Below, in pieces: positions 1 through 64,000 of a stretch of DNA of 64,000 nucleotides. Each line of letters opens with the position of its first letter. Positions within the stretch are counted from its first letter, which is position 1. Location: positions 15,469 through 79,468 of the forward strand of contig ONCC01000012.1 of the NCBI GenBank assembly GCA_900316235.1. The letters are read 5' to 3'. The notes beneath the pieces are model-generated. The model searched no databases. It was not told the origin of the DNA and worked only from the letters and a program-made list of their open reading frames with translations. The DNA is from an uncultured Bacteroidales bacterium (lineage in GTDB: Bacteria > Bacteroidota > Bacteroidia > Bacteroidales > P3). A program made the translations under genes and the position numbers.

Positions 1-1038
1 TATTCCCTCCAAGTCTATGCCGATTTCTCCGGCTATACCGACATCGCCATCGGCGTGGCAATGCTCATGGGGTTCTACCTCCCCGTCAACTTCAACTCGC
101 CCTACAAGGCCCAGAATCCCACCGACTTCTGGCGTCGCTGGCACATGTCACTCTCGCGCTGGTTGCGCGATTATCTCTACATCCCCCTCGGGGGAAATCG
201 CACCTCGGGTGTTACCTCCTACGGCATCCTCTTCGTCATTCTGCTAATCGCCGCCTTCCGTTTGAAAATGACAGGCTTCACCATCGCCGTCATCGTTATT
301 ATCGCCACCATCCTACTTCTCTACCACCTCCGGCCCTCGCACCGCAAAACCCTGGGCACCAACGTCAACAATATGGACACCATGCTCCTCGGCGGTCTCT
401 GGCATGGTTCCTCCTTCAACTTCATCACATGGGGCGGCCTCAATGGTCTCGGCATCCTTGTCTACAAATGGTGGAAAGACTGCCGCTGGAGTCTCCGATT
501 CCTCGTTCTTATCCTTTTCACCTCCGTCCTCGGCATCGCCAGCCACACTACCGACCTTCCCCTTCTCAACCTCCTATACTATTGCTCCTTCACCCTCCTC
601 GTCGGCTTCCTAATAGTCTACCTCCTAGATTCAAAATTCAAAGTTCAAAATATAAAATTTTCAACTGCCTGGGCCGTCACCATTACCTTTATCTTCATCT
701 CCTTCACCCGCCTCTTCTTCCGCTCGGGATCCAACCTTGACCCTGCTGAAGCCAATGAAGTGGCCTGGAACACTGCCAGCCAGATGGTGCACCAGATAGG
801 TTCTCATTGGAACCTTTCGCAGATACTCGACATATTGAGTCATTATTCTGCCGTCTTCCTGCTCTTTGTCTTCGGCATGGTAATTCACTGGCTCCCCACT
901 CGCTTCAAGCGTCGCTACCGCCTCTGGTTCGCTTCCATGCCCTTGTGGCTTATGGCCCTCGTATGCATCCTCATGGCAGTGACACTCTATCAGTTCATCA
1001 CCGCTGACTTACAACCGTTTATCTATTTCCAATTTTAA
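1..1038 (+). CDS. MBOAT-family membrane O-acyltransferase (AlgI/DltB-like); 5' end lies outside the window
   Basis: Frame 1 is open from nt 1 ([18 protein letters not shown]) and runs into ORF 55..1038. Contains [25 protein letters not shown], the His-containing MBOAT signature. Many hydrophobic helices. Confidence 0.85.
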
Positions 1039-1071
1039 TTTGTATAAACCGCCGACAAAAAAATTTGCAGT

Positions 1072-3078
1072 ATGAAAATAAAAGCATTCCCCTTCAGCAA
1101 CGTTTTGACAGTGCTCATCAACCTGGCACTCGTCTATGTCCTCTACATGGTCACCCGTGTAGCCTTTATCCTCGAGAACTGGAGTACCCTCTCCGTGGGC
1201 TGGGACCAACTTTCCATGGGTGAAATCCTGGCTGGCAGCCTGCGATTCGACTCCTCGGCAATCCTCTACACTAACTGCCTCTGGATTGTCCTCATGCTCT
1301 TTCCCCTCCATCTCAAGGAGCGTCCCTGGTGGCATCAGATGTGCAAATGGATTTTTGTCGTCATCAACTCTTTCTGCCTCTCTATCAACCTCGTCGACAC
1401 CGTCTATTCCCAGTTTACCGGCCGTCGCACCACCGCCACTTTCTTCTCCGAGTTCTCCAATGAAGGCAACCTCGGCGGTATCTTCTTCACCGAACTCATA
1501 AACCATTGGTATCTCCTTCTCCTCGGACTGACCCTCATCGCCGCCCTCTGGTTCCTCTATGTTAAACCCGACAATAGTCCTCTAAACCATTCCGTTTCCC
1601 AATCGCTCAGCCACACCAAACTCAAATACTACCTCGCCACCTCCCTAGGCCTTATTGTCGCCATTCCATTCTCCATCTTTGCCATGCGCGGAGGCTTCAC
1701 TGGCAGCACGCGTCCCATCACCATCTCCAATGCCAACCAATATGTCCACTCGCCTCAGCAGGCCTCTATCGTCCTCAACACCCCCTTCTCCATCATCCGC
1801 ACCATCGGCAAACATCCTTTCAAAGATCCTAAATACATGCCCGAAGAGCAACTCGCCACCATCTACACCCCCCTCCACATCCCTTCTCCTGCCGACACTA
1901 TTCCCATGGTCTCAGGGCAGAAAAATGTCATGGTCATCATCCTCGAGAGTTTCTCACGCGAATATTTCGGCTATTATAACCAAGCTCTCCGCCAGTCGCA
2001 TCCCGATTTTGTCAGCTACACTCCCTTCCTCGACTCGCTGCTCGAACACTCGTTGACCTTCGAGCACACCTTCGCCAATGGCCGCAAAAGCATCGACGCC
2101 ATGCCCTCGTCTCTCTCCTCGGTGCCCTTCTTCATCGAGCCCTTCATTCTTACTCCCTCATCGCTCAACGACCTTAGCGGACTCGCCGACTGCCTCGGGC
2201 AGAAAGGCTACCACTCCGCCTTCTTCCACGGCGCCCCCAACTCCTCCATGGGCTTCCAAGCCTTTGCCCGCTCATCGGGATTCAAACAATACATCGGCAT
2301 GTCTGAATACTGCGACGACCCGCGCACCGGTGGCCGGGATGACTTCGACGGACACTGGGCCATCTGGGACGAGGACTTCCTCCAGTTCACTGCCACGGCC
2401 ATCACCGAGCGCCTTGAGGAGCCCTTCGTGGTCGGATTCTTCTCTGCCACCTCACACCACCCCTTCAACGTCCCACAGCGCTATGAGGACGTCTACCTCG
2501 GTGGTCCTCTCCCCATCCACCGCACCATCCAGTACAGCGACAACGCCCTGCGCCACTTCTTCGCCACCGCCAGTCAGCAGCCTTGGTTCAAAAACACCCT
2601 CTTCGTCTTCACCGCCGACCACACCTCGCGCCACCAATACGACGAGAGCCATACCTCTGTTGGCGTTTTCTCCATTCCCATCGCCATCTATGACCCCTCC
2701 GGAGAACTCCCCACCGGCATGCTCCCGGGCGTCATGCAACAGATAGACATCATGCCCTCCGTACTTCGTATCCTTGGATACGACCAGCCTTTCTCGGCTT
2801 TCGGAAAGAATGTCTTCGATCCCAATGAGACCCCTTGGGCCGTCAACTTCAGCAACGACATCTACCAATATATCGAAGGAGACTACACCCTACTCTTCGA
2901 CGGTGAGCAGCCCACGGGCCTCTACAACTATGTCCTCGATCCGCTGCAGAACAACGACCTCCTGAAATCCGAACCCCAACGGGTCAACGCCATGCTCACA
3001 CGCCTCAAGGCTATCGTACAGACCTATATGATTCGTATGACCACCAATCACCTCGTCATCCGTCCTGGAGACCTCTGA
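1072..3078 (+). CDS. LTA-synthase / sulfatase-like (alkaline-phosphatase superfamily) membrane protein
   Basis: 668 aa. N-terminal multi-TM region followed by a sulfatase-type domain (MVIILESFSREYFG, FHGAPNSSMGF, FVFTADHT). Confidence 0.75.
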   Translation: MKIKAFPFSNVLTVLINLALVYVLYMVTRVAFILENWSTLSVGWDQLSMGEILAGSLRFDSSAILYTNCLWIVLMLFPLHLKERPWWHQMCKWIFVVINSFCLSINLVDTVYSQFTGRRTTATFFSEFSNEGNLGGIFFTELINHWYLLLLGLTLIAALWFLYVKPDNSPLNHSVSQSLSHTKLKYYLATSLGLIVAIPFSIFAMRGGFTGSTRPITISNANQYVHSPQQASIVLNTPFSIIRTIGKHPFKDPKYMPEEQLATIYTPLHIPSPADTIPMVSGQKNVMVIILESFSREYFGYYNQALRQSHPDFVSYTPFLDSLLEHSLTFEHTFANGRKSIDAMPSSLSSVPFFIEPFILTPSSLNDLSGLADCLGQKGYHSAFFHGAPNSSMGFQAFARSSGFKQYIGMSEYCDDPRTGGRDDFDGHWAIWDEDFLQFTATAITERLEEPFVVGFFSATSHHPFNVPQRYEDVYLGGPLPIHRTIQYSDNALRHFFATASQQPWFKNTLFVFTADHTSRHQYDESHTSVGVFSIPIAIYDPSGELPTGMLPGVMQQIDIMPSVLRILGYDQPFSAFGKNVFDPNETPWAVNFSNDIYQYIEGDYTLLFDGEQPTGLYNYVLDPLQNNDLLKSEPQRVNAMLTRLKAIVQTYMIRMTTNHLVIRPGDL

Positions 3079-3125
3079 AAAGAATCAGAAATATAAAATT
3101 ATATTTCTATTTAAAAAAAAGTTTG

Positions 3126-3133
3126 TATTTTTG
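3126..3133 (+). promoter_or_regulatory. Bacteroidota sigma-A -7 box (TATTTTTG)
   Basis: Exact match to the TAnnTTTG consensus, 22 nt upstream of ATG 3155. Confidence 0.45.
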
Positions 3134-3154
3134 CACTCTCAAATCGGTATAAAA

Positions 3155-3430
3155 ATGAGTCATAAGACCGCAATAAAATTATATGAAATAGCCTCCTACG
3201 TGCTGATTCTCGGTGCCACGGTAGTCTATTTTATGCTGAAAAACAGTGAGACACCGGGCCTCAGCCTCTCGCTGACGATGATTCTCGTGGCCCTGGCCAT
3301 CGCCATGCGCTGGATGATGGAACGCCACCGCTTCCGCGCCTGCGAGGAGGAACTCGACCAACTCAAGGACGACCTCCGCCGCCTCACACAGCTCTATGCC
3401 GAAGAAAAAAAGAAAAATAGTAATAATTAA
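3155..3430 (+). CDS. small membrane protein, hypothetical
   Basis: First ATG ([11 protein letters not shown]) inside track ORF 3131..3430. Two hydrophobic helices then a charged coiled tail. A -7 box at 3126 would place the TTG at 3131 upstream of the transcript. Confidence 0.45.
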
Positions 3431-3447
3431 ATAAACAACAAGTATTT

Positions 3448-4011
3448 ATGGCAACAACCACTGACATTAAGAACGGACTTTGCATCAATTTCAACAACGA
3501 CATCTACACCATCGTTGAATTCCTCCACGTGAAACCCGGCAAAGGTGCCGCCTTCGTGCGTACCAAAATGCGCAATGTGAAGACTGGCCGCATGCTCGAG
3601 AACACTTTCCCCAGCGGTGCCAAGATTGACATCGTCCGCGTGGAACGCCGCCCCTACACCTACCTCTACAAGGAGGGCGACATGCATGTCTTCATGCACA
3701 CCGAGACCTACGAGCAGATCTACATCCCCGAGCAGATTATCAACGCCCCGCAGTTCCTTAAGGACGGCCAGTATGTTGAAATCACCGTCGAGGCCGACAC
3801 CGAGACCCCGCTGACTTGCGAGCTGCCCCCGTTCATCGAAACCGTCGTCACCTACACCGAGCCCGGTTTCGCCGGCAACACCGCCACCAACGCCATGAAG
3901 GACGCCACCGTCGAACCTGGCGTGCAAGTCCGCGTCCCCCTCTTCATCAAAGAAGGCGAGCGCATCAAAGTCGACACCCGTACCTGCGAATATGCAGAGC
4001 GCTTGAAATAA
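3448..4011 (+). CDS. efp: elongation factor P
   Basis: 187 aa. Has [42 protein letters not shown] with the conserved PGKG loop; full-length EF-P architecture. Confidence 0.95.
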
Positions 4012-4023
4012 ACATAGTTAAAA

Positions 4024-5019
4024 GTGAAACGACTTGCTTTTATTGCAGCCTGCTTGCTTGTGCTGGCAGGCTGCAATCACAAACCCCAGGAGGCTTCCGA
4101 AACCTCCAGCACCATCGACTACACACAGGTAGCGGTACCTGACTTCTCAGCCGACAGCGCCTATGCATTCGTTGAGCATCAGCTCTCCTTCGGCAACCGC
4201 ATCCCCGGCAGCAAAGGATGGAGCCAGTGCGCCCAATGGCTGGAAGCACAGATGCGCCGCTGGTGCGACACCGTTATCGTGCAGGACTTCACCGCCACCT
4301 TGTGGGACAACAGCACGGTACCCGGAAAGAACATCATTGCCTCGCTCAATCCCACGGCCGACCGCCGCGTGCTGCTGGCCGCCCACTGGGACAGCCGCTC
4401 CTGGGCCGACCACGACCCCAACGATGACCTCCACCACAGCCCCGTCCCGGGTGCCAACGACGGTGCCTCGGGAGTCGCCGTTCTCATGGAGATGGCCCGC
4501 GTCATGAGCCTGATGCCGCCCTCGGTGGGAGTCGACTTCATCTTCTTTGACGTCGAAGATCAAGGCGCTCCTTCCTGGAGCGAAGTCTACGATGAGGACA
4601 CCTGGTGCAAGGGCTCCCAATACTGGGCGCGGAACCGCCATGTACCCTACTACACCGCCGTCTACGGCGTCCTGTTCGACATGGTGGGCACCCTCCACCC
4701 CCGCTTCACCAAGGAACAAATCAGCCGCAACTTCGCCCCCGGCCTAACTGACAAACTGTGGCGCGCCGCCGATGCCCTCGGCTACGGAAATATTTTTGTC
4801 AGCCAGGATACCGACCCCATCCTCGACGACCACTACTACGTCAACCGCCTGGCCGGCATTCCCATGGTAGACATCGTGCAGAACAGCGGCACCACCAGCT
4901 TCTTCGAGCACTGGCACACCACCACCGACGACCTCGCCGCCGTCAGCAAGGAAAGCCTCCTCACCGTGGCTTTGGTCACCATGAAAACCATCTATGGAGA
5001 TTATCAGCATGAAAAATAG
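4024..5019 (+). CDS. M28-family lipoprotein, likely glutaminyl-peptide cyclotransferase (type II QC)
   Basis: Lipobox LLVLAGC. Metal/active-site blocks AAHWDS, GANDGASGVAVLME, FIFFDVEDQG and HWHTTTDD resemble the animal-type QCs described in Porphyromonas and Prevotella. Confidence 0.65.
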   Translation: MKRLAFIAACLLVLAGCNHKPQEASETSSTIDYTQVAVPDFSADSAYAFVEHQLSFGNRIPGSKGWSQCAQWLEAQMRRWCDTVIVQDFTATLWDNSTVPGKNIIASLNPTADRRVLLAAHWDSRSWADHDPNDDLHHSPVPGANDGASGVAVLMEMARVMSLMPPSVGVDFIFFDVEDQGAPSWSEVYDEDTWCKGSQYWARNRHVPYYTAVYGVLFDMVGTLHPRFTKEQISRNFAPGLTDKLWRAADALGYGNIFVSQDTDPILDDHYYVNRLAGIPMVDIVQNSGTTSFFEHWHTTTDDLAAVSKESLLTVALVTMKTIYGDYQHEK

Positions 5020-5416
5020 CGTGCTATTTTTCATGCTGTTTTTCCTCTTTGCCTGCAGCAAAGACAACACCTGCGACACCCCCTTCGGCGACGGGGCGCA
5101 GATTGACATCAACATGCCCGACTTCGCCGCCCTGCAGACCGTGGGAGGCACAGTTACCGTCAACCGAGGATACAAAGGCATCTTCGTCCGCCGCGTCAGC
5201 TATGGCGAGTTCGTGGCCTTCGAGTGTGCCTGTCCCCATTGCCACGACGAGCGCTTGCTGCCCCTCGAAGGATGGGCGGGCGCGGTGCTGGAATGTCCCT
5301 CATGCCATTCACTCTTCGAGACCGAATACGGCAATCCCCTCGAGGGTGCCGCCACCTCGTGTCCCCTCTACCAATACTACACCCAGTTCGACGGGTATAT
5401 CCTAAGCATCTATTAG
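5009..5416 (+). CDS. Cys-rich lipoprotein with two CPxCH knuckles (zinc-ribbon or Rieske-like), hypothetical
   Basis: Start chosen at MKNSVLFFMLFFLFACSKD (lipobox) inside track ORF 4994..5416. Has CPHCH-x17-CPSCH. Confidence 0.5.
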   Translation: MKNSVLFFMLFFLFACSKDNTCDTPFGDGAQIDINMPDFAALQTVGGTVTVNRGYKGIFVRRVSYGEFVAFECACPHCHDERLLPLEGWAGAVLECPSCHSLFETEYGNPLEGAATSCPLYQYYTQFDGYILSIY

Positions 5417-5494
5417 AGGAGCTAACACTTTATATCATTGACCTTCAGAAACAGATTGATGCACTGAAGTCAAAAACAGTAAAATGATGTAACG

Positions 5495-6055
5495 ATGAGA
5501 ATGTCATTATTAATCCTATACTTGTTCTTGGGCTCTGTAAGTTTATTTGTGGTAAGTTGTTCGAACAAAGAAGATAATTGTTCTATCAACCCCAATACTG
5601 GAGGGGAAGTGTTACCTGACGAGTGTTTTGATTGTGAATGGTACGCTCCTGAGTCAGCCACATTATCTAACATGGGCTATAGCACCGTTGAGCAAGCCAG
5701 AAACTGTTTCGCATGCCATAGAGAGACACTAAAAGAACATCAAGGTGATACTCTCATGTTGACTGGCTGGCTCTGCTGGGGCTCGACAACATGGGTCCCA
5801 GACTATATGAACGGCTCTGCCAATAATTTTGTCTATTGCACTGACAGGGAAGACCATTTGGATGAGAGCATTCATACGTTCACCGTAACCTTAAATCCAG
5901 ATTTAAAAGCAAAATTTCAAGAGAATTACGAACAATTACTACAGGAAAAATGGTTCATTATTGGAATTTTAAAAGCACATGATCTTCATACTGGAGGATG
6001 CTGCTCCGTAGTTCCTGTCCTGGATGCATTAGAGTTTATGACAGTAAATATTTAA
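5495..6055 (+). CDS. hypothetical Cys-rich lipoprotein in a low-G+C patch
   Basis: 186 aa. Signal peptide plus lipobox (LFVVSC). Contains CFACH (CxxCH). Visibly AT-richer than the flanking genes. Confidence 0.5.
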   Translation: MRMSLLILYLFLGSVSLFVVSCSNKEDNCSINPNTGGEVLPDECFDCEWYAPESATLSNMGYSTVEQARNCFACHRETLKEHQGDTLMLTGWLCWGSTTWVPDYMNGSANNFVYCTDREDHLDESIHTFTVTLNPDLKAKFQENYEQLLQEKWFIIGILKAHDLHTGGCCSVVPVLDALEFMTVNI

Positions 6056-6059
6056 AACC

Positions 6060-6143
6060 ATGAAAAAATTGCTTTGTATACTTTTGGTTGCGCTAGGAAC
6101 GACAAACCATGCTTTTTCACAAAATCAGCAGATTCGCAAGTGA
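6060..6143 (+). pseudogene. orphan signal-peptide remnant (27 codons), probable truncated secreted-protein gene
   Basis: ATG 6060 encodes MKKLLCILLVALGTTNHAFSQNQQIRK, then TGA TAA. This is a complete signal peptide with an AFS-Q cleavage site but no mature domain. Confidence 0.35.
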
Positions 6144-6195
6144 TAAAGAAGTTGTTTTCTCACAACAATACTCCATTAGTCCTCTGGTTCATAAT

Positions 6196-6227
6196 AAAGA
6201 AGGCGTCTCGATCGAGACGCCTTCTTT
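6196..6227. terminator. bidirectional stem-loop terminator
   Basis: Perfect 14-bp stem AAAGAAGGCGTCTC / GAGACGCCTTCTTT with loop GATC. T-rich on the + side. Abuts the ribBA stop codon (6228-6230). Confidence 0.7.
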
Positions 6228-7439
6228 TTATTTCAGGTGGAGCTCATGCCCCATGCGGTCCTGCTTGGTCTTGAGATACCGTTCGTTGTATTTGTTGGGC
6301 TCAATGACGATGGGGATAATCTCGGTGACTTCGAGGCCGTAGCCTTCCAGGCCGGTGCGCTTCACGGGGTTGTTGGTGATGAGGCGCATCTTGGTGACCT
6401 TCTGGTCGCGGAGAATCTGGGCGCCGATGCCGTAGTCGCGCTCGTCGGCCTTGAAGCCCAACTTGAGGTTGGCGTCGACGGTGTCGAGACCCATCTCTTG
6501 CAAGTGGTAGGCCTTGAGTTTGTTCACCAGACCAATACCGCGTCCCTCCTGGCTCATGTAGGCAATGAGTCCTTTGCCCTCACGCTCAATCATTTGCATA
6601 GCGTGATGCAGCTGGTCGCCGCAGTCGCATTTGCAGGAGCCAAAGATGTCTCCCGTGGCGCAACTCGAGTGGACACGCACCAGCACGGGCTCTCCTTCCT
6701 GCCACTCACCTTTTTTGAGCACCATGTGGGTGTTGCCGTTGTCAAGCTGGGTGTAGGCGATGAGTTGGAAGTTGCCCCACTGCGTGGGCAGGAACACCTC
6801 CTGCTCCTTACGGATGAGTGTCTCGTGAGCCACGCGGTAGGCGATGAGGTCCTTGATAGTCACTATCTTGAGGCCAAACTTCTTGGCCACCTCCTGCAAC
6901 TGGGGCATGCGGGCCATAGTGCCGTCGTCGTTGATAATCTCGATGAGGGCACCGGCGGGATAGAGTCCGGCGAGGCGGGCCAGGTCGACAGCCGCCTCGG
7001 TGTGGCCGGCACGGACGAGCACGCCGCCGTTGCGGGCGCGCAGAGGGTTGATGTGGCCAGGACGGCCCAGCTGGTCGGCCTTCGTCTTGGGATCGGCCAA
7101 GGCGCGGATGGTGCTGGCACGGTCGTGCATGCTGACACCGGTGGTGCAGCCATCTTCCAGATTGTCAACAGTAACCGTGAAGGGGGTACCAAGGAGCGAG
7201 GTGTTGTCGTGCACCTGCATGTCGAGCTGCAGCTCGTGGCAGCGCTCCTCAGTGATGGGGGCGCAGAGCACACCGCGGCCATTCTTGAGCATGAAATTGA
7301 CATGCTCGGGGGTAATCTTTTCGGCAGCCATGATAAAGTCGCCCTCGTTCTCGCGGTCTTCATCGTCGACAACAATCACAAACTTGCCCTCGCGGAAGTC
7401 CTCGATGGCCTCTTCTATAGTATTGAGTTTGAATTCCAT
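6228..7439 (-). CDS. ribBA: bifunctional 3,4-dihydroxy-2-butanone-4-phosphate synthase / GTP cyclohydrolase II
   Basis: 403 aa. N-terminal DHBP synthase block ([18 protein letters not shown]), C-terminal GCH-II block ([28 protein letters not shown]). Confidence 0.95.
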
Positions 7440-7469
7440 AGGTATCTATTGTTTATTTTTTCACTGGTG

Positions 7470-7477
7470 CAAAGGTA
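7470..7477 (-). promoter_or_regulatory. -7 box (TACCTTTG on the minus strand) for ribBA
   Basis: Plus strand reads CAAAGGTA, 31 nt upstream of the ribBA ATG (7439). Confidence 0.45.
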
Positions 7478-7689
7478 CACAAAATTCTCGATACAAATGC
7501 AAGTGTCACGAAAGCTTTTTTACAATCGCACGCATTACCACCCCCTTTCCATTGTCCATTTCATGTTCCAATCCCATCATCATTTAACATTTATTAAGTT
7601 AATATTTCAACACTATGACCTCCGGGATTACCATTTTTTTCAAAGAATACCCGATTTCTAGCTTAATTCACTCTACCTGATAGCAATGA

Positions 7690-7795
7690 ACAACCTACCA
7701 TCTCCTTACCAACTCCCTACCAACTCCTACCGCAGTAGGTGTTGATAGGGTTATTATAGGGTTTTTGTTATTAACAATTGTTAACATTTATATTC
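7690..7795. repeat. CCTACC-decamer/palindrome intergenic repeat element, copy A
   Basis: CCTACCATCTCCTTACCAACTCCCTACCAACTCCTACC-GCA-GTAGGTGTTGATAGGGTTATTATAGGG followed by TTAACATTTAT. Same core as the copies at 27191, 39071 and 59341. An extra TTTAACATTTATTAAG box lies at 7583-7598. Confidence 0.8.
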
Positions 7796-7841
7796 GACGT
7801 GAAATGATAAAATAAAATTTGGCCGTATGGGGAAAAATGAG

Positions 7842-7849
7842 TATTTTTG
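7842..7849 (+). promoter_or_regulatory. -7 box (TATTTTTG) with -33 TTTG for dapB
   Basis: TATTTTTG sits 28 nt before ATG 7877. TTTG at 7818-7821 gives a 20-nt spacer, matching the Bacteroides consensus geometry. Confidence 0.55.
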
Positions 7850-7876
7850 CAGTTTCGTTTTTAGAAGAGAAAGACA

Positions 7877-8548
7877 ATGAAGATTGCACTGATAGGATAC
7901 GGGAAGATGGGTCACGCCATTGAGACTCTGGCCGCTGAGCGTGGTCACAAGGTCACTACTAAGATTGACAAGGACGAGCCCTGGCCCGCGAAAATAGATG
8001 CCGATGTGGCGATAGAGTTCACCACGCCTGCCACAGCGACAGCCAACATGCTGCGCTGCCTGGAGGCCGGTGTGCCGGTGGTGTGTGGTACCACGGGCTG
8101 GTATAGCGACTATGAGAGGGTCACCGCCGAGTGCAAGAAGCTGAAAGGCAGGCTTTTCACAGCCACCAACTTCAGCATCGGGATGAACATCATGTTTGCA
8201 TTGAATGAGCGTTTGGCCAACTTGATGCGTGGCCGCGACGACTACAAAGTGTCCATCAGCGAGACCCACCATATCCACAAGCTCGACGCCCCAAGCGGCA
8301 CGGCCATCACGCTGCAGGAGCAGATAGTGGAGGCTGGAAAAAGGAAGGTGGAGAGTATCCCCATCACTTCCTACCGCGAGGGCGAGGTACCAGGAATCCA
8401 TACGGTGGTCTACGACAGTGAGATAGACACCATCACCCTGACCCACGAGGCGCACTCGCGCAAGGGTCTGGCCTTGGGGGCATTGCTGGCGGCCGAGTTT
8501 CTGGCCAAAGCCGAACCGGGTGTGTATACGATGAAAGATATCTTGTAA
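7877..8548 (+). CDS. dapB: 4-hydroxy-tetrahydrodipicolinate reductase
   Basis: 223 aa. N-terminal MKIALIGYGKMG Rossmann motif and the DapB signature ETHHIHKLDAPSGTA. Confidence 0.9.
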   Translation: MKIALIGYGKMGHAIETLAAERGHKVTTKIDKDEPWPAKIDADVAIEFTTPATATANMLRCLEAGVPVVCGTTGWYSDYERVTAECKKLKGRLFTATNFSIGMNIMFALNERLANLMRGRDDYKVSISETHHIHKLDAPSGTAITLQEQIVEAGKRKVESIPITSYREGEVPGIHTVVYDSEIDTITLTHEAHSRKGLALGALLAAEFLAKAEPGVYTMKDIL

Positions 8549-8554
8549 AGGTTA

Positions 8555-9532
8555 ATGGTTAACGAAAGAAGATCGGGAAGAGCCAATCCGTGGGTGCTGC
8601 TGGGTCTCAGCGTGTTGCTGGTGGCCACGATGGCTGTCAGTTGCCTTTTTGGAGCTGTCGACTTTACGTGGGATGAGATTGGAAACTCACAGATTTTCTG
8701 GCAACTGCGCCTACCGAGGGTCATTATGGGAGCCTTGGTGGGGGCGGTGCTGAGTGTGTGCGGCGCAGCCTACCAAAGCATCTTCCGCAACCCGCTGACC
8801 GACCCCTACGTGCTGGGCGTCAGCAGCGGAGCTTCACTGGGCGCCGCAGTAGCCATCCTGCTTGGACTCGAGGCTTTCCTCTGGGGTGTGGGCGGCATGG
8901 CGCTGGCGGCGGCACTGCTCACAGTGCTGCTCATCTACAAGATAGCTTCCATCGGCAACCGCATGCACACCACCACGCTGCTACTCACAGGCGTATGCCT
9001 TACGCTGCTCATCTCGGCCGTCATCTCATTCCTCATGGTGCTCAACCAGGAGAAGATGGACAGCATCATCTTCTGGACCATGGGCTCGTTTGGCAGTTCA
9101 GCGTGGACCGACGTGTGGATGCTACTGCCGGTAGCCGCGGTGGGCATAGGCGTAGTGCTGTGGTACTCAAGGGATTTGAACCTGCTGCTGGCCGGCAGTG
9201 AGGCGGCGCAGAGCATGGGCTGCGAGGTGGAGAAGGTGAAGCGGGTGCTGCTGCTGGCGACCACCCTGATGGTGGCCTTTGCCGTGAGCTCTTGCGGCGT
9301 GATAGGCTTTGTGGGACTGATAGTTCCGCATGCCGTACGTTTGGTGGCGGGACCCGACAACCGGAGGGTAGTGCCCTACGCGATGCTATGTGGCGCCATA
9401 TTCGTGCTGCTGTGCGATACATTGGCACGCACGGTATTGAGGCCCAGCGAACTGCCTGTGGGTTCGTTGACCTCGATGGTGGGCGCCCCGCTGTTCATCT
9501 ATTTGTTGTACAAAAATAAGAAAACATACTAG
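8555..9532 (+). CDS. FecCD/BtuC-family ABC transporter permease (iron-chelate or cobalamin type)
   Basis: 325 aa polytopic protein with LRLPRVIMGALVGAVLSVCGAAYQSIFRNPLTDPYVLGVSSGASLG, typical of FecCD permeases. Confidence 0.9.
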   Translation: MVNERRSGRANPWVLLGLSVLLVATMAVSCLFGAVDFTWDEIGNSQIFWQLRLPRVIMGALVGAVLSVCGAAYQSIFRNPLTDPYVLGVSSGASLGAAVAILLGLEAFLWGVGGMALAAALLTVLLIYKIASIGNRMHTTTLLLTGVCLTLLISAVISFLMVLNQEKMDSIIFWTMGSFGSSAWTDVWMLLPVAAVGIGVVLWYSRDLNLLLAGSEAAQSMGCEVEKVKRVLLLATTLMVAFAVSSCGVIGFVGLIVPHAVRLVAGPDNRRVVPYAMLCGAIFVLLCDTLARTVLRPSELPVGSLTSMVGAPLFIYLLYKNKKTY

Positions 9533-9569
9533 TAGAACTAGAAATACTAGATAAACTAGAAAAAACTAG
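9528..9569. repeat. five ACTAG units at 9-9-9-10 nt spacing in the permease-ATPase spacer
   Basis: tACTAGtagaACTAGaaatACTAGataaACTAGaaaaaACTAG. The first TAG is the permease stop codon and the next three TAGs are in the same frame. Confidence 0.8.
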
Positions 9570-9576
9570 AAAAACA

Positions 9577-10317
9577 ATGATAACCCTCGACCATATCACC
9601 GTCAGCTTTGGCCAGCGCTGCATCCTCGACAATATTAGTGCCGGGATTGCAGAGGGGCGCATCACGGCGGTGATGGGGCCCAACGGCTGCGGCAAGACCA
9701 CCTTGTTGCGCTGCATCGGCGGCCTGCTGGAACCCACGGGAGGTCAGGTGCTGATTGATGGCCGACGGGTGAAAGACTTTTCCGCAAGGACCTTGGCCCA
9801 GAAGGTGGCTTTTGTGCGCCAGCAAGCGCAGACCGACTTCGAATTCTCGGCCTTCGAGACGGTCCTCATGGGTCGCAACCCTTACCAACGACGTCTGCAG
9901 AACGAGTCGCAGGCCGACTGGGACATCGTGGAACAGTGCATGCGGCAGACCGGCACCTGGCACCTGCGCATGTCCAAACCCCACGAGATGAGCGGCGGCG
10001 AACTGCAGCGAGTGATGATTGCCCGCGCACTGGCCCAACAAACGCCGGTGCTGCTAATGGACGAGCCGGTGAGCAACCTCGACATCGCACACCAGCTGGA
10101 GATCATGCGGTTGCTGAGAAATACCGACAAGAGCGTGGTCATCGTCATCCACGACTTGAACCTCGCTCTCCAGTTCTGTGACGACCTCCTGCTGTTCCAT
10201 GAAGGGAAATTGCTCTACAACGGTCCCATGGCTGGCGGTCTCACGCCGGAGAACATCCGCACTGTCTATGGCGTAGAAACCCATACGACCGAGGGACGTA
10301 TTATCTTCAACTACTGA
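9577..10317 (+). CDS. ABC transporter ATP-binding protein (FecE/BtuD-like)
   Basis: Walker A GPNGCGKTT, signature MSGGELQRV, Walker B LLMDEPVSNLD. 246 aa. Confidence 0.9.
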   Translation: MITLDHITVSFGQRCILDNISAGIAEGRITAVMGPNGCGKTTLLRCIGGLLEPTGGQVLIDGRRVKDFSARTLAQKVAFVRQQAQTDFEFSAFETVLMGRNPYQRRLQNESQADWDIVEQCMRQTGTWHLRMSKPHEMSGGELQRVMIARALAQQTPVLLMDEPVSNLDIAHQLEIMRLLRNTDKSVVIVIHDLNLALQFCDDLLLFHEGKLLYNGPMAGGLTPENIRTVYGVETHTTEGRIIFNY

Positions 10318-10811
10318 TGCCTATGAAAAGATACCTGTTTGCCTGCCTCACAATGATACTCCTGCAGGGGAGTTTTCTACAGGCCCAGAATCTGGTGCAG
10401 GACACCTGCATCAACGTGGACACACTGATTGCTGAAAGCATGAAATACCTGGGAACCCCTTACCGCTGGGCTGGCAAGAGCCCCAAAGGATTTGACTGTG
10501 CGGGATTCACACGCTATATCTATGGCAAATTCGGTGTCACGCTGGCACCGGCGGCAGGGGGACAATACAGCATGTGCAAGAAAGTGGAGAATGACACCTT
10601 GAAAGTTGGTGACCTGGTATTTTATGGTGGACGCAAACACGCGAAGAGTGTGGGACACGTGGGTATCGTCACCGAGGTGAACGATGACGGCACTTTCCGA
10701 TTTATCCATTCCTCCACCCAAAGCGGCATTGTCATCACACGCTCGAACGAGCCCTACTATAAGAAACGCTATATTGGTGCCTGTCGCATCATTGCCTGTG
10801 GCGATTTTTAA
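10317..10811 (+). CDS. NlpC/P60 (C40) peptidoglycan endopeptidase, secreted
   Basis: Signal peptide, then GTPYRWAGKSPKGFDCAGFTRYIY (catalytic Cys) and GHVGIV (His). Confidence 0.85.
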   Translation: MPMKRYLFACLTMILLQGSFLQAQNLVQDTCINVDTLIAESMKYLGTPYRWAGKSPKGFDCAGFTRYIYGKFGVTLAPAAGGQYSMCKKVENDTLKVGDLVFYGGRKHAKSVGHVGIVTEVNDDGTFRFIHSSTQSGIVITRSNEPYYKKRYIGACRIIACGDF

Positions 10812-10853
10812 TTTTTTAAGATAATATTATTTTGCCAGTTGGGGTATTTTTTG

Positions 10854-10861
10854 TATTTTTG
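10854..10861 (+). promoter_or_regulatory. -7 box (TATTTTTG) with -33 TTTG
   Basis: TTTG at 10831-10834, a 19-nt spacer, then TATTTTTG; ATG at 10897. Confidence 0.55.
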
Positions 10862-10896
10862 CAAAGTTTTTATACACCCATATTGAGCATTACATA

Positions 10897-11952
10897 ATGA
10901 AATATACGAAACCTATCCTATTGTTTTTTGCTTTGTTGACAGCCCCTGCCGTAGCCATGGCACAGAGCGATGACCCCAAGCAGAAGAACAACAAATCGGA
11001 AATCAAGGTCAACAAACTGGACGTCATCTACGAGGACGAGGAATACAAAGGAGTGGTGATTGATCCCCGCAACAACAAGGAGACCGAGAACCACCTATAT
11101 CAGGCCCCGTTCCTTTTAGAAGAGCGCGATGAGGAAGACATCGACGATGTCGACGAAGAGGGCATGCCCAATATCTACACGCTCGATGACGATGGTGTGG
11201 CGAGCGAGGACGACATTCTGCTGGCGGGTTTCGACACCGCGGCCATCCACCTGCCGAAACTTGATGTAAACACCATTGAATCGCCCATCGACATCCAATT
11301 ACCCAAGTTTACCTGGCCAACGCCTTGGGCGGCTCGTCCCTCGTCGCATTTCGGCCCCCGCCGGCGCCGTTTCCATTACGGTCTCGACTTAGCGCTGCCC
11401 ACGGGAGAGCCTATCTATGCCGCTTTCGACGGCGTGGTGCGCATCTCGAAGCGCAACCGCAGCTATGGCGAGTTGGTCATCATCCATCACGCCAATGGTC
11501 TTGAGACCTACTATGCCCACATGTCGGCACGTCATGTAGTGGCGGGGCAACAAGTGAAAAGTGGCGAGATTATCGGACTTTGTGGCAATACCGGCCGCAG
11601 CCGCGGCAGCCATCTGCATTTTGAGATACGTTACATGGGTAACGCCATCAACCCCGAAAATGTGCTTGATTGTGCCACCCACGACCTCATCAGTAACGAG
11701 CTGTCGCTTACCTCGTCGTCGTTCCGCAAGGTGGCCAAAGGAGGCAAGAATGGCAGCAAGGCCTCATCGGGCAGCGGAAAGGGCTCCAACGGATGGTATA
11801 AGGTGCGCAGCGGCGACACCCTGGAGAAGATTGCCCGACGCAACGGAACCACAATCACCCAGTTGTGCAAACTTAACGGCATCAGCCGCAACAAAGTGCT
11901 CCACCCGGGAGACAAGCTGCGCGTCAGCGGAAAATCGAAGAAGAAGAGATGA
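10897..11952 (+). CDS. M23-family metallopeptidase with C-terminal LysM domain
   Basis: [20 protein letters not shown] and [10 protein letters not shown] are M23 motifs. The C-terminal [29 protein letters not shown]...PGDKLRV is a LysM. Confidence 0.85.
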
Positions 11953-12632
11953 GACTCGATATCCTCACCCTGTTCCCGAACATGATGACCATGTTCTTTG
12001 AGGAGAGCATCCTCAAGAGGGCCCAGAAGAAGGGGCTCGTTGAGGTGCATTTCCACGACCTTCACGACTATTCCTTGACTAAATATGGCTCCGTCGACGA
12101 CTATCCCTACGGCGGCGCCGCCGGCATGGTGATGGCAGTGGAACCCCTGGCCAACTGCATCGAAGGGCTCCAGAAGGAGCGCCACTACGACGAAGTGATA
12201 TATACCGCCCCCGACGGCGAGATGCTCTCGCAGCCCATGGCCAACGAGCTGTCACTGGCGGAGAACCTGATGATACTCTGCGGCCACTACAAAGGTGTCG
12301 ACGAGCGTGTGCGCGAGCACTTCATCACCAAGGAGATTTCCATCGGTGACTATGTGTTGACCGGTGGCGAGCTGGCTACAGCCGTCATCTGCGATGCCGT
12401 CATCCGCCTCGTTCCGGGAGTGCTCGGCGACGAGCAGTCGGCCCTCGGCGACTCCTTCCAGGACGGCCTCGTGGCTCCGCCCGAATACACCCGCCCGCCG
12501 GAATTCCGCGGCTGGCGTGTCCCCGACGTCCTCCTCTCCGGCAACCACGCCAAGATAGAGCAATGGCGCATGGAACAAGCCATCGCTCGCACCAAAGAGC
12601 GCCGCCCGGATCTGCTGAAAAAGAATACCTAA
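11949..12632 (+). CDS. trmD: tRNA (guanine37-N1)-methyltransferase
   Basis: 227 aa with [26 protein letters not shown] and [13 protein letters not shown], typical TrmD blocks. Confidence 0.92.
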
Positions 12633-12651
12633 GATAAGAGGCCGGATAACT

Positions 12652-13494
12652 ATGAAAACTGAAGAGATACAACAGATGTTTGGGCAGTACGAGCAGGCCG
12701 TATGTGAGGTAAACGGAGTGGAGTGCTGGAGTGCCCGTGAGCTTTGTAAGTTGCTGGGATATACCCAGTGGCGCAACTTTGCAAGCGTGATAGAAAAAGC
12801 AAAAGCTTCTTGTGAAAACGCAGGACAACCTTTGACGGATCATTTTGCTGACGTCAGCAAAACGATACCCATGCCAAAGGGTGCCGAAAAAGAGATAGAT
12901 GACTTTCTGTTGACTCGTTATGCTTGCTATCTTGTGGCACAAAACGGTGACCCTCGTAAGCCACAGATTGCTTTTGCTCAGACTTATTTTGCCGTGCAGA
13001 CACGCCGTGCAGAGCTTGTGGAGAAACGTTTGCTGGAGGTGGAGCGTGTGAAGGCCCGCACCAAGTTACAGGAGACAGAAAAGAAATTGTCGGGCATTCT
13101 CTATGAGCGCGGGGTGAATGACAAGAGTTTTGCCGTTATCCGTTCCAAAGGAGACCAGGCGTTGTTCCGCCTGAGTACTGGAATGCTCAAACGCAAGATG
13201 GGTGTCCCCGACAGTCGCCCGTTGGCCGACTTCTTGCCAACCATCAGCATCAAAGCCAAAGACTTCGCTGCCGAGATGACAAGCGTGAATGTGCAGAGCA
13301 AAGACCTAAAGGGTGAACACGACATCACCGCCGAGCATGAAGACAACAACCGCGCTGTTCGCCAGATGCTTATTCAGCGTGGCATCGTTCCCGAGAACCT
13401 CCCACCCGCCGAGGACGTAAAGAAGGTAGAGCGTCGCCTTGCCACCGAAGAAAAGAAAGCCATCGGAACCGGTAAGAAGAAAAAGACCAAATGA
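12652..13494 (+). CDS. dinD: DNA-damage-inducible protein D family (BRO-N-like N-terminus)
   Basis: [30 protein letters not shown] and [14 protein letters not shown] closely mirror E. coli DinD blocks (recalled from memory, not searched). Confidence 0.8.
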
Positions 13495-13541
13495 CCGTGC
13501 TGGAAGAGGTGGGGAATAGGAAACTGCTGAAATAAAAAGAC

Positions 13542-14045
13542 ATGACATCAAAATACGATATAAACACTTTAATGGAGCATTACCCTTTAAGTAGGTTCTT
13601 CGATTATGTCAAATCACAACAAGATTTGAACAATGATTCCCATTTACAAGGATTGCCCACATATGATGTCTATGGCCTTACAAAGAATAATGTTGTTGAT
13701 TATTTGTGTAAAAAAACGGAAATACTACTTGATGCAGAAAACCTTTATGCAAGCACAGGCGAACAAATATCATCGCGAACAGCAAGGTTGTTTGGAATAT
13801 GTTACATTCCTGCAATAATCTGTGGTGTACTTGCATGGCCCGATGAAGGAGAGAATACGAATGGGATATTTGCATTACTAACAATAATCTTACTTGTTTT
13901 GCCATTTGGCATCAAATCATTACAAAAAAAGAGATTTATTAAAAAACATAACAAGAACATTTATAATGCTAAAATAGAAGAGTATCTTAATTCATTACAA
14001 TCATATATTGGTTTTATTGAAAAGAAAGAACTAATTAATTCTTAA
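13542..14045 (+). CDS. hypothetical two-TM membrane protein, strongly AT-rich
   Basis: 167 aa with two adjacent hydrophobic helices (ICYIPAIICGVLAW, IFALLTIILLVLPFGI). Composition clearly differs from its neighbours. No family recognised. Confidence 0.5.
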   Translation: MTSKYDINTLMEHYPLSRFFDYVKSQQDLNNDSHLQGLPTYDVYGLTKNNVVDYLCKKTEILLDAENLYASTGEQISSRTARLFGICYIPAIICGVLAWPDEGENTNGIFALLTIILLVLPFGIKSLQKKRFIKKHNKNIYNAKIEEYLNSLQSYIGFIEKKELINS

Positions 14046-14086
14046 ATGGTTAATCAATTATAGCAAACAAAAAAACAATCATAGAT

Positions 14087-14749
14087 ATGACAGAATTTGA
14101 GAAATACGCCACAAAGCATCGTGGTATCAGCAGCACGACTTACGCCAAGTATACGTCGGCCATCAATAACTCGCTGACCCCCTATATCGTTGAGGAGCGT
14201 CAGCTCAATGTGGCTCAGATGGACGTCTTCAGCCGTCTGATGATGGACCGCATCATCTTCCTCGGCACCGCCATCGACGACTATACGGCCAACGTCATCC
14301 AGGCCCAGTTGCTCTTCCTCGAGAGCGTGGATCCCACCAAGGACATCCAGATTTACCTCAATTCGCCGGGAGGCTCCGTCTATGCTGGCCTCGGCATCTA
14401 CGACACCATGCAGTACATCCAGCCTAAGGTGAGCACCATCTGTACCGGCTTGGCTGCCTCGATGGCCTCCGTGCTGCTCTGCGCCGGCGAGAAAGGCCGC
14501 CGCTGCGCCCTGCCGCATGCCCGCGTGATGATTCATCAGCCCATGGGCGGTGCTGACGGTCAGGCTACCGACATGGAGATCACCGTCCGCGAGATTCTCA
14601 AGCTCAAGAAGGAGCTCTACGAGATCATCGCCAAGCACAGCGGCCAGCCCTTCGAGCAGGTGGAGAAAGACAGCGACCGCGACCACTGGTTCACCGCCGA
14701 AGAGGCACTGAAATACGGCATGATTGACGAAGTGCTGACAAAAAAGTAG
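14087..14749 (+). CDS. clpP: ATP-dependent Clp protease proteolytic subunit
   Basis: RIIFLGTAIDD, GLAASMASVLL (Ser) and MIHQPMGG (His) are ClpP catalytic blocks. Confidence 0.95.
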   Translation: MTEFEKYATKHRGISSTTYAKYTSAINNSLTPYIVEERQLNVAQMDVFSRLMMDRIIFLGTAIDDYTANVIQAQLLFLESVDPTKDIQIYLNSPGGSVYAGLGIYDTMQYIQPKVSTICTGLAASMASVLLCAGEKGRRCALPHARVMIHQPMGGADGQATDMEITVREILKLKKELYEIIAKHSGQPFEQVEKDSDRDHWFTAEEALKYGMIDEVLTKK

Positions 14750-14758
14750 TTAAGACAA

Positions 14759-15196
14759 ATGATTGTTAAGCTGAAGAACACCAGTCATCATTCGCTGCCG
14801 AAGTACGAGACTTCGCAGTCAGCAGGCATGGACCTGCGAGCCTTCCTGCCCGAAGGTCCCATCACCTTGAAACCCATGGAACGTGGCTTGGTGAAGACCG
14901 GCCTCTTCATGGAACTCCCTGCAGGCTACGAGGCCCAGGTGCGTCCCCGCAGCGGCCTGGCTCTGAAGAAGGGCATCACAGTCCTCAACAGCCCCGGTAC
15001 CATCGATGCTGACTACCGCGGCGAGATTTGCGTCATCCTCATTAACCTCTCGCAGGAGGATTTCGTCATCAATGACGGCGAGCGCATCGCCCAGATGGTC
15101 ATCGCCCGCCACGAGCAGGCCGAGATTGTCCAGGTGGAGGAGCTCACCGACACCGAGCGTGGCGCGGGCGGGTTTGGACACACAGGAAAGAACTAA
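14759..15196 (+). CDS. dut: dUTP diphosphatase
   Basis: 145 aa with [34 protein letters not shown] and the C-terminal [10 protein letters not shown]. Confidence 0.93.
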
Positions 15197-15217
15197 GCAA
15201 AGATGGCCACCATTTTA

Positions 15218-15248
15218 ACCGCGCATGATATCCATGTGCGGTTTTTTG
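15218..15248 (+). terminator. intrinsic terminator after dut
   Basis: ACCGCGCATG-ATATC-CATGTGCGGT (10 bp including one G-U pair) followed by TTTTTTG. Confidence 0.7.
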
Positions 15249-15268
15249 TTAAAGTTTGTACCCCCGAT

Positions 15269-15301
15269 GTAAGATTATCGGCATAATATGAGTATTATAT
15301 T
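15269..15301 (+). promoter_or_regulatory. conserved bipartite motif GTAAGATT-N16-TATTATATT upstream of sigma paralog 1
   Basis: The same two boxes with an identical 16-nt spacer occur at 39431-39463 and 63477-63509, each directly upstream of a paralogous sigma gene. Confidence 0.6.
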
Positions 15302-15304
15302 GGT

Positions 15305-15823
15305 ATGACGCACAGAAACGACATACAAGACACCGCCGCAGACTTTGAAATCATGCTGCACCGTCGACAGACTGACCTTTGGCGACTCTGTCTGCGTCAG
15401 GCTTGGGGCAACACCGAGCAGGCCCGTGACCTGATGCAGGAGTCGATACTGGCGTTGCTCCGCGTCGATGCACGTCGGCGTCACGATGTAACCGATGCCG
15501 AGGAGCGCTCGTGGGTGCTGCTGGTGGCACGCACGGCCATCAGCAACCTCCGACGGAAACACCGTGTGGAGACGGTACCCCTTGACGAAAGCTGGGCACT
15601 GCCTGCTGAAGACAACGACGACAAAGCCCGCGAACTGCTCGACGAGATGCGTGTCCATTTGTCGGAGGCCGACCAACAGCTATTGCAGCTCTATCGCGAC
15701 GGCTTCGCCGTAAAAGACATTGCCGTGATACTTTCCATCACTGCCGATGCCGCCAGCGTGCGACTCCATCGACTCACCGAACGGCTGCGCACAATATATA
15801 ATGACAACTATAAATCCAGATAG
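15305..15823 (+). CDS. sigma-70 family (ECF-type, regions 2 and 4) RNA polymerase sigma factor, paralog 1
   Basis: 172 aa. Region-2-like DLWRLCLRQA...LMQESILALL...SWVLLVARTAISNLRR. Region-4 HTH LLQLYRDGFAVKDIAVILSITADAASVRLHRL. Confidence 0.8.
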   Translation: MTHRNDIQDTAADFEIMLHRRQTDLWRLCLRQAWGNTEQARDLMQESILALLRVDARRRHDVTDAEERSWVLLVARTAISNLRRKHRVETVPLDESWALPAEDNDDKARELLDEMRVHLSEADQQLLQLYRDGFAVKDIAVILSITADAASVRLHRLTERLRTIYNDNYKSR

Positions 15824-15825
15824 CC

Positions 15826-16104
15826 ATGAAATTCGAAGACATTGAACATTACATGCACGAGGAGCACCTGCGAAACGAGGCCGCAAAGTTCACCGCTGAC
15901 CTGATGCACTCGCAAGAGGCTCGTCGGGCCTTGCACCGTGCCCGGCTGCAGCGGGCCGTGGCGGCCTGCTTCCTGCTAGGCGTGATTACCCTGACATCCT
16001 TGGCTTTCATGCCTGCACCCCGTTACGACTATGCCTATGGCACCCACGCCGAAGCAGCCTCATCAGTATGTGACAGTGTCCAACAAATATATTCCATGCT
16101 ATGA
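15826..16104 (+). CDS. small single-TM protein (anti-sigma-like topology), hypothetical
   Basis: 92 aa. Basic N-part (RRALHRARLQR), one TM helix (AVAACFLLGVITLTSLAF), ~30 aa tail. 2-nt gap after the sigma gene and ATGA overlap with the next gene. Positional counterpart at 39961. Confidence 0.5.
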   Translation: MKFEDIEHYMHEEHLRNEAAKFTADLMHSQEARRALHRARLQRAVAACFLLGVITLTSLAFMPAPRYDYAYGTHAEAASSVCDSVQQIYSML

Positions 16105-16601
16105 AACACGCTATCTCTGTCTTGTTGTTTTTAGCAATGCTGTGCGTTGGCGGTGTGGCGACGGTTAGGTATTGGCCCCGTCTCTTCCCGTCGGACGAGA
16201 CCAGCGTCCTCTTCCGCCGCTACGAAAATGCTGATGGCATTGAGGCCGACTTCGTGCGCCGCATGCGTTTCGACAACGGCCAGCGCATCGACATCACCCT
16301 GCTCCACGCCACCGATAGTGTAGCATGGGACAAACTGAAATGCGATCTGAATATCCAGGAACAGCCTGTCGAGGCATTGCGACGTCTGGGAGTCGAGCCT
16401 GCCGACATTCACCTGCGCTATTCCACCCGCCAACACCCCGAGCGGGCCATCACCATCGTCGACTTCGATGTCTACGACTGTGTGGCCGTATGCTACAGTC
16501 GCCGCCTGGTATGTGTGTTCCATATCGATACCAAGGAGCAGATGGAAACCATGTTCTCCGAGGTGGCAAACAACCATATGAATCAAGTTTTCAATCATTA
16601 A
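16101..16601 (+). CDS. N-terminally anchored protein of unassigned family (paralog of 40227..40700)
   Basis: 166 aa. One TM helix, then shared blocks VLFRRYENADGIEADF...RIDITLLHATDSVAWDKL...VCVFHIDTKEQ, versus EVFLRYRDADGVRVAF...RTDVTLLKAQDSVTWAGL...VGVFHVETLAQQ in the paralog. Confidence 0.55.
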   Translation: MKHAISVLLFLAMLCVGGVATVRYWPRLFPSDETSVLFRRYENADGIEADFVRRMRFDNGQRIDITLLHATDSVAWDKLKCDLNIQEQPVEALRRLGVEPADIHLRYSTRQHPERAITIVDFDVYDCVAVCYSRRLVCVFHIDTKEQMETMFSEVANNHMNQVFNH

Positions 16602-16614
16602 ATACTTAACATCA

Positions 16615-17088
16615 ATGAAACAAATTGTCAAAATGCTGCTTCTCGCAGCCATGCTGTTCCCCCTCGGCTGCACAGCCGAAACCACCGAAGGTAAACCTAG
16701 CGGCAAGAGCGCCCTGGTGGGCACCGAATGGGTCTATCACTATGAAGGTAACGACACTATTATGGACCAGGTTTTCACTAATGTGGGAGATTACATACTG
16801 CAGTTCCTCACCGACAGCACAGGTCTCTATTTAGTGGATACTTACGTCATCATCAATGGTGTCTCGCAGAACAGCAATAACCAGATGGGCATAAAATACA
16901 CTTTTGACGGTCACAGCGGCGTCATCAAATACATCTTCCCCGAGGGAACACCTTCCTATGTGCGCGCCAGCATGCCGCCACAGAAATTCGTCTACGATGC
17001 CAAGAAGCAGGAACTCATCTGGGTAAACTTACTTGACCCCACATGGGAGAAAAAGCACGGCAAGATGATTTTCCGCCCCAAAAAGTAA
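16615..17088 (+). CDS. hypothetical lipoprotein
   Basis: 157 aa with lipobox LFPLGC; no recognisable domain. Confidence 0.5.
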   Translation: MKQIVKMLLLAAMLFPLGCTAETTEGKPSGKSALVGTEWVYHYEGNDTIMDQVFTNVGDYILQFLTDSTGLYLVDTYVIINGVSQNSNNQMGIKYTFDGHSGVIKYIFPEGTPSYVRASMPPQKFVYDAKKQELIWVNLLDPTWEKKHGKMIFRPKK

Positions 17089-17130
17089 ACATACACAATA
17101 AATTGCGGTTCTCCGCGTTATACCAGCAAT

Positions 17131-18231
17131 ATGAAACGCACAACGCTCATATTGCTGGTTTTGTTTGCTGCGATGTCCCTCATCTCCTGCCACGCCCAAT
17201 TGACTACCGAGAGAGACTATGTGCCCCTGCGGACGGGCGCCGAGATGTTGATGGAGCAGCAACTGCCGAAGGGACATGTTGCCGTAGTGGGCAACCAGAC
17301 ATCGGTCATCGGTGGCACTCACATTGTGGACACGCTGATAGCACGTGATGTGCAGGTGGTGAAGATATTCTGTCCCGAGCACGGCTTCCGTGGCACCGCC
17401 GCTGCTGGTGCCCATGTCGACAACAGCGTCGATCCTAAGACTGGCCTCCCCATCATCTCGCTCTATGGGAAAAACAAGAAGCCCACGAAGGAGCAGCTAA
17501 AGGATGTGGACTGTGTGATCTTCGACCTTCAGGATGTGGGCTGCCGCTTTTACACTTATATCAGCACGCTACACTATGTGATGGAAGCCTGCGCAGAGAG
17601 CAATATTCCACTTATTGTCATCGACCGACCCAACCCTAATGGGTATTATGTCGATGGTCCGGTGCTCGACACTGCTAAATATTGCTCTTTTGTCGGTATG
17701 CACCCTGTGCCTGTCGTTTACGGCATGACCATTGGAGAATATGCCGAGATGATTAACGGTGAGCATTGGCTGAAGGGAGGTATCAAATGCGACCTCACGG
17801 TTGTCTCTATGGAGGGCTACAAGCGCGACTCGGTGGGCTACGAGCTTCCTGTGCCACCGTCACCCAACCTGCGTAACGCCCACGCCATTGCCCTCTATCC
17901 TAGCCTCTGCCTCTTCGAGGGTACCAACTGCGGTGTAGGACGCGACACCGACTATCCCTTCGAGTGGGTCACTTATGGGAAAGACACCCTCGACTTGCGG
18001 CAGGAACCCGCCCCCGATTCCTTCAGCCTCAAGTACTTGACGTCCATGTATAAGCGGGTGCCAAAAGGAAAATTCTTTCTCAAGAACAATTTCTTCGAAA
18101 AACTCGCTGGCAATGGGGAGTTGCGCCGTCAGATAGAGGCCGGCATGAGCGAGAAAGACATCCGCGCCACTTGGCAGCCCGCGCTCAGGGAATTCATGAA
18201 AATCCGTGAAAAATACTTAATTTATAAATAA
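17131..18231 (+). CDS. DUF1343 family protein (YbbC/NamZ-like exo-beta-N-acetylmuramidase family)
   Basis: 366 aa, signal peptide or lipobox. VAVVGNQTSVI, FCPEHGFRG and DLQDVGCRFYTYISTL are typical DUF1343 blocks. Confidence 0.75.
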   Translation: MKRTTLILLVLFAAMSLISCHAQLTTERDYVPLRTGAEMLMEQQLPKGHVAVVGNQTSVIGGTHIVDTLIARDVQVVKIFCPEHGFRGTAAAGAHVDNSVDPKTGLPIISLYGKNKKPTKEQLKDVDCVIFDLQDVGCRFYTYISTLHYVMEACAESNIPLIVIDRPNPNGYYVDGPVLDTAKYCSFVGMHPVPVVYGMTIGEYAEMINGEHWLKGGIKCDLTVVSMEGYKRDSVGYELPVPPSPNLRNAHAIALYPSLCLFEGTNCGVGRDTDYPFEWVTYGKDTLDLRQEPAPDSFSLKYLTSMYKRVPKGKFFLKNNFFEKLAGNGELRRQIEAGMSEKDIRATWQPALREFMKIREKYLIYK

Positions 18232-18232
18232 A

Positions 18233-18871
18233 ATGAAGAAAACCTTATTACTGATGGCAGCTGCCGCCATGCTCTTCGGCGCCTGCTGCGAGAAACAAGA
18301 GGCCACACCGGTCAACACTGCCGACGTGGTGATGCAGAACATCCTCAACCGCAAGAGCGTGCGCTCCTACAACGGCGAGGCTATCCCCGACACGGTGATG
18401 CAGAACATTCTTCGTGCCGCCATGTCGGCCCCCACGGGCATGGACATCCGCCCCTGGCAATTCGTGGTGCTCACCGACAAGAGCCAGTATGAGACCATCT
18501 TCGAGGGCAACGGCAACATGAAGAAGTTCATGGAGAGCGGCGCCATCGTCGTGGTGTGTGCCGACACCACCGTGACGCGTCCCACGCGCGAGAATCCCGA
18601 CGGTCCCGCCGTCACGAGTCCCAACCCCATGTGGCGCGACGATGTGGCTGCCGCCACGGAGAACCTGCTGTTGGCTGTCGAGGCCTACGGTCTTGGTGCC
18701 TGCTGGACGGCCTGTTACCCCTTCCCGAACACCATGGCTCCCGTGAAGAAAGGCCTGGGTCTGCCCGCGGAAGTGATACCCTATGCCGTGGTGCCCATCG
18801 GATACCACGACGGCACAGCGCAGCCGAAGGACAAGTGGGATCCCGCCCGCATTCACAACGGACGTTGGTAA
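18233..18871 (+). CDS. nitroreductase family protein (lipoprotein signal)
   Basis: RKSVRSY, APTGMDIRPWQFVV and LLLAVEAYGLGACW are the nitroreductase fold signature. Confidence 0.8.
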   Translation: MKKTLLLMAAAAMLFGACCEKQEATPVNTADVVMQNILNRKSVRSYNGEAIPDTVMQNILRAAMSAPTGMDIRPWQFVVLTDKSQYETIFEGNGNMKKFMESGAIVVVCADTTVTRPTRENPDGPAVTSPNPMWRDDVAAATENLLLAVEAYGLGACWTACYPFPNTMAPVKKGLGLPAEVIPYAVVPIGYHDGTAQPKDKWDPARIHNGRW

Positions 18872-18886
18872 ACCATCAGGAAAACA

Positions 18887-18924
18887 GAAAGCCCCCTCGG
18901 AGAATACCGAGGGGGCTTTCTTTG
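18887..18924. terminator. bidirectional stem-loop between the nitroreductase gene and tRNA-Ala
   Basis: Perfect 14-bp stem GAAAGCCCCCTCGG-AGAATA-CCGAGGGGGCTTTC followed by TTTG. Confidence 0.7.
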
Positions 18925-18997
18925 TGGAGTAGATGGGACTCGAACCCACTACCTTTTGATTGCGAACCAAATGCTCTACCAGATGAGCTACTACCCC
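18925..18997 (-). tRNA. tRNA-Ala (anticodon CGC)
   Basis: Reverse complement GGGGTAGTAGCTCATCTGGTAGAGCATTTGGTTCGCAATCAAAAGGTAGTGGGTTCGAGTCCCATCTACTCCA folds as a cloverleaf with the G3:U70 Ala identity pair and loop TTCGCAA. CCA is not encoded. Confidence 0.9.
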
Positions 18998-19042
18998 GAG
19001 GTTCCTTTATCAAAAAAGGGCCGTTTTTGCGACCCTCTTTTG

Positions 19043-19116
<74 letters not shown>

Positions 19117-19140
19117 ATTTGACTCTCATGAAATCGGGTG

Positions 19141-19148
19141 CAAAAGTA
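19141..19148 (-). promoter_or_regulatory. -7 box (TACTTTTG, minus strand) for the tRNA-Ala pair
   Basis: Plus strand reads CAAAAGTA, 25 nt upstream of the tRNA 5' end (19116). Confidence 0.5.
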
Positions 19149-19182
19149 CAACCTTTTTCCGATATGACAAAATTTTTTTGAA

Positions 19183-19210
19183 TTAAAAATTAAGAATTAA
19201 AAATTAAGAA
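19183..19210. repeat. 14-nt perfect tandem duplication TTAAAAATTAAGAA x2
   Basis: Read directly from the sequence; lies in the AT-rich spacer between the prsW stop and the tRNA-Ala promoter. Confidence 0.7.
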
Positions 19211-19245
19211 TTATTTATCAGATAGTTATGGGTTAAAAATTTTTT

Positions 19246-20013
19246 TTAGAGAATATCCCATTTGAAGCCGTCGAAGGGATGCTGGCGGTCGAAATTTTGC
19301 TCTTTTGACCTCTCCTGTAAGCGTTTGATCCGTTTCATGCCCCAACGCCACATAAGTATGTCGAAAACAATGAATACCAGCATCAGAATACCCGAGACAA
19401 TCACACCGATGGTTTCCTCGTCGCCACCACCCTTGGTCAAGGCGTCGCTGACCATTAGTAGGGCATCATAGGTGCCATGCAGGAGCATGGGATAAAGCAG
19501 GGCATGGAAGAGGTGGGTGCGACGGTTAGGGGTATCGAACTTGGCCAGCGAAAGGTGGTAGCCCATGATGATGGCAAAGAGGAAATGTGCTGGCACTGCC
19601 AGTAGACCGCGCGTAAAGGCGATGCTCATCGGGTCGCTGCTCGAGAACACATACAGGATGTTCTCCAGGCAAGCGAAACCCAGCGAGAGGAAGACAGCAT
19701 AGACGATGCCATCGAAATATTCGTCGAAATAGGGACTCTTCCAGATGACCCACAGCAGGAGCAGCAGTTTGCAAAGTTCCTCGCTGAAACCCGCCACTAC
19801 ATAGCCATTGAAGATGGCACCGGCCACAGGATGGGATGGAGAAAAAGCACCGAGGACAAACTCCATCAAAGAAGCAGGAAGCGTGCTCAGACAGCCCACG
19901 ATAAAGACCCAAATCAGTTTACCCAGCGGTTCCGGCTGGAGTTTGTCTTTTCGATAGATGAAAATCAAAAGGATAAGTACCGGCAACACGGCCGAAATAA
20001 AGGTAATGTTCAT
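19246..20013 (-). CDS. PrsW-family intramembrane metalloprotease
   Basis: 255 aa polytopic protein with GFSEELCKLLLL (EExxK) and HGTYDALL (HxxxD), the motifs of the PrsW family. Confidence 0.75.
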   Translation of the reverse strand: MNITFISAVLPVLILLIFIYRKDKLQPEPLGKLIWVFIVGCLSTLPASLMEFVLGAFSPSHPVAGAIFNGYVVAGFSEELCKLLLLLWVIWKSPYFDEYFDGIVYAVFLSLGFACLENILYVFSSSDPMSIAFTRGLLAVPAHFLFAIIMGYHLSLAKFDTPNRRTHLFHALLYPMLLHGTYDALLMVSDALTKGGGDEETIGVIVSGILMLVFIVFDILMWRWGMKRIKRLQERSKEQNFDRQHPFDGFKWDIL

Positions 20014-20984
20014 GATATGATTGTCTGAGTGTTATCCGATTGCATGTAATATGATCCCTGCCGGGTGCCACGCTGTGCAAGTTCGGCCTCCACCAAGGCG
20101 GGGATTTCTTCGTTACGCAGCAAACGGCCGTCCTTGCGGCGGAAACTACGTTCGGGACAGGCCTGGTAGCGTGGCGGCACCTCGCCAGCCAGGCGCTCCA
20201 CCACGAGGTCGGGCCGCAAGCGCTCCAAAAGGTCACACACCAAAGAGATATACTCGTCGAGCGAAAATTGCAGCAGTGTCTTTCTGAATGCCTCGTCCTG
20301 GTACTGACGTTCCATCTCCGTACCGCGGAGAATTTGCAATTGGTGGAATTTAACTGTGGTGAGCGGTAGCGAATTGACGATGTCGGCTTCCGTCAGCAGG
20401 TCATCTCGGCGTTCGCCGGGGAGACCCAAGATGAGGTGCCCACCCACAGGGAGTCCGCGTTCAGCGGTGGCACGGATAGCATGCTCCGTGCAAGCAAAGT
20501 CGTGACCACGTTTGATGGCCTTGAGCGTACGGTCGTAGCAGCTCTCAATACCGTATTCCACTGCCACATAGCACCTCTTGGCGTATTCTTCCAGCAAGTC
20601 GAGCACTTGTTCGTCGACGCAGTCGGGCCGAGTCCCGATTACCAACCCCACCACTCCCTCGTGGCGCAACGCCTCGTCATAGCGCCCACGCAGCACCTCA
20701 AGAGGTGCATAGGTATTGCTATAGGCCTGAAAATAGGCCAGGTATACCGGCGCCGAGCGATAGCGGTGGCGATGGAAAGCGATGCCCTCGTCGAGTTGCT
20801 CTGTGATGGTCGCCACACGGCGACAATAAGAGGGGTTGAAAGCCTCGTTGGTGCAAAAAGTGCAGCCGCCAGTACCACAGCGCCCGTCCCGATTGGGGCA
20901 GCTGAAACCGCCGTCGACCGACAATTTCTGCACCCGCGTGCCGAACTTGGAGCGGAAATAGTTACTATAAGCGTTGTAGCGCAT
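20010..20984 (-). CDS. TIGR01212-type radical SAM protein
   Basis: The N-terminus YFRSKFGTRVQKLSVDGGFSCPNRDGRCGTGGCTFC is the characteristic YhcC/TIGR01212 opening. 4-nt overlap with prsW. Confidence 0.85.
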   Translation of the reverse strand: MRYNAYSNYFRSKFGTRVQKLSVDGGFSCPNRDGRCGTGGCTFCTNEAFNPSYCRRVATITEQLDEGIAFHRHRYRSAPVYLAYFQAYSNTYAPLEVLRGRYDEALRHEGVVGLVIGTRPDCVDEQVLDLLEEYAKRCYVAVEYGIESCYDRTLKAIKRGHDFACTEHAIRATAERGLPVGGHLILGLPGERRDDLLTEADIVNSLPLTTVKFHQLQILRGTEMERQYQDEAFRKTLLQFSLDEYISLVCDLLERLRPDLVVERLAGEVPPRYQACPERSFRRKDGRLLRNEEIPALVEAELAQRGTRQGSYYMQSDNTQTIIS

Positions 20985-21007
20985 GAATAGCGACCTGGTT
21001 TTGACTG

Positions 21008-21015
21008 CAAAAATA
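21008..21015 (-). promoter_or_regulatory. -7 box (TATTTTTG, minus strand) for the radical-SAM/prsW operon
   Basis: Plus strand reads CAAAAATA, 24 nt upstream of ATG 20984. Confidence 0.45.
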
Positions 21016-21045
21016 CGAATAAATTTTCAATTGGATTTTTTTTTG

Positions 21046-21053
21046 TATTTTTG
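21046..21053 (+). promoter_or_regulatory. -7 box (TATTTTTG) for cysS
   Basis: Exact TAnnTTTG, 21 nt upstream of ATG 21074. Confidence 0.45.
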
Positions 21054-21073
21054 CATTTTTAAAATATAGAACC

Positions 21074-22558
21074 ATGGAGCAACAATTATTAATATACAAT
21101 ACGTTAAGTCGACAGAAAGAACTCTTCCGCCCACTGACCGAGGGGCGTGTGGGCATGTATGTCTGCGGTCCGACGGTCTACGGCGACGGCCATCTGGGCC
21201 ATGCCCGTCCCGCCATCACCTTCGACGTGGTCTTCCGCTATCTCAGCCACCTCGGCTACAAGGTACGCTATGTGCGCAACATCACCGACGTGGGACACCT
21301 GGAGCATGACGCCGACGAGGGCGAGGACAAGATTGCCAAGAAGGCACGCCTCGAACAGCTCGAACCCATGGAGGTGGCGCAGTACTATACCAACCGCTAC
21401 CATGCTGCCATGGAGAAACTCAACGTGCTGCCCCCCAGCATCGAGCCCCACGCCAGCGGCCACATCATCGAGCAGATAGCCCTTGTACAACAGATTCTCG
21501 ACGCTGGTTTCGCCTACGTGAGCAACGGCAGCGTCTATTTCGACGTGCGCAAATATCAGGAAGAGACCCATAAATATGGTCAGCTGAGCGGCCGTGTCAT
21601 CGAGGAGATGCTTGCCACCACGCGCGAACTTGATGGTCAGGAGGAGAAACGCTTCCCGGGCGACTTCGCCCTGTGGAAAAAAGCTGCCCCCGAGCATATC
21701 ATGCGGTGGCCCTCGCCCTGGAGCGACGGCTTCCCCGGCTGGCATGCCGAGTGCACCGCCATGGGTGCCAAGTACCTCGGCTCGCCCTTCGACATCCACG
21801 GCGGCGGCATGGACCTCGTCTTCCCACACCACGAGAGCGAGATAGCACAGTGCGTAGCCTCCACCGGCCACACACCCTGCCGCTACTGGATGCATAACAA
21901 CATGATTACCATCAACGGCCAGAAGATGGGCAAGTCACTGGGTAACTTCATCACCCTCGACGAGTTCTTCACCGGCAGTCACAAAGACAAGGACGGCAAG
22001 GAGATGCTTGAGCAAGCCTATTCTCCCATGACTATCCGTTTCTTCATCCTCCAGGCCCACTACCGCAGCACCGTCGACTTCAGCAATGAGGCCTTGCAAG
22101 CCTCCGAAAAAGGTTTCACCAAACTGATGGAAGCCTACAAGACGTTGTCGCGCCTACAGCCAGCCAAAGAAAGTGGTGCCGACGTGAACAAATACCGCAC
22201 GCTCTGCTATGAGGCCATGAACGACGACTTCAACACACCCATCGTCATCAGTCACCTCTTCGACGCTGCCCGCATCATCAACCAGGCCAACGACGGCAAG
22301 CTGAAACTCACACAGGCCGACATCGACGAACTGAAGGGCGTCTTCGACACCTTCCTGTTCGACATCCTCGGCATGAAAGACGAGGCCGCGAGTGACAACA
22401 CCGCTCTCATCGACGGTTTGATGCACATCATCCTCGACATCCGTGCCACCGCCAAAACCAACAAGGACTGGGCCACCAGCGACAAAATCCGCGATGCCCT
22501 CAACGCTGCCGGCGTCACCGTAAAAGATGGAAAGGACGGTGCTACCTATAGCTTCTGA
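21074..22558 (+). CDS. cysS: cysteine--tRNA ligase
   Basis: 494 aa with class-I HIGH ([10 protein letters not shown]) and KMSKS (QKMGKSLGN) motifs, plus the Zn/Cys-binding WHAECTAM block. Confidence 0.95.
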
Positions 22559-22562
22559 TGCC

Positions 22563-23021
22563 ATGAAGAAGATAACCCTCCTCCTACTTGGCATCATAGC
22601 CTTCACTGCCTGCTCCAAGGAGCCGCCTGCCGACAAAATCAAAGGCTCCTACGGCTGCAATGTGAACCTCTACACCCGCTACATGAAAAACGGGAAATGG
22701 CGCGACACCTCCTATGTCTCCACAACTAACAACGCTGTGGTTCTGGAGAAAATCGACGAAAACACCGTCTCCGTCAAGGCCACATCCAAGAAATGGGGCG
22801 AAGCCATTTGCACTGCCGCCAAAATCTCCGATTTTAACTATGAGGCCAACTTTTCGGGCAACGGCAACGACACCCTCTATGTCAACGGGAAAAAATATGT
22901 CGCCGACATCTCGGGGACCGTCAGCTACGACTCCCGCTCCATGGCAGTCTCTGTCCGTGTGCCCAATTTCCCTAATTCGGGAGGAAAATATATCTTAGCA
23001 TTCACAAATACAAGTTATTAA
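22563..23021 (+). CDS. hypothetical lipoprotein
   Basis: Start taken at MKKITLLLLGIIAFTACSKE (lipobox) inside track ORF 22527..23021. Confidence 0.5.
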   Translation: MKKITLLLLGIIAFTACSKEPPADKIKGSYGCNVNLYTRYMKNGKWRDTSYVSTTNNAVVLEKIDENTVSVKATSKKWGEAICTAAKISDFNYEANFSGNGNDTLYVNGKKYVADISGTVSYDSRSMAVSVRVPNFPNSGGKYILAFTNTSY

Positions 23022-23022
23022 T

Positions 23023-23730
23023 ATGAAAAAATCAGACTGGATTCTTATCTTGTGCGTCATCGTCGTGCTGGCACCGTTTTTTATTCAGGCCACGGGGTTC
23101 TTCGCCTGGTTCTGCGCCGCCACCGCAGCGCACCCCTACATCATGGCCTTCTTTAAGTTTGCCATCCTCGCCACCCTTGGTGAGATGCTGGCTCTCCGCA
23201 TCCGTGAAGGCGTCTACAATAAAAAAGGCTTCGGCGTAGCCCCACGCATGATTGTGTGGGGTTTCCTCGGTATGGCCATCGCCATGTCCATGGTCATCTT
23301 CAAGGTCGGCGTCCCGGCCTTCCTCGAGACCGTGGGTGGCTGTGAGAAGGGCTCGCTGGCTACCATCTTCGCCGCACCCGAACTTACGTGGGGTAAGGTG
23401 GGTATTGCCTTCGCCGTCAGCGTGCTGATGAACAGCATCTTCGCCCCCGTGATGATGACCTTCCACAAGTGCACCGATATCCACATCACTGACAATGGCG
23501 GCACCATAGCTGGCCTACTGCGTCCGATAAAAATGCGCGAAATCATGAGCAAGAAGGTCAATTGGGACGTGCAGTGGAACCTTGTCATCAAAAAGACCAT
23601 CCCCCTCTTCTGGTTCCCGATGCACACCATCACCTTCATCCTGCCTCCCACCTTCCAAGTGCTCTTTGCCGCTCTACTGGGTGTTGCACTGGGCCTCATA
23701 TTGGCTCTTGCCGGAGAAAGCAAGAAATGA
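23023..23730 (+). CDS. hypothetical polytopic membrane protein
   Basis: 235 aa with about six hydrophobic helices. No family recognised. ATGA overlap with the next gene. Confidence 0.5.
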   Translation: MKKSDWILILCVIVVLAPFFIQATGFFAWFCAATAAHPYIMAFFKFAILATLGEMLALRIREGVYNKKGFGVAPRMIVWGFLGMAIAMSMVIFKVGVPAFLETVGGCEKGSLATIFAAPELTWGKVGIAFAVSVLMNSIFAPVMMTFHKCTDIHITDNGGTIAGLLRPIKMREIMSKKVNWDVQWNLVIKKTIPLFWFPMHTITFILPPTFQVLFAALLGVALGLILALAGESKK

Positions 23731-24917
23731 AGAAGGCAATAGTTTTTGTTGGAGTATTCGGAATACTCGGAGTATTCAAAGTACTCCGAGCCCAGTCTTC
23801 TTTCTCTCTCGACTGGCACGGTTTCGTCAATCCCCACTACTATGCCGACAGCCGCTCTGTCGTGGGTGGCCGCGAGGACATGATGCTCTTCTTCCCCAAA
23901 CCCATCCTACGTGACAGCCTCGGCAACGACCTCAACGACGGCTGGCAGGCCGACATGCTGGCCATCACCGCCCGCCTCGGGCTCAAAATCACCGGCCCCG
24001 AGATGCTGGGAGCAAAGACCTCCGCCTATATCGAGGGCGACTTCACCGGTAGCACCAACGCTACCATCAACGACCTGCGCTTGCGTCACGCCTACATCAC
24101 CCTCGACTGGGGCCACCACAAGCTCCTCGCCGGCCAGTACTGGTACGCGATGGTCATCCATGAAATCATGCCCATGACCAACCCGTTGAACATGGGGTCT
24201 CCTTTCCATTGCTACGCCCGTCAGCCGCAGGTGCGCCACGAGTATCACCTCGACGCCTTCGAGGCTGTCGCAGTGGCACAATGGCAACTCGACAATATGA
24301 GCCAAGGCTTATTGAACGGTGTTCCCACCTCCAGCACCCTCTTCGCTCGCCACAGTATGATTCCCGAGCTCAACTTCCAGCTGCGCTACAACACCGGAAA
24401 CCTCTTTTTCGGTGCCGCCGTGAATGTGAAAACTATTCAACCCATGGTTCAGACTGTTGCATCCGCGGTGCAACCCTCTCAGAAAAAGCACTCCTCGCTC
24501 ACCTACTCCGTTTTTGGAAAAGTCAATCTCGGTGAGGTCACCCTCAAAGCCCAGACTTTGCTGAACAACAGCCTCTATGAGGGTTGCTCGCTGGGCGGCT
24601 ACCTCATGCTGGCCGACGGCTCCTTTGAGGACTGGCACTTCAACACCGTGTGGCTCGACATCGAGCGCAACAGCGGCCATTGGCGTCCCGGCATCTTCCT
24701 TGGTTTCGCCAAGAACCTCGACTACGGCAATACCGACTTCGTCCATTGTTTCGGCCGCGGACACGACATGAAATACCTCTGGCGTATCCAGCCCCGTCTC
24801 ACCTATACCACCGGCAATGGCCTCTCTTTCACCGGCGAAGCCGAATACACTCGCGCCGGCTATTCCGACCCCGTGGGCAACCTCCGCCTCTCCCTCAGTA
24901 TGACCTATGCTTTTTAA
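23729..24917 (+). CDS. outer-membrane beta-barrel (porin-like) protein, hypothetical
   Basis: Start at MKKAIVFVGVFGILGVFKVLRAQ inside track ORF 23562..24917. Alternating beta-strand pattern and a terminal aromatic residue (SMTYAF). Confidence 0.55.
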
Positions 24918-24939
24918 TCGACTAAAACTATATTCATCC

Positions 24940-25758
24940 ATGAAAAAAGCGATTCATTTCTTTGCTGTCGCAAGCTTGATTCTCACCTTTCATTCTTCAC
25001 TCTTTTCCTCCGCTTCAGCACAAAAGTCAAACTGGTCATTCTTTTTGGGAGGAAGCTATGCCATAGGAGACTTCGGCGATGTGGACATTAAAAACAACGA
25101 CTGGGCGCTTATCTCTCCCAATAGCACCAAGGGTGGTGCCGGCCTAGGCTTTGACCTCGGCATCTCCTATCTCAAACCACTAGGCAATGGCAAAACCTCA
25201 CTCCTCCTAAGTGTTGATTTCCTCTACTCCTTTGTCAATACCTCTGTCAGGAATAATATCCGCAACTTGCAGGTCGAAGCCTCCAATGTCTTCCAAAAAG
25301 CAGAATTCACCAACCCCAGTTTCATGAATATGCCCATCCTCGCCGGACTTCACCACGAAGAATCTATCGGCGGCAATTTCAAAGCCTACTTCGAGGCCCA
25401 GTTGGGTATCGCCCTGCGATGGATCAACGACCGCAGCGGCGAGCTGAGAGGGGCTTCCGCGCCGTTTACAATAGGTCCCTGGGATAACCTGACCGACTAT
25501 AGCTATACGGACCATTTCTACAGCACCCCGGGATTGGCCTTCCGCATTGCCGTCGGCATGGTGATGGAAGAACACTGGCTCGTCGATTTTGGATTCCTCT
25601 ACCTGGGGAAATTCAATCTGGAGGGCTACGAGGACTATGAGATAACCACTGCTGCCGCCTATCTCACCCCGAGTGTCACCTCCAACGGGAGTGCCGGATT
25701 TAGTGCCGGTACAATCAACCCCTTGATGCTGGTCCTAAGGTTAGGCTATCGTTTATGA
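24940..25758 (+). CDS. outer-membrane beta-barrel protein, hypothetical
   Basis: Start at MKKAIHFFAVASLIL. Signal peptide ends ASA-Q. Amphipathic strands and the C-terminal LVLRLGYRL. Confidence 0.5.
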   Translation: MKKAIHFFAVASLILTFHSSLFSSASAQKSNWSFFLGGSYAIGDFGDVDIKNNDWALISPNSTKGGAGLGFDLGISYLKPLGNGKTSLLLSVDFLYSFVNTSVRNNIRNLQVEASNVFQKAEFTNPSFMNMPILAGLHHEESIGGNFKAYFEAQLGIALRWINDRSGELRGASAPFTIGPWDNLTDYSYTDHFYSTPGLAFRIAVGMVMEEHWLVDFGFLYLGKFNLEGYEDYEITTAAAYLTPSVTSNGSAGFSAGTINPLMLVLRLGYRL

Positions 25759-26696
25759 AAATCAACTATCATACCCATAGCAGCTACTGCGACGGAAAGG
25801 CCACGCCACGCGAGATGGTGGATTTCGCTGTGGCACATAGGTTCACCGAACTGGGCTTCAGCGGCCATTGTCCGCTGCCGTTTGAAAACACCTTCTCCAT
25901 CACCGACTACGAGGGTTATTGCAACGAAGTGCGTGTTCTGAAGGAGGAATACAAAGACCGCATCAAAATCTACCTAGGCCTCGAGATAGACTATATCCCT
26001 GGCATGCTTGAGGATTTCACTCCCCTGATTGAACAAGGCGGGCTGGAGTACACCATCGGCAGCGTACATCTAATACCATCCCCGTTCACACACTCCTCAG
26101 ACAGCCCTAATCGGGCTGCCAGCTCCCCTAACTTAGGGGAGCAGCTAGATAGCATTCTCGGCTCCCCCTCTAAGTTAGAGGGGGTGGACGCCCATAGGGC
26201 GGACGGGGGCGTGTGTACGGATGAGGATTTGTGGTTCATCGATGGCCCTAGCATGGAACGTTACGACGAAGGACTCTTCCGTCTTTTCGGCGGCGACATT
26301 CGGCGCGGAGTGACGGCCTACTTCCACAACGAGAACGCCATGCTGGAGCGCAACCGCCCCTCCATCGTCGGCCATCCCGACAAGATAGTGATGCACAACC
26401 GTGACCGCTATTTCACTGAGGAAGAAAAGTGGTACCGCGATTTAGCCTTTGAGACCATCCATCTCATTAAGGACCTGGATCTTGTCTGCGAAATCAACAC
26501 TCGCGGCATCTACAAAGGACGTCATGCCGACTACTATCCTGGCAAATGGCTGATACAGGAGATGAAGTTACTACATATCCCAGTGATTGTCAGCACTGAT
26601 GCTCATTCCCCGGAGGATCTCCTCCGCACCGAAGGTGCCTACGAATACCTGCGAGAGATTGAGTATCCCGCGGTGCTACAATCGCTGCCCATCTGA
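25755..26696 (+). CDS. HisJ-family histidinol-phosphatase-like PHP domain protein (carries an in-frame insertion)
   Basis: MKINYHTHSSYCDGKA, GFSGHCP, LGLEIDY, IGSVHLI and VSTDAHSPEDL are PHP/HisJ metal-binding blocks. 313 aa, longer than my recollection of ~260-270 aa for this family. Confidence 0.8.
   Translation: MKINYHTHSSYCDGKATPREMVDFAVAHRFTELGFSGHCPLPFENTFSITDYEGYCNEVRVLKEEYKDRIKIYLGLEIDYIPGMLEDFTPLIEQGGLEYTIGSVHLIPSPFTHSSDSPNRAASSPNLGEQLDSILGSPSKLEGVDAHRADGGVCTDEDLWFIDGPSMERYDEGLFRLFGGDIRRGVTAYFHNENAMLERNRPSIVGHPDKIVMHNRDRYFTEEEKWYRDLAFETIHLIKDLDLVCEINTRGIYKGRHADYYPGKWLIQEMKLLHIPVIVSTDAHSPEDLLRTEGAYEYLREIEYPAVLQSLPI
26102..26201. repeat. four consecutive GC-rich hairpins inside the PHP phosphatase ORF
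   Basis: CAGCCC-TAATC-GGGCTG; GCTCCCCTAA-C-TTAGGGGAGC; CCCCCTCTAA-G-TTAGAGGGGG; CGCCC-ATA-GGGCG. Confidence 0.75.
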
Positions 26697-27104
26697 TACA
26701 ATATCAGCGTGGTCGAAAGCCAGAGGCGGCAATGCAGCAATCGGCCACCAGCGCACCTCGGCGGCATCGTCACCAGCCATAGCTGTCTCATTCCCAACAC
26801 GAACGAAATATGCCGCCGTCACCGTGCGGCCACGCGGGTCGCGACCGGGAGCGCTATAAACACCTATCAGTTGGATGTCTTTCTCGCTGACTTTCAGGTG
26901 CGTCTCCTCCTCCAGCTCGCGCACGGCGCAATGCTCGATGGTCTCGTCCATCTCCATAAATCCTCCCGGCAGGGCCCAGCAGCCTTTATAGGGGTCGTTG
27001 CCCCGGCGGACGAGCAGAACCTCGCCGCGCGAATTGGTCACCATGCAGTCGGCCGTCAGCATCGGCCGAGGATAATCGTATGTATATAAACCCTTTATAC
27101 CCAT
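26676..27104 (-). CDS. NUDIX hydrolase
   Basis: Nudix box GGFMEMDETIEHCAVRELEEETHL. Start set at MGIKGLYTY (27104) because a -7 box at 27127-27134 lies inside the longer track ORF. Confidence 0.8.
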   Translation of the reverse strand: MGIKGLYTYDYPRPMLTADCMVTNSRGEVLLVRRGNDPYKGCWALPGGFMEMDETIEHCAVRELEEETHLKVSEKDIQLIGVYSAPGRDPRGRTVTAAYFVRVGNETAMAGDDAAEVRWWPIAALPPLAFDHADIVSDGQRL

Positions 27105-27126
27105 AATAGCATCTCCTTTCCGACTA

Positions 27127-27134
27127 CAAAGATA
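27127..27134 (-). promoter_or_regulatory. -7 box (TATCTTTG, minus strand) for the NUDIX gene
   Basis: Plus strand reads CAAAGATA, 23 nt upstream of ATG 27104. The same TACAAAGATACAAAA string precedes the gene at 38907. Confidence 0.5.
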
Positions 27135-27190
27135 CAAAAAAAGACCAAATCTCCTCCCGAGTACCCGGAACACCCCCTTCACGAGGGGTC

Positions 27191-27310
27191 AAACTCCTAC
27201 TTTGTACCTACCAACTACCTACCATCTCCTTACCAACTCCTACCACAGTGAGAGATGATAGGTCGTTCATTAAGTTAAATTTCGTCGTTTTAACATTTAT
27301 TAGGAAAGTT
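27191..27310. repeat. CCTACC-decamer/palindrome intergenic repeat element, copy B
   Basis: A 120-nt gapless alignment with 39071-39190 shows 12 mismatches (counted by hand). Confidence 0.85.
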
Positions 27311-27402
27311 CGTCTCTCAGGAACCATAGTATCGCTTTCGCGGAGGAAAAGACGGTTTAATGTTAAAAAAAACTAAAGTTTGCTCACAAATAATAAAAAT
27401 CG

Positions 27403-27410
27403 TATCTTTG
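27403..27410 (+). promoter_or_regulatory. -7 box (TATCTTTG) with -33 TTTG for the 1033 aa T9SS cargo gene
   Basis: TTTG at 27379-27382, a 20-nt spacer, then TATCTTTG. About 100-nt AT-rich leader to ATG 27516. Confidence 0.5.
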
Positions 27411-27515
27411 TTGCTTATAGTATCTGTCCGCCTCTCGATGTGAGATGCAGAGAATGAATATATTAAAACATAAGAAAACAATAATAAAAAGACAAAAATC
27501 TTAAAAAAAACACAC

Positions 27516-30500
27516 ATGAAAAAAGTTTCTACGATTTTTGCAGCTGTGATGATGATTGCCTCCGTGAGTTTTGCCCAGATGAGCAAGACCGCCGGGAAGT
27601 CTCATCGCGCCCTGCTGCAGGCCACCCGTTTCGCCCCTGCGAAACTGGTGAAGAATGTGGCCACCCTGAATGGCCTGAAAGTTAGTGGAAATCCGATTTG
27701 GGACAACACCATGTCGTACTGCCTCGACGCTGATTTCTACTCCGGTGGAGGCACGGAGACTCCGGGAGACACCATCTATTGGGCCATCAAGATTGAGTCT
27801 GCCGCCCTTGACGGCCGCAACAACCTGACCGATGTGGAGTTCTTTGTGGATTCTGTTGGCAACTATACGCTGCAAATCTTCAGCGGCGCCCAGCCCACCG
27901 GCACTGCCCTCTTCAATCAGACCATTGTCGCCACCGCTGCCGACACCATGGAATGGAAGACCGTCCATTTCACCAGTCCTATTGCCATTGACTCGACCCA
28001 GGACCTCTGGATTGTGCTGAGCAACAGTGATATCGCTTTTCCTGCCGCCGGTGTTTCGGGCAACGAGTATGACAACGGCAAGTGGGTCTCCCTCGATGGT
28101 ATCCAGTGGATGAATGTCGCCAATGCTGGTGTGGATGTCACCTGGATGATCCGTGCCATCAGCGACACCTACCCCGTACTGCCCCCCGTGCTTGACCTTC
28201 AAGGCCCCACCGCCGTTCGTACTGGCGACACCGCTTACTATTATGCCGCTAGTGGCAATGCCGACAGCTTCGAGTGGACAGTCACTGCCGACTATCTCGA
28301 CACCACCATCTCTAATGTTGCCGTCGTTTTGTGGGAGACCGCCGGTACCCAGCAGGTAATCGTAACTGCCACCAACACCGCCGGAAGTGTCTCCGACACT
28401 ATTGATGTCAATGTTTTCAGTTGCGATGATATCACTATCCCCTATGCGCCCAACTTCGACGGCGGCCTTGGCTGCTGGGATTCGCGTAGCGACAGCACCG
28501 AAAGCGGCTGGTACGCCAGTGTCGATATGTTCGACAACAATCCCGAAGGCCAGGTGCTTTCCTTCTCCGCACAGAACTACTATGGTATTTGGATGGTTGA
28601 CTTCCCTGCCGACAACTGGCTCTTCAGCCCTGAGATGGAGATGCCCGCCTCCGGCGAGTACGAGATTGCATGGCAGGTGAAACCCTATGACCCCACTTAT
28701 GCTGGCGACCACTATGGCGTCTACGTCATCAATGACGGCGACACCATCCTCCTTTTTGAGGAGAGCCTCACCGGCATGACCGACTACAACCAGCGTATGG
28801 CCATTATCCCCGACAGCATCAGCGGCGACTTCAAGGTGGCTTTCCGCCACTTCAATAGCGAGGGTGGCTATGTCATCATCCTCGACAGCATCGAGGTTCG
28901 CGGCCTCACTGCCCCCTATCTGACCCTCGTCGGCCCCATAGCCGCTGAGAATGGCACCGTTGCCACCTTCACCGCCATCGCCCCCAATGCCAGCAACTTT
29001 GAGTGGGCCATCAATGGCACCCCCGTCGATGCCACCGGCAATGTGTTGACCAACACCTTCACCACCAACGGCTACCATACCGTGGCCGTCACCGCCACCA
29101 ACAGCGTGGGCTCCACCGTCGACAGTATTTCTGTTGAGATTTACTCCTGCGATGGCGTCACCGAATTCCCCTACACTCAGGGCTTTGAGACAGGCCTCCG
29201 CTGCTGGACCATGGTCAGCGCCGATTCCGCCAACGACGATCGCTTCGGCCTCGACACCACCCACTACACTGGCAGTTATGGCTTCCGCTTCAGCAGCTAT
29301 AACCGCGCCGCCGACTACAACCAGTACCTTATCAGCCCCGAGCTCACTCTGCCCGAGACCGGCGAATACATGGTGAAATTTATGTACAAAGGCCATTCTA
29401 CGCATGAACACTTCCGTGTGCTGGCCTCTTCCACCACCAACGATGTGGCTGCCTTTACCACTGTCCTGGGTGAGTATACCGCCACCTCAATGGACTGGAC
29501 CGAGGTTGCCTTCCTTGTGCCCCAGAACACCAAGTACATTGCCATCGACTACTTCGCCGAATACCAGTACTACCTCTATGTCGACGATATCACCGTCAAG
29601 GTTCTTGACATCGTTCCCATTGTGACCGTCGAGGGCCCCATCTCTGCTGAATCTGGCGAGACCGTCACCTTCGTTGCCAACGCTCCCTTGGCTACTTCCT
29701 TCACCTGGACCGTCGACGGCAACCCCGCCAACACCACTACCAACTCGCTGTCCACCAGCTTCACCTCTGCCGGTAATCACACCGTCTCTGTCGTGGCCAC
29801 CAACAGCGTGGGCAACTCCACCCCCGCCACCGCCACTATCAACGTCTATTCCTGCGATCCCATTACCGAATTCCCCTGGATTGAAGATTTTGAAGAAAAC
29901 CACTTCGACTGCTGGAAATTCTACGATGAGGACGGCGATGGCGACAACTGGTTCGTCTATTTCTCCGAGGCTACGGCCTATGGCCACAACAACAGCCACC
30001 GTTTGGCCATGTCGGCTTCCTACGACAATAACTACGGTCCCCTCACTCCCGACAACTGGATGGTTCTTCCCGCCATGTCGCTCCCCGAAGGTTCCGAGCT
30101 CATCCTCAGCTGGTATGAAAGGGGGCAGGACACTGCCTACTTCGCAGAGAAGTACAGCGTCTACATCTCCACTACCGGTGCTCGCGTAGAGGACTTCACC
30201 GCTGCCGCCGGCAACTTCACCTCCACCAAGAACTGGGTGGGTCGCAACATCGACCTTTCGCAGTATGCCGGCCAAACCATCCACATCGCCTTCCGTCACC
30301 ACGACTGCACCGACATGTTCTACCTCGACATCGATGACATCAAGGTCAGCACCGAACGCGTGAGCATCAACGAGGTGGAAAGCAATATGATTAACCTCTA
30401 CCCCAATCCCGCCAGCGAAATGGTGAGCGTCAACGCCGAAGGTATTGAGGGCAAAGTCACCGTGCAGATTCTCGACCTCACCGGCCGCGTGATGATGCAG

Positions 30501-30617
30501 CAGGATGGCACCGCCCAGAACTTCCGCTTCGACGTGAGCAACCTCACCAAGGGATCCTACTTCGTCCGCATGAACGGCGAGAACATCAACGCCGTCCGCA
30601 AACTCGTTGTGAGATAA
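27516..30617 (+). CDS. large secreted multidomain protein: four adhesin-like (DGDGxNW / choice-of-anchor-J-like) modules separated by three PKD-like repeats, with a T9SS type-A C-terminal sorting domain
   Basis: Signal peptide MKKVSTIFAAVMMIASVSFA-Q. Three ~78 aa repeats of the form (V/L)xGPxxxxxGxxxxFxAxxxxAxxFxWxxxG...TAxNSxGS...SCD. DEDGDGDNWF motif. C-terminus LYPNPASEMVSV...ILDLTGRVM...LTKGSYFVRM...RKLVV. Confidence 0.8.
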   Translation: MKKVSTIFAAVMMIASVSFAQMSKTAGKSHRALLQATRFAPAKLVKNVATLNGLKVSGNPIWDNTMSYCLDADFYSGGGTETPGDTIYWAIKIESAALDGRNNLTDVEFFVDSVGNYTLQIFSGAQPTGTALFNQTIVATAADTMEWKTVHFTSPIAIDSTQDLWIVLSNSDIAFPAAGVSGNEYDNGKWVSLDGIQWMNVANAGVDVTWMIRAISDTYPVLPPVLDLQGPTAVRTGDTAYYYAASGNADSFEWTVTADYLDTTISNVAVVLWETAGTQQVIVTATNTAGSVSDTIDVNVFSCDDITIPYAPNFDGGLGCWDSRSDSTESGWYASVDMFDNNPEGQVLSFSAQNYYGIWMVDFPADNWLFSPEMEMPASGEYEIAWQVKPYDPTYAGDHYGVYVINDGDTILLFEESLTGMTDYNQRMAIIPDSISGDFKVAFRHFNSEGGYVIILDSIEVRGLTAPYLTLVGPIAAENGTVATFTAIAPNASNFEWAINGTPVDATGNVLTNTFTTNGYHTVAVTATNSVGSTVDSISVEIYSCDGVTEFPYTQGFETGLRCWTMVSADSANDDRFGLDTTHYTGSYGFRFSSYNRAADYNQYLISPELTLPETGEYMVKFMYKGHSTHEHFRVLASSTTNDVAAFTTVLGEYTATSMDWTEVAFLVPQNTKYIAIDYFAEYQYYLYVDDITVKVLDIVPIVTVEGPISAESGETVTFVANAPLATSFTWTVDGNPANTTTNSLSTSFTSAGNHTVSVVATNSVGNSTPATATINVYSCDPITEFPWIEDFEENHFDCWKFYDEDGDGDNWFVYFSEATAYGHNNSHRLAMSASYDNNYGPLTPDNWMVLPAMSLPEGSELILSWYERGQDTAYFAEKYSVYISTTGARVEDFTAAAGNFTSTKNWVGRNIDLSQYAGQTIHIAFRHHDCTDMFYLDIDDIKVSTERVSINEVESNMINLYPNPASEMVSVNAEGIEGKVTVQILDLTGRVMMQQDGTAQNFRFDVSNLTKGSYFVRMNGENINAVRKLVVR

Positions 30618-30698
30618 GGTTTCACAACCCGTAATACCACCAAGAGGGTGTCCTTTCGCCGGGACACCCCCTTCCAAGAAAAACAAAAAACAATAACA

Positions 30699-31736
30699 AT
30701 GGAAAAGAAAGACCTCCTGAAAGAAACCGTCAAGCACATTGACATCAAGAAGTACGACAGCACCGAGCTTATCGACGCCATGCGCCACATGAGCTTCACC
30801 AGCCGCGACACCGCCCGCGCCGCCGACATCCTCTGCCAGATGCTGGCCGAGAAGGACTGCACCAACATCCTGACCATCGCCGGTTCCACCAGCGCCGCCG
30901 GCTGCATGCAGGTGTATGTGGACATGGTGCGCAACAAGATGATTGACGCCGTGGTCAGCACCGGCGCCTCCATCATTGACATGGACCTCTTCGAGGCCTT
31001 GGGCTACAAGCACTATATCGGCACCAAGGAGAACGTCATCCCCGACACCAAGCTCCGCGAGCTTTACATCGACCGCATCTACGACACCTTCATCGACGAA
31101 GAGGAGCTGCAGGCCTGCGACCAGGCCACCTGCGACGTCGCCGACTTGCTCGAGCCACGCCCCTACAGTAGCCGCGAGTTCCTCTACGAAGTGGGCAAAT
31201 GGCTCGCCAACGGCCACGGCGTGAAGAAAGACAGCCTCATCCAGACCTGCTACGAGTGCGGTGTGCCTATCTTCTGCCCCGCCTTCAGCGATAGCAGCGC
31301 CGGCTTTGGCATCGGCAAGCACCAGTGGATCCGCAAGCATGCCGGCAAGCCCTACGTGAGCATCGACAGTGTGGCCGACTTTCTGGAGCTCACTGAGATT
31401 AAGATGAACAGTCCCGAGAGCGGCCTCTTCATGGTCGGCGGCGGCACCCCCAAGAATTTTGCTCAAGACACCGTCGTGTGTGCTGAAATTCTGGGTAAAG
31501 AGGTGCCCATGCACAAATATGCCATCCAGATTACCGTGGCCGACGTCCGTGACGGCGCCTGCTCCTCCAGCACCCTCCTCGAGGCTGGCAGCTGGGGCAA
31601 GGTGAGCGAGGAACTGCAGCAGATGGTCTATGCCGAAGGCACCACCGTCATCCCCGCCATCGTCAGCTACGCCTACCACAACGGCGACTGGAAGAACCGC
31701 GAGTATAAGAACTGGCAGAAACTCTTCCAAAAATAA
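30699..31736 (+). CDS. deoxyhypusine synthase-like protein (DHS/homospermidine-synthase family)
   Basis: Start at MEKKDLLKETV inside track ORF 30648..31736. AGSTSAAGCMQ, VSTGASIID and MVGGGTPKNF are DHS-family NAD/spermidine-site blocks. Confidence 0.75.
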   Translation: MEKKDLLKETVKHIDIKKYDSTELIDAMRHMSFTSRDTARAADILCQMLAEKDCTNILTIAGSTSAAGCMQVYVDMVRNKMIDAVVSTGASIIDMDLFEALGYKHYIGTKENVIPDTKLRELYIDRIYDTFIDEEELQACDQATCDVADLLEPRPYSSREFLYEVGKWLANGHGVKKDSLIQTCYECGVPIFCPAFSDSSAGFGIGKHQWIRKHAGKPYVSIDSVADFLELTEIKMNSPESGLFMVGGGTPKNFAQDTVVCAEILGKEVPMHKYAIQITVADVRDGACSSSTLLEAGSWGKVSEELQQMVYAEGTTVIPAIVSYAYHNGDWKNREYKNWQKLFQK

Positions 31737-31756
31737 CTTTTTGGAATATCCGAAAC

Positions 31757-31785
31757 AAAAAAGCCCCCGTTTGGGGGCTTTTTTC
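31757..31785 (+). terminator. intrinsic terminator
   Basis: AAAAAGCCCCC-GTTT-GGGGGCTTTTTT. Confidence 0.75.
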
Positions 31786-31838
31786 ATTTGTAAAACAACC
31801 ATCAAAAATATGTTAAACGCTATTTTAAAAATAATTCG

Positions 31839-31846
31839 TATCTTTG
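31839..31846 (+). promoter_or_regulatory. -7 box (TATCTTTG) for the S46 peptidase gene
   Basis: Exact TAnnTTTG, 27 nt upstream of ATG 31873. Confidence 0.45.
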
Positions 31847-31872
31847 CATTTTAAAATAAAAAATATAAAACA

Positions 31873-33984
31873 ATGAAGAAGATACTCACAATCCTAGTAT
31901 TGGCAACACTTTCGCTGCCTTCCTTCGCCGACGAGGGTATGTGGATACCCATGCTCCTGCAACGCAATGAAGCTGCCATGCAGAAGGCCGGCATGCACAT
32001 CTCGGCCAAAGACATCTACGACATTAACCACGCCTCGCTCAAGGATGCCATCCTCCTCTTCGGCGGCGGATGCACCGGCGAATTTGTCAGTGAAGAGGGA
32101 TTAGTATTAACAAACCACCACTGCGGCTACAGCTATATCGTAAAACACAGCTCGGTGGAGCACGACTACCTCACCAATGGCTTTTGGGCCATGTCGCGCG
32201 ATCAAGAAATTCCCTGCCCGGGTCTCAGCGTGACACGTCTCGTCCGCATGGAGGACGTCACCGCCCAGGTGCTTGAGGGTATCACCGAAGAGACCTCCGA
32301 GCCCGACCGCGAAAAAATTGTGGAGAAGAATATCGCTACTATCACGGTTAAAGCCGTCGAGGGCACACACTATAAAGCCATCATCAAACCCTTCTACTAC
32401 GGCAACCAGTACTTCATGTATGTCAATGAGGTCTTCACCGACGTGCGCCTGGTAGGAGCCCCTCCCTCGAATATCGGCAAGTTCGGTGGTGACACCGATA
32501 ACTGGATGTGGCCTCGCCACACCGGTGACTTCTCCATGTTCCGTGTCTATGCCAAGGATGGCAAGCCTGCCGATTTCAGCAGCGACAACACCCCCTATCG
32601 CCCCTTGAAACACCTGGAGATTAGTCTTAAAGGCATCGATGAAGGCGACTTCACCTTCGTCTTCGGCTACCCCGGCACCACGCGCCGCTATGTGACACAC
32701 GATGCCGTCGACCTGGCCGCCAACGTCGAAAATCCCGTGCGTATAGCTCTGCGCGACATCCGTCTGGCTCATTACAACGCCGCCATGCAGCAGTCGCCTG
32801 CCCAACGCCTGAAATACGCCTCTCGCGTAGCTTCCATCGCTAATGGCTGGAAGAAATGGCAGGGCGAAACCCTCGGCATCGAGCGCCTCCACGGCGTGGA
32901 GCAGAAACTCGAGCAGGAGGCCGCCTTCCGTAAATGGGCTGCCGACAAGCCCCAGTACCGCGACGTACTCGACCAACTAGAAGACAACTACGCACGCCTG
33001 CGCGAGATAGAGACCGAGTGGACCTACTTCAATGAGGCCTTGATGGCTAGCGACTTCATGAACCGCGCCTACCGTCTGTTTCAGATTTCACGCAGCGGCG
33101 ACACCACCCTTGTAGCCAAGCTGCGTACCGACAGCGAGAAATACTTCGAGGACTTCGACCAGCATTCGCCTATCGATGAAGCCATCTTCCTTGAGACCTT
33201 CCTTTATATGTGGGAGCGTGGTTTTGCCTCGTTCCTGCCTGCCGACCGCTACCAGACCGACGCCGACGTGGAGGCCATGCTGAAGAAAGTCTACCAAAAG
33301 TCCATCCTCAACAACCCAAAGAAGTTGATGAAGCTGCTCAGCAAGGACCGCAACAAGATTTTGGATGTCATCCGTAGAGACCCAGCCTATGACCTCTTCT
33401 CCATCGCCTATCTCTTCTGCTACAGTGACACCAAGCGCAAGACCTACAATGAGGCCGATGACAATATCCAACGCCTCATGCGCACCTACATCAAGGGCAT
33501 GATGGAGCAGTATCCCGACAGCAACTTCTTCCCCGATGCCAACCTCACACTCCGTGTGGCCTATGGCCATGTCGAGGGCTTCAAACCCAAGGACGCCACC
33601 TACTACACCGCCTACTCCACCATTGAGGGCATCATGGAGAAAGAGAATCCCCATGTCTACGACTATCGCGTAGAACCCAGGCTCAAGGAACTCTGGCAGA
33701 AGAAAGACTATGGCCAGTATGCCAATAAGAAAGGCGAGCTTCCCGTGGCTTTCATCGCCACCAACCACACCACCGGCGGCAACAGCGGCTCGCCCGTGCT
33801 CAACGCCGACGGCCAACTCATCGGCATCAACTTCGACCGCTGCTGGGAGGGCACCATGAGCGACCTCCTCTTTGACCCCGCTTACTGCCGTAACATCTCG
33901 CTTGATATCCGCTACTGTCTCTTCATCATCGACAAATTCGCCGGTGCCCGCCACCTAGTTGACGAAATGACACTGGTAAACTGA
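31873..33984 (+). CDS. S46-family dipeptidyl-peptidase (DPP7/DPP11-like)
   Basis: 703 aa. The post-signal ADEGMWIP, TNHHCG (His) and TTGGNSGSPVLN (Ser) are hallmark S46 motifs. Confidence 0.9.
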   Translation: MKKILTILVLATLSLPSFADEGMWIPMLLQRNEAAMQKAGMHISAKDIYDINHASLKDAILLFGGGCTGEFVSEEGLVLTNHHCGYSYIVKHSSVEHDYLTNGFWAMSRDQEIPCPGLSVTRLVRMEDVTAQVLEGITEETSEPDREKIVEKNIATITVKAVEGTHYKAIIKPFYYGNQYFMYVNEVFTDVRLVGAPPSNIGKFGGDTDNWMWPRHTGDFSMFRVYAKDGKPADFSSDNTPYRPLKHLEISLKGIDEGDFTFVFGYPGTTRRYVTHDAVDLAANVENPVRIALRDIRLAHYNAAMQQSPAQRLKYASRVASIANGWKKWQGETLGIERLHGVEQKLEQEAAFRKWAADKPQYRDVLDQLEDNYARLREIETEWTYFNEALMASDFMNRAYRLFQISRSGDTTLVAKLRTDSEKYFEDFDQHSPIDEAIFLETFLYMWERGFASFLPADRYQTDADVEAMLKKVYQKSILNNPKKLMKLLSKDRNKILDVIRRDPAYDLFSIAYLFCYSDTKRKTYNEADDNIQRLMRTYIKGMMEQYPDSNFFPDANLTLRVAYGHVEGFKPKDATYYTAYSTIEGIMEKENPHVYDYRVEPRLKELWQKKDYGQYANKKGELPVAFIATNHTTGGNSGSPVLNADGQLIGINFDRCWEGTMSDLLFDPAYCRNISLDIRYCLFIIDKFAGARHLVDEMTLVN

Positions 33985-34010
33985 CTTTTCATACGTAATT
34001 ACGTTGAAAA

Positions 34011-37000
34011 ATGAAACACCTTTTCCTTTTCCTGGGACTCCTGCTGTCGACCGGCACCTTGTCGGCACAAAAGGAGACCTCCGTGCGCATCCTCAGCGAC
34101 AACTACGACACCCTGCGCATGGTCATCACCACCGCCACACTGACGGCAAGCGAAACAAGCCTCAACGGCGAACCCTTCAGCACCCTCACCATCGATGGAT
34201 GCCTCCCCTCCTCCCTCATTGCCGAACCCACCCTACCGGTGTTCTCGCGGATAATCGAGGTACCCCTCTGCAAAGGTTTTTCCGTGAAGGTCACCAATGC
34301 GGTCTACGACACTGTCGACCTGCAACTGCGCTACCCCGTTCTCCCCGCCCAGCCCTCACGCAGCAAGAGCGACACCTTATGGCATCCCACCCAGATGACC
34401 AAAAGCATCTATGATGCCGACAAATTCTACAGCCAGCGTGAAGCCCTGGTGGAGGCCGTGGGCGTAGCTCGCGACCGCAACCTGGCCCGTCTGCAGTTCT
34501 CCCCCGTGAGCTACAACCCCGTGAGCGGTAAAATCATTATCTGCCGCCACGCCACGGTGACCGTCGTCTACCGGAGTGCCGACAAAAAAGGCACCGAAGA
34601 GATGTTCGCACGCTACCACTCGCCTCTCTTCAATAGCGGCGCCAATGTGCTGAACAGTCTCTACCCCAAGAGCGTGCGTACCACTGCACCCGTGCGCTAC
34701 CTCATCGTGGCCAATAGCATGTTCCGCGGCCACCTCGACACTTTCATCGCCTGGAAAAAGCGAAAAGGATTCCTCACCGACATCGTCTATACCGACAACC
34801 CTGCTGTGGGGAGCGACACCACCTCCATAGCAGCCTATATCAAGAGTCTCTACACAAATGCCACCGCCACCAATCCGGCACCAACCTACGTGCTGTTGGT
34901 GGGCGACGTGGAGCAGCTGCCGGCCTTTGTGGGTGTCACCAACTCGTCCCACATCTCCGACCTCTACTATGCCACTTGGACCTCTGGCGACAACATCCCC
35001 GACTGCCACTATGGTCGCTTCTCGGCACAGACAGTCAGCCAATTAACCCCACAGGTAGCAAAGACCCTCATGTATGAGCAGTACACCTTCGCCGATCCCT
35101 CGTTCCTCGACCATGCAGTGATGGTGGCCGGTGTCGATGGAGGCACGGCAGGTGACTACGGCTATACCCATGCCGACCCTGCCATGGACTATGCCGTCAC
35201 GAACTATGTCAACGGCACCCACGACTGGAGCCAGGTGATGTATTTCAAGAACGACCTCTCTATCATCCCCGCCTGCACCTCCAATGTCACCCTTGGCAGC
35301 AGCGCCTCCTCCAACTCCGCCACCGTGCGCAGCTACTATAACCAAGGAGCGGGCCTCATCAACTACAGCGCCCACGGCAGTTCCACGAGCTGGGGAACTC
35401 CGAACTTTACTACCACGCACATTAGCCAGATGACCAACAGCCAAAAGTTCGGCCTCATGATTGGCAACTGCTGCCAGACCAATAAGTTCCAGGAAAGCAC
35501 TTGCTTCGGCGAAGCCCTGCTGCGCAAAGATAACTACTGCGGCGCCGTGGGCTACATCGGCGGCAGCAACAACACCTACTGGTTCGAGGACTTCTACTGG
35601 GCCGTAGGCGTGCGCAACGCCATCAGCGCCACTATGTTGATGGACTATAAACCAACAGCCCTCGGCGTCTACGACCGTACCTTCCACACCCATGGAGAGA
35701 GCTATGCTAACTGGTGCACCACGCAAGGCTCCATGCTGATGCAGGGCAACATGACGGTGCAGGCCTCCACGGCTTCCGACAACCGCAAGCTCTACTACTG
35801 GGAAATCTACCACCTCATGGGCGATCCCTCACTGATGCCCTATATGACCCAAGCCGACACCATGACCCTCAGCCTGGTCGCTTCGGTGCCCTGCGGCACT
35901 ACGACATATCCTGTTGTGGCAGCGCCCCACGCCTATGTGGCCCTCACTGACACCCTGACGGGTGCCCTTGTCGCCTCTGCCTTCGCCGACACTTCGGGTA
36001 ATACCACCCTCCTGCTGCCTGCCACCCTGGCTGCCGGCACCTACCGCCTCGCCGCCTCGGCACAGCAATACCGCACTGCTTTCCGCCTCATCAACGTGGT
36101 CCAGCCTACAGGAGCCTACGCTGTGGTTACCTCCATCGCCTCTGCTCCGCTCAATGCCGGCGACACCGTGCCCCTGACTCTCCACTTCGAGAACCCCGGC
36201 AATGCTACGGCACACAACATCGTCGCCGTCCTGACCAGCGACAACCCCATGCTCTCCTTCTCTACCGACACGGTGCTGGTTGACAGTTTGGCCGCCGGTA
36301 CCTCGGCCGACATCACGGGAGCCGTTAGCGCCAGGGTATCCATTCTGGCCATCGACAATGACGCCGCCAACGTGAACATCCACACCTCCTGGAGCGGCAA
36401 CACCGCCGGCAGCGAGAGTATCGTGAGGCTTCACCTCTTCACCCCGGTCATTACCCTCGCCTTCTCCAATCCCGAGCCGAGCCTGCTACCCGGCACTACG
36501 ACAACTCTCACAGCCACCCTGCACAATAGCGGCCACGCTCCGACACCCATCTCACGGCTGACCTTCGTCTCCCCCACCCCGCTGCTCACCGCCACGGTCG
36601 GCGACACTTCCGCTTTCTCCCTCGCGCCGGAAACCAGCGCCACGGCCCTCATCACCCTCCAGGCCGATAGCCTCCTGCCGCTAGACATCTACTTGCCGCT
36701 AGCCTACTCCTTCGACAACCTTCACGATACCCTGTCGGTATTCATCGGCCAGGGCTACGTCGAGGGATTCGAGAGCGGCAGTATCCTCCTTCCGGGTCTT
36801 GCCAACAACGGCCCCCATCCTTGGGTAATCATCGACTCGCAGGCCTACGAGGGCACCTACTGCATGCGCTCGGCACCCAACCTGGGGAACTATGACACCT
36901 CAGAGATGGTGCTCACCCTCAATGTCGCCACCGCCGGCCAGATAAGCTTCTATTACAGCGTCTCATCGGAAGCAAACTACGACAAATTTTTCTTCATCGT

Positions 37001-37868
37001 CGACGGAAGCAATGTCGTCACCGCTTCGGGCGATGAAGACTGGACGCTCGTCACCCACCCGCTCAGCGCTGGAAACCACACCCTTACCTTCCGCTATAAA
37101 AAAGATGTCAACATCAACAGGGGCAGCGACTGCGCCTGGGTCGACAAGATTGTCCTTCCCCACCAGCTGCACTCCGTCAGCTTCGTCTACCGCGAGGCCT
37201 GCATGGGTGATGCGCTGGTCATCGACGGACAGCCCGTCGCCACCGACCACCCCGGCAGCGGCTCCAGCATCGTCACGGCGCCAAACGGCGACGTAACATT
37301 CTGCAATTACGACATCCACCCCTCCTACAACATCAGCGACGTTATCGAGGGTTGCGACAGCCTCCTCTGGCAGGGACAAATCTACACCTCTACAATCTAC
37401 ACCCTCGACACCCTCTCCTCCCTCCAGGGCTGCGACAGCATCGTGGGCCTCAGCCTCATCGTGGGCCATTCCTCCGTCGGCGACACCTTCGTCGTCGCCA
37501 CGCAGGCCACAACCTATGAATGGTACGGCACCGTCTACAACACCTCCGGCACCTACCACCAGATTTTTGAAAATAGCGAGGGCTGCGACAGCACCATCAC
37601 CCTCATCCTCACCTTCGGCGACGACCAAGGTATCGATGATGTAAACGACGGACAGTGGACGGTGGGCCTCTATCCCAATCCCACCACAGGGCAACTGCAC
37701 CTCAGCCAGCAGGTCGACGACGTGAGGGTCTACGACCTCTCCGGCCGTGAGCTCCTGCGCCAGAATAATGTGCAGTCCCTCGACCTCACCCCCCTGCCTG
37801 CCGGCACCTACCTCCTCCGCCTCACCCGACCCGACACCTCCACCACCCGACGGGTAGTGAAACAATAA
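34011..37868 (+). CDS. C25-family (gingipain-like) cysteine peptidase with long C-terminal extension and T9SS type-A sorting domain
   Basis: 1285 aa. Signal peptide ends LSA-Q. VLLVGDVEQLPAF, NYSAHGSSTSWG (His) and LMIGNCCQTNKF (Cys). C-terminus LYPNPTTGQLHL...VRVYDLSGREL...LPAGTYLLRL...RRVVKQ. Confidence 0.85.
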   Translation: MKHLFLFLGLLLSTGTLSAQKETSVRILSDNYDTLRMVITTATLTASETSLNGEPFSTLTIDGCLPSSLIAEPTLPVFSRIIEVPLCKGFSVKVTNAVYDTVDLQLRYPVLPAQPSRSKSDTLWHPTQMTKSIYDADKFYSQREALVEAVGVARDRNLARLQFSPVSYNPVSGKIIICRHATVTVVYRSADKKGTEEMFARYHSPLFNSGANVLNSLYPKSVRTTAPVRYLIVANSMFRGHLDTFIAWKKRKGFLTDIVYTDNPAVGSDTTSIAAYIKSLYTNATATNPAPTYVLLVGDVEQLPAFVGVTNSSHISDLYYATWTSGDNIPDCHYGRFSAQTVSQLTPQVAKTLMYEQYTFADPSFLDHAVMVAGVDGGTAGDYGYTHADPAMDYAVTNYVNGTHDWSQVMYFKNDLSIIPACTSNVTLGSSASSNSATVRSYYNQGAGLINYSAHGSSTSWGTPNFTTTHISQMTNSQKFGLMIGNCCQTNKFQESTCFGEALLRKDNYCGAVGYIGGSNNTYWFEDFYWAVGVRNAISATMLMDYKPTALGVYDRTFHTHGESYANWCTTQGSMLMQGNMTVQASTASDNRKLYYWEIYHLMGDPSLMPYMTQADTMTLSLVASVPCGTTTYPVVAAPHAYVALTDTLTGALVASAFADTSGNTTLLLPATLAAGTYRLAASAQQYRTAFRLINVVQPTGAYAVVTSIASAPLNAGDTVPLTLHFENPGNATAHNIVAVLTSDNPMLSFSTDTVLVDSLAAGTSADITGAVSARVSILAIDNDAANVNIHTSWSGNTAGSESIVRLHLFTPVITLAFSNPEPSLLPGTTTTLTATLHNSGHAPTPISRLTFVSPTPLLTATVGDTSAFSLAPETSATALITLQADSLLPLDIYLPLAYSFDNLHDTLSVFIGQGYVEGFESGSILLPGLANNGPHPWVIIDSQAYEGTYCMRSAPNLGNYDTSEMVLTLNVATAGQISFYYSVSSEANYDKFFFIVDGSNVVTASGDEDWTLVTHPLSAGNHTLTFRYKKDVNINRGSDCAWVDKIVLPHQLHSVSFVYREACMGDALVIDGQPVATDHPGSGSSIVTAPNGDVTFCNYDIHPSYNISDVIEGCDSLLWQGQIYTSTIYTLDTLSSLQGCDSIVGLSLIVGHSSVGDTFVVATQATTYEWYGTVYNTSGTYHQIFENSEGCDSTITLILTFGDDQGIDDVNDGQWTVGLYPNPTTGQLHLSQQVDDVRVYDLSGRELLRQNNVQSLDLTPLPAGTYLLRLTRPDTSTTRRVVKQ

Positions 37869-37899
37869 AAAAGAGGCATCCATATGGATGCCTCTTTTT
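37868..37899 (+). terminator. intrinsic terminator after the C25 peptidase gene
   Basis: AAAAGAGGCATCC-ATAT-GGATGCCTCTTTTT. Confidence 0.75.
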
Positions 37900-37959
37900 A
37901 TATTATATACAATTATCTTTCAGTAGAGACGCGGCCTGCCGCGTCTCCCTATCCATCGT

Positions 37960-38907
37960 TTACAGCAGTTTCTTCTTGAGGTTGAGGATCATGTCGTCCG
38001 TCATCTTCTCGAGGTCGTACTGCGGGTTCCAGCCCCACTCGTTGCGGGCGCAGCTGTCGTCCATCTTGTTGGGCCAGCTGTCGGCGATGGCCTGCTTGAT
38101 GGGTTCGGGCTCGTAGACCATCTCAAAGTTGGGGTAGCGCTTCTTGATGGCGTTGTAGATGATCTCCGGGTCGAAGCTCATGCTGGTGACGTTGAACGAG
38201 TTGCGGTGGACGAGCTTCGAGGGGTCGGCCTCCATGATGTCAATCATGGCCTTCTGGGCGTCGGGCATGTACATCATGTCCATGTAGGTGCCTTTCTTCA
38301 GGGGGCAGACAAACTTCTCGCCCTTGACGGCTGCGTAGTAGATCTCGACGGCGTAGTCGGTGGTGCCGCCGCCGGGGAGGGTCATGTGGCTGATGAGGCC
38401 GGGGAAGCGGACCGAGCGGGTGTCGACACCGAAGCGGGTGAAGTAGTAGTCACTCAGCAGCTCGCCGGTCACCTTGGTCACACCGTAGATGGTGTTGGGG
38501 CGCTGGATGGTGTCCTGCGGGGTGTTGTCGTGAGGAGTCGAGGGACCGAAGGCACCGATGCTCGAGGGAGTGAAGACGGCGCAGCCGAAGAGGCGGGCCA
38601 CCTCGAGGCAGTTGACCAGCGAACCGATGCCCACGTTCCAACCCAGCATGGGGTTCAGCTCGGCGGTGGCCGAAAGGATGGCCGCGAGGTTGTAGATGGT
38701 GTCGATGTTGTACTGCTTCACGGCGGTGGCAATCTGCATAATCTGGGTGCTGTCGATACGCTCCACGGGACCGCGCTCGTAGGGGTCGCCCTTCAAGGGA
38801 CGCAGGTCGCTGCAAACCACGTTGTTGTCACCATAAATGTCTCTCAAATTACGTGTGAGCTCGGAACCAATCTGTCCGCCCGCACCGACAATAAGAATCT
38901 TTTTCAT
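37960..38907 (-). CDS. NAD-dependent epimerase/dehydratase family protein, L-threonine 3-dehydrogenase-like (extended SDR)
   Basis: Start at MKKILIVGAGGQIGSEL (a -7 box at 38988 supports it). YGVTKVTGELL is a YxxxK motif. Overall resemblance to the short-chain TDH group, recalled from memory. Confidence 0.7.
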   Translation of the reverse strand: MKKILIVGAGGQIGSELTRNLRDIYGDNNVVCSDLRPLKGDPYERGPVERIDSTQIMQIATAVKQYNIDTIYNLAAILSATAELNPMLGWNVGIGSLVNCLEVARLFGCAVFTPSSIGAFGPSTPHDNTPQDTIQRPNTIYGVTKVTGELLSDYYFTRFGVDTRSVRFPGLISHMTLPGGGTTDYAVEIYYAAVKGEKFVCPLKKGTYMDMMYMPDAQKAMIDIMEADPSKLVHRNSFNVTSMSFDPEIIYNAIKKRYPNFEMVYEPEPIKQAIADSWPNKMDDSCARNEWGWNPQYDLEKMTDDMILNLKKKLL

Positions 38908-38987
38908 TGTTATCTGACTTTTTAATCTCTTTATAACAAACAATCTATCATGTCATTGCACTTCCGACAGGGGCGTAATGACGTGTA

Positions 38988-38995
38988 CAAAGATA
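38988..38995 (-). promoter_or_regulatory. -7 box (TATCTTTG, minus strand)
   Basis: Plus strand reads CAAAGATA, 81 nt upstream of ATG 38907. Confidence 0.45.
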
Positions 38996-39070
38996 CAAAA
39001 TAAAATCAAAAACACGAATATTTTTTTCCACCCTCCCCCACCTCTCTCGTCAGAGGAAACAGGAACCACC

Positions 39071-39190
39071 AAACTCCTACTTTGCACCTACCAAAACCCT
39101 ACCAACTCCTTACCAACTCCTACCACGGTAGGAGATAATAGGTCGTTCATTAAGTTAAAATACGACGTTTTAACATTTATTAGGAAAGTT
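39071..39190. repeat. CCTACC-decamer/palindrome intergenic repeat element, copy C
   Basis: Gapless 108/120 match to 27191-27310. Contains the perfect inverted repeat CTCCTACC-AC-GGTAGGAG. Confidence 0.85.
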
Positions 39191-39430
39191 TACCCTGCGT
39201 CTACCGCAGCCCTGACATCCCTGCCGGCGGAGGTGAAATTTCTGTTAAAATTGGGTTGAAATGTTAAACTTTCTTAAAATTTCAGGGCAGAAATGTATTT
39301 TCAGGGCACTTTTTGCTTTATATACGGTGATGAACAGCTCTGCAGGAAGCTCGAGCAGCTTGTCGGACGGCATTGCGCCTACGCGCTGGGGCCAAAAGTG
39401 TGTTAAAAAAAGTTAAAACGAGTGTATCTT

Positions 39431-39463
39431 GTAAGATTCGGGGTAAAAAAAGTCTATTATATT
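39431..39463 (+). promoter_or_regulatory. conserved bipartite motif GTAAGATT-N16-TATTATATT upstream of sigma paralog 2
   Basis: Identical boxes and spacing to 15269-15301; ATG is 21 nt downstream. Confidence 0.6.
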
Positions 39464-39484
39464 TATAGAGAACATCACTGACGG

Positions 39485-39964
39485 ATGACCGAGGAATCAA
39501 AATACACATCCCTTCTGCGCCGCCACCGGAAACTTGTCTGGAGGCTGTGCCTGAGATATGCGAGGTACGACAGTGACCGCTGTGTCGACATGGTGCAGGA
39601 GGTCAGTATCGCACTATGGGAACGCTTCGGTCGTCTGCGAGCCAATGCGAGCACGCTTGAAGAGAAAGCCTGGGTGTATTGGAACACACGCGATATCCTC
39701 GGCAGGATGCAGCATCAACGACGGTTTGACACGGTTCCAATCAACGAATGGATGGAAGACACCCTTGCCGATGAGCGCGACGGGGGCAATGACTGTCTAG
39801 AGGACTTGCTTTCCAGACTGACTGAAGAGGACAGGACATTGGTAAAACAATGGCTCGACGGCTATAAGGCTGAAGAGATAGGGGAAATGACGGGGATGAC
39901 TCGCAACAATGTATACCAAAGAATGTTTCGCATCATACAGAAATTAAAAAAAATAAATCCATGA
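39485..39964 (+). CDS. sigma-70 family (ECF-type) RNA polymerase sigma factor, paralog 2
   Basis: 159 aa with LVWRLCLRYA, MVQEVSIALWERF and EEKAWVYWNTRDILGRM. Region-4 HTH EEIGEMTGMTRNNVYQRMFRI. Confidence 0.8.
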   Translation: MTEESKYTSLLRRHRKLVWRLCLRYARYDSDRCVDMVQEVSIALWERFGRLRANASTLEEKAWVYWNTRDILGRMQHQRRFDTVPINEWMEDTLADERDGGNDCLEDLLSRLTEEDRTLVKQWLDGYKAEEIGEMTGMTRNNVYQRMFRIIQKLKKINP

Positions 39965-40230
39965 AAAACAAAAAAACAGAACTCATGGATCGCCTGCTGG
40001 GTTTCGACAGTAGGGAGTTCAAAAGACAGATGGTTGAGGGACTCGACGAGTGGATTGGCCGTCGCAAGGAGGCTTCTCTCACGCGGCGTCTCTGTGTGCC
40101 AGTGCTATGCGCCACACTGCTGATGGTGACGGTGACTTATCTTGCGACGCCCGTTCTCAACTATCGCCTCGGCGACGGCATGTCCTACGAGACGGTGACG
40201 GAAAAGACTGACAATCTGATTTCATTATGA
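39961..40230 (+). CDS. small single-TM protein (anti-sigma-like topology), hypothetical
   Basis: 89 aa. Basic segment GRRKEASLTRR, TM helix LCVPVLCATLLMVTVTYLA, short tail. ATGA overlaps on both sides. Confidence 0.5.
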   Translation: MKNKKTELMDRLLGFDSREFKRQMVEGLDEWIGRRKEASLTRRLCVPVLCATLLMVTVTYLATPVLNYRLGDGMSYETVTEKTDNLISL

Positions 40231-40700
40231 AGAAAAGGCACTACATAGCCCTGTCTATCGTCCTTGCTGGTCTTGCAGTCTGTTTGTGGATAGCTCTCCA
40301 TCCACGGCAGTTGCCCTATGACCAGTGTAGCGAGGTGTTCCTTCGCTATAGGGATGCTGATGGTGTCAGGGTAGCCTTTCTTAAAGATTTTCCGGTTGAC
40401 GACTCGGTGAGGACGGATGTCACTCTGCTTAAGGCGCAGGACTCGGTCACATGGGCCGGGCTGATTGTGGCACTCTGCCACAACGGGAACATCAACGACT
40501 TCCTTCCGGGGAAAGTGTTCTTCAAACCTGTTCCAAAAGATGATTCCCGCTCGACGAATCAAGAGGAGTCCATAAACGAATATATCATTGTCGCTTACCG
40601 TCCAGACCTTACCGTCGGCGTGTTCCATGTGGAGACTCTCGCACAGCAAAAGTCAATCATTGACAAATACATTAATTCATTAATAACAAAAAACATATAA
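40227..40700 (+). CDS. N-terminally anchored protein of unassigned family (paralog of 16101..16601)
   Basis: 157 aa. See the shared blocks listed for 16101..16601. Confidence 0.55.
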   Translation: MKKRHYIALSIVLAGLAVCLWIALHPRQLPYDQCSEVFLRYRDADGVRVAFLKDFPVDDSVRTDVTLLKAQDSVTWAGLIVALCHNGNINDFLPGKVFFKPVPKDDSRSTNQEESINEYIIVAYRPDLTVGVFHVETLAQQKSIIDKYINSLITKNI

Positions 40701-40702
40701 TT

Positions 40703-41683
40703 ATGAAAAAGTTTCTTTTGTTGCTGGCTTTGCTGCCGGCGCTGACGGGATGGTCGCAAGACACCGTTTCGAATCCCTACGGTCGGGGATATTTCACCAA
40801 CAACATTCCCGATACGACCTCGTCCGCCTACTCCGTCGGTTGGGTTCCAACTTGCGGTGCCTCATGCGGGGTTGTGGCCAAGGAGATGTCGACCTCGCAG
40901 ACATTGAGGATATACGGCATTGCGGCCTGCATGATGTCCGATAGGGATGCGCTATATCTTCCGGAATCCCTCAGCGAAGAAGAACGACAGGAGTGGCTTG
41001 ATAATTTTTATTCAAATTTTATCGACACCTCGGCAGATGAACTGTACGAATATCTGGGTATATACCTGAGTGACGGCGACACCGCACTGGTGCCCCAGCG
41101 AGAGGTAATGATACAATGGGGGGTCGACACTCCGGCCTACTATGTCGCAACGGGGCTGTATATGTGGGGAGGGCCTAATACCACGTACCCCATGTATGAG
41201 AAGTTTTTCGACTCCGGCTACGTGGCCGTCTCGGATTATTTCTATGTGGGAGTGACGCAGCGTTCCTGCGTTGGAACCTTTGGAACGCAAGCCCACATGG
41301 GATTGAGTTTGATGCGAATGAGTGGCAGAGCGTGCGAAAAAAGCCCGGAGTACCACGTCAAAAAGATGTGCTGGCCTGAAGATGGCTATGTGTACTGGAA
41401 CTGGGACCCGCGGGTGTCAATGATTACCTACGACCACTACCTGATTTTCCCGATCCTGGCTCCCGACGACTATCCTTGGGACACCTCGGGGGTGGGCGGC
41501 GACACACTGGCGGTGACGCAGGCCGACATGGTGGCACGTTATACCTCGGTGCAGCCTAATCCCGCCACGGAACAGGCCCGTGTGCTGTCGAGTTTCGGGC
41601 TGTCCCACATCGAGGCTTACAACGCCGGCGGGCAGAAGGTCTACCCCGCGGTACCTACCTCCTCCGCATCACCACCCCCTTAG
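40703..41683 (+). CDS. secreted protein whose T9SS C-terminal sorting domain is interrupted; the last CTD strands are encoded in another frame up to 41715 (possible pseudogene or sequencing error)
   Basis: Signal peptide ends GWS-Q. The CTD begins VQPNPATEQARVLSSFGLSHIEAYNAGGQKVY, then reads PAVPTSSASPPP*. Frame 1 from 41650 reads GTYLLRITTPLGTVTKKLLVQ*. Confidence 0.6.
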   Translation: MKKFLLLLALLPALTGWSQDTVSNPYGRGYFTNNIPDTTSSAYSVGWVPTCGASCGVVAKEMSTSQTLRIYGIAACMMSDRDALYLPESLSEEERQEWLDNFYSNFIDTSADELYEYLGIYLSDGDTALVPQREVMIQWGVDTPAYYVATGLYMWGGPNTTYPMYEKFFDSGYVAVSDYFYVGVTQRSCVGTFGTQAHMGLSLMRMSGRACEKSPEYHVKKMCWPEDGYVYWNWDPRVSMITYDHYLIFPILAPDDYPWDTSGVGGDTLAVTQADMVARYTSVQPNPATEQARVLSSFGLSHIEAYNAGGQKVYPAVPTSSASPPP

Positions 41684-41734
41684 GCACGGTGACAAAGAAA
41701 CTGCTGGTGCAGTGAAGCTTTAGAGGTATAAAAC

Positions 41735-41773
41735 AAAAGGAGCGCCACCCGTGATGGGTGGCGCTCCTTTTGT
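41735..41773 (+). terminator. intrinsic terminator after sigma cassette 2
   Basis: AGGAGCGCCACCC-GTGA-TGGGTGGCGCTCCT followed by TTTGTT. Confidence 0.75.
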
Positions 41774-41850
41774 TGGTGACCCTGCTGCGATTCGAACGCA
41801 GGACCTACTGCTTAGAAGGCAGTTGCTCTATCCAGCTGAGCTACGGGGCC
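41774..41850 (-). tRNA. tRNA-Arg (anticodon TCT), CCA encoded
   Basis: Reverse complement GGCCCCGTAGCTCAGCTGGATAGAGCAACTGCCTTCTAAGCAGTAGGTCCTGCGTTCGAATCGCAGCAGGGTCACCA forms a cloverleaf with loop CTTCTAA. One C-A mismatch at acceptor pair 6-67. Confidence 0.85.
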
Positions 41851-41881
41851 ATCTGTTAACTCTCTATCGCTAACTTATCTG

Positions 41882-41956
41882 TCGGGGCACCCAGATTCGA
41901 ACTGGGGGTCTCCTGCTCCCAAAGCAGGCGCGATAACCGGGCTTCGCTATGCCCCG
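41882..41956 (-). tRNA. tRNA-Pro (anticodon TGG)
   Basis: Reverse complement CGGGGCATAGCGAAGCCCGGTTATCGCGCCTGCTTTGGGAGCAGGAGACCCCCAGTTCGAATCTGGGTGCCCCGA with loop TTTGGGA. Confidence 0.9.
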
Positions 41957-41997
41957 TGGTTTCGCTATTAAAAAAGACGCCTTGCGGGGCGTCTTTC

Positions 41998-42088
41998 TGG
42001 CGGAGAAGGGGGGATTCGAACCCCCGGTACCCTAATCGAGTACGACAGTTTAGCAAACTGTTGGTTTCAGCCACTCACCCACCTCTCC
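41998..42088 (-). tRNA. tRNA-Ser (anticodon GCT), long variable arm, CCA encoded
   Basis: Reverse complement GGAGAGGTGGGTGAGTGGCTGAAACCAACAGTTTGCTAAACTGT...CGGGGGTTCGAATCCCCCCTTCTCCGCCA with loop TTGCTAA. Confidence 0.9.
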
Positions 42089-42110
42089 GTGTGTTTTGCT
42101 TGACTAAAAA

Positions 42111-42140
42111 GCACCGCTTTTCTCTCTCGAAAAGCGGTGC
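42111..42140 (-). terminator. intrinsic terminator of gpmA
   Basis: GCACCGCTTTT-CTCTCTCG-AAAAGCGGTGC. On the minus strand it is followed by TTTTTAG. Confidence 0.7.
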
Positions 42141-42147
42141 AAAATTA
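42140..42147 (-). promoter_or_regulatory. -7 box (TAATTTTG, minus strand) for the tRNA Ser-Pro-Arg cluster
   Basis: Plus strand reads CAAAATTA, about 52 nt upstream of the tRNA-Ser 5' end. Confidence 0.4.
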
Positions 42148-42218
42148 CGAACATTTTCCGAACTGACCAAATTTTTTTTCATTTTCGTTGTTTTCGGCCA
42201 GCGGCTGACAGTCGTTCT

Positions 42219-42965
42219 TTACTTCCTTTTTGCCTGATTAGCAACGCTTTGCATCTTTGCAGCGATGACTTCCGGGTCGCCGAGGAATTTGTCTTCGACG
42301 AGGCGCATCTGGTCGTCAAAAGTGAAGATGTAGGGTACTGCCGTGGGCAAATTGAACTTGATTATCTCCTCGTTCGACATGCCCTTGAGCTCTTTGACAA
42401 TGCCACGGAGGGAGTTGCCATGGGCCACAACCATGAGGGTGTTGCGGTTTTCGAAAGCGGGGAGGATGGTGCCGCGGTAGTAGGGCATGAGGCGCTCAAT
42501 GGTGTCCTTGAGGCTCTCGGTGAGGGGGATGAGGTTGTCGGGAATCTCATTGTAGCGCGGGTCCATGCGGGGACTGCGCTCGTCGTGGAGATCGAGTGCG
42601 GGCGGCTGGACGTCGAAAGAGCGACGCCAGAGGAGCACTTGCTCGTCGCCGTACTTGGCGGCGGTGTCGGCCTTGTTGAGTCCCTGGATGGCGCCATAGC
42701 TCTTCTCGTTGAGGCGCCAGCTCTTCTGTACAGGCAGCCAGTCCATGTCCATGGCGTCGAGGATCTCATTGAGGGTTTTGACGGCACGTTTCAGGTAGCT
42801 GGTAAAGCAGAGTTCGGGTCGGTAGCCCTCGGTTTTGAGGAGCTTGCCGGCTTCGTAGGCCTCCTTGATGCCGGCCTCGGTGAGGTCGACATCTGTCCAG
42901 CCGGTGAAGAGGTTCAATTTGTTCCAGGCACTTTCGCCATGACGTACTAATATAAGCGTTTTCAT
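42219..42965 (-). CDS. gpmA: 2,3-bisphosphoglycerate-dependent phosphoglycerate mutase
   Basis: LILVRHGESAWNKLNLFTGWTDVDLTE (RHGE motif) and VVAHGNSLRG. Confidence 0.93.
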   Translation of the reverse strand: MKTLILVRHGESAWNKLNLFTGWTDVDLTEAGIKEAYEAGKLLKTEGYRPELCFTSYLKRAVKTLNEILDAMDMDWLPVQKSWRLNEKSYGAIQGLNKADTAAKYGDEQVLLWRRSFDVQPPALDLHDERSPRMDPRYNEIPDNLIPLTESLKDTIERLMPYYRGTILPAFENRNTLMVVAHGNSLRGIVKELKGMSNEEIIKFNLPTAVPYIFTFDDQMRLVEDKFLGDPEVIAAKMQSVANQAKRK

Positions 42966-43837
42966 TTCTTTTTCTCTTTTTCTTTAAATGTAACTTTTTC
43001 TCCCTTGGGGAAGGGTCCCTGCGGGAATTTTTCCTTGTGCGAGAGCCATGCGATGACCAAGCCTGCGGCGATGAAGGGCAGGCTGAGGAGCTGGCCCATG
43101 TTGAGCGCCATGCCGGCCTCGAAGTCCACCTGGTCGTTCTTGACGAACTCGATAAGGAACCTCACGCCGAACAACGCCACCAGCCACCAGCCGAAGATGC
43201 TGCCGCTGCGGACATTGCCATTCTTGCGGAGATAGTACCAGAGGCATACACCGAAAATGGCGAAGTAGCAGAGGCTTTCATAGAGCTGGGTGGGGTGCTT
43301 GGCGACGGTCTCGCCGTTACGCTCGAAGATAAAACCCCAGGGCAGCGTGGTGGCATGGCCGTAGATTTCACTATTGAAGAGGTTACCCAGACGGATGAAG
43401 GCGCCGCCGAGGGCTATAACGATGACCATGCGATCGAGTATCCACCAGATATTCATGCCATAGCGACGCCAATAGAGCCACATGGCCGTGAGGATACCCA
43501 CGGCGGCACCGTGGCTTGCAAGACCTTGAAAGCCAGTGAACTCACCATTATGGAACGGCCACACTATCTCGGTCCAGTGGGCCGAAGTGAGAAAATAGTC
43601 GGGTTCGTAGAAGAGGCAGTGACCCAAGCGGGCTCCCACGAGGGTGGCGAGGAACATGTAGACCACTAAGCTATCAAGATAATCGGCTCTGACGCCCTCG
43701 CGCTTGAACATCCGCGAGACAATCCAATAGCCCAGGACGAAGGCTACAAGGAAGCCCATCGAATACCAGCGCAAGCCAAAAGACCCGATGCTGAACATCA
43801 CCGGGTCTATATTCCAATGGATGGCTGAGAGTATCAT
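42962..43837 (-). CDS. lgt: prolipoprotein diacylglyceryl transferase
   Basis: 291 aa polytopic protein with [26 protein letters not shown] and HPTQLYES, which are Lgt blocks. Confidence 0.9.
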
Positions 43838-45375
43838 TTCGCGTAGTTGATGGCGCGGGTCTCACGGATGACGGTGACCTTGATTTGGCCGGGATAGGTC
43901 ATCTCGTTCTGGATTTGCTTGGAGAGGTCAAAGCTGAGCTTGTTGGCCTCGACATCGGTCACCTTGTCGGCACCCACGATGACGCGCAACTCGCGACCAG
44001 CCTGGATGGCATAGGTCTTCACCACTCCCGGATAGGTCATGGCCATATCCTCGAGTTTCTTGAGGCGGTTGATGTAGGCCTCGACGACCTCGCGACGGGC
44101 ACCGGGACGGGCACCGCTGATGGCATCGGCTACCTGGATGATGGGCGAGATAAGGTTGTTCATCTCCATCTCGTCGTGGTGGGATCCGATGGCATTGCAG
44201 ATATCGGGGTGCTCCTTGTATTTCTCGGCGAGCTTCATGCCAAAGATGGCGTGCGGCAGCTCGGGATCGGTCTCGGGCACCTTACCGATATCGTGAAGCA
44301 AGCCGGCGCGCTTGGCGAGTTTGGGATTGAGACCCAACTCGGAGGCCATGGTGGCAGCCAGATTGGCCACCTCGCGGCTGTGCTGCAAGAGGTTCTGTCC
44401 GTAGGACGAGCGGTATTTCATGCGGCCCACCATGCGCATCAGCTCATGGTTCATGTTGAGGATGCCAAGGTCGATACAAGTGCGCTTACCCACCTCGTTG
44501 ATTTCCTGCTCAATCTGGCGACGGGTCTTGGCGACGACCTCCTCGATGCGGGCGGGATGGATGCGGCCGTCGGTGACCAGTTTGTGGAGCGACAGGCGGG
44601 CAATCTCGCGGCGCACGGGGTCGAAACCGCTGATAATGATAGCGTCGGGAGAGTCGTCGATAATGATTTCCACGCCGGTGAGGCTTTCAAGGGTGCGGAT
44701 ATTACGGCCTTCTCGTCCGATGATGCGGCCCTTGACCTCCTCATTTTCCAGGTTGAAGACGCTGACGGTATTTTCGACGGCGGTCTCCGTGGCGGTACGC
44801 TGGATGCTCTGGATGACAATCTTCTTGGCCTGCTCGGCGGCGGTAATTTTGGCCTCCTCGACGATGTCCATGATGGTGGTGCTGGCTTCGGCGCGGGCCT
44901 CCTCGGTCATCGCGTCGACCAACTGCTGCTTGGCCTCGTCAGCACTCATGCCGGCGATGTGCTCGAGCTTGGTGACACTTTCCTTATAGACTTTCTCCAC
45001 CTCGGCCTGGCGTTTCTTGAGGGCATCAATCTGATTGTTGAGGTTCTCGCTCACACCTTTCAGCTCATTGCTCTTCTTCTGCAACTCGTCGACCTTCTGG
45101 CTGAGGTTTTGCTCACGCTGTTTCAGTTTGTTCTCAGCCTCGCGGATTTTGTTGTTCTGTTCGTTGACGCGTTTCTCATGCTCACCCTTCATCTGAAGGT
45201 ACTGTTCCTTGGCTTGGAGAATTTTGTCCTTTTTGATGATTTCGCCTTTTTCCTCAGCATCTTTCAGCACCTGCTGGCTCTTGGCAAGCAGCTTGTTGCG
45301 CAAAATGGTAGTGGTCAGCCAAACGCCCACAGCGCTTCCGACCACAATTCCGATTATAACAAATACTACGGTCAT
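43834..45375 (-). CDS. rny: ribonuclease Y
   Basis: 513 aa: N-terminal TM helix, long coiled coil, KH domain ([15 protein letters not shown]) and HD domain (HSREVANLA...LLHDIGK). Confidence 0.93.
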
Positions 45376-45572
45376 AATGTGTTGTTTGTTTTTGTGGGAA
45401 CGGCAACTGTCTTGTGTGGTGAGAGGTCAGTCAAAGAAATCCTGCATCACAAGTTCATTTTTCCCGCCAAGAGTTATGGTAAACTCTGAAACTATAGGAT
45501 TTGAGCGCCGGGCGTATCAGCCATACAACCTACCCGCCCCTGAGCCGACTCGGTTTGTAAATGGTGTTGAGT

Positions 45573-45890
45573 TTACAAACTGTTTTGGGTATGTACCGTC
45601 GGATGCAGGATTTGTTCCAAAACGCTGTCGATGGACTGAAGCCTCTGTGCGAGGTCGATATCCTTGAACCGCAGCGAGTTTTGTATCTTGGTCAATTGTG
45701 TGATTTGCGTCAATGCCACCATTGCCAATAAGTCCTGATGGTCGTTGTAGGCATACTGTTTACCATAGCTCTTAGCCTGCGAGTCAATAATCTCAGCAGC
45801 TTTACGCAAGGCCTCCTCGTCCTCGGAGGCTACTCGGAGCTTGTAGGTGCGACCCAATATGTTAACCGATGCCGATACTGTTTCCATCAC
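45573..45890 (-). CDS. zapA: cell division protein ZapA
   Basis: 105 aa. The pattern VNILGRTYKLRV...EEALRKAAEIIDSQ...LLAMVALT is typical of ZapA. Confidence 0.75.
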   Translation of the reverse strand: MMETVSASVNILGRTYKLRVASEDEEALRKAAEIIDSQAKSYGKQYAYNDHQDLLAMVALTQITQLTKIQNSLRFKDIDLAQRLQSIDSVLEQILHPTVHTQNSL

Positions 45891-46176
45891 CTTTCTTCAA
45901 TATATCAAGACTTTTGTCAATGGCGCGAATCATCTGATTGATTTTCAGTTTTATCTCAGCACTCTCGCCTTTCTCTGACAATTTGTTCCCTAATTTTAAT
46001 AATTTGTTCTCTTCTTTTAAGTTGTTTACTGTTTTTTCACTATTTTTCAATGCTTCTTCCAGTTCATGGCAATGGCCATCTTTCTCTGACACCAGCCGTC
46101 GCAGACGCGCCACTTCATCTGCCAACTGTCTCACTTTGAATTCAATCCCAGTTACCGATGTCTCAAAATCAAACAT
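45862..46176 (-). CDS. hypothetical coiled-coil protein upstream of zapA
   Basis: 104 aa with heptad-rich sequence. Overlaps the zapA start by 29 nt. Confidence 0.5.
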   Translation of the reverse strand: MFDFETSVTGIEFKVRQLADEVARLRRLVSEKDGHCHELEEALKNSEKTVNNLKEENKLLKLGNKLSEKGESAEIKLKINQMIRAIDKSLDILKKGDGNSIGIG

Positions 46177-46211
46177 GACTTTTGTTGCCTATAATACTAT
46201 AAAAAGCGGTG

Positions 46212-46219
46212 CAAAAGTA
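46212..46219 (-). promoter_or_regulatory. -7 box (TACTTTTG, minus strand) for the coiled-coil/zapA(/rny) unit
   Basis: Plus strand reads CAAAAGTA, 36 nt upstream of ATG 46176. Confidence 0.5.
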
Positions 46220-46276
46220 GTAATTTTTTCTAAATCCTACAAAATTTTTTTCTTTGGCCACGAGACTTGGGCGTTT

Positions 46277-47326
46277 TTAGCGCACCTCTCCGACGAACCT
46301 CGCCATCCAATCTTCCTGCAACGGCTCGTCATCCCAATCTGCCGTGTCAATGGTCACCTCGAGCAGCTTGGCTGGACCCTCGCAAAAGAGCTCCACACTA
46401 TCGGCCAAGGCAGGAACCAGTACGCACTCTCCAGTGTGGAGAGGAACGATAGTCTCCATGCTCTTCACCGCGGCAATACCGTCGACGCACATATATACCA
46501 CGAAGTTGTCAATGTTCTCAAGGTTCTTGCGGATAGGCGTGTTGAGGGGAATGAGTTTGGTGGTAAAGTAAGGGCTGGCGGCAAGGGTCGTTGATTCGTT
46601 TAACGGAGCGTGGTAGCGGGTGTTGGCATGTTCGCGTAGTCCTTTGAAGTCGATAGCTTCCATGGCCTCCTCGGTATGCAGCTGTCGCAGGTTGCCGTCG
46701 GCGTCGCGACGGTTGTAGTCGTAGATACGGTAGGTGCAGTCTGACGTCTGCTGTATTTCGGCTACCATCAAACCCTTTCCCAAAGCGTGGACACGGCCGG
46801 CGGGGATGAAGTAGACATCACCAGCCTTAGGCTCCTCGCTATGAAGCAGGTCCTCGAGATGGCCTGCTGCCAAAGCAGCGCGGTACTCCTCTTCACTGGT
46901 GTCGCGACGGAAACCGCTGATGAGTCTGGAGCCCTCATCTGCCTCCATCACATACCACATCTCTGTCTTGCCACAGGGCATGCCGCGTTTTTGCGCTAGC
47001 TCGTCGTCGGGATGTACTTGGATGCTGAGATCCTTGGCAGCATCGATAATCTTAAACAGCAAGGGAAACTCCGTGCCGAAACGGTTGTAAATCTTGTCTC
47101 CCACCAAGTCGCCCATGTAAATTTCGATAGCCTCATTGAGGGTGTTTTCGGCCAAAAAACCATTGGCTATCACGCTCTCACGTCCTTCAACGCTCGAGAG
47201 GGCCCACAGCTCGCCACAGTTCGGCAGCGGGTCGTAGTTGAAGCCATAACCTTTCAGTTTGTTGCCTCCCCAGATAACATTCTTGTACAGAGGCAGGAAT
47301 TTAAGCGGATAGAGTGAGCTTTGCAT
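46277..47326 (-). CDS. manA: class I mannose-6-phosphate isomerase
   Basis: LYPLKFLPLYKNVIWGG, LSIQVHPDD, KTEMWYV and AGRVHALG are cupin/PMI motifs. Confidence 0.85.
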   Translation of the reverse strand: MQSSLYPLKFLPLYKNVIWGGNKLKGYGFNYDPLPNCGELWALSSVEGRESVIANGFLAENTLNEAIEIYMGDLVGDKIYNRFGTEFPLLFKIIDAAKDLSIQVHPDDELAQKRGMPCGKTEMWYVMEADEGSRLISGFRRDTSEEEYRAALAAGHLEDLLHSEEPKAGDVYFIPAGRVHALGKGLMVAEIQQTSDCTYRIYDYNRRDADGNLRQLHTEEAMEAIDFKGLREHANTRYHAPLNESTTLAASPYFTTKLIPLNTPIRKNLENIDNFVVYMCVDGIAAVKSMETIVPLHTGECVLVPALADSVELFCEGPAKLLEVTIDTADWDDEPLQEDWMARFVGEVR

Positions 47327-47553
47327 TAGTAACTTCTGGTTGTGTGACTATTAGCTTTATTGGTGCCCTTGACCTTGATATTGGAATTGATCTTACGGCC
47401 TTTGTTTGATTTTTGACGCTCATACATTATTCCTTTCGAGTTATTGTTTGAGCGACTCTTCGAACTGCTTCCACACGACACCTGAACGCCTGTCAGCGCC
47501 AGCACACCGGCGATAAGCACCAAAGGCAGCAGTTTTTTCATTATACGTTTCAT
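47326..47553 (-). CDS. small basic lipoprotein, hypothetical
   Basis: MKRIMKKLLPLVLIAGVLALTGVQVSC is a lipobox, followed by a Ser/Asn/Lys-rich tail. The start codon is uncertain. Confidence 0.4.
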   Translation of the reverse strand: MKRIMKKLLPLVLIAGVLALTGVQVSCGSSSKSRSNNNSKGIMYERQKSNKGRKINSNIKVKGTNKANSHTTRSY

Positions 47554-47661
47554 ATTTTCTGTATTGATTATCAATTAATAATAAAGGTTGTCTTCCCTAA
47601 CGGAGAGTACAAAATAACAATTTTTTCTTTATATAATCAAATTTAATTTCATCCCATGGTT

Positions 47662-48465
47662 CTACTGACGAACCTCGGTACCCCACATGAGTTTGTCGCG
47701 GATGGCGGAGAAGAAGTTTTGCGTGTCCAGGCGGATGAGTCTGATGGTGAAGGGCGCTCGAGATAGGGTAAAAGTGGACGGTCCCTGAAGGGGAGAACGC
47801 CGAGAGTCGATGCCAAGAGTGAATGGCTGCTCTGAGTTGATACGAAGCTTGAGCCGCGCGGTGTCGGGAATGATAATGGGGCGAAGGGTGAGTGTGTGTG
47901 CCGAGATAGGCGTGATGACGAAACAGGAGGAGTCGGGCGTGAGGATGGGGCCACCGCAGCTAAGGGAATAGGCGGTGGAACCGGTGGGCGAGGCCACAAT
48001 GACACCATCGCCAGCATAGGAGGCCACATAGAGGCCGTCGACATAAACCTCGGTACGGAGCATGGAAGAACCTTCGGGCCGGTGAAGGAAAACCTCATTG
48101 AGAGCATAACCCACACCATCGACTGCAAGGAGGGTGCGGTGCTCCGTTGTAAAACGACCCGCAAGAAGATCGCTGACGAGACTGGAAAGGTTTTCCTTGC
48201 CAGCAGTGGTAAGGAAGCCCAAATGGCCGAAATTAATGCCTAAAATGGGCGGGAAAGCGTCGGGACGCGAGGTGTGGATGAACTGCACAGAGGAAAGCAG
48301 CGTTCCGTCGCCACCTATAGAGAAGAGGTAGTCAAAACCGTCGAGACTGTCACCATCACTGACGGTCTGCGTAGTCACATCGGCTTGACGCAACTCAGCA
48401 CAAAGATAGTCGAATGCTGGAAGATCGACAGGATCGATGTGGCGGTAATAGAGGGCTATCTTCAT
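47662..48465 (-). CDS. nadK: NAD kinase
   Basis: FSIGGDGTLL (GGDG), NEVFL and ASPTGSTAYSLSCGGPI are NAD kinase motifs. Confidence 0.88.
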   Translation of the reverse strand: MKIALYYRHIDPVDLPAFDYLCAELRQADVTTQTVSDGDSLDGFDYLFSIGGDGTLLSSVQFIHTSRPDAFPPILGINFGHLGFLTTAGKENLSSLVSDLLAGRFTTEHRTLLAVDGVGYALNEVFLHRPEGSSMLRTEVYVDGLYVASYAGDGVIVASPTGSTAYSLSCGGPILTPDSSCFVITPISAHTLTLRPIIIPDTARLKLRINSEQPFTLGIDSRRSPLQGPSTFTLSRAPFTIRLIRLDTQNFFSAIRDKLMWGTEVRQ

Positions 48466-48478
48466 TTTCTTAAAGGCT

Positions 48479-49741
48479 TTATTTTATCACTAATAATGAA
48501 CCGGTATATATCTTGATACGGTTGTCGTTGAAACGGCAACGAAGGTAATAGGCATAGGCGCCTTGCGGTGTGTTGGCAGCAGGAGTCCATCCTGCGGAAG
48601 GATCTTCTGTGCTGTAGACGAGGAGCCCGTCGCGGGTATAGATGAACAACTCGTAGAGGTCACCCTTGAGTCCACACACAACAGGAAGAAAGGTGCCATT
48701 GGCAGGGTCGCCAACAATAACAGTATTGGGAATGGCAATGGCGGGCGATATCGGATTGGGAATAACGACCCACGCGGTGTTGGAGTAGCGAGGATTCAGG
48801 CCACAGGCATCGAACACTTTCAACATATAGCAATGTAGCGAATCGAAGGGGTTGATATCGCGGTCGGTGTAGTGAAACTGTGACTGTTTCGGCTGAAAAG
48901 TAATCATTTCACGCCACGGAGTGCCGTCAATACTGCGATAAAGGGTGTATTCGAAAGCAGTGTCGACCTCGCAGGTGAGGTTGATGACGGTGTGGATGCT
49001 GTCGTACTCGATACCGCTAATCTCCACCACCGAGGCGGTGTCGATGGTGCGGCGCTCGACCATCACAATATTGGACTCCGGTTGAAAATGGAAGTAATCG
49101 TCAATAGTCGTAGACAAATCAGGAATCCCAACCACCACTCGCAGCCAAACACGAGTGACGGATTCCGGTAAGTCGAAGGTACATTCCAATGGTTCTCCGT
49201 CGCTCCTGCCAGTGAAGTCATGAAATGCAGTGTCGAGGGGTTCCCTGAGTATTTCCACTTGGTAGAACGGCTTTTCATGTCCCAAAGGTTGGGGGTTCCC
49301 CTCGTAAGGGGTCCAGTGGCATCTCACCGTTGTTTCACATTCGGGCACCTCGGCTTCAAGTACCACATTGCCAAAAGAAGGAGTAAGAGAACTGACATTA
49401 AAGCTGCTGTCGAAGACATGCAAACGGTAAGTGTGTCGTTCCAATGGACTATGGTCAACGCAAATATAACTGGTGTTGAGCCGTCCAAATACAGTGTCAT
49501 AGTCGAGGCACGGAGTGCCGGTGCAGATATGATAACCCATAGTGGCACTGGTGGCCGAAGGATTCCAGCGGAGCATTATCTGCTGGGTGGCGCTGTCGAC
49601 GGTGGCCATCCACTCGGTGACAGGCGCCACAGGCTCCTGTGCATGAAGAGGGGCGGTGCGTGAAGAAAGAAATATGAAGCATAAGCTGACGCAAAAAAAC
49701 AGCGCAAGCCCATGTTTCATTTTTGGTTTTTCTTTCTTCAT
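48479..49741 (-). CDS. T9SS type-B sorting domain (gliding-motility C-terminal domain) protein
   Basis: Signal peptide ends LHA-Q. The C-terminal ~85 aa (NGTFLPVV...LFIYTRDGLLVYST...GWTPAANTPQGAYAYYLRC...IYTGSLLVIK) fits the type-B CTD pattern. Confidence 0.65.
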   Translation of the reverse strand: MKKEKPKMKHGLALFFCVSLCFIFLSSRTAPLHAQEPVAPVTEWMATVDSATQQIMLRWNPSATSATMGYHICTGTPCLDYDTVFGRLNTSYICVDHSPLERHTYRLHVFDSSFNVSSLTPSFGNVVLEAEVPECETTVRCHWTPYEGNPQPLGHEKPFYQVEILREPLDTAFHDFTGRSDGEPLECTFDLPESVTRVWLRVVVGIPDLSTTIDDYFHFQPESNIVMVERRTIDTASVVEISGIEYDSIHTVINLTCEVDTAFEYTLYRSIDGTPWREMITFQPKQSQFHYTDRDINPFDSLHCYMLKVFDACGLNPRYSNTAWVVIPNPISPAIAIPNTVIVGDPANGTFLPVVCGLKGDLYELFIYTRDGLLVYSTEDPSAGWTPAANTPQGAYAYYLRCRFNDNRIKIYTGSLLVIK

Positions 49742-49744
49742 TTC

Positions 49745-51556
49745 CTAAAAGCTTTGCAATGCAACGAGTTCGGCATAGCGTCCATGGAGAGCCATAAGCT
49801 CGCTATGGGTACCACGTTCCACAACTCGTCCGTGGTCGAGAACCACTATGCAATCGGCGTTTACCACCGTAGAGAGGCGATGGGCTATGACAATGGCAGA
49901 ACGGTGGCGCAACACCTCGTCGAGGGTTGCCTGAAGCAGACGCTCGCTCTCGGTGTCGAGGGCAGAGGTTGCTTCATCAAGGATGAGCAGGTCGGGATTA
50001 CGGAGGAGGGCACGGGCGATGCTGATGCGTTGTCGTTGGCCTCCGCTAAGGAGATTTCCTCCCTCGCCAAGGGATGTGTCATAGCCTTTGGGGAGAGCAG
50101 CAATAAAGTCATGGGCCTGGGCTGCTCTTGCGGCCTGTTCTACATCATGGCGCGATGCTCCAGGGCAGCCAAAAGCGATATTGGCAGCCACAGTATCGTT
50201 GAAAAGTAGCGTGTCCTGCGCTACTACGCCAATGCGGCTGCGGAGGGCGGTAAGAGACATGCTGTTGATATCAATACCTCCCAAAAGAATTTCTCCTTGC
50301 GTACAAGGATAGAAACGGCAAAGAAGATCGGCGATGGTCGACTTGCCACTGCCGGAACTCCCCACCAACGCGAGCGTTGTTCCACAAGGAACATCAAAGG
50401 AAATATCCTCAAGCACTGGCACGCCTTCGTTGTAGGAGAAAGAAACATGACGGAGAGAAACGGTAGGAGATTCCAGATTCGGATTTTTGTCCTCTGCCTC
50501 CCGGATTACATCCGGTTCTGAAGGTTCGTTGAGAAAGGCATTGATACGGTCGGAACATGCACGCCCTTTTTTGATTTGAGATAGTCCGGTAGAAAAGTCC
50601 TTGGCGGGCGGAATCATCAGCACAAAGAGCATCACATACGAGATAAAGAGTTCAGAGGTGAGACCCTGGTCACCACTGAACACAAGCCAAGCGCCAAAAA
50701 GGAGAATGCCAATGACAATGGTGTTGCCAAGGAAGTCACTGACTGGCGATGCAGCATCGATACGACGTAACATAAGGGTACGACGACGAGTATACTCGCG
50801 GTTGGAAGCCCGGAAACGTCGGTTGGAAAAATCGATGGCGGTATAAGATTTGATGACCTTGAGTCCGCCAATGGTCTCGTCGGTAAGAGAGACCAGATAG
50901 GAATTCATCTCCTGAACAATCTTCGAACTACGCTTGAGGCGGTGGGAAATGCCGGAGATGACCAAGGCTACCAACGGCAGCATACAGAGGACAAAAAGAG
51001 TGAGTTTGACGTTGATGTAGAAAAGCATGAAGAGATAGAGGGTCATACTGATGACCGATGTCAGAAGCATTTGGATGGAACCGAGAATACCTTCTTCGTA
51101 TTCCACCATGTCACTGGTGAAACGGGCCATAACATCGCCTTTTCGATGATGGTCATAGTAGCTCATGGGGAGACGCATGGCCTTGTGGAACATACGGTTG
51201 CGCAAGTTGCGAACAATGCCGATACGAATGATGGAGATTTCAATGGCAGAGAGATAGGAAAAAACATTTTTGAGCGAGTAAAGCACAAAGATGATGCCCG
51301 AAAAGAGCAGTAAGGCGTTGAGCTGTCCAAAGGAGATGAGCCATGCGTAGAGCCGGTCGAGTGCCATCGCCACAAGATTGCCTGAGGCTGTCGGAATATC
51401 CTCTCCAGTACCAAACAGAATCTTTAAGAAGTCGGCCACCGAGAGAGCCGTGGCCATGGTGAAGAGGACACTGAGCACCACAAAGAGGCCATACAATGCA
51501 CTTTGTCCACTGTATGGCTTCAATTGATGAAGGGTGAAATTGTCACGCAGGCTCAC
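49745..51556 (-). CDS. ABC transporter permease/ATP-binding fusion protein (MsbA-like exporter)
   Basis: Six-TM domain followed by Walker [10 protein letters not shown], signature LSGGQRQR and Walker [12 protein letters not shown]. Confidence 0.88.
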
Positions 51557-52902
51557 AGGCTGTAACCAATATAATTGTGAGGAGTTATCCGACGAATACG
51601 TTCTTTGATTTCGGGAGCCACGTCAAGGGTCTCGACAAAGGCGGAAATAGTAGCATCTGTGACCTTCTCATTGGTTCGGGTGAGCTGCTTGAGAGCTTCA
51701 TAGGGATTGGGGTAACCCACTGAACGCAAGATGGTCTGAATGGCCTCGGCCACCACAGCCCAGTTGTTCTCCAAGTCGCGATAAAGGGCCTGCTCATTAA
51801 GGAGCAACTTGCCAAGGCCTTTCTCCAGTGAAGCAATGGAAATCATGGTATGGGCGATGGGTACGCCGATATTGCGGGAGACAGTACTATCGGTGAGGTC
51901 ACGCTGCATGCGGCTGATGGGGAGTTTGTGGCTGAGGTGTTCAAAGATGGCATTCGCCAACCCCAGATTGCCTTCTGCGTTCTCGAAATCAATAGGATTG
52001 ACCTTGTGGGGCATCGCACTGGAGCCCACTTCACCGGCTTTGATTTTCTGCTTAAAATACTCCATCGAGACGTAGGTCCAAACATCGCGGCAGAGGTCAA
52101 TGAGAATGACATTGATGCGCTTGCAGGCATCGAACCAAGCCGCCATCATGTCATAGTTCTCAATCTGTGTGGTGAGCTGCTGACGCTCAAGGCCGAGGTG
52201 GTTCTTCACGAAATCATTTCCAAAGGCACGCCAATCAATATCGGGGAATGCCGCAAGGTGAGCGTTGAAATTGCCCGTGGCACCACCGAATTTGGCGGTG
52301 AAGGGAATGCGCTCCAGCTCGTCAATCTGACGGTGCAGACGGTAAGCGAAAACACCCCACTCCTTACCCAATGTAGTGGGCGAGGCCGGCTGGCCATGGG
52401 TGTGGGCCAGCATAGGGATATCCTTCCACTCCTCGGCACGCTCGTCAAGCATGGCTAGGATTTTCCTATAGGCCGGCAAAAGCACTTCATTGTGGCTCTC
52501 TTTCATGCTGAGGGGCACCGATGTGTTGTTGATGTCCTGCGAGGTGAGGCCGAAATGGATGAACTCCTTGAGGTCGGCGAGACCCATCTCGTCGAATTTC
52601 CCTTTGAGGAAATACTCCACAGCCTTCACATCATGGTTGGTAACCTTCTCGATATCCTTGATGGCCTGTGCGTCGTCATCGGTAAAGTTGCGGTAGATAT
52701 CGCGCAAAGCTTCGGCTTTACCTGCCACAGCAGCAAGGGCAGGACGTTTCTCTTTCAATCGGTCGGCAAGGGCAATAAAATATTCTACCTCTACACGGAC
52801 ACGATATTTTATCAATGCCCCTTCGGAGAAATACTTGGCCAGGGGCTCACATTTGGAACGGTAGCGCCCGTCAATAGGCGACACTGCATTAAGACTATTC
52901 AT
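51553..52902 (-). CDS. purB: adenylosuccinate lyase
   Basis: 449 aa with SPIDGRY, GLTSQDINN and the fumarate-lyase signature SSAMPHKVNP. Confidence 0.95.
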   Translation of the reverse strand: MNSLNAVSPIDGRYRSKCEPLAKYFSEGALIKYRVRVEVEYFIALADRLKEKRPALAAVAGKAEALRDIYRNFTDDDAQAIKDIEKVTNHDVKAVEYFLKGKFDEMGLADLKEFIHFGLTSQDINNTSVPLSMKESHNEVLLPAYRKILAMLDERAEEWKDIPMLAHTHGQPASPTTLGKEWGVFAYRLHRQIDELERIPFTAKFGGATGNFNAHLAAFPDIDWRAFGNDFVKNHLGLERQQLTTQIENYDMMAAWFDACKRINVILIDLCRDVWTYVSMEYFKQKIKAGEVGSSAMPHKVNPIDFENAEGNLGLANAIFEHLSHKLPISRMQRDLTDSTVSRNIGVPIAHTMISIASLEKGLGKLLLNEQALYRDLENNWAVVAEAIQTILRSVGYPNPYEALKQLTRTNEKVTDATISAFVETLDVAPEIKERIRRITPHNYIGYSL

Positions 52903-52905
52903 TGA

Positions 52906-53643
52906 TTATATTGTTTTATTCAAAAAATCATATTTTTCCAGTGTTTTCTCCACTTTGCGGTCATGGGTGAGGTTGATAAGGGCTTGGGCGTAGACAGTAT
53001 TATGGGTATCGGTGCCCATGAATTCCACCCATCCCTGCTCCAGCATATAGTAGGCGCGTCTCTTGGCTTCTTCGCCGTAGAATCCTCCTAGCGACAGGGC
53101 ATTAATCTGAAAATAAACGCCCTGATTCTTAAGCTGCTCCATGCGCGAGCCGAAGACGTTGAGATAAGGATAGCGTTCGGGGTGGGCCAGGATGATGTCG
53201 TAGCCCTTCATTTGCATGTCGAAAATCATCTCATCACACCCCGGCATCTGCTGATGAAGTGAGAATTCGACAAGCACATATTTCCCCCCTAATTTAAGGA
53301 AACGGGGTTTTTCAAGACGCGCCTGGAATCCCGTATCGATGCGATATTCTCCTCCTATGCCGGCAAACACTATTTGTACTCCGGCATCGCCAGCTTGCTG
53401 TTTGAGTTCATCAAAGCGGCGGCAAATATCGTCCTCGTCATTCTGGAACCGGGGATATTGGAAATGGGGAGTGATTATCACCTTTTCGTACCCCACAGCC
53501 TTGAGGGTTTTGAGACATTCAATACTCTCTTCCATGCATTTGGAGCCATCGTCGACCCTCGGTATGAGATGGCAGTGCATGTCGGTTCCAAGGGGCTGGA
53601 AGATTGGGCGAGGTTCCTTTTTTTTCTTGAAGAAAGCAAACAT
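52906..53643 (-). CDS. CpsB/CapC-like PHP-family tyrosine-protein phosphatase
   Basis: DMHCHLIPRVDDGSK, ITPHF, LAHPERY and GTDTHN follow the CpsB metal-site pattern. Confidence 0.75.
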   Translation of the reverse strand: MFAFFKKKKEPRPIFQPLGTDMHCHLIPRVDDGSKCMEESIECLKTLKAVGYEKVIITPHFQYPRFQNDEDDICRRFDELKQQAGDAGVQIVFAGIGGEYRIDTGFQARLEKPRFLKLGGKYVLVEFSLHQQMPGCDEMIFDMQMKGYDIILAHPERYPYLNVFGSRMEQLKNQGVYFQINALSLGGFYGEEAKRRAYYMLEQGWVEFMGTDTHNTVYAQALINLTHDRKVEKTLEKYDFLNKTI

Positions 53644-53660
53644 GGCAGATGCGTAATCGT

Positions 53661-54980
53661 TTATTCGACCCTTCGTATTTCGGCACCCAAACGGCGGAGG
53701 CGTTCATCGATATGCTGGTATCCGCGGTCTATCTGCTCGATGTTGTCGATACGGCTCTTTCCTTCAGCGCTGAGTGCTGCGATGAGCAGTGCCACACCCG
53801 CACGGATATCGGGCGATACCATGCGGACACCGCGGAGTTTATGCTCGCGGTCGAGGCCTATGACCGTGGCACGGTGGGGGTCGCAGAGGATAATCTGGGC
53901 ACCCATGTCGATGAGTTTATCCACGAAGAAGAGTCGGCTCTCGAACATCTTCTGGTGGATGAGGACACTTCCCTTGGCTTGGGTGGCCACCACAAGTGCG
54001 ATGGAGATGAGGTCGGGCGTGAATCCTGGCCACGGTGCGTCGGCAACGGTCATAATCGAACCATCCATGAAGCGTTCAATCTCGTAGTGTTCCTGAGCGG
54101 GGACATAGAGGTCGTCGCCTTTCTGCCACACTTCGATGCCCAAGCGGCGGAACACCTGTGGAATGAGACCCAAATGCTGTACCTGAGCGTTCTTGATGGT
54201 GATATCACCCTCGGTCATTGCCGCCATCCCGATGAACGAACCAACCTCAATCATATCGGGAAGCAGGCGATGTTCACAGCCTTTGAGTTCCTTCACCCCC
54301 CGTATGGTCAACAAATTGCTTCCCACACCGGATATTTTGGCTCCCATGCGGTTGAGCATATTACAGAGCTGGTAGACATAAGGCTCACATGCGGCATTCA
54401 TAATAGTGGTGGTACCACGGGCCATGACGGAGGCCATGATGATGTTGGCTGTGCCGGTAACAGATGCCTCATCAAGCAACATATAACAACCCTTGAGTTT
54501 CTTGGCACTGACCATATAGGCGCCACGTTTATATTCTACCGTGGCACCAAGACGTTCCATGCCGATGAAATGGGTATCGAGACGGCGACGGCCGATCTTG
54601 TCACCTCCCGGTTGCGGCACTACGGCCTGACCGAAACGTGACAACAGCGGTCCCACCAGCATGATGCTGCCACGGAGAGCCCCTGCCTGTTCGCGGAATT
54701 GTGGACTCTGCAACACTTCGAGGTTCACCTGATCGGCCTGGAACTCAAAAGTGCGACCACTCTCGCATGCCGACGGCACATCCTCACGCACACTGACACC
54801 AAGGAGCTTCAGCAGGTCGATGAGTTTGTTCACATCGCGGATGTCGGGCACATGCTCGATGCGTACCTTCTCGGAAGTGAGCAGCACGGCACATAGCACC
54901 TGCAACGCCTCGTTTTTGGCGCCCTGCGGTACAATCTCGCCACGTAACTTGTGACCTCCTATGATTTCGAAGCTACTCAT
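53661..54980 (-). CDS. murA: UDP-N-acetylglucosamine 1-carboxyvinyltransferase
   Basis: 439 aa with GAKNEALQVLCA and GGDKIGRRRLDTH; typical full-length MurA. Confidence 0.95.
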   Translation of the reverse strand: MSSFEIIGGHKLRGEIVPQGAKNEALQVLCAVLLTSEKVRIEHVPDIRDVNKLIDLLKLLGVSVREDVPSACESGRTFEFQADQVNLEVLQSPQFREQAGALRGSIMLVGPLLSRFGQAVVPQPGGDKIGRRRLDTHFIGMERLGATVEYKRGAYMVSAKKLKGCYMLLDEASVTGTANIIMASVMARGTTTIMNAACEPYVYQLCNMLNRMGAKISGVGSNLLTIRGVKELKGCEHRLLPDMIEVGSFIGMAAMTEGDITIKNAQVQHLGLIPQVFRRLGIEVWQKGDDLYVPAQEHYEIERFMDGSIMTVADAPWPGFTPDLISIALVVATQAKGSVLIHQKMFESRLFFVDKLIDMGAQIILCDPHRATVIGLDREHKLRGVRMVSPDIRAGVALLIAALSAEGKSRIDNIEQIDRGYQHIDERLRRLGAEIRRVE

Positions 54981-55594
54981 TTTTTCTTCTTTTTCTTTTT
55001 CTTGGCACTCGACTCTTTCTTGGCCGTTACAGCAGCCATCGCATCAATGTATATCTTCGAGTCGCGGAACTGGAAGTTCTCGGGCAGCGTAATGCGACCC
55101 TCCGACAACTCGCTGAGTTGTTCACGGATGAGGTTGTCATCCACCGAATCACGGTTCCACTGCAGATACTGGCGCTTCATGGTATGCGCTATCTGCTCGG
55201 CAAGGACGCTCTTTTCCTCGCCCTCGGGCATCTCCGCCACTGCTTTTATCATGTCCTCCAGCGCACGACCATAGTGTCGGTAGTGTATCTTGTTGTCGCT
55301 ATAAGTCAACGGGTGGGGTTTGAGGAGATCTGTCTCCTCTCGAGTGACGGGATAGGGACAGTCCACATCAAGTTCGAAGTTTGCCATTATCATCAGGTGA
55401 TCCCAAAGGATATGACGGTAGTCCGTACGCTCCTTGACCTTGGGGTTCACCAGAGCCATGGTGTCGATGATGGTATGGGCCATCTTGTTGCGCTCCTCGC
55501 GGTCGGCGAGGGTCTTGGCATAGGCTATCATCTTGGCGACGTTGCGCCCATAGTCAGTAATCTTCAGTTGCTCCCGTTGAGTGTTATATTCCAT
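54977..55594 (-). CDS. DUF4290 domain protein
   Basis: The opening MEYNTQREQLKITDYGRNVAKMI...HILWDHL is as I recall for DUF4290, commonly upstream of murA in Bacteroidota. Lys-rich tail. Confidence 0.7.
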   Translation of the reverse strand: MEYNTQREQLKITDYGRNVAKMIAYAKTLADREERNKMAHTIIDTMALVNPKVKERTDYRHILWDHLMIMANFELDVDCPYPVTREETDLLKPHPLTYSDNKIHYRHYGRALEDMIKAVAEMPEGEEKSVLAEQIAHTMKRQYLQWNRDSVDDNLIREQLSELSEGRITLPENFQFRDSKIYIDAMAAVTAKKESSAKKKKKKKK

Positions 55595-55615
55595 TTTTCT
55601 GTTTGCGTTGTTTGT

Positions 55616-56218
55616 TTAATATAGCCAAGGGCCACCATAAAAATCATGGCATGGTATGCCATAGCCGTAATAGGGGTATCCCAAAATGCCGAGGGCATCG
55701 TTTCCATAGTGGTCATGGATGAAGTGGAAGTGCATCTCAAGCATCGAGTCATCGCTCAATGCATAACTGAAACCGCCACTGAGGGCAGTGACACCGATAT
55801 TAAAAGACTCGTTGAAGGGCGACCACACAGGTTCGTGCCATCCACCAATATGCATCACCGTTGCCCAGAGGGTCAGCCGGTCGTTGACCTGATAGTCGGC
55901 TCCGACAGAAGCTCCCCTCAGCTGCGTCCCACGGCGTCGCGGTGCGAGACTGCGGGTGTTGCCTTGCAGCTCATAGCCTCCCAGCAGCGACCCCACGGCG
56001 ACAAAGCCCCCACGGAGTGTCAGCCGGTCGTTGGCACGGTAGGCCACCCTCGGTGTCACCCACAGATAGGCATTCCCTTTGCCATTGCTGGTCATCACCG
56101 ACGACCCCACAGACAAATGGTAGTCCCACCTCGCGGTGTCAGCTTCCGTCCTGTCTTGTGCGGAAACACCACCCGTGAACACCAAAAGGGCTATTATGGC
56201 TAGTGTCTTTTTATACAT
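55616..56218 (-). CDS. hypothetical outer-membrane beta-barrel-like protein
   Basis: Signal peptide ends VSA-Q. Alternating strand pattern and an aromatic C-terminus (GGPWLY). Confidence 0.45.
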   Translation of the reverse strand: MYKKTLAIIALLVFTGGVSAQDRTEADTARWDYHLSVGSSVMTSNGKGNAYLWVTPRVAYRANDRLTLRGGFVAVGSLLGGYELQGNTRSLAPRRRGTQLRGASVGADYQVNDRLTLWATVMHIGGWHEPVWSPFNESFNIGVTALSGGFSYALSDDSMLEMHFHFIHDHYGNDALGILGYPYYGYGIPCHDFYGGPWLY

Positions 56219-56317
56219 AACAAAACCCTAACGCTATTATTGCGCTTTTATTGTATGAATAGAGTAAAAAAGTTTGCACTGGTACCGTGTTCCGCTTCCC
56301 TATGAAGACATGCGGTA

Positions 56318-57187
56318 TTACAATTCCATCAGTTTCTGGAATGCTGTCGGTATCGGTGTCTCGAACTTGAGACGCTTTCCCGTGACAGGGTGCGTGAAAC
56401 AGAGACGGAAGGCGTGGAGGCAGAGACGGCTGACGGGCGAGAGGTCGTTCTTGTAGCCGTACATGGGGTCGTGGACCACGGGGTGCTGCAGGTCGCGCAA
56501 GTGGACGCGAATCTGGTTGCGGCGGCCGGTGTCGAGTTTAAGTTCCACCAGGCTGTAACGGCGTGAGGTCTGCTTCACCTCATAATGCGTCACCGCCAAC
56601 TTCCCTCCGTTGTCGGTGGGCGATGAGAGGACCGAGAACTCACCGTCGGTGAACCAACTTTTCACTTCGCCGTGCGACGGTTCTATGTGACCCCAGGCCA
56701 CAGCAACATAGCGGCGATCGAAGACCATACCCTTCCAATCCTCTTCGAATTTCTGAGAGACTTCCTTACTCTTGCTGACCACCATTAATCCACTGGTATC
56801 ACGGTCGAGACGATGGACAATGTGGGCATGGCAACGCTGGTGGCTGGCTTCGAGATACTGGTTGAGGACAGTAATGACAGTTTTATCGTTAGGATGCTTG
56901 CTATTGCTGAGGAGACCCTCGTGCTTATTGACCACCAGCAGATGTTGGTCTTCGTAGACGATGTCGAGGTCACGCGGACGCAAGCGATCCTTACCCGTGG
57001 CCTTCTCGATGGAAACTTTCATTCCCTTTAGTAACGGGAAATTGAACTGGCTGGTGCGACGGCCATCAACATATACGTTATGCGCAAGTAATTCCTTAAC
57101 TTTGCTGCGGCTGCTCTCTGGCATTTTTTCCTGCAAAAAAACGAGCAACTCTTTTGGCTCACTGACGATGTATTCCTGAGTCTTCAT
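56318..57187 (-). CDS. RluA-family pseudouridine synthase with N-terminal S4 domain
   Basis: HRLDRDTSGLMV is the catalytic Asp motif. Also GRRNQIRVH. Confidence 0.88.
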   Translation of the reverse strand: MKTQEYIVSEPKELLVFLQEKMPESSRSKVKELLAHNVYVDGRRTSQFNFPLLKGMKVSIEKATGKDRLRPRDLDIVYEDQHLLVVNKHEGLLSNSKHPNDKTVITVLNQYLEASHQRCHAHIVHRLDRDTSGLMVVSKSKEVSQKFEEDWKGMVFDRRYVAVAWGHIEPSHGEVKSWFTDGEFSVLSSPTDNGGKLAVTHYEVKQTSRRYSLVELKLDTGRRNQIRVHLRDLQHPVVHDPMYGYKNDLSPVSRLCLHAFRLCFTHPVTGKRLKFETPIPTAFQKLMEL

Positions 57188-57220
57188 TGTTTCACGTGAA
57201 ACATTGATTTTACTACGTTA

Positions 57221-57724
57221 TTAACAATTTTGGTCGTACAAATCAACAATCTCATAGGGGTTGCCAATTTGTTCGATAAATTTCAACATGTTTTCGCGAG
57301 TTATCACCAATGAGGCATGGTTGTCGTTGGGGTGGAAACTCACTTTTTCGGCATTCAAAAGGTTGCGGTCGACAAACAAAGTCACCTCGTGATTCACGTC
57401 GTTGACCAACGTAAAAAGCGAGACACTTCCTGGCTTTACGCCGAGATAACGCATCATGCGTTCAGGGCTGGCAAAGGAAAGTTTTCCTTGGTGCAAACGA
57501 TGCTCCATATCATGAATGTCCATGGGGAAACGCGAGTCCATGATGACAAGGTAATGGCGGTTGCCTTTATGGTTGCGGAAGAAGAGGTTCTTGCAGAGGG
57601 TCGTCCCCTCGCCGCGGTAGAACTGGGCAGCAATTTCAATGGTCGGCGCCTCGGGATGTTCGTAGTAGTCGAACGGGATACCCATCCGCTCGAGGGTTTC
57701 GTATACTTGTTGTTGTCCTATCAT
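57221..57724 (-). CDS. YbaK/ProX-type aminoacyl-tRNA editing domain protein
   Basis: 167 aa with LCKNLFFRNHKG and GVKPGSVSLF, typical of prolyl-tRNA-synthetase-associated editing domains. Confidence 0.75.
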   Translation of the reverse strand: MIGQQQVYETLERMGIPFDYYEHPEAPTIEIAAQFYRGEGTTLCKNLFFRNHKGNRHYLVIMDSRFPMDIHDMEHRLHQGKLSFASPERMMRYLGVKPGSVSLFTLVNDVNHEVTLFVDRNLLNAEKVSFHPNDNHASLVITRENMLKFIEQIGNPYEIVDLYDQNC

Positions 57725-58296
57725 TATTGTGATATTTTATGGTAAACAAAACAACCTCCTTCAGTAGGATGGTCGTAGACCAGCGCATCAGAAGGTTCCT
57801 TCCTGACGGCCCAAACTATCATTATGTCGCCAATGGCTGAAACAACGAATATAACACCCAGCAACAGCCACAAAAGGCTACCTATGCAGAATGCCACCAC
57901 TAACGGCACAATGCCTACCAAAAACAACGGCATCAAAGCACCGATAACATAGTGGTGCTTGATCATGGGCACATCGATATGGCAATAGGCGGCACCTTTC
58001 ATTAAACCAAACTTAAGATGATGGAATCCCTTGTGGGTGAGAAGAAGCCATGTAATTCCGTGGACAAGTTCGTGCAGCATAATACCAACCCACAAAAGAC
58101 CAGCAAACAAAAGAAATTCCTCTCCCATGAAATTCATTCCTCCCTTACCCCACAGAAGAAAAAAAACAAGACAGCACAAAGCACCAAAAACAACAAAAAG
58201 ACCAATACATACAATATTGGCTTTTTTCAGGCTTATAGTCTTCTCAACAATCTTGTAGCCCTCTATTGAAGGAATAATTTCATGTTTTTCCATCAA
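57724..58296 (-). CDS. DUF3267-like membrane zincin (HExxH) protein
   Basis: 190 aa, four TM helices, HELVHG motif. AT-richer than its neighbours. Confidence 0.55.
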   Translation of the reverse strand: MMEKHEIIPSIEGYKIVEKTISLKKANIVCIGLFVVFGALCCLVFFLLWGKGGMNFMGEEFLLFAGLLWVGIMLHELVHGITWLLLTHKGFHHLKFGLMKGAAYCHIDVPMIKHHYVIGALMPLFLVGIVPLVVAFCIGSLLWLLLGVIFVVSAIGDIMIVWAVRKEPSDALVYDHPTEGGCFVYHKISQ

Positions 58297-58298
58297 TC

Positions 58299-59246
58299 TT
58301 ATTTGATGATGCCGAGCTGCTTCGACATCTCGAGCATGCGGACGATGGGGCGCTTGGCGGCCTCTATCATTTCGGGAGACATGAGGATTTCGGGCTGCTC
58401 GTCACGAAGACACGTGTAGAGTTTTTCGAGGGTATTGAGTTTCATGTAGGCACAGTCATCGCAGGCGCAATGTTTGTTGTCGCGCAATGTGATAAACTCC
58501 TTGTCGGGGTTTTCTTTTTTCATCTCGTAGAGGATACCCGTCTCGGTGGCCACGATGAATTTCTTGGCGTCGCTGGCCTTGATGAAGTTGAGCATCGCTT
58601 TGGTGCTCCCCACAAAGTCAGCCACCTTGAGCAGTGCAGGATTACATTCGGGATGAGCAATAACAGGGGCATCCGGGTGCTCGGCCTTGAGCTGCAGCAC
58701 CGCCTCTGCCTGCATGGCATCATGGACGGTGCATACTCCGTTCCAGAGGAGCATCTGTCGTCCGGTAACCTGGTTGATGTAACCACCCAGGTTCTTATCA
58801 GGAGCAAAGATTATTTTTTGCTCTTCGGGCAAAGATCGCACCAATTTCTCAGCGTTGCCGGAAGTACAAATGAGATCAGAAAGAGCTTTTATCTCTGCCG
58901 AACAGTTGACATAGCTGATGACCATGTGGTCGGGATGCTCAGCTTTGAATTTCTTAAAGTCTTCAGCCTTGCAACTCTCGGCCAACGAGCAACTGGCTTC
59001 CATGTCGGGAAGCAAAACCTTACGGCTGGGATTGAGAATTTTTGCCGTCTCGGCCATAAAGTGCACGCCACAAAAGACAATGATGTCGGCCGTAGCTTCC
59101 TGTGCCTTCTGAGCCAATGCCAAACTATCTCCTATATAGTCGGAAAGTTCTTGTATCTCATGCCGCTGGTAATAATGTCCCAATATGACCGCATTTTTTT
59201 CTTTTTTCAATTGCAGGATTTCTTTTTTCAATTGCTCGTCGTTCAT
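58299..59246 (-). CDS. nadA: quinolinate synthase
   Basis: Start at MNDEQLKKEI; the -7 box at 59273 lies inside the longer track ORF. ILGHYYQ, FCGVHFMAETAKIL and HPECN are NadA blocks. Confidence 0.92.
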   Translation of the reverse strand: MNDEQLKKEILQLKKEKNAVILGHYYQRHEIQELSDYIGDSLALAQKAQEATADIIVFCGVHFMAETAKILNPSRKVLLPDMEASCSLAESCKAEDFKKFKAEHPDHMVISYVNCSAEIKALSDLICTSGNAEKLVRSLPEEQKIIFAPDKNLGGYINQVTGRQMLLWNGVCTVHDAMQAEAVLQLKAEHPDAPVIAHPECNPALLKVADFVGSTKAMLNFIKASDAKKFIVATETGILYEMKKENPDKEFITLRDNKHCACDDCAYMKLNTLEKLYTCLRDEQPEILMSPEMIEAAKRPIVRMLEMSKQLGIIK

Positions 59247-59272
59247 AGAGAAAAAAATTTGTTTTAAAGATG

Positions 59273-59280
59273 CAAAATTA
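59273..59280 (-). promoter_or_regulatory. -7 box (TAATTTTG, minus strand) for nadA
   Basis: Plus strand reads CAAAATTA, 27 nt upstream of ATG 59246. Confidence 0.5.
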
Positions 59281-59340
59281 CACAAAAAAAACGAAAATAT
59301 TTAAAAATTAATACAAACAACTGAATAACAAGCAGTAATG

Positions 59341-59436
59341 TACCTATCAAAACCTTATCAACTCCTAACCAACTCCTACCATGGTAGGAGTTGGTAGGGT
59401 GTTGGTAGGGTCTTCATAGGGTGTTTTACCCTACCT
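59341..59436. repeat. CCTACC-decamer/palindrome intergenic repeat element, copy D
   Basis: Perfect 26-nt palindrome CCAACTCCTACCATGGTAGGAGTTGG (59369-59394). It is flanked by CTATCAA/CTTATCAA/CTCCTAACC units on the left and GGTAGGG/GGTAGGG/ATAGGG units on the right. Confidence 0.85.
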
Positions 59437-59805
59437 TTCCACACCCCATTCCCCTGTTTAGTTATTTAAATTCTTGTTTCTTTTTAATTTTATTTTGATT
59501 TTTTTTTGAGTGTTAATTTTGTTGATAACTCTGTAATGATTTTATAAAAGTATGGAATTTAGTTTATTATATCCATCATAAGAAGATGATATTTTTGTTG
59601 ATATTGGTATTGAAAACTATCCGTTTTTCAACATAAGGAGAGGTGTTATTTCTTTTCAACAATGCCATTGACAGCAACTAACAAAGGATTCCACTCCTTG
59701 GTGTTGATATTTTCTTTGTCATTGATTTTCTACTCTTTATACCTATCGGTAAAAAAATGTTAATAATTTGCATTCTTTCATAATGAACAACTTGTGTTTT
59801 TATCG

Positions 59806-59813
59806 TAATTTTG
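59806..59813 (+). promoter_or_regulatory. -7 box (TAATTTTG) for rpiB-deoC
   Basis: Exact TAnnTTTG, 32 nt upstream of ATG 59845. Confidence 0.5.
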
Positions 59814-59844
59814 CAGTCAGAAAAAGTTATAAACATTAAACAAA

Positions 59845-60285
59845 ATGAAAGAAATAATTCCTATAGCCTGCGATCATGCCGGCTACGAATTAAAGTTGAA
59901 AGTCATCGATTACCTGAAGGCAAAAGGATTCGATGTAAAAGATTGTGGAACAAACAGTAGTGAGAGTTGCGACTATCCAGATTACGCTCATCAGGTGGGT
60001 AGCGCCCTCAACAAGGGTGAGTTCAAGCGTGGCATCGTTATCTGTGGTTCGGGCAATGGTGTCCAGATGACCGTAAACAAGTATCCCAATGTGCGTTGCG
60101 CCCTCTGCTGGACTCCCGAAATAGCCCATCTTGGCCGTCAGCACAACGATTGCAACTGCATCTCTATCCCAGCCCGTTTCATCAGTGAAGAAACAGCTTT
60201 GCAGATTGTCGACGAGTACCTGAATACAGCGTTCGAAGGGGGCCGTCATCAGCGCAGAGTAGAGAAAATCAGCCAGTTGCTCTGA
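59845..60285 (+). CDS. rpiB: ribose-5-phosphate isomerase B
   Basis: 146 aa with IACDHAGYELK, ICGSGNGV and RQHNDCN, which are RpiB/LacAB motifs. Confidence 0.92.
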   Translation: MKEIIPIACDHAGYELKLKVIDYLKAKGFDVKDCGTNSSESCDYPDYAHQVGSALNKGEFKRGIVICGSGNGVQMTVNKYPNVRCALCWTPEIAHLGRQHNDCNCISIPARFISEETALQIVDEYLNTAFEGGRHQRRVEKISQLL

Positions 60286-61019
60286 TGGATAAAGAATTGG
60301 CAAGGCGTGTGTTCTCATGCATCGACAACACAACGCTCAATGGCACTGACAACAAGGCACATGTAGAATCTTTCTGCCGACATACGATGGAACTTGGCAG
60401 GGTGGCGGCAGTATGCGTCTATCCGCGTTTTGTCTCCGTCGCCAAGCGGGTGCTGGACAATAGTGGCATCATGGTGGCATCTGTGGCAGGAGCTTTTCCT
60501 CATGGACAACTGCCTATCAACCTGAAGGTTGAAGAGGTGAAGTATGCTATTGGAGAGGGTGCCGACGAGATTGACATGGTGCTTAGCCGCGGAGCCTTGC
60601 TGGCAGGCGAGGACAACGTAGTACGCGATGAAGTGACAATGATGAAAGAGGCTTGCCAGGGTAAGACACTGAAAGTCATTTTGGAAACAGGTGAACTCCC
60701 CTCCCCCACCCTGATAAGAAAGGCATCGACATTGGCCATCGAGGGAGGTGCCGATTTTATCAAAACCTCTACGGGCAAGATAGGTGTCGGAGCCACTTTG
60801 GAAGCAGCGGAAGTGATGCTGAAATGCATCGCCGACAGTGTTAAAATTAACAAAAAAAGAGTCGGTTTCAAGGCCGCAGGAGGCATCTCAACTCCCGAAG
60901 AAGCATTGGCATACGCAGAAATGGCAAAAAAAATTCTTGGGGAAGAATATATTAACAATCAAAGTTTTAGAATAGGTGCAAGTCGGTTGACAGACCGTTT
61001 ATATTCGATTTTAACATAA
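60285..61019 (+). CDS. deoC: deoxyribose-phosphate aldolase
   Basis: IDNTTLN, VCVYP, DMVL and FIKTSTGK (Schiff-base Lys) follow the DeoC pattern. ATGA overlap with rpiB. Confidence 0.85.
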   Translation: MDKELARRVFSCIDNTTLNGTDNKAHVESFCRHTMELGRVAAVCVYPRFVSVAKRVLDNSGIMVASVAGAFPHGQLPINLKVEEVKYAIGEGADEIDMVLSRGALLAGEDNVVRDEVTMMKEACQGKTLKVILETGELPSPTLIRKASTLAIEGGADFIKTSTGKIGVGATLEAAEVMLKCIADSVKINKKRVGFKAAGGISTPEEALAYAEMAKKILGEEYINNQSFRIGASRLTDRLYSILT

Positions 61020-61093
61020 AAAAATTTGACGGATTAAGAAATTTTTTGTTATTTTGCACTTTCATTGACATATATATATATTTTTTGTAATTT

Positions 61094-62284
61094 ATGAAGC
61101 CGTTACAAGCAAAGTTAGCGCAATACAGAGCTCCGCAGGAAGCCAAAGCTGCTGGGATTTATCCTTATTTTACTCCCATCACTTCTGAGCAGAACACCGA
61201 AGTCTATGTGCAAGGACGTGAGGGAAAGGTACTTATGTTCGGTTCCAACTCCTACCTCGGTCTCACTAACGATCCCCGTCTGAAAGAGGCCGCCAAGCGT
61301 GCCATCGACAAGTACGGTACCGGTTGTGCCGGCTCGCCGTTCCTCAATGGCACCCTCGATATCCACATACAGCTGCAGGACGAATTGGCCGAGTTCCTCG
61401 GCAAAGAAGGCGTCATGCTCTTCTCTGCAGGCTTCTTGGCTAATAGCGGTGTCATCCCCGACGTGGTCTCCCGTGGCGACTATCTTTTCTACGACGAGCG
61501 TGTCCATGCTTCCATCATGGAAGGCAAACTCATCACTTACGCCAACACCCAGAAATACAAACATAACGATATGGCCGACCTGGAGCGCGTGCTGCAGAAA
61601 GCACCCCTCGAGGCCTGCAAGCTTGTTGTCACCGATGGCGTCTTCTCTATGGAAGGCGACGTGGCACATGTCGACAAGATGGTGGACATCTGCAACAAAT
61701 ACAACGCCACCCTGATGGTCGACGAGGCCCACGGCCTCGGCGTCTTCGGCCGCGAAGGCCGCGGTACCTGCGATCACTTCGGCAAGCTCAAGGACGTGGA
61801 GCTCGTCATGGGTACCTTCTCCAAGAGCCTCGCCTCCGTGGGCGGATTCATCGCCTCCGACAAGGAGACCATCAACTGGATGAAACACTCCGTGCGTCCT
61901 TATATCTTCACCGCTTCCATCACTCCCGCCAGCACCGCCTCGGTACTCGAAGCCCTCCACATCATGCGCAGCGAGCCCGAGCGCAATGCCGCCCTCTGGG
62001 ACAATCAGCGCTATGCCTTCAAGTCCTTCAAGGACCTGGGATTCGAAATCGGCAACACCTCCACGCCTATCATTCCCCTCTTCATCCGCGACGACCCCAA
62101 GACCTTCGCCATCACCCACGAACTGTTGGAGAACGGCGTCTTCGTGACCCCCGTCATCGCTCCCGCCGTGCCCGGCGATGAGACCCTTATCCGCGTCGCT
62201 CTGATGGCTACCCATACCCATGAGCAGATTGACATCGCCGTGGATAAGATCTACAAGGCATTCAAGAAATTCCAAGTTCTCTGA
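61094..62284 (+). CDS. alpha-oxoamine synthase family PLP enzyme, most like serine palmitoyltransferase (alternative: 2-amino-3-ketobutyrate CoA ligase)
   Basis: MFGSNSYLGL, GSPFLNGT, DEAHGLG, GTFSKSL (PLP Lys) and RPYIFTAS. The LNGT and RPYIFTAS blocks match my recollection of Sphingomonas SPT rather than KBL or BioF. Confidence 0.65.
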   Translation: MKPLQAKLAQYRAPQEAKAAGIYPYFTPITSEQNTEVYVQGREGKVLMFGSNSYLGLTNDPRLKEAAKRAIDKYGTGCAGSPFLNGTLDIHIQLQDELAEFLGKEGVMLFSAGFLANSGVIPDVVSRGDYLFYDERVHASIMEGKLITYANTQKYKHNDMADLERVLQKAPLEACKLVVTDGVFSMEGDVAHVDKMVDICNKYNATLMVDEAHGLGVFGREGRGTCDHFGKLKDVELVMGTFSKSLASVGGFIASDKETINWMKHSVRPYIFTASITPASTASVLEALHIMRSEPERNAALWDNQRYAFKSFKDLGFEIGNTSTPIIPLFIRDDPKTFAITHELLENGVFVTPVIAPAVPGDETLIRVALMATHTHEQIDIAVDKIYKAFKKFQVL

Positions 62285-62286
62285 AT

Positions 62287-63402
62287 ATGATTACCGTTCG
62301 CCCCGTCAAAGGTCGCCGCGACCTTAAGAAATTCATCGCTTTCCCCAACAAGCTTTTCAAGGATGTGCCTACTTACATCCCCGCTTTGAATTTCGACGAG
62401 GTGAACCTGCTTACCGACAAGAATCCTTCGTTGGAGCATTGCTCGCGCGAGCTTTACCTGGCTGAGCGCGACGGCAAGATTGTGGGCCGTGTGGCAGCAA
62501 TCATCAACCGCAGCATCAACGATCACTGGAACAAGAAGGCTGTGCGTTTCGGTTGGTTCGACTTCATCGAGGATTACGATGTATTCACCGCGCTGCTCGA
62601 CAAGGTCATTGAATACGGCAAGGCCAATGGTATGACCGAGATTGAGGGTCCTTTCGGTTTCACCGACATGGACAAAGAGTGCTGGGTTATTGACAACTTC
62701 GACGCCCGCCAGAATATCTCCACCCTCTATAATCCCGAGTACTACATACGCTTCATCGAGCGTGCCGGCTACGAAATCAAGTGTAAGTGGCAGCAGTATA
62801 GCATGCCGGCCAATCAGCCGGTGCCCGACAAGGTGGGTCGCCTCAACAAGCTCATCATGGAGAAGTACCACCTGCGCCTCGTCCGCGTGAAGCACCGCAA
62901 GGAACTCATCCCCTACGCTTGGCAGTTTTTCCACGCCATCAACGAGAGTTTTGCCGACCTTTACGACTTCGTCCCCATGACAGAGAAGGAGATAGAAGTG
63001 TATATCAAGGAGTACTTCCCCTTTGTCAATATGGACTTCGTGCAGTTTGTGGTCGACGAGAACGATAAGCTTGTCGGCTTTGGCCTCTCCATCCCCGACC
63101 TCAACGGCGCCTACAAGAAAGCCAAAGGGCACCTCTTCCCCTTCGGATGGTATCATATCCTCAAGGCATTCCGCCACTTCGACACCATTGACCTCCTCCT
63201 CAACGGAGTCCTCCCCGAATGGCAGAAACGCGGTGTACACAGCATCTACTACTGCGACATGAACGAGGCCGCCATCCGCTACGATGTCCACACCGCCTAC
63301 ACCAACCCCCAAATCATTGGCAACGAGGCCGTCAAAATCTGGGAGACGCAGTACAACACCACGCCCCTGATGCAGCGCGCCGTCTTCGGCAAGAGCCTAT
63401 AA
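62287..63402 (+). CDS. GNAT/FemAB-like (BioF2-like) acyltransferase-fold protein, function unassigned
   Basis: 371 aa, starting 2 nt after the preceding stop codon. The pattern LAERDGKIVGRVAAII...FGWFDFIED...GMTEIEGPFGFTDMD resembles the two-lobed GNAT-like proteins often found beside BioF-like genes. Confidence 0.5.
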   Translation: MITVRPVKGRRDLKKFIAFPNKLFKDVPTYIPALNFDEVNLLTDKNPSLEHCSRELYLAERDGKIVGRVAAIINRSINDHWNKKAVRFGWFDFIEDYDVFTALLDKVIEYGKANGMTEIEGPFGFTDMDKECWVIDNFDARQNISTLYNPEYYIRFIERAGYEIKCKWQQYSMPANQPVPDKVGRLNKLIMEKYHLRLVRVKHRKELIPYAWQFFHAINESFADLYDFVPMTEKEIEVYIKEYFPFVNMDFVQFVVDENDKLVGFGLSIPDLNGAYKKAKGHLFPFGWYHILKAFRHFDTIDLLLNGVLPEWQKRGVHSIYYCDMNEAAIRYDVHTAYTNPQIIGNEAVKIWETQYNTTPLMQRAVFGKSL

Positions 63403-63428
63403 TAAAAGAATTACATTATTAATATAAG

Positions 63429-63456
63429 GAGCCAATCGTCAAGGTTGGCTCTTTTT
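63429..63456 (+). terminator. intrinsic terminator
   Basis: GAGCCAA-TCGTCAAGG-TTGGCTC followed by TTTTTG. Confidence 0.7.
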
Positions 63457-63476
63457 GTAAAAAAATATGTCTTAAT

Positions 63477-63509
63477 GTCAGATTTTGGCTAAAAAGAGGG
63501 TATTATATT
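63477..63509 (+). promoter_or_regulatory. conserved bipartite motif GTCAGATT-N16-TATTATATT upstream of sigma paralog 3
   Basis: Same geometry as 15269-15301 and 39431-39463; ATG is 5 nt downstream. Confidence 0.6.
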
Positions 63510-63514
63510 GGTAG

Positions 63515-64000
63515 ATGGACCGACAAAGTAGATACACCGAATTGTTGAAGCGTCACCTCCCGATGGTGTGGCGTGGGTGCTGGGTACGGGCGAGGGGCAA
63601 CTACGAGCGCTGCCGCGACCTGGTGCAGGAGGTCTCCATCGCCCTCTGGCTGCATCTCGACCAGCTGCGCACGGACGTCTCTCCCAAAGAGGAGAAGGCA
63701 TGGGTGTGGTGGATGACACGTACCACTCTCGACCACCTGCACCGCAGTCAGCAACTTCCCCTGCAGGCACTGACGGAAGCGATAGCCGAGACCATCCCCG
63801 ATGCCGACAATAGCGCCGTGGAGGAGGATATCGAAGAACTGATGGCAGCCCTCAGCCCTGAGGAGCAACAGTTGGTGCGGCTGCACATTGAAGGCTACCG
63901 TGCCGACGAGATAGCGGAGACCCTGGGCCTCGGGCGCGATACCGTCTATCAGCGCATGCACCGCGCCCTGGGGAAGGCCCGCAAGGTGTTGCTGGTATTG
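63515..64000 (+). CDS. sigma-70 family (ECF-type) sigma factor, paralog 3; 3' end outside the window
   Basis: Not in the ORF track because no stop codon is reached. Frame 2 from ATG 63515 reads MDRQSRYTELLKRHLPMVWRGCWVRA...LVQEVSIALWLHL...EEKAWVWWMTRTTLDHL...EIAETLGLGRDTVYQRMHRALGKARK. Confidence 0.75.
   Translation, partial: MDRQSRYTELLKRHLPMVWRGCWVRARGNYERCRDLVQEVSIALWLHLDQLRTDVSPKEEKAWVWWMTRTTLDHLHRSQQLPLQALTEAIAETIPDADNSAVEEDIEELMAALSPEEQQLVRLHIEGYRADEIAETLGLGRDTVYQRMHRALGKARKVLLVL

What the first reader, a model, noticed from the sequence alone, without database searches (positions are those of the whole stretch)
15269..15301. Identical bipartite motif GT(A/C)AGATT-N16-TATTATATT in front of all three sigma paralogs
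Hand alignment shows the same two boxes with exactly 16 nt between them at 15269-15301, 39431-39463 and 63477-63509. Each sits immediately upstream of one of the paralogous sigma genes, and the surrounding sequence is otherwise unrelated. The motif does not match the housekeeping Bacteroidota TTTG/TAnnTTTG promoter seen in front of many other genes here, so autoregulation by these sigmas or a shared regulator is the natural reading.

If TATTAT is treated as a -10 hexamer, the predicted +1 falls as follows:
- Copy 1: exactly on the A of the ATG.
- Copy 3: 2 nt before the ATG.
- Copy 2: 18 nt before the ATG.

Copies 1 and 3 would therefore be leaderless or near-leaderless mRNAs.
Basis: seen in the sequence. 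Interest (0 to 1): 0.65.

Follow-up and report, generated by a model that had tools for sequence, protein, structure and literature searches.

The report
Shared promoter of rumen sigma-factor family
The three identical two-box motifs are real and are copies of a strongly conserved promoter-like signal that, in uncultured rumen Bacteroidales, sits in front of a large family of ECF-type sigma factor genes and of surface-protein genes; it most likely lets these sigma factors switch on themselves, each other and a common gene set.

Summary
GTMAGATT-N16-TATTATATT occurs exactly three times in the window, 0.02 are expected by chance, and each copy lies directly before one ECF-type sigma gene. The sigma proteins are only 26-32% identical, so the motif is kept by selection and is not left over from a duplication.

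Related rumen Bacteroidales sequences (611 kb) hold 101 unique sites. All with readable downstream sequence point at a gene: 59 at family sigma genes and 42 at genes for secreted or surface proteins. In a sample of family sigma genes collected without using the motif, 41 of 61 carry it within 130 nt and 7 more at the operon head.

The refined consensus is TGTMAGATTt-N-tGnGTATTATAT, then a pyrimidine-A step 7 nt after TATTAT. The start codon never lies upstream of that A and is usually 0-5 nt after it. No conserved RNA structure, Rfam family, sigma-A box or sigma-54 box explains the motif.

The best reading is an ECF-type -35/-10 promoter used by this sigma family, giving leaderless or near-leaderless mRNAs. 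The start site and the cognate sigma are untested. Only assembled metatranscriptome contigs were available, and some of them cross the motif.

The parts
15268..15301 (+). Motif copy 1: TGTAAGATT (15268-15276), 16-nt spacer, TATTATATT (15293-15301). The predicted +1 is 15305, the A of the ATG.
39430..39463 (+). Motif copy 2: TGTAAGATT, 16-nt spacer containing an A-tract, TATTATATT. The predicted +1 is 39467, 18 nt before the ATG.
63476..63509 (+). Motif copy 3: TGTCAGATT, 16-nt spacer containing an A-tract, TATTATATT. The predicted +1 is 63513, 2 nt before the ATG. This copy is the closest of the three to the family consensus (67.7 bits).
15305..15823 (+). ECF-type sigma paralog 1 (172 aa).
   Evidence: Pfam Sigma70_r2 and r4_2 give weak matches; TIGR02937 scores at its cut-off. 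The family HMM gives E = 8e-62.
39485..39964 (+). ECF-type sigma paralog 2 (159 aa).
63515..64000 (+). ECF-type sigma paralog 3, cut by the window end after 162 aa just as a hydrophobic segment begins. Its closest relatives (L124, about 94% identical; L074; L084) are 372-380 aa proteins: sigma domain, one transmembrane helix, then an extracytoplasmic tail.
15826..16104 (+). A 92-aa protein with one hydrophobic segment, adjacent to the stop of sigma 1. It is a candidate anti-sigma or membrane partner. This role is inferred.
   Evidence: No family match.
16101..16601 (+). A 166-aa protein with an N-terminal hydrophobic segment; third gene of the cassette. It is 29% identical to its copy-2 counterpart.
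16615..17088 (+). A 157-aa lipoprotein-like gene in the copy-1 operon. It is distantly related (26% identity, E = 4e-5) to a class of about 135-aa lipoproteins that carry their own motif copy in other genomes.
39961..40230 (+). An 89-aa protein with one hydrophobic segment, overlapping the stop of sigma 2 (ATGA).
40227..40700 (+). A 157-aa protein with an N-terminal hydrophobic segment; third gene of the cassette. The same three-gene order is found in L001, L002 and L004.
15217..15249 (+). Terminator-like hairpin and T-run of the upstream gene. Only about 55 nt remain before the sigma 1 ATG for a promoter. The T-run lies at the conserved position upstream of box 1.
63429..63456 (+). Hairpin GAGCCAA...TTGGCTC followed by TTTTT, downstream of the preceding gene and about 20 nt before motif copy 3. 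It was seen by eye; its loop is too long for the scanning tool.

Best explanation
The motif is the core promoter of a lineage-specific regulon in uncultured rumen and gut Bacteroidales. RNA polymerase carrying a member of this ECF-type sigma family reads it.

TGTMAGATT acts as the -35 element. tGnGTATTATAT acts as the -10 element. Transcription starts at the conserved A 7 nt after TATTAT.

The same promoter stands before many diverged paralogs and before genes for BspA-type leucine-rich-repeat proteins, CarboxypepD_reg-like proteins and small lipoproteins. An activated family member would therefore raise its own level, raise its paralogs, and turn on a shared set of surface proteins.

For most of the sigma genes the resulting mRNA has a 0-5 nt leader. 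In the window this means leaderless for copy 1, a 2-nt leader for copy 3 and an 18-nt leader for copy 2.

Shown: the element, its conservation, its geometry, its orientation, the genes it precedes, and its link to the family. Inferred: that it is a promoter, where transcription starts, and which sigma reads it.
For: 1. Three exact copies in the window against 0.02 expected, before proteins only 26-32% identical.
2. Homologs of sigma 2 at 55-57% identity keep the boxes and the 16-nt gap.
3. In 611 kb of related loci there are 101 unique sites with at most 2 mismatches. Every site with readable downstream sequence points at an ORF; one lies at a locus end. 59 precede family sigma genes and 42 precede other genes. 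About 2e-4 sites are expected by chance (my estimate).
4. In the sample collected without using the motif, 41 of 61 family sigma genes have it within 130 nt. Seven more have it at the head of the operon, before an upstream gene.
5. Bases that no search pattern required are conserved: T before GT, G three bases before TATTAT in 80 of 80 sites, G one base before it in 73 of 80, a pyrimidine at +6 in 66 of 80 and A at +7 in 55 of 80.
6. The true ATG is never closer than 4 nt to TATTATAT. At 4 nt the ATG starts at the predicted +1. The distance is 4-9 nt in 26 of 41 sigma genes, about 30 nt for the lipoproteins and 41-45 nt for the leucine-rich-repeat proteins. The last two give ordinary leader lengths.
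7. Copy 1 lies about 25 nt after a terminator-like hairpin, and no other conserved element fits in that gap.
8. There is no consensus RNA structure: RNAalifold predicts none, the median folding z-score is 0, and there is no Rfam match.
9. Published work: about half of ECF sigmas autoregulate, they need near-consensus promoters, and their promoters are found as over-represented two-block motifs with 15-18 bp gaps upstream of clustered sigma genes (PMC7776599).
Against: - No transcription start has been mapped.
- Metatranscriptome contigs run across the motif: for copy 2 from about 39365 in two samples, for a copy-3 relative, and at L139 from 2462. Read-through, a second upstream promoter or DNA carry-over could explain these (continuous intergenic cover). 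They also fit a start upstream of the motif.
- 13 of 86 non-redundant sites have a perfect sigma-A box (TAnnTTTG) ending 9-10 nt before box 1. That box would place a start just before the motif.
- The boxes differ from the usual ECF consensus, which has AAC in the -35 and CGT in the -10.
- Sigma 1 has a different region-4 helix (AASVRLHR against AVYQRMHR) but the same -35 box.
- I found no co-variation between sigma residues and box variants.
Confidence: 0.58

Rival explanations
1. The motif is a promoter, but one master factor reads it rather than the adjacent paralogs. The master could be a single family member, a distant relative expressed from a sigma-A promoter, or another alternative sigma. 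The sigma paralogs would then be targets and not autoregulators.
For: Paralogs only 26-32% identical share one promoter, which is unusual if each reads its own. Sigma 1 has a divergent region-4 helix but the same -35 box. Distant relatives (L141, L151, L198) sit behind canonical TAnnTTTG boxes, close to motif-bearing genes.
Against: The motif was found only in loci and genomes that carry the family, and it sits before two thirds of its members. Autoregulation is the common case for ECF sigmas. No candidate master was identified.
Confidence: 0.2
2. The motif lies inside the 5' leader of transcripts that start further upstream, for example at the sigma-A box found before some copies. It would be a binding site on RNA or DNA for a regulator acting after initiation or as a repressor.
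For: RNA-run contigs include the motif at copy 2, at a copy-3 relative and at L139. A perfect TAnnTTTG lies at a fixed place before box 1 in 13 of 86 sites. A small clade has a 9-bp inverted repeat around box 1 with two compensatory changes.
Against: - Two thirds of the sites have no sigma-A-like box upstream. Copy 1 has only about 25 nt between a terminator and box 1.
- There is no conserved RNA structure.
- Two unlike boxes at a fixed 16-nt gap, the conserved pyrimidine-A step, and the hard limit of the ATG at the predicted +1 are promoter features.
- The inverted repeat is not general: stem lengths match the control.
- The RNA runs that show cover also cover intergenic DNA evenly, which suggests DNA carry-over.
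Confidence: 0.15
3. The three copies are chance AT-rich matches, or remnants of a recent duplication or mobile cassette, and have no function.
For: The boxes are AT-rich. The scan of the genome collection also returned about 90 unrelated hits in AT-rich genomes.
Against: 0.02 copies are expected in the window. The flanks and the proteins have diverged far beyond the boxes. About 100 independent sites are conserved across many metagenome-assembled genomes, always before genes.
Confidence: 0.01

Closest known systems
Autoregulated ECF (group 4) sigma promoters, such as E. coli rpoE P2 and B. subtilis PW/PX (consensus TGAAAC-N16-CGTA and TGTAAC-N17-CGAC, from my own knowledge), and the two-block motifs mined upstream of clustered ECF genes (PMC7776599)
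   Same: Two unlike blocks with a fixed gap in the 15-18 bp range, directly upstream of the sigma operon. They are near-invariant, as expected for sigmas that melt DNA poorly. The same motif stands before a small regulon of envelope proteins. TGTAAG resembles TGTAAC, and GnGTAT resembles CGTA.
   Different: The -35 lacks the AAC core, with AAG or CAG in its place. The -10 continues into an AT-rich TATTATAT. The spacer is partly conserved (GG, an A-tract, tGnG). One motif serves many deeply diverged paralogs in one genome, where the usual case is one promoter type per sigma. Most transcripts would have a 0-5 nt leader.
Bacteroidota housekeeping sigma-A promoter (-33 TTTG, -7 TAnnTTTG; PMC7366714)
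   Same: Same phylum and the same position before genes. Some motif copies have a true TAnnTTTG box 9-10 nt upstream, so these genes may have two promoters.
   Different: The conserved boxes do not contain TTTG at the -7 position. TATTATAT matches TAnnTTTG only in TA plus one T. The bases after TATTATAT vary.
Sigma factors fused to a membrane-spanning C-terminal extension (IutY of P. putida, ECF243; SCO4117, ECF52; PMC8999054)
   Same: 39 of 61 family members are 300-400 aa proteins: sigma domain, one transmembrane helix, then an extracytoplasmic part. Eight are longer, and some of these carry BspA-type leucine-rich repeats (LRR_5). Release by proteolysis is the known way such fusions are activated.
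   Different: No anti-sigma or zinc-finger domain was detected between region 4 and the membrane helix. The phylum and the ectodomains differ. The window's copies 1 and 2 are unfused and are followed by separate small membrane proteins.
Promoter motif 2 (PM2) of Bacteroides thetaiotaomicron (PMC7366714)
   Same: A non-canonical Bacteroides promoter with boxes near -10 and -30, thought to belong to an alternative sigma.
   Different: PM2 is described as near-palindromic and linked to oxidative-stress genes. The motif here is not palindromic. The PM2 sequence is given only in a figure, so I could not compare it base by base.

Membership tests
ECF (group 4) sigma-70 family, for the three downstream genes | Sigma regions 2 and 4 present; regions 1 and 3 absent; length about 160-200 aa | tested here: met
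   Pfam Sigma70_r2 and Sigma70_r4_2 match all three, weakly for paralog 1. TIGR02937 (sigma70-ECF) scores 42.9, 69.4 and 71.6 bits against a cut-off of 42.9.
A named ECF group or NCBIfam equivalog | Score above the curated cut-off of a specific subfamily model | tested here: not met
   The best specific models (PG0214/GFO_1088, TIGR02985, TIGR02989 and others) score far below their cut-offs. The ECF Hub group models were not available.
Autoregulated ECF promoter | Over-represented two-block motif with a fixed 15-18 bp gap upstream of the sigma gene or its operon | tested here: met
Autoregulated ECF promoter | Typical ECF consensus: AAC in the -35 block and CGT in the -10 block | tested here: not met
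   The -35 block is TGT(C/A)AGATT and the -10 block is GnGTATTATAT. They resemble the consensus but are not identical to it.
Autoregulated ECF promoter | Transcription start 6-8 nt after the -10 block | tested here: inconclusive
   Only assembled contigs of metatranscriptomes were available and they do not resolve 5' ends. Indirect support comes from the conserved pyrimidine-A step and from the ATG never lying upstream of it.
Autoregulated ECF promoter | Transcription depends on the cognate sigma | not testable with these tools
   This needs reporter assays or in vitro transcription.
Bacteroidota sigma-A promoter | TAnnTTTG at -7, with or without TTTG at -33 | tested here: not met
   The motif itself has no TTTG at the required place. 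A separate TAnnTTTG lies upstream of box 1 in only 13 of 86 sites.
Sigma-54 promoter | GG at -24 and GC at -12, both invariant | tested here: not met
   The spacer GG is present in only about 70% of sites, and the base after the invariant G region is T, not C.
Structured RNA leader or riboswitch | Conserved secondary structure with covariation, or a match to a curated RNA family | tested here: not met
   RNAalifold predicts no structure on 78 non-redundant sites and the median z-score is 0. The only Rfam matches in the window are five tRNAs.
Leaderless mRNA | Primary 5' end at the A of the start codon | not testable with these tools
   Predicted for copy 1 and for a minority of family sigma genes (distance 4; 1 of 41 in the motif-blind sample, plus sites such as L106 and L139). 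No 5' end data exist.
Sigma/anti-sigma fusion (IutY or ECF52 type) | C-terminal extension with a transmembrane helix and an extracytoplasmic domain | tested here: met
   Met for relatives of copy 3 (L074, L084, L124: 372-380 aa; L113, L122, L191: about 800 aa with LRR_5). In the window the protein is cut at the start of the helix.
Sigma/anti-sigma fusion (IutY or ECF52 type) | A recognisable anti-sigma domain or zinc finger between sigma and the membrane helix | tested here: not met
   The hydrophobic segment follows region 4 directly, and Pfam finds no anti-sigma domain.

The most novel reading that the evidence does not exclude
A many-sensors, one-regulon circuit. Each genome of this rumen Bacteroidales lineage would carry many ECF-type sigma factors, most tethered to the membrane by a helix directly after region 4 and bearing different ectodomains. 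All would read one and the same promoter. That promoter drives every paralog and a shared set of BspA-like and other surface proteins. Most of the sigma mRNAs would be leaderless or nearly so. Any one sensor firing would then prime all the others. This runs against the usual picture of mutually insulated ECF sigma-promoter pairs.
Probability: 0.3. Interest if true: 0.75.

Novelty: new variant of a known kind. Interest (0 to 1): 0.55.

Why it matters
ECF sigma factors are usually described as insulated pairs of one sigma and one promoter type. Here one near-invariant promoter serves many paralogs that share only a quarter to a third of their residues. It also serves the surface proteins they probably control.

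If the reading is right, three things follow:
- It gives a ready-made signal for predicting a regulon in abundant, uncultured rumen bacteria.
- It points to a cross-activating network of membrane-tethered sigma factors.
- It provides a set of natural leaderless mRNAs in a phylum whose translation start signals are unusual.

The motif is also a practical marker. A single pattern search retrieves the family's operons from metagenomes with almost no false hits once the leading GT is required.

Tried and rejected
1. TSS mapping from public RNA runs. All 4 run searches and 7 of the 8 read-laying runs were used. Only assembled contigs were available, at a depth of 2-17. Contig ends carrying adapters turned out not to mark known transcript ends: the end at 14724 lies inside the preceding gene. 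Some runs labelled as metatranscriptomes cover intergenic DNA evenly. I therefore treat this evidence as inconclusive.

2. RNA structure. RNAalifold and per-sequence z-scores gave nothing, and Rfam gave nothing.

3. A general inverted repeat around box 1. The idea came from copy 1 (CCGAT...ATCGG) and from a clade with 9-bp arms. A control that pairs the flanks of different sites gave the same stem-length distribution, so the repeat is limited to that clade.

4. The sigma-A reading of the upstream T-run. A G follows the T-run in only about a third of sites.

5. The sigma-54 reading. Rejected on the non-invariant GG and the missing GC.

6. Homology between the 89-aa protein downstream of sigma 2 and the membrane region of the fused sigmas. 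BLAST finds no alignment.

7. A DUF6383 tail in the fused sigmas. Pfam does not detect it, although it is present in the leucine-rich-repeat target proteins.

8. Co-variation between box-2 variants (TATTGTAT, TAATGTAT) and sigma clades. The variants cluster in one sigma clade. They also occur before a target gene next to a sigma that has the canonical box, so this gives no usable signal.

9. Literature search for the motif string. No relevant paper.

10. The first protein word-search found only 4 relatives. The family was reached through DNA-pattern and alignment-based locus searches instead.

Full report
**Observation**

The pattern GTMAGATT-N16-TATTATATT is present at 15269-15301, 39431-39463 and 63477-63509 on the + strand without mismatch. 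No further match appears when up to 2 mismatches are allowed. Dinucleotide-preserving shuffles expect 0.02 matches.

Each copy lies just before an ATG that opens an ECF-type sigma gene: 15305-15823 (172 aa), 39485-39964 (159 aa), and 63515 to the window end (at least 162 aa). Pfam finds sigma regions 2 and 4 in all three. TIGR02937 reaches its cut-off. No specific subfamily model does.

The three proteins are 26-32% identical. Outside the boxes the upstream DNA does not align. The identity of the boxes is therefore maintained by selection.

**Gene context in the window**

Copies 1 and 2 head the same cassette. The sigma gene is followed by a protein of about 90 aa with one hydrophobic segment. 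Its start abuts or overlaps the sigma stop codon. Next comes a protein of about 160 aa with an N-terminal hydrophobic segment; the two versions are 29% identical. Homologs of sigma 2 elsewhere have the same cassette.

Copy 1 sits about 25 nt after a terminator-like hairpin and T-run at 15217-15249. Copy 3 follows a similar hairpin that I saw by eye.

Copy 3 is cut by the window end exactly where its relatives begin a transmembrane helix.

The organism is an uncultured Bacteroidales bacterium of the bovine rumen. L106, from ruminal_MAG_50, carries a near-identical copy 1.

**The motif in other genomes**

The 55-57% identical homologs of sigma 2 carry TAAGATT-N16-TATTATAT upstream.

About 90 were unrelated hits in AT-rich genomes. 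The 24 hits preceded by GT in Bacteroidales were all from rumen or gut metagenome-assembled genomes, and two further GT-preceded hits were chance matches in other taxa.

A motif-blind search for family sigma genes in metagenomes gave 79 loci.

I scanned all 611 kb of these Bacteroidales loci for TGTMAGATT-N16-TATTATAT with at most 2 mismatches. This gave 101 unique sites, 86 of them non-redundant. By my estimate about 2e-4 are expected by chance. Every site with readable downstream sequence points at an ORF; one lies at a locus end.

- 59 sites precede family sigma genes.
- 42 sites precede other genes, which fall into these classes:
  - CarboxypepD_reg-like proteins of about 430 aa and about 230 aa;
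  - secreted proteins of about 600 aa with BspA-type leucine-rich repeats (LRR_5) and a DUF6383 tail;
  - lipoproteins of about 135 aa and about 300 aa.

The window's lipoprotein-like gene at 16615-17088 is a distant relative of the 135-aa class.

In the motif-blind sample of 61 distinct family sigma genes:

- 41 have the motif within 130 nt upstream.
- 7 have it further upstream on the same strand, where the sigma gene follows another gene. This other gene is often the 230-aa one.
- 13 have neither. A few of these have degenerate versions or a 15-nt gap. Several are distant relatives with canonical TAnnTTTG boxes.

A weight matrix trained without the window finds only the three reported sites in the window. 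So in these 64 kb the motif marks only sigma genes, while in the lineage it marks a regulon.

**Anatomy of the element**

On 80 non-redundant sites the consensus is T-G-T-(C/A)-A-G-A-T-T-t-n-g-g-n-n-a-a-a-a-a-n-t-G-g-G-T-A-T-T-A-T-A-T-t-n-n-y-A.

Several conserved positions were not required by any search pattern:

- the T before GT;
- the G three bases before TATTAT (80 of 80);
- the G one base before TATTAT (73 of 80);
- a pyrimidine six bases after TATTAT (66 of 80);
- an A seven bases after TATTAT (55 of 80).

Upstream, a T-run ends about 11 nt before box 1 and is followed by a C-rich stretch.

The spacer has an A-tract in 57 of 86 sites. A clade instead has a 9-bp inverted repeat around box 1. 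A cross-pairing control shows that this repeat is not a general property.

The distance from the end of TATTATAT to the true ATG is never below 4 nt. At 4 nt the ATG begins at the predicted +1. The distance is 4-9 nt in 26 of 41 sigma genes, about 30 nt for the lipoproteins, and 41-45 or 77 nt for the leucine-rich-repeat proteins.

**What it most likely is**

These are the properties of a core promoter for an alternative sigma factor:

- two unlike blocks with a fixed gap;
- strict orientation towards a gene;
- location at operon heads, in some cases back to back for divergent genes (L139, L142, L143);
- an extended G-containing -10 region;
- a pyrimidine-purine step at the expected start;
- a hard lower limit on the position of the start codon.

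This way of finding ECF promoters is established: an over-represented two-block motif upstream of clustered sigma genes. About half of ECF sigmas autoregulate, and they need near-consensus promoters (PMC7776599). That need fits the extreme conservation seen here. From my own knowledge, TGTAAG-N17-GGTA resembles the B. subtilis sigma-X and sigma-W consensus (TGTAAC-N17-CGAC and TGAAAC-N16-CGTA).

I therefore read TGTMAGATT as the -35 element, tGnGTATTATAT as the -10 element, and the conserved A as +1. The family's own sigma factors are the likely readers. That gives auto-activation and cross-activation plus a shared regulon of surface proteins.

The mRNAs of most family sigma genes would have 0-5 nt leaders. 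In B. thetaiotaomicron only about 3.7% of 5' UTRs are shorter than 10 nt (PMC7366714), so this would be a notable cluster of such mRNAs.

**What speaks against it, and the rivals**

No start site is mapped. Only assembled contigs of rumen metatranscriptomes were available. They show that the operons are present in RNA libraries at low depth.

Several contigs cross the motif:

- Copy 1 is covered at about the depth expected from read-through of its roughly 100x upstream neighbour.
- Copy 2 is covered from about 39365 in two samples.
- A copy-3 relative is covered with 98 nt of upstream sequence.
- L139 is covered from 2462 in one run, but continuously across the intergenic region in others, which points to DNA carry-over.

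A perfect sigma-A box (TAnnTTTG) ends 9-10 nt before box 1 in 13 of 86 sites. Some genes may therefore have a second, housekeeping promoter whose transcripts carry the motif in their leader.

This keeps a leader-element reading alive. It cannot explain the two thirds of sites that lack such a box. It also does not fit the missing RNA structure or the promoter-like geometry.

A master-factor reading is harder to exclude. One promoter for paralogs this diverged is unusual, and sigma 1 has a different region-4 helix. I found no usable co-variation between sigma residues and box variants.

Sigma-54, sigma-A, chance and a duplication remnant are rejected.

**The sigma family**

39 of the 61 sampled members are 300-400 aa and 8 are longer. 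In these the sigma domain is followed directly by a hydrophobic helix and an extracytoplasmic part. In the roughly 800-aa forms that part contains BspA-type LRR_5 repeats. LRR_5 is the same domain family as in one class of target genes.

No anti-sigma domain is detected between region 4 and the helix.

The closest described cases are sigma/anti-sigma fusions released by proteolysis: IutY, and ECF52 SCO4117 (PMC8999054).

The window's copies 1 and 2 are the unfused form. Copy 3 is the N-terminal part of a fused form.

**Novelty and verdict**

I found no paper that holds the motif. No curated family names these sigmas.

The kind of element, an autoregulated ECF promoter, is well known. Three things are new:

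- the specific consensus;
- its use by a large expansion of diverged and mostly membrane-tethered paralogs together with their likely targets;
- the very short leaders.

That the element is functional and selected is near certain. That it is a promoter is likely (about 0.8 when the master-factor variant is included). That the adjacent family reads it is plausible (about 0.58). The leaderless starts are a prediction with indirect support.

Noticed in passing
63515-64000; L124, L074, L084, L113, L122, L191: Sigma paralog 3 is only the N-terminal part of a protein. Its relatives are 372-380 aa: sigma domain, one transmembrane helix, then an extracytoplasmic tail. Other family members reach about 800 aa with BspA-type LRR_5 repeats outside the membrane. 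No anti-sigma domain is detected between sigma and the helix.
   Followed up: partly
L084 (- strand, sigma start about 5909), L096 (+, 2143), L074 (-, 6222), L133, L134, L137, L138: In one clade box 1 sits inside a 9-bp inverted repeat: CACCTCCGA ... TCGGAGGTG, or CACATCCAA ... TTGGATGTG. The two versions differ by two compensatory changes. The repeat is not a general feature of the motif, and its purpose is unknown.
   Followed up: partly
L070, L072, L133, L139, L142, L168, L177 and others; in the window a near-match TAAAGTTTG at 15251-15259: A perfect housekeeping-type box (TAnnTTTG, mostly TATTTTTG) ends 9-10 nt before box 1 in 13 of 86 sites. This suggests a second promoter whose transcripts would begin at the motif.
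   Followed up: partly
39396-39420; L001 2925-2935; L002 about 300-325; L004 about 83-90 and 187-193; L199: One or two GTTAAA boxes lie 13-24 nt upstream of box 1 in copy 2 and its unfused relatives. A single one is at 15250-15255 before copy 1. They could be a site for another regulator or an UP-like element.
   Followed up: no
39102-39202 and 39325-39372: In an intergenic stretch without an Rfam match, one run shows about 630x depth at 39102-39202. A 48-nt segment at 39325-39372 is shared with a much more abundant transcript that continues differently after 39372. This may be a small RNA or a repeated element.
   Followed up: no
L008, L020, L031, L044, L048, L054, L060, L064, L091, L112: The genome scan also picked up a nearly identical roughly 85-nt sequence (gttgcaacgagaAAGATTTGTGATATAAT...TATTATAattcaacgatgggattgagataaaatgg) in many Clostridia and Acutalibacteraceae metagenome-assembled genomes. 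It is a conserved element unrelated to the finding.
   Followed up: no
L139 2387-2496; L142; L143: Two motif copies stand back to back, 44 nt apart, driving a family sigma gene in one direction and a lipoprotein gene of about 135 aa in the other.
   Followed up: partly
40239-41337: In one metatranscriptome, contig depth rises along the copy-2 operon from about 5 over the sigma gene, to 12 over the 157-aa gene, to 28-32 over the 326-aa gene. This hints at internal promoters or at different mRNA stability.
   Followed up: no
L183, L184, L190, L191, L194, L200; L167, L175: Box-2 variants TATTGTAT and TAATGTAT are concentrated before one sigma clade (N-terminus ...SMCRDASHG...). TATTGTAT also occurs before a leucine-rich-repeat protein gene next to a sigma that has the canonical box.
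   Followed up: partly

Follow-up and report, generated by a model that had tools for sequence, protein, structure and literature searches.

Bacteroidota rely chiefly on ECF sigma factors for envelope signalling, and to our knowledge few types other than the SusC-linked ones have known inputs. Class I anti-sigma factors carry an N-terminal anti-sigma domain of ~80 aa, often with a zinc motif of the HxxxCxxC type. RseA combines a class I domain with a large periplasmic domain, and RseB is a soluble protein of ~300 aa. The anti-sigma factor CnrY measures ~95 aa and is of class II, and CnrX is an all-helical dimer with a His/Glu metal site; structures of both are presumably available from the PDB. 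They belong to the nickel/cobalt system CnrH/CnrY/CnrX of Cupriavidus metallidurans, which comprises an ECF sigma factor, a transmembrane anti-sigma factor and a periplasmic sensor that is anchored in the membrane and acts on the anti-sigma factor (PMC6851896). SigY of Bacillus subtilis (ECF31) needs both YxlC and YxlD (PMC7826278). Genomes of Bacteroidota code for an average of 22.5 ECF sigma factors (PMC7826278), and the types described in this phylum are those linked to FecR/SusC (ECF240-type) and those with the Dma/Das dual-membrane anti-sigma factors (PMC10927553, PMC9308784).

The DNA analysed here, a stretch of 64 kb from an uncultured Bacteroidales bacterium (the window), contains two full copies of a cassette in which an ECF sigma gene is followed by genes for a small single-pass membrane protein and for an N-anchored periplasmic protein of ~160 aa (termed D), with a variable fourth gene behind them. 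The reading favoured here, which we consider probable with some reserve, is that each full cassette forms an autoregulated three-component ECF envelope switch, composed of the sigma factor, a mini anti-sigma factor and an N-anchored periplasmic partner. The arrangement shares with CnrYXH the combination of an ECF sigma factor, a small single-pass anti-sigma factor (here a candidate) and a separate N-anchored periplasmic protein, as well as the autoregulated operon, here predicted from a motif. There is, however, no sequence similarity between the two systems (PDB profiles gave no matches for D and noise for the small protein), and the model of D is α/β and devoid of a conserved His/Glu metal site, in contrast to CnrX; homology to CnrX or CnrY was not found. 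The order is sigma-small-D rather than that of cnrYXH, no metal-efflux genes occur nearby, and the phylum is Bacteroidota.

The likeness to SigY-YxlC-YxlD lies in an anti-sigma factor at position +1 and a second protein at +2, both required in that system and both conserved across the group; the phylum and the proteins differ, and no Pfam family is common to the two. In RseA/RseB (MucA/MucB; σE/AlgU) a periplasmic partner binds the single-pass anti-sigma factor on its periplasmic side and gates its proteolysis, which is a plausible role for D, although the anti-sigma tail is here only ~30 aa long, D is membrane-anchored, and neither sequence nor fold matched. With the FecR/SusC and Dma/Das types the cassettes share the phylum, the occurrence of ECF paralogues in several copies and an output, here a likely one, at the envelope or cell surface, but they contain no FecR domain, TonB-dependent transporter or β-barrel anti-sigma factor, and the candidate anti-sigma factor measures ~90-100 aa. 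The FecR-type trans-envelope combination (PF04773 with a TonB-dependent/SusC-like transducer) was not found in the cassettes or the neighbourhoods listed. An earlier reading of the sequence alone had set this architecture apart from the FecR/SusC and classic RsiW/ChrR types of Bacteroidota. That view stands as regards the missing FecR, ZAS and RskA domains, but in the light of the precedents CnrYXH, SigY-YxlC-YxlD and RseA/RseB the cassette is a non-homologous variation on a known logic and not a new class.

Layout of the cassettes and the third sigma factor

All features given with window coordinates below lie on the + strand; for the source MAG, NCBI lists the proteins MBQ6741065-68. Cassette 1 begins just 3' of the intrinsic terminator that ends the dut gene upstream (15217-15243; an 11-bp stem, then a T-run), which forms its 5' boundary. 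It consists of a divergent ECF sigma gene (15305-15823; 172 aa), the gene for the small single-pass membrane protein, a putative mini anti-sigma factor (15826-16104; 92 aa), D copy 1 (16101-16601; 166 aa, with an N-terminal signal-anchor helix and a predicted periplasmic α/β domain) and a variable fourth gene coding for a probable lipoprotein (16615-17088; 157 aa, signal sequence ...LFPLGC). A gap of 2 nt separates the sigma gene from the small gene, which overlaps D by ATGA, and a gap of 13 nt lies between D and the fourth gene. Cassette 2 also starts just 3' of the terminator of its upstream gene and comprises the second ECF sigma gene (39485-39964; 159 aa), a second small single-pass membrane protein and putative mini anti-sigma factor (39961-40230; 89 aa, with an ATGA overlap with each neighbour), D copy 2 (40227-40700; 157 aa) and a frameshifted secreted protein of T9SS-cargo type (40703-41715), whose ORF stops at 41683 (326 aa) while the end of its C-terminal domain continues in the other frame to 41715. 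Here the first two junctions are ATGA overlaps and the third is a gap of 2 nt, and the cassette stops at its own intrinsic terminator (41739-41774), read from the sequence as GGAGCGCCACCC-GTGAT-GGGTGGCGCTCC followed by TTTTGTT. The ORFs, their sizes, the 2-13 nt gaps and the ATGA overlaps agreed with the sequence-only reading for all eight genes. No foreign-DNA signature was seen in the composition of the cassettes.

In a Pfam/NCBIfam profile search, the ECF models TIGR02937, Sigma70_r2 and Sigma70_r4_2 matched all three sigma factors of the window. TIGR02937 scored 42.9 bits for sigma1, exactly at the cut-off, 69.4 for sigma2 and 71.6 for sigma3. The Sigma70_r2 and r4_2 matches were weak in sigma1, which scored 196 bits against the profile of its clade, and both exceeded their cut-offs in sigma2. 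The cassette sigma factors, at 172 and 159 aa, consist of σ2 and σ4 only, fall in the size range of ECF group 4 (~160-200 aa) and match the ECF profile; they are group 4 (ECF) members of the σ70 family. Sigma1 and sigma2 are 27% identical (E 2e-22), and sigma2 and sigma3 41% (E 2e-42), which bears out the paralogy claimed for the three. The blocks VQEVSIALW and EEKAWV(Y/W)W, which had been considered common to them, do occur in sigma2 and sigma3 but are absent from sigma1.

The third locus, which had been counted as a further copy of the module, enters the window with the 5' part of a sigma gene (63515-64000). A contig identical to window positions 62287-64000 (L030) carries this gene past the window end, and the full-length product is a membrane-tethered sigma of 380 aa, with σ2/σ4, a TM helix at ~157-177 and an extracytoplasmic extension. 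Downstream of it on L030 come genes for an LRR_5 protein and a lipocalin-like lipoprotein, then one for another fused sigma, of 321 aa, and neither a small-TM gene nor a D gene occurs on this extension. Two full cassettes therefore remain in the window, and the extended sequence rules out a third: sigma3 has a C-terminal TM helix of its own as tether and is a paralogue of the cassette sigma factors outside any such cassette. Proteins of 300-390 aa with this sigma+TM+extension organization form at least 120 clusters. By eye, the fused sigma has a T9SS-CTD-like C-terminal region, but this likeness found no support in Pfam and was discarded.

Gene order and the small membrane protein

The cassette is widely conserved in uncultured gut and rumen Bacteroidales and is uncharacterised. 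Of the 63 distinct loci whose sequence reaches 1 kb or more upstream of D, 62 have D behind a sigma of the same clade, on one strand. A TM protein lies between the two in nearly all of them, usually of ~98 aa, N-in and with a periplasmic tail of 30 aa, and the junction between the small gene and D is typically a 4-nt overlap. Gene order and coupling are thus near-invariant, and the tightly coupled unit built around an ECF sigma, which the sequence-only reading had proposed together with a gene-neighbourhood census, is real and is kept far outside the source genome. The exact cassette proteins recur on 100-176 contigs. A narrow scan of a genome collection gave only five rumen MAG loci. No TonB-dependent receptor was seen in the neighbourhoods listed.

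The 92-aa protein of cassette 1 is composed of a basic cytoplasmic N-part of ~44 aa, a TM helix (hydrophobic peak at residue 45) and a periplasmic tail of ~30 aa. The 89-aa protein of cassette 2 is 60% identical to its L001 orthologue. The two had been treated as equivalent parts of the module. They show no pairwise similarity, yet the copy-1 protein scored 19 bits against a leave-one-out profile of 11 relatives, a score reached by 3 of 2000 segment-preserving shuffles, so that equivalence is upheld only in the form of a likely, weak homology at the profile level. A set of 47 distinct small proteins has median values of 98 aa for the whole chain, 49 aa for the N-part and 30 aa for the tail. 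Within 15 aa of the TM helix, K+R average 5.1 on its N-terminal side and 0.96 on its C-terminal side, a bias from which 45 of the 47 are assigned as N-in; the topology is thereby established from composition statistics.

These data also bear on whether the repetition could be an artefact of chance or annotation, arising from spurious small ORFs or from a recent segmental duplication. The missing pairwise similarity between the two small proteins speaks in its favour, but the paralogues are ancient (27-29% identity), which speaks against a recent duplication, a small ORF of the same topology is kept in 47 distinct versions, and the exact proteins are found on all those 100-176 contigs. The artefact reading is effectively refuted by the locus census and the topology set, and its probability is negligible.

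Under the three-component reading, the small protein probably holds the sigma factor inactive, as a putative mini anti-sigma factor, and its position and topology make it the candidate for binding the sigma directly. It belongs to no described anti-sigma family among those searched. The Pfam anti-sigma models (class I ASD/ZAS, zf-HC2, RskA and FecR PF04773) matched none of 12 small proteins, and no H/C zinc motif of the HxxxCxxC type was seen in their alignment. No known anti-sigma domain was recognized in the cytoplasmic part by Pfam, and a PDB profile search with it gave noise only. With ~49 aa, this part does not fall within class I. The claim that these proteins are free of FecR and ZAS motifs was well founded, and it extends to RskA and the other Pfam/NCBIfam families.

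The D protein, its fusions and the fourth genes

The ~160-aa proteins of the two cassettes are paralogous, as had been claimed (29% identity, BLASTP E 2e-15), and D copy 1 scores 155 bits against the profile of a family that comprises 623 clusters at 50% identity. An AF2 model of copy 2 (pLDDT 88.3, pTM 0.77) shows a TM helix at residues 3-24, followed by five β-strands and three helices; in the family at large the TM helix starts at about residue 6. Searches of Pfam (no consistent match in 135 members), of NCBIfam, PADLOC and PHROGs, of PDB sequence profiles and, in two Foldseek searches of the model, of PDB folds gave no match or no significant match. The only signals, PH-domain-like and weak, were at noise level (E at least 0.04-0.07, best PDB E 0.066, TM at most 0.3). 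No invariant His or Glu residues, no conserved His/Glu metal site and no recognisable ligand-binding or catalytic motif were found. The placement of this protein outside any named family was thus upheld by the Pfam, NCBIfam and PDB searches, and D represents a new, unnamed family, well folded as judged from the model.

Two recurrent fusions link the parts of the cassette. A protein of 223 aa, directly after the sigma gene and with no separate small gene, joins a basic N-part of 56 aa and a TM helix to D, and exists in at least 11 sequence variants. Its N-extension scored ~0 against the small-protein profile and was rejected as a small-protein N-terminus. The fused allele is likewise not a simple deletion of the unfused one, only 174 nt being common to the two (96% identity), and fused and unfused alleles are mosaics. 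A second form, of 290 aa, carries after D a C-terminal domain like the copy-1 lipoprotein and recurs in 23 cluster members. In P0145, which is D with that domain fused C-terminally, the domain matches the lipoprotein with a BLASTP E of 3.5e-8.

The fourth genes are far less constant. No homology was found between those of the two cassettes, and the commonest fourth gene of the relatives, a lipoprotein of ~134 aa (37 of 65 loci), is absent from the window; homologues of the copy-2 gene lie downstream of D in 10 of the 65. The latter gene is frameshifted in the window inside its T9SS C-terminal domain, the other frame reading ...LPRGTYLLRITTPLGTVTKKLLVQ*, and because of this the window ORF has no match to PF18962. 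Its intact relatives of 353-365 aa carry Por_Secre_tail (E 5e-7), and both the intact 365-aa cluster member P0368 and the homologue L026 6366-7409 match PF18962. The secreted fourth component of the sequence-only reading is a probable lipoprotein in copy 1 and a probable T9SS-cargo-type protein in copy 2, but the two are unrelated and the component is not fixed across relatives. These downstream lipoprotein and T9SS-cargo genes are likely outputs or partners of the switch.

The same variability raises the question of whether D is itself an output. The small protein alone would then be the anti-sigma factor, and D, perhaps an envelope-maintenance or assembly factor, would be the first member of the regulon, co-transcribed with its regulator and followed by the later genes. 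ECF operons often carry regulon products downstream, the genes past D vary and code for surface or secreted proteins, no ligand-binding or catalytic motif can be recognised in D, and one D gene (L055) is an orphan, with neither sigma nor small gene. This orphan, however, is the only D found away from the sigma clade. The genes past D vary freely, whereas D itself stays linked to the sigma at 62 of the 63 loci and usually overlaps the small gene by 4 nt, and the recurrent 223-aa allele joins the TM helix and domain of D to a basic cytoplasmic N-part after the sigma, in place of the small gene. An output role for D is on balance unlikely, and the reading of D as the third component of the switch is retained.

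Promoter motif and proposed mechanism

A bipartite ECF-type motif, TGTNAGATT-N16-TATTATAT, has exactly three matches in the 64 kb at up to 2 mismatches (0.05 expected), and each of them lies just upstream of one of the sigma genes. A leaderless start is predicted for copies 1 and 3. The predicted promoter of cassette 1 (15268-15300) reads TGTAAGATT-N16-TATTATAT, ends 4 nt before the ATG and scores 39 bits with a PWM; that of cassette 2 (39430-39462) is also TGTAAGATT-N16-TATTATAT (41 bits), and that of the third sigma (63476-63508) is TGTCAGATT-N16-TATTATAT (48 bits). Nothing else in the window exceeded 12 bits, and the motif scan found no further regulon members there; the motif is exclusive to the sigma loci in the window. 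Among relatives, 31 of 66 sigma-upstream regions match at 13/16 or better, a level reached by 36 of 2000 random windows. The -35 element is ECF-like, the ECF type being ..AAC/..TAC..TTT with a short -10. The -10 element of close relatives is TATTATAT and not CGT, and distant members have CGTA, with TGTTACTTT-N17-TAACGTAT, a -35/-10 pair of the classical ECF kind. An element GTTAAA(AA), also conserved, is located 10-25 nt upstream.

In the favoured reading, the cognate sigma would read the motif. The motifs ahead of the three paralogous sigma genes are nevertheless nearly identical, which cross-talk or control by a single master sigma explains no less well than strict self-regulation does. In a more radical version, no sequestration takes place: a single master regulator, either a paralogue or another factor, would read the shared TGTNAGATT-N16-TATTATAT, and the small protein and D would be envelope proteins unrelated to sigma control. 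The -35 and -10 elements are essentially the same for three sigma factors of a single genome that are only 27-41% identical, L030 has a further copy of the motif, the fourth, ahead of the lipocalin-like gene and the 321-aa fused sigma, and GTTAAA(AA) could bind another regulator. Nevertheless, the motif drifts in step with sigma divergence, from TGTNAGATT to TGTTACTTT or TGTTACATT and then to a CGTA-type -10, as is expected for cognate recognition, and in size, topology and position the small protein corresponds to a membrane anti-sigma factor. Control by such a regulator, with no sequestration, is accordingly improbable, and the autoregulated switch remains the preferred reading.

In that switch, the small protein would lie N-in, its basic cytoplasmic segment of ~45-50 aa acting as a minimal anti-sigma factor and its tail of ~30 aa reaching into the periplasm, where D, anchored by its N-terminus, would present a compact α/β domain. 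D may pair with the tail or the TM helix of the mini anti-sigma factor and serve as a sensor, or as a guard of the anti-sigma factor against proteolysis. An envelope cue, for which the lipoprotein or secreted protein encoded alongside may act as a relay, would alter this pairing, whereupon the anti-sigma factor would let the sigma go or be degraded. The free sigma would then transcribe its own operon from TGTNAGATT-N16-TATTATAT, so that the cassette and, downstream of it, the lipoprotein or T9SS-cargo genes would be expressed more strongly. A bolder proposal, advanced here tentatively and with less than even confidence, is that the small protein and D constitute an undescribed split anti-sigma factor, in which a minimal sigma-binding module of ~50 aa is combined with a periplasmic sensor of a new fold. 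It would be specific to uncultured Bacteroidales of the herbivore gut, with several paralogues in each genome that tune the expression of different surface lipoproteins or T9SS-secreted proteins. The TM-bearing sigma of the sister clade would be the one-polypeptide version, a membrane-tethered ECF sigma.

No concept is overturned by these cassettes, as three-component ECF systems are already known. What is new, from sequence alone, is a family of periplasmic domains with over 600 clusters at the 50% identity level, a candidate minimal anti-sigma factor and a sharp promoter motif. A mini anti-sigma factor combined with a short promoter could be an orthogonal genetic switch for the engineering of Bacteroidales. 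A reporter and three small genes would also provide a handle on what the uncultured Bacteroidales of the rumen and gut sense, and on how they switch their surface lipoproteins and T9SS cargo.

The sigma-linked cassettes of the window

Both complete cassettes consist of an ECF sigma gene, a gene for a small (~90 aa) TM protein, a gene for an N-terminally anchored protein of ~160 aa (here termed D) and a fourth gene, and an ORF scan recovered the gene models of the sequence-only reading for each of them. Cassette 1 comprises sigma1 (15305-15823, 172 aa), the small protein (15826-16104, 92 aa), D (16101-16601, 166 aa) and a probable lipoprotein of 157 aa (16615-17088; signal ...LFPLGC), where the sigma and small-protein genes are 2 nt apart, the small-protein and D genes overlap by ATGA, and the fourth gene starts after a gap of 13 nt. 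Cassette 2 comprises sigma2 (39485-39964, 159 aa), the small protein (39961-40230, 89 aa), D (40227-40700, 157 aa) and a protein of 326 aa (40703-41683), with ATGA overlaps at the first two junctions and 2 nt between the last two genes. Immediately 5' of cassette 1 is the dut terminator (15217-15243), and a strong hairpin with a T-run (41739-41774) marks the 3' end of cassette 2. The G+C content of the cassettes (0.52-0.54) is that of the window (0.53), thus giving no hint of foreign DNA. A gene for a NamZ-type exo-β-N-acetylmuramidase lipoprotein (peptidoglycan recycling; 17131-18231) is located 43 nt 3' of cassette 1 with no terminator in between, such that co-transcription is possible.

ECF models match all three sigmas of the window, sigma1 just at the cut-off. 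Sigma1 and sigma2 share 27% identity (E 2e-22), sigma2 and sigma3 41% (E 2e-42), and the two D proteins 29% (E 2e-15). Pairwise comparison found no similarity between the two small proteins of the window; the copy-1 protein scores 19.2 bits against a profile that drew on 11 orthologous small proteins of other loci and left it out, a value reached in 3 of 2000 shuffles that preserved the compositions of its N-part, TM segment and tail. The small proteins may thus be viewed, with moderate confidence, as one fast-evolving family. No relationship was found between the fourth genes of the two cassettes.

The sequence-only reading had counted three such loci, of which two stand as full cassettes and the third has a different architecture. 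A metagenome contig identical to window 62287-64000 (L030) reaches beyond the window end and reveals a sigma3 ORF of 380 aa (window 63515-64000, continued in L030 7229-8371), in which σ2/σ4 (residues 1-159) is followed by a TM helix (~157-177), a linker rich in Pro and, C-terminally, a β-rich extracytoplasmic region without a match in a Pfam search. As predicted from this layout, sigma3 is an ECF sigma held at the membrane by its own C-terminal TM helix. It is followed on L030 by genes for a 602-aa BspA-type LRR protein, a lipocalin_4-like lipoprotein and, 2.4 kb downstream of sigma3, a second fused sigma of 321 aa (L030 10794-11759). The D profile has no match at this locus, and the window thus contains two cassettes and the start of a sister architecture. 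Fused-type sigmas of 300-390 aa account for at least 120 clusters at 90% identity, which are unnamed or, at most, annotated as "sigma-70 family".

Conservation, fold and topology of the module

The linkage of D to this sigma clade, which the sequence-only reading had proposed to check across genomes, is borne out by a census combining 11 exact-protein contig look-ups with a genome scan and a metagenome scan. The census yielded 90 distinct D sequences, 63 of them with at least 1 kb of upstream sequence, and a sigma of the same clade lies upstream of D on the same strand in 62 of these 63 loci. The sole exception is an orphan D gene directly 3' of nadC, lacking both the sigma and the small gene (contig L055, 1965-2447). 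In nearly all of the 62 sigma-linked loci an ORF with a TM segment intervenes, usually coding for a protein of 89-111 aa with a single TM helix; one sub-clade instead has an intervening protein of 190-235 aa and 2-3 TM segments (contigs L012, 3261-3950; L044, L045, L053, L074 and L095). The proteins of this sub-clade still end in a comparable periplasmic tail at the C-terminus. The census sequences derive from metagenomes and MAGs of the rumen and gut (RUG and UBA MAGs, "Bacteroidales bacterium"), and the window proteins themselves (NCBI MBQ6741065-68, from a Bacteroidales MAG) were found again on 100-176 contigs. One contig, L078, carries two complete cassettes in tandem (1336-1788 and 2998-3462), confirming that the family is typically present in more than one copy. 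In several relatives (contigs L013, 1499-2830; L019 and L023) the cassette is immediately preceded by another kind of ECF module with three genes, which code for a sigma with a PhyR_sigma-like match, a 111-aa protein and a periplasmic protein of the LTXXQ/Metal_resist type.

An exhaustive HMM search assigned 623 clusters (50% identity) to the D family at E up to 1e-3, of which 456 remain at E up to 1e-10. Members are almost always 155-170 aa long, and those named in their source are called "hypothetical protein". Pfam gave no consistent match for any of 135 members, and NCBIfam, PADLOC, PHROGs and PDB sequence-profile searches returned nothing for D. An AlphaFold2 model from 135 sequences (pLDDT 88.3, pTM 0.77) predicts a TM helix (3-24), a short helix (36-41), a β-hairpin (strands 47-56 and 62-70), a helix (73-84), three further strands (97-103, 117-124 and 129-134) and a long C-terminal helix (138-156). 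The best Foldseek match of this model in the PDB reaches only E 0.066 and TM 0.3, the weak matches being PH-domain-like. The most conserved positions (copy-2 numbering) are Y41, D59, T66, A70, W76 and L79; the alignment contains no conserved Cys or His pairs.

The 47 distinct small proteins have a median length of 98 aa, of which the N-part takes up 49 aa and the tail 30 aa (range 26-42). Within the 15 residues flanking the TM helix, Lys and Arg average 5.1 before it versus 0.96 after it, a bias seen in 45 of the 47 proteins, and the positive-inside rule would therefore place the N-part in the cytoplasm and the tail in the periplasm. The tail follows a loose pattern of a Pro near the membrane, ~10 extended residues and a short amphipathic helix ending in ...(L/I)L... 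D begins with 2-3 basic residues and a helix starting around residue 6, and is thus a signal anchor with a periplasmic domain. Given this predicted topology, D could not contact the sigma directly, and any effect on the sigma would have to pass through a membrane partner.

The fourth, secreted protein had also been assigned to the module, yet this position is not fixed, since the genes after D vary among 65 loci. The commonest, directly after D in 37 of the 65, codes for a conserved ~134-aa lipoprotein (lipobox ...SCQKE; e.g., contigs L001 1247-1651, L015 4537-4947 and L025 4517-4921), which has no Pfam, PADLOC or PHROGs match and is missing from both window cassettes. Homologues of the copy-2 T9SS-type protein occupy this place in 10 of the 65. 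The copy-2 gene has lost an internal stretch of its C-terminal sorting domain (41640-41715) in a deletion that shifts the frame, whereby ~16 residues of its relatives (EGKAEGLEATLDVKGW) are absent and the end of the domain continues in another frame. Por_Secre_tail is present in the intact relatives of 353-365 aa, and the 326-aa form is on record from one contig only; the gene would be a pseudogene specific to the strain, or the frameshift would stem from an assembly error. Pfam and PDB searches gave no match for the copy-1 lipoprotein. A 290-aa protein, recurring in 23 cluster members, combines D with a C-terminal domain homologous to this lipoprotein.

A promoter motif common to the sigma genes

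Alignment of the sigma-upstream regions revealed the motif TGT[ACT]A[GC]ATT-N16-TATTATAT. At up to 2 mismatches it occurs at exactly 3 sites in the window versus 0.05 expected: 15268-15300, 39430-39462 and 63476-63508, respectively 4, 22 and 6 nt before the start codons of sigma1, sigma2 and sigma3. In a PWM scan of the window these sites score 39-48 bits and nothing else exceeds 12 bits; a further site at L030 10270-10302 brings the number to four. Among relatives, 31 of 66 sigma-upstream regions score at least 13/16, versus 36 of 2000 random windows. More distant members show TGTTAC(A/T)TT-N16/17-TATTATAT or TGTTACTTT-N17-TAACGTAT, the latter being the textbook ECF -35/-10 pair, as at σW/σX/σE-type promoters. 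From these motifs we infer that ECF sigmas of this clade transcribe the cassette operons, and the transcripts of copies 1 and 3 may be near-leaderless. A GTTAAA(AA)/TGTAAAAA element, sometimes doubled, is found 10-25 nt upstream of the -35 in most sigma-upstream regions (15248-15253, 39402-39417 and 63456-63463 in the window, and many related loci); it might act like an UP element or bind a second regulator.

ECF paralogues are usually insulated from one another by promoter divergence. Here, essentially one motif is common to three paralogous sigmas of 27-41% identity within one genome, which raises the possibility of cross-talk and cross-regulation, or of a hierarchy or cascade.

Fused forms and relation to known systems

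Some loci have no separate small gene, and directly 3' of the sigma code for a 223-aa protein in which a basic N-part of 56 aa and a TM helix precede D. Such a layout is what one would expect of a conventional anti-sigma made in one piece with a D sensor domain. The fusion is known in at least 11 sequence variants, and its N-part is no more variable than the rest (7 of 56 versus 26 of 167 columns variable). A profile comparison detected no similarity between this N-part and the small-protein family. The fused and unfused alleles form mosaics that have only 174 nt in common, at 96% identity. One fused locus (L024, 4001-4672) and one with a 95-aa small gene and a 167-aa D (L065, 2700-3500) have D N-halves 96% identical at the DNA level, while their sigmas and the C-halves of D show no relationship, a pattern indicative of recombination inside the cassette. 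As evidence linking the parts, the fusions are suggestive but not decisive.

The proposal of a dedicated envelope-signalling unit is well supported by genomic context, with the protein contacts being putative. In the best-supported reading, the cassette would be an autoregulated three-component ECF switch in which the sigma works with a mini anti-sigma and a periplasmic partner anchored at its N-terminus. Such control has precedents, RseA/RseB being the third beside the following two. Functionally closest is CnrH/CnrY/CnrX, in which the transmembrane anti-sigma CnrY and the membrane-anchored periplasmic sensor CnrX jointly control the sigma (PMC6851896). SigY-YxlC-YxlD, where two downstream proteins are required for regulation (PMC7826278), is a second precedent. 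Yet neither homology nor fold places the cassette within any of these three systems, and it is also unlike the FecR/SusC-linked type of Bacteroidota and the Dma/Das dual-membrane anti-sigma already described (PMC10927553, PMC9308784). The sigma clade may already be catalogued as an uncharacterised group in the ECF Hub. What is new in the cassette is its protein families, whereas its control logic is old and already known.

Follow-up and report, generated by a model that had tools for sequence, protein, structure and literature searches.

A 120-nt intergenic repeat in an uncultured Bacteroidales genome is a composite sub-type of a clade-restricted, modular, high-copy palindrome family

The stretch of DNA analyzed here, 64,000 nt in length and referred to as "the window", corresponds to C34:15469-79468 of genome G000, a 2.43-Mb MAG of 56 contigs with 52.8% G+C. 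Positions 27191-27310 of the window form an intergenic segment located between a divergent NUDIX gene and a downstream 1033-aa T9SS cargo gene. The segment aligns without gaps to positions 39071-39190, with 108 of 120 bases identical (90%; E = 2.5e-41 in a search of the whole genome); our recount agrees with the 12 mismatches given in the first-pass annotation of this DNA. We refer to the two segments as copies B and C. The first-pass annotation described a copy and a second copy 11.9 kb away; the pair is real, but in sensitive blastn searches G000 has ~10 full-length copies and ~117 loci sharing query positions 16–72. If there were only two copies, the pair would indicate a simple segmental duplication within the 64-kb window. 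Nothing beyond the first pairwise match favors this explanation, and the whole-genome BLASTN search, which returned many more than two copies, refutes it: the ~117 loci are spread over 40-plus contigs, and copies are also present in sister species and other MAGs.

The features of the window are listed in Table 1. The 120-mer was presented as an element; it is real, repeated, non-coding, and intergenic, but rather than being a unit, it combines a half-decayed palindrome with a separable module that we call T1. When the 10 G000 copies are aligned with their flanks, the common block measures ~123–137 nt, from (GGGGTC)AAACTCC to GGAAAGTT. The conserved block starts ~14 nt further left (~27177) than the 120-mer, with GGGGTC before AAAC in several copies; this left extension is based on sister-genome matches that cover query positions 678–815. 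Most of the parts named earlier were recovered. The phased repeats correspond to the 10/11-nt CCTACC units of the left arm, the inverted repeat keeps perfect symmetry in copy C (CTCCTACC-AC-GGTAGGAG) but has degenerated in copy B (where the second half is AGTGAGAG), the ATAGG repeats are right-arm units in decay, and the conserved tail is GTTAAA-N9-TTTAAC-ATTTATTAGGAAAGTT. The left arm of the 120-type is intact, its dyad is short, and its right arm (GGTAGGAGATGATAGGTCGTTC) has decayed. Hairpins of the GTTAAA type occur nine times genome-wide, versus 0.6 expected, and eight of the nine are inside 120-type copies; the stem is lost in four of eight copies of sister genome G012, and the loop varies between strains.

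Table 1. Positions of family members, their parts, and neighboring promoter boxes in the window
Feature	Positions	Strand	Remarks
Copy A	7583..7789	.	"sub-type A" composite, ~207 nt
Copy B, 120-type composite	27177..27314	.	27191-27310 plus ~14 nt left extension
Left arm of copy B, four phased C-rich boxes ACCTACCAACT/ACCTACCATCT/CCTTACCAACT/CCTACC	27206..27244	.	
Dyad center of copy B, CTCCTACC-AC-AGTGAGAG	27237..27254	.	degraded in copy B
Right arm of copy B in decay, ATGATAGGTCGTTCATTAA	27255..27273	.	GGTAGG boxes now GATAGG
Short AT hairpin, GTTAAA-N9-TTTAAC	27274..27294	.	
T1 motif, TTTTAACATTTATTAGGAAAGTT	27288..27310	.	
Copy C, 120-type composite	39057..39194	.	perfect 8-bp dyad
T1 module, T1 + 42 nt ending GGCGGAG	39171..39232	.	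62-nt strain indel
Copy D	59341..59436	.	stand-alone full palindrome, commonest family form
−7 box (TAnnTTTG) of the divergent NUDIX gene	27126..27140	-	context, outside the element
−7 box TATCTTTG of the downstream 1033-aa T9SS cargo gene	27403..27410	+	context, outside the element

Two features proposed for the left flank were not borne out. The −7 box TACAAAGATACAAAA, assigned to the shared flank, is the generic Bacteroidetes promoter box of the neighboring gene and lies at a variable distance, and the small hairpin with a compensatory change was not found in the other copies of the 10-copy G000 alignment. Eight of the 10 120-type copies are flanked by two divergent −7 boxes; the box of the T9SS cargo gene is 93 nt past the end of copy B. 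As single strands, the 120-mers of copies B and C have no significant structure (z = −0.9 and −0.8, respectively). At positions 27198-27207 (alignment columns 8–17), 120-type copies read GTAC-TTTG-TAC or, in about a third of cases, GTAC-AAAC-TAC. The two forms resemble a flipped mini-hairpin loop, and the loop of the GTTAAAA hairpin behaves likewise between strains; loop flips of small hairpins between copies are typical of template switching at quasi-palindromes.

The 120-nt form is a minor sub-type, comprising ~10 of the ~117 loci of a larger palindrome family whose core is (CCTACCAACT)n-CCRYGG-(AGTTGGTAGG)n. The majority of loci are long imperfect palindromes with the architecture (nCCTACCAACT) x 3–4, CCTACC-RY-GGTAGG, (AGTTGGTAGGn) x 3–4. 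Full palindromes span 60–95 bp, with three to four phased 10/11-bp units per arm, and gapless arm length ranges from 14 to 48 bp (median, 28 bp). Across the whole family, neighboring boxes are 10 nt apart in 196 cases and 11 nt apart in 231 (mean, 10.56 nt, one turn of B-DNA), in agreement with the helical phasing that the first-pass annotation proposed; the phased boxes lie around the dyad. Centers counted genome-wide are CCRYGG in most copies, and conservation is greatest at the palindrome center, fading outward. The 16-mer CCTACCAACTCCTACC occurs 140 times with up to one mismatch, 138 times inside family loci, whereas its reversed control has no occurrences; depletion of CCTACC outside elements was not seen in G000. 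The published RfxCas13d direct repeat also contains the 10-mer CCTACCAACT, a chance 10-mer match, and the ECF-sigma promoter motif was rejected because its sequence differs.

The window contains four family members, copies A to D. Copy D has a DNA fold of −23.2 kcal/mol (z = −5.2), and full palindromes reach ~−45 kcal/mol in 120-nt windows with RNA energy parameters. In copy A, a T1-like box is followed by a GC hairpin that has a T-run, then by a head (CTCTACCTGATAGCAATGAAC), the palindrome, and the T2 box (ATTAACAATTGTTAACATTT); the −7 box of dapB comes next, at 7843-7850. Sub-type A has 15 copies in the genome, with TTAACATTT at both ends and identical in every copy. The flanking boxes have a characteristic position in each composite: in sub-type A, the T1-like box is 150 nt to the left of the palindrome and the related box T2 is 37 nt to the right, and in the 120-type, T1 is 43 nt to the right. 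No T1-like box is found near 74 of 115 G000 palindromes.

T1 is found in 15 of the 37 species of the genus, mostly as a single copy. The conserved single-copy T1 (TTTTAACRTTTATTARGAAAGTT, 23 nt; G000 C10:2859-2881) is located 45 nt upstream of the −7 box of an rpsO-like gene, and it occupies this site in at least 10 species (loci L141-L147, L149, and L150), the DNA beyond T1 being unalignable. Judging from the N-terminus of its product, MYLTKEKKEEIF, the gene is probably rpsO, encoding ribosomal protein S15. We infer that the T1 within elements is a copy of the box found upstream of the rpsO promoter across the genus; at rpsO, the box could serve as an upstream promoter or activator site. In G006, a genome without palindromes, T1 is amplified to ~32 copies. 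A 330-nt intergenic element of G006 consists, in order, of T1, GGCGGCCTGTTTTCGAGAGTTTCG, a GC-rich variable part, a one-armed GGTAGG run, and a hairpin, TTAATAGATGTTAAAC-loop-GTTTAACATCTATTAA. In the copies of this element (L120-L131), the terminal hairpin has a 16-bp stem, and its 8-nt loop is reverse-complemented in 2 of 12 copies. Lastly, a metagenome contig from the same species as G000 (L174) has copy C without exactly the 62 nt of the T1 module, and there is no microhomology at the junction. Because T1 is separable, with its own single-copy site, its amplification in G006, and the 62-nt strain difference, we regard the 120-mer as a fusion of two modules. The intergenic region of copy C differs between strains in other ways. 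In the 39306 area, the window is without 21 nt (ATATGTAAGGAGTAATTATGC) that are present in five of six same-species contigs (L171-L176), the sixth of which ends before that stretch; the 21 nt include the ATG of a 49-aa ORF called in several of these contigs. In strain L176, 19 nt located between short direct repeats are missing from the same intergenic region.

The exact 34-nt core is confined, within the GTDB species set, to nine uncultured ruminant Bacteroidales MAG species. The palindrome family is confined to a subclade of one uncultured rumen genus, being present in 8 of its 37 species and in none of 24 other families. First-look candidate counts were 117 for G000, 132 for G012 (RUG11699), 148 for G026 (RUG429), 43 for G002, and 29 for G004, i.e., a five-fold range between sister species (29 to 148), with one to two candidate copies in each of three further species of the genus. 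Judged at the single locus compared, G000 is most closely related to the element-rich species.

Of nine 120-type copies in G000, seven have a counterpart at the orthologous site of G026 and/or G012. In ortholog pairs, the element is 83–100% identical in eight of nine cases and 70–75% identical in the ninth, with the adjoining intergenic flanks often at 33–78%. Copies B, C, C33, and C53 are 90–92% alike within G000 but 83–85% alike when compared with their own orthologs, and one strain has a copy B with the loop of copy C. The greater similarity of paralogs than of orthologs, together with the copy C loop in copy B, suggests from these sequence comparisons that gene conversion occurs between copies. 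The NUDIX site occupied by copy B is empty in G004, with unchanged neighbors; in G026 and G012, it has other palindrome forms and different downstream neighbors. Further copies are located at insertion/deletion or synteny boundaries. Among same-species contigs, copies B and C are present by sequence in every contig shown, and copy D is judged present in the three contigs shown by length only, the intergenic spacing of 598 nt being unchanged.

Two loci differ from their counterparts in sister species in ways that involve family members. G000 C48:1-560 and G026 L152:1094-1650 share a ~270-nt block that is 100% identical, although the flanking genes of the two species are only ~87% identical. Within the block are a 120-type copy together with its right flank and the promoter that follows; the identity could reflect recent exchange or strong constraint. 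At C15:32141-46966, G000 has an additional gene and a 13.4-kb ORF whose product has an end resembling a T9SS sorting domain. Between the same two neighbors, G012 (L165) has only a 120-type element, and G026 (L162) has the right-hand neighbor alone in common. A full palindrome is located at the edge of the extra DNA in G000.

Genes in G000 were called with a crude home-made caller (1850 genes, 84.5% coding). All 117 loci are intergenic. For the 108 loci for which the gap was classified, 47 gaps are divergent, 46 tandem, and 15 convergent; for 675 background gaps of ≥80 nt, the corresponding numbers are 160, 419, and 96. Hence, divergent gaps are ~two-fold enriched for elements, although more than half of the copies are outside divergent gaps, and convergent gaps are not enriched (15/108 versus 96/675). 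The nearest outward −7 boxes (TAnnTTTG) peak 100–140 nt from the palindrome center, with 52 of 115 in this range versus ~16 expected. Elements are also more evenly spaced than expected. Among the 71 same-contig neighbor gaps of G000, a 56-contig MAG with crude gene calls, only two (2.8%) are <5 kb, versus 25–28% in random placements; the coefficient of variation (CV) is 0.45 versus 0.90–0.97; and the median is 12.7 kb versus 10.2–10.8 kb, with no gap >30 kb. None of 2000 class-matched random placements was as extreme, for either the <5-kb share or the CV. Half palindromes are also found at a particular class of sites: a multi-copy gene, whose product starts with MAKQRFGINDAYRGTVGTV, is always preceded by a half palindrome, TTTTAACATTTTTT, and then a promoter-like TTGACA...TATTATATTATG. 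These sites are at contig ends (C43:1-700, C51:1-700, C47:11700-12700, C45:36800-36980, and C53:152400-152589), and the assembly breaks there.

Several lines of evidence bear on whether the family functions at the level of DNA or RNA. In 27 120-type copies from three species, the left-arm boxes are near-invariant and all variation is on the right side. Box conservation is thus independent of pairing, since the left-arm boxes are invariant even though the partner arm has decayed; the boxes recur at the helical period, as in a phased array. A structured RNA (a small RNA, a leader, a bidirectional terminator, or an mRNA stabilizer, as proposed for classical REPs) is a highly improbable explanation. 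In its favor, the full copies have strong hairpin potential, and sub-type A includes a terminator-like GC hairpin with a T-run. Against this, there are no compensatory pairs in the 27 120-type copies (pairing 85.7% versus 85.8% when shuffled), sense and antisense fold energies do not differ across 46 co-directional contexts (p = 0.70), and the Rfam search returned only tRNAs at the gathering score and only hairpin-like noise at permissive E-values. Moreover, elements are enriched in the region upstream of both promoters, which is not expected to be transcribed. A terminator role was rejected, given the lack of enrichment in convergent gaps and the lack of strand bias. We infer that the family is kept as double-stranded DNA sites, not RNA; with neither an Rfam match nor covariation, a DNA-level reading of the element is favored over an RNA-level one.

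Dispersed palindromic repeats of the REP, BIME, and MITE types are known mainly from Proteobacteria, where they occupy transcribed 3′ regions and are accompanied by a RAYT partner. Proposed roles for REPs include protein docking, e.g., of IHF or gyrase. REPs are defined as 20–40-nt hairpins, one end of which has an unpaired tag, GTAG or CGTC (PMC3733652). Like REPs, BIMEs, and REPINs (PMC3733652), the elements described here are high-copy, lineage-restricted, intergenic, imperfect palindromes with very unequal copy number among relatives. However, where REPs are single 20–40-nt hairpins, these are 60–95-bp palindromes of phased units, and the GTAG present in every GGTAGG box is internal rather than an unpaired terminal tag. 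REPs are mainly downstream of genes and are transcribed, whereas these elements are mostly upstream of promoters and between divergent genes; REPs accompany RAYT genes flanked by repeats, whereas no RAYT link was found here; and the even spacing is a further difference from REPs and REPINs. BrickBuilt, a MITE/minisatellite of Porphyromonas gingivalis, has 23-nt direct tandem units without spacers, leader and tail subunits, and 19 copies (PMC4596501). It shares with the present family its Bacteroidales host, a strictly intergenic location, modularity (modular heads and tails occur here too), species restriction, and proximity to promoters. The described architecture nonetheless sets the two apart, the present family having 10/11-nt units rather than 23-nt direct units, mirror-image arms around a dyad, and >100 copies. 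Because these defining features were tested and are absent, we do not file the family with REP/REPIN or BrickBuilt.

In plasmid R1, the 11-bp iterons of parC are bound by ParR. The boxes here resemble those of parC in recurring at every helical turn, in two sets on either side of a center, an arrangement that implies that binding is cooperative and on one face of the DNA; parC-type arrays are single plasmid loci, whereas the present family has ~117 dispersed chromosomal loci. Arrays of short, binding-site-like repeats in inverted orientation also resemble the TnsB sites of Tn7 and the ends of Mu and Tn3, where repeated transposase-binding sites confer target immunity over many kilobases (PMC9308760). 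Such arrays keep new copies at a distance, and the same effect could yield the even spacing seen here. Unlike for Tn7, Mu, and Tn3 ends, however, no transposase, terminal 8-bp end sequence, 5-bp duplication, or internal cargo was seen for the present elements, and the "ends" abut directly. Full-text literature searches found no published description of such a phased palindrome family.

The first-pass annotation did not recognize the element as a known IS end, REP, or Rfam motif, and this still stands: there is no Rfam match, and no fitting IS end or classical REP was found. It raised the possibility that the copies are terminal parts of an annotated mobile element; no annotated mobile element carries copies. 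A RAYT/IS200 partner was rejected because such genes are neither correlated with nor adjacent to elements. PF01797 is present in 46 of 61 Bacteroidales genomes irrespective of the element, G012 has no PF01797 match despite ~132 copies, and none of the four PF01797 matches of G000 has CCTACC boxes nearby. An rve-type (IS3/Tn7/Mu-like) transposase was likewise rejected, with a single gene in G000 that has no nearby boxes, and none in G004. No multi-copy transposase, and no IS at contig ends, was found in G000, and no parent IS of the kind expected for MITE-type repeats was found. An inverted pair 9.5 kb apart in G017 was rejected as transposon ends because housekeeping genes lie between its members. 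T1 and the palindrome have no match in viral contigs, arguing against phage origin. A HU-HIG protein was rejected as the reader of the boxes because strong PF18291 matches do not track the element; two of five weak HU-like genes adjoin a copy, which is within chance. No target-site duplication is visible beside 45 well-formed copies, and the cross-species empty sites are too diverged for base-level boundaries. Defined terminal inverted repeats, by which MITEs are recognized, were not found, conservation peaking at the center instead. The polymorphism seen comprises the empty NUDIX site in G004 and the 62-nt T1 strain difference; as whole elements, copies B, C, and D do not vary in presence among the same-species contigs shown (D by length). 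Outside the window, G000 does have a RAYT-type Y1 gene (C9:281-763, within C9:1-1150) with tandem arrays of another REP pair, GGGTAGCCAGCCAATTCATTGGCTGGG/ATGATGCCGTAGGCATC, on both sides. The arrangement resembles a classical REPtron, separate from the CCTACC family. Hairpins of CAGGGGTTTTAACCCCTG stand on either side of a second Y1 gene (C26:106274-106729).

The comparisons show that the 120-nt element represents one composite sub-type in a clade-restricted, modular, high-copy intergenic palindrome family. As for what maintains the family, we consider it somewhat probable that the elements are putative docking arrays for a sequence-specific protein, anciently dispersed and held by box selection and gene conversion. 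The boxes would dock the protein cooperatively on one face of the DNA, with the docking sites placed in untranscribed DNA 60–100 bp upstream of promoters. Dispersal would date to an ancestor shared by a few rumen species, its agent having left no recognizable transposase, and copies would since have been kept similar by selection on the boxes together with gene conversion between copies. Box conservation could, instead of selection, come from homogenization against >100 donor copies. Furthermore, the five-fold difference in copy number and the empty NUDIX site in G004 are behavior expected of selfish DNA, and they count against docking. Purely selfish, non-autonomous, MITE/REP-like DNA with no host function is a rather unlikely alternative, in which the arms would be arrays of transposase sites resembling two abutted ends. 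The even spacing would then be due to target immunity as in Tn7, Mu, and Tn3, since repeated transposase-binding sites can confer immunity over many kilobases (PMC9308760), and the bias toward promoter-upstream DNA would follow from long palindromes being tolerated in untranscribed spacers only. Clade restriction, very unequal copy numbers, the many sub-types with swapped flanking modules, the different forms at one locus across species, and the location of elements at structural-variation boundaries are all consistent with selfish DNA. By contrast, the lack of visible target duplications and of defined termini, conservation that is central and decays outward, RAYT genes that are uncorrelated and not box-flanked, the solitary rve transposase, and the failure to find a partner or multi-copy transposase or an IS at contig ends argue against it. 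So do the age of most 120-type copies, which are orthologous, and the finding that no same-species contig shown is without copy B, C, or D (B and C by sequence, D judged from its constant intergenic length).

The palindromes might also act without any protein, extruding as cruciforms between divergent genes and serving as supercoil sinks or domain barriers. The stable folds of full palindromes (z = −5.2; ~−45 kcal/mol per 120-nt window), the enrichment in divergent gaps, and the regular spacing would fit such a role, as would the established twin-domain supercoiling model, with negative supercoiling between divergently transcribed genes. We nevertheless consider cruciforms clearly improbable: the 120-type and other one-armed forms cannot extrude, yet their boxes are invariant; fewer than half of the copies lie in divergent spacers; and the 10.56-bp box period plays no part in a cruciform. 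Docking arrays remain the reading we prefer. A more specific proposal, which we put forward tentatively and regard as doubtful, is that the palindromes are fixed anchors of a lineage-specific chromosome-organizing or supercoil-managing system, in which a protein would polymerize along one face of the DNA on the three to four CCTACC boxes of each arm. Sites would be held every ~7–30 kb (median, 12.7 kb) in untranscribed promoter-upstream spacers, and at composites such as the 120-mer, a single arm would be enough. In that case, the family would represent the Bacteroidales equivalent of domain-boundary or gyrase/NAP-binding repeats and would have its own ruler built in.

The placement of the family, in promoter-upstream spacers that we read as untranscribed, is opposite to that of classical REPs, BIMEs, and MITEs. 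Taken together with the box-per-turn architecture and the even spacing, it points to a DNA-binding system that nobody has named. In practical terms, the repeats interrupt MAG assemblies in this clade and mark the boundaries of its rearrangements. If there is such a DNA-binding system, the ~100 sites per genome would be ready bait for its protein. The regular spacing of the sites provides a testable handle on how these small genomes organize or insulate transcription units.
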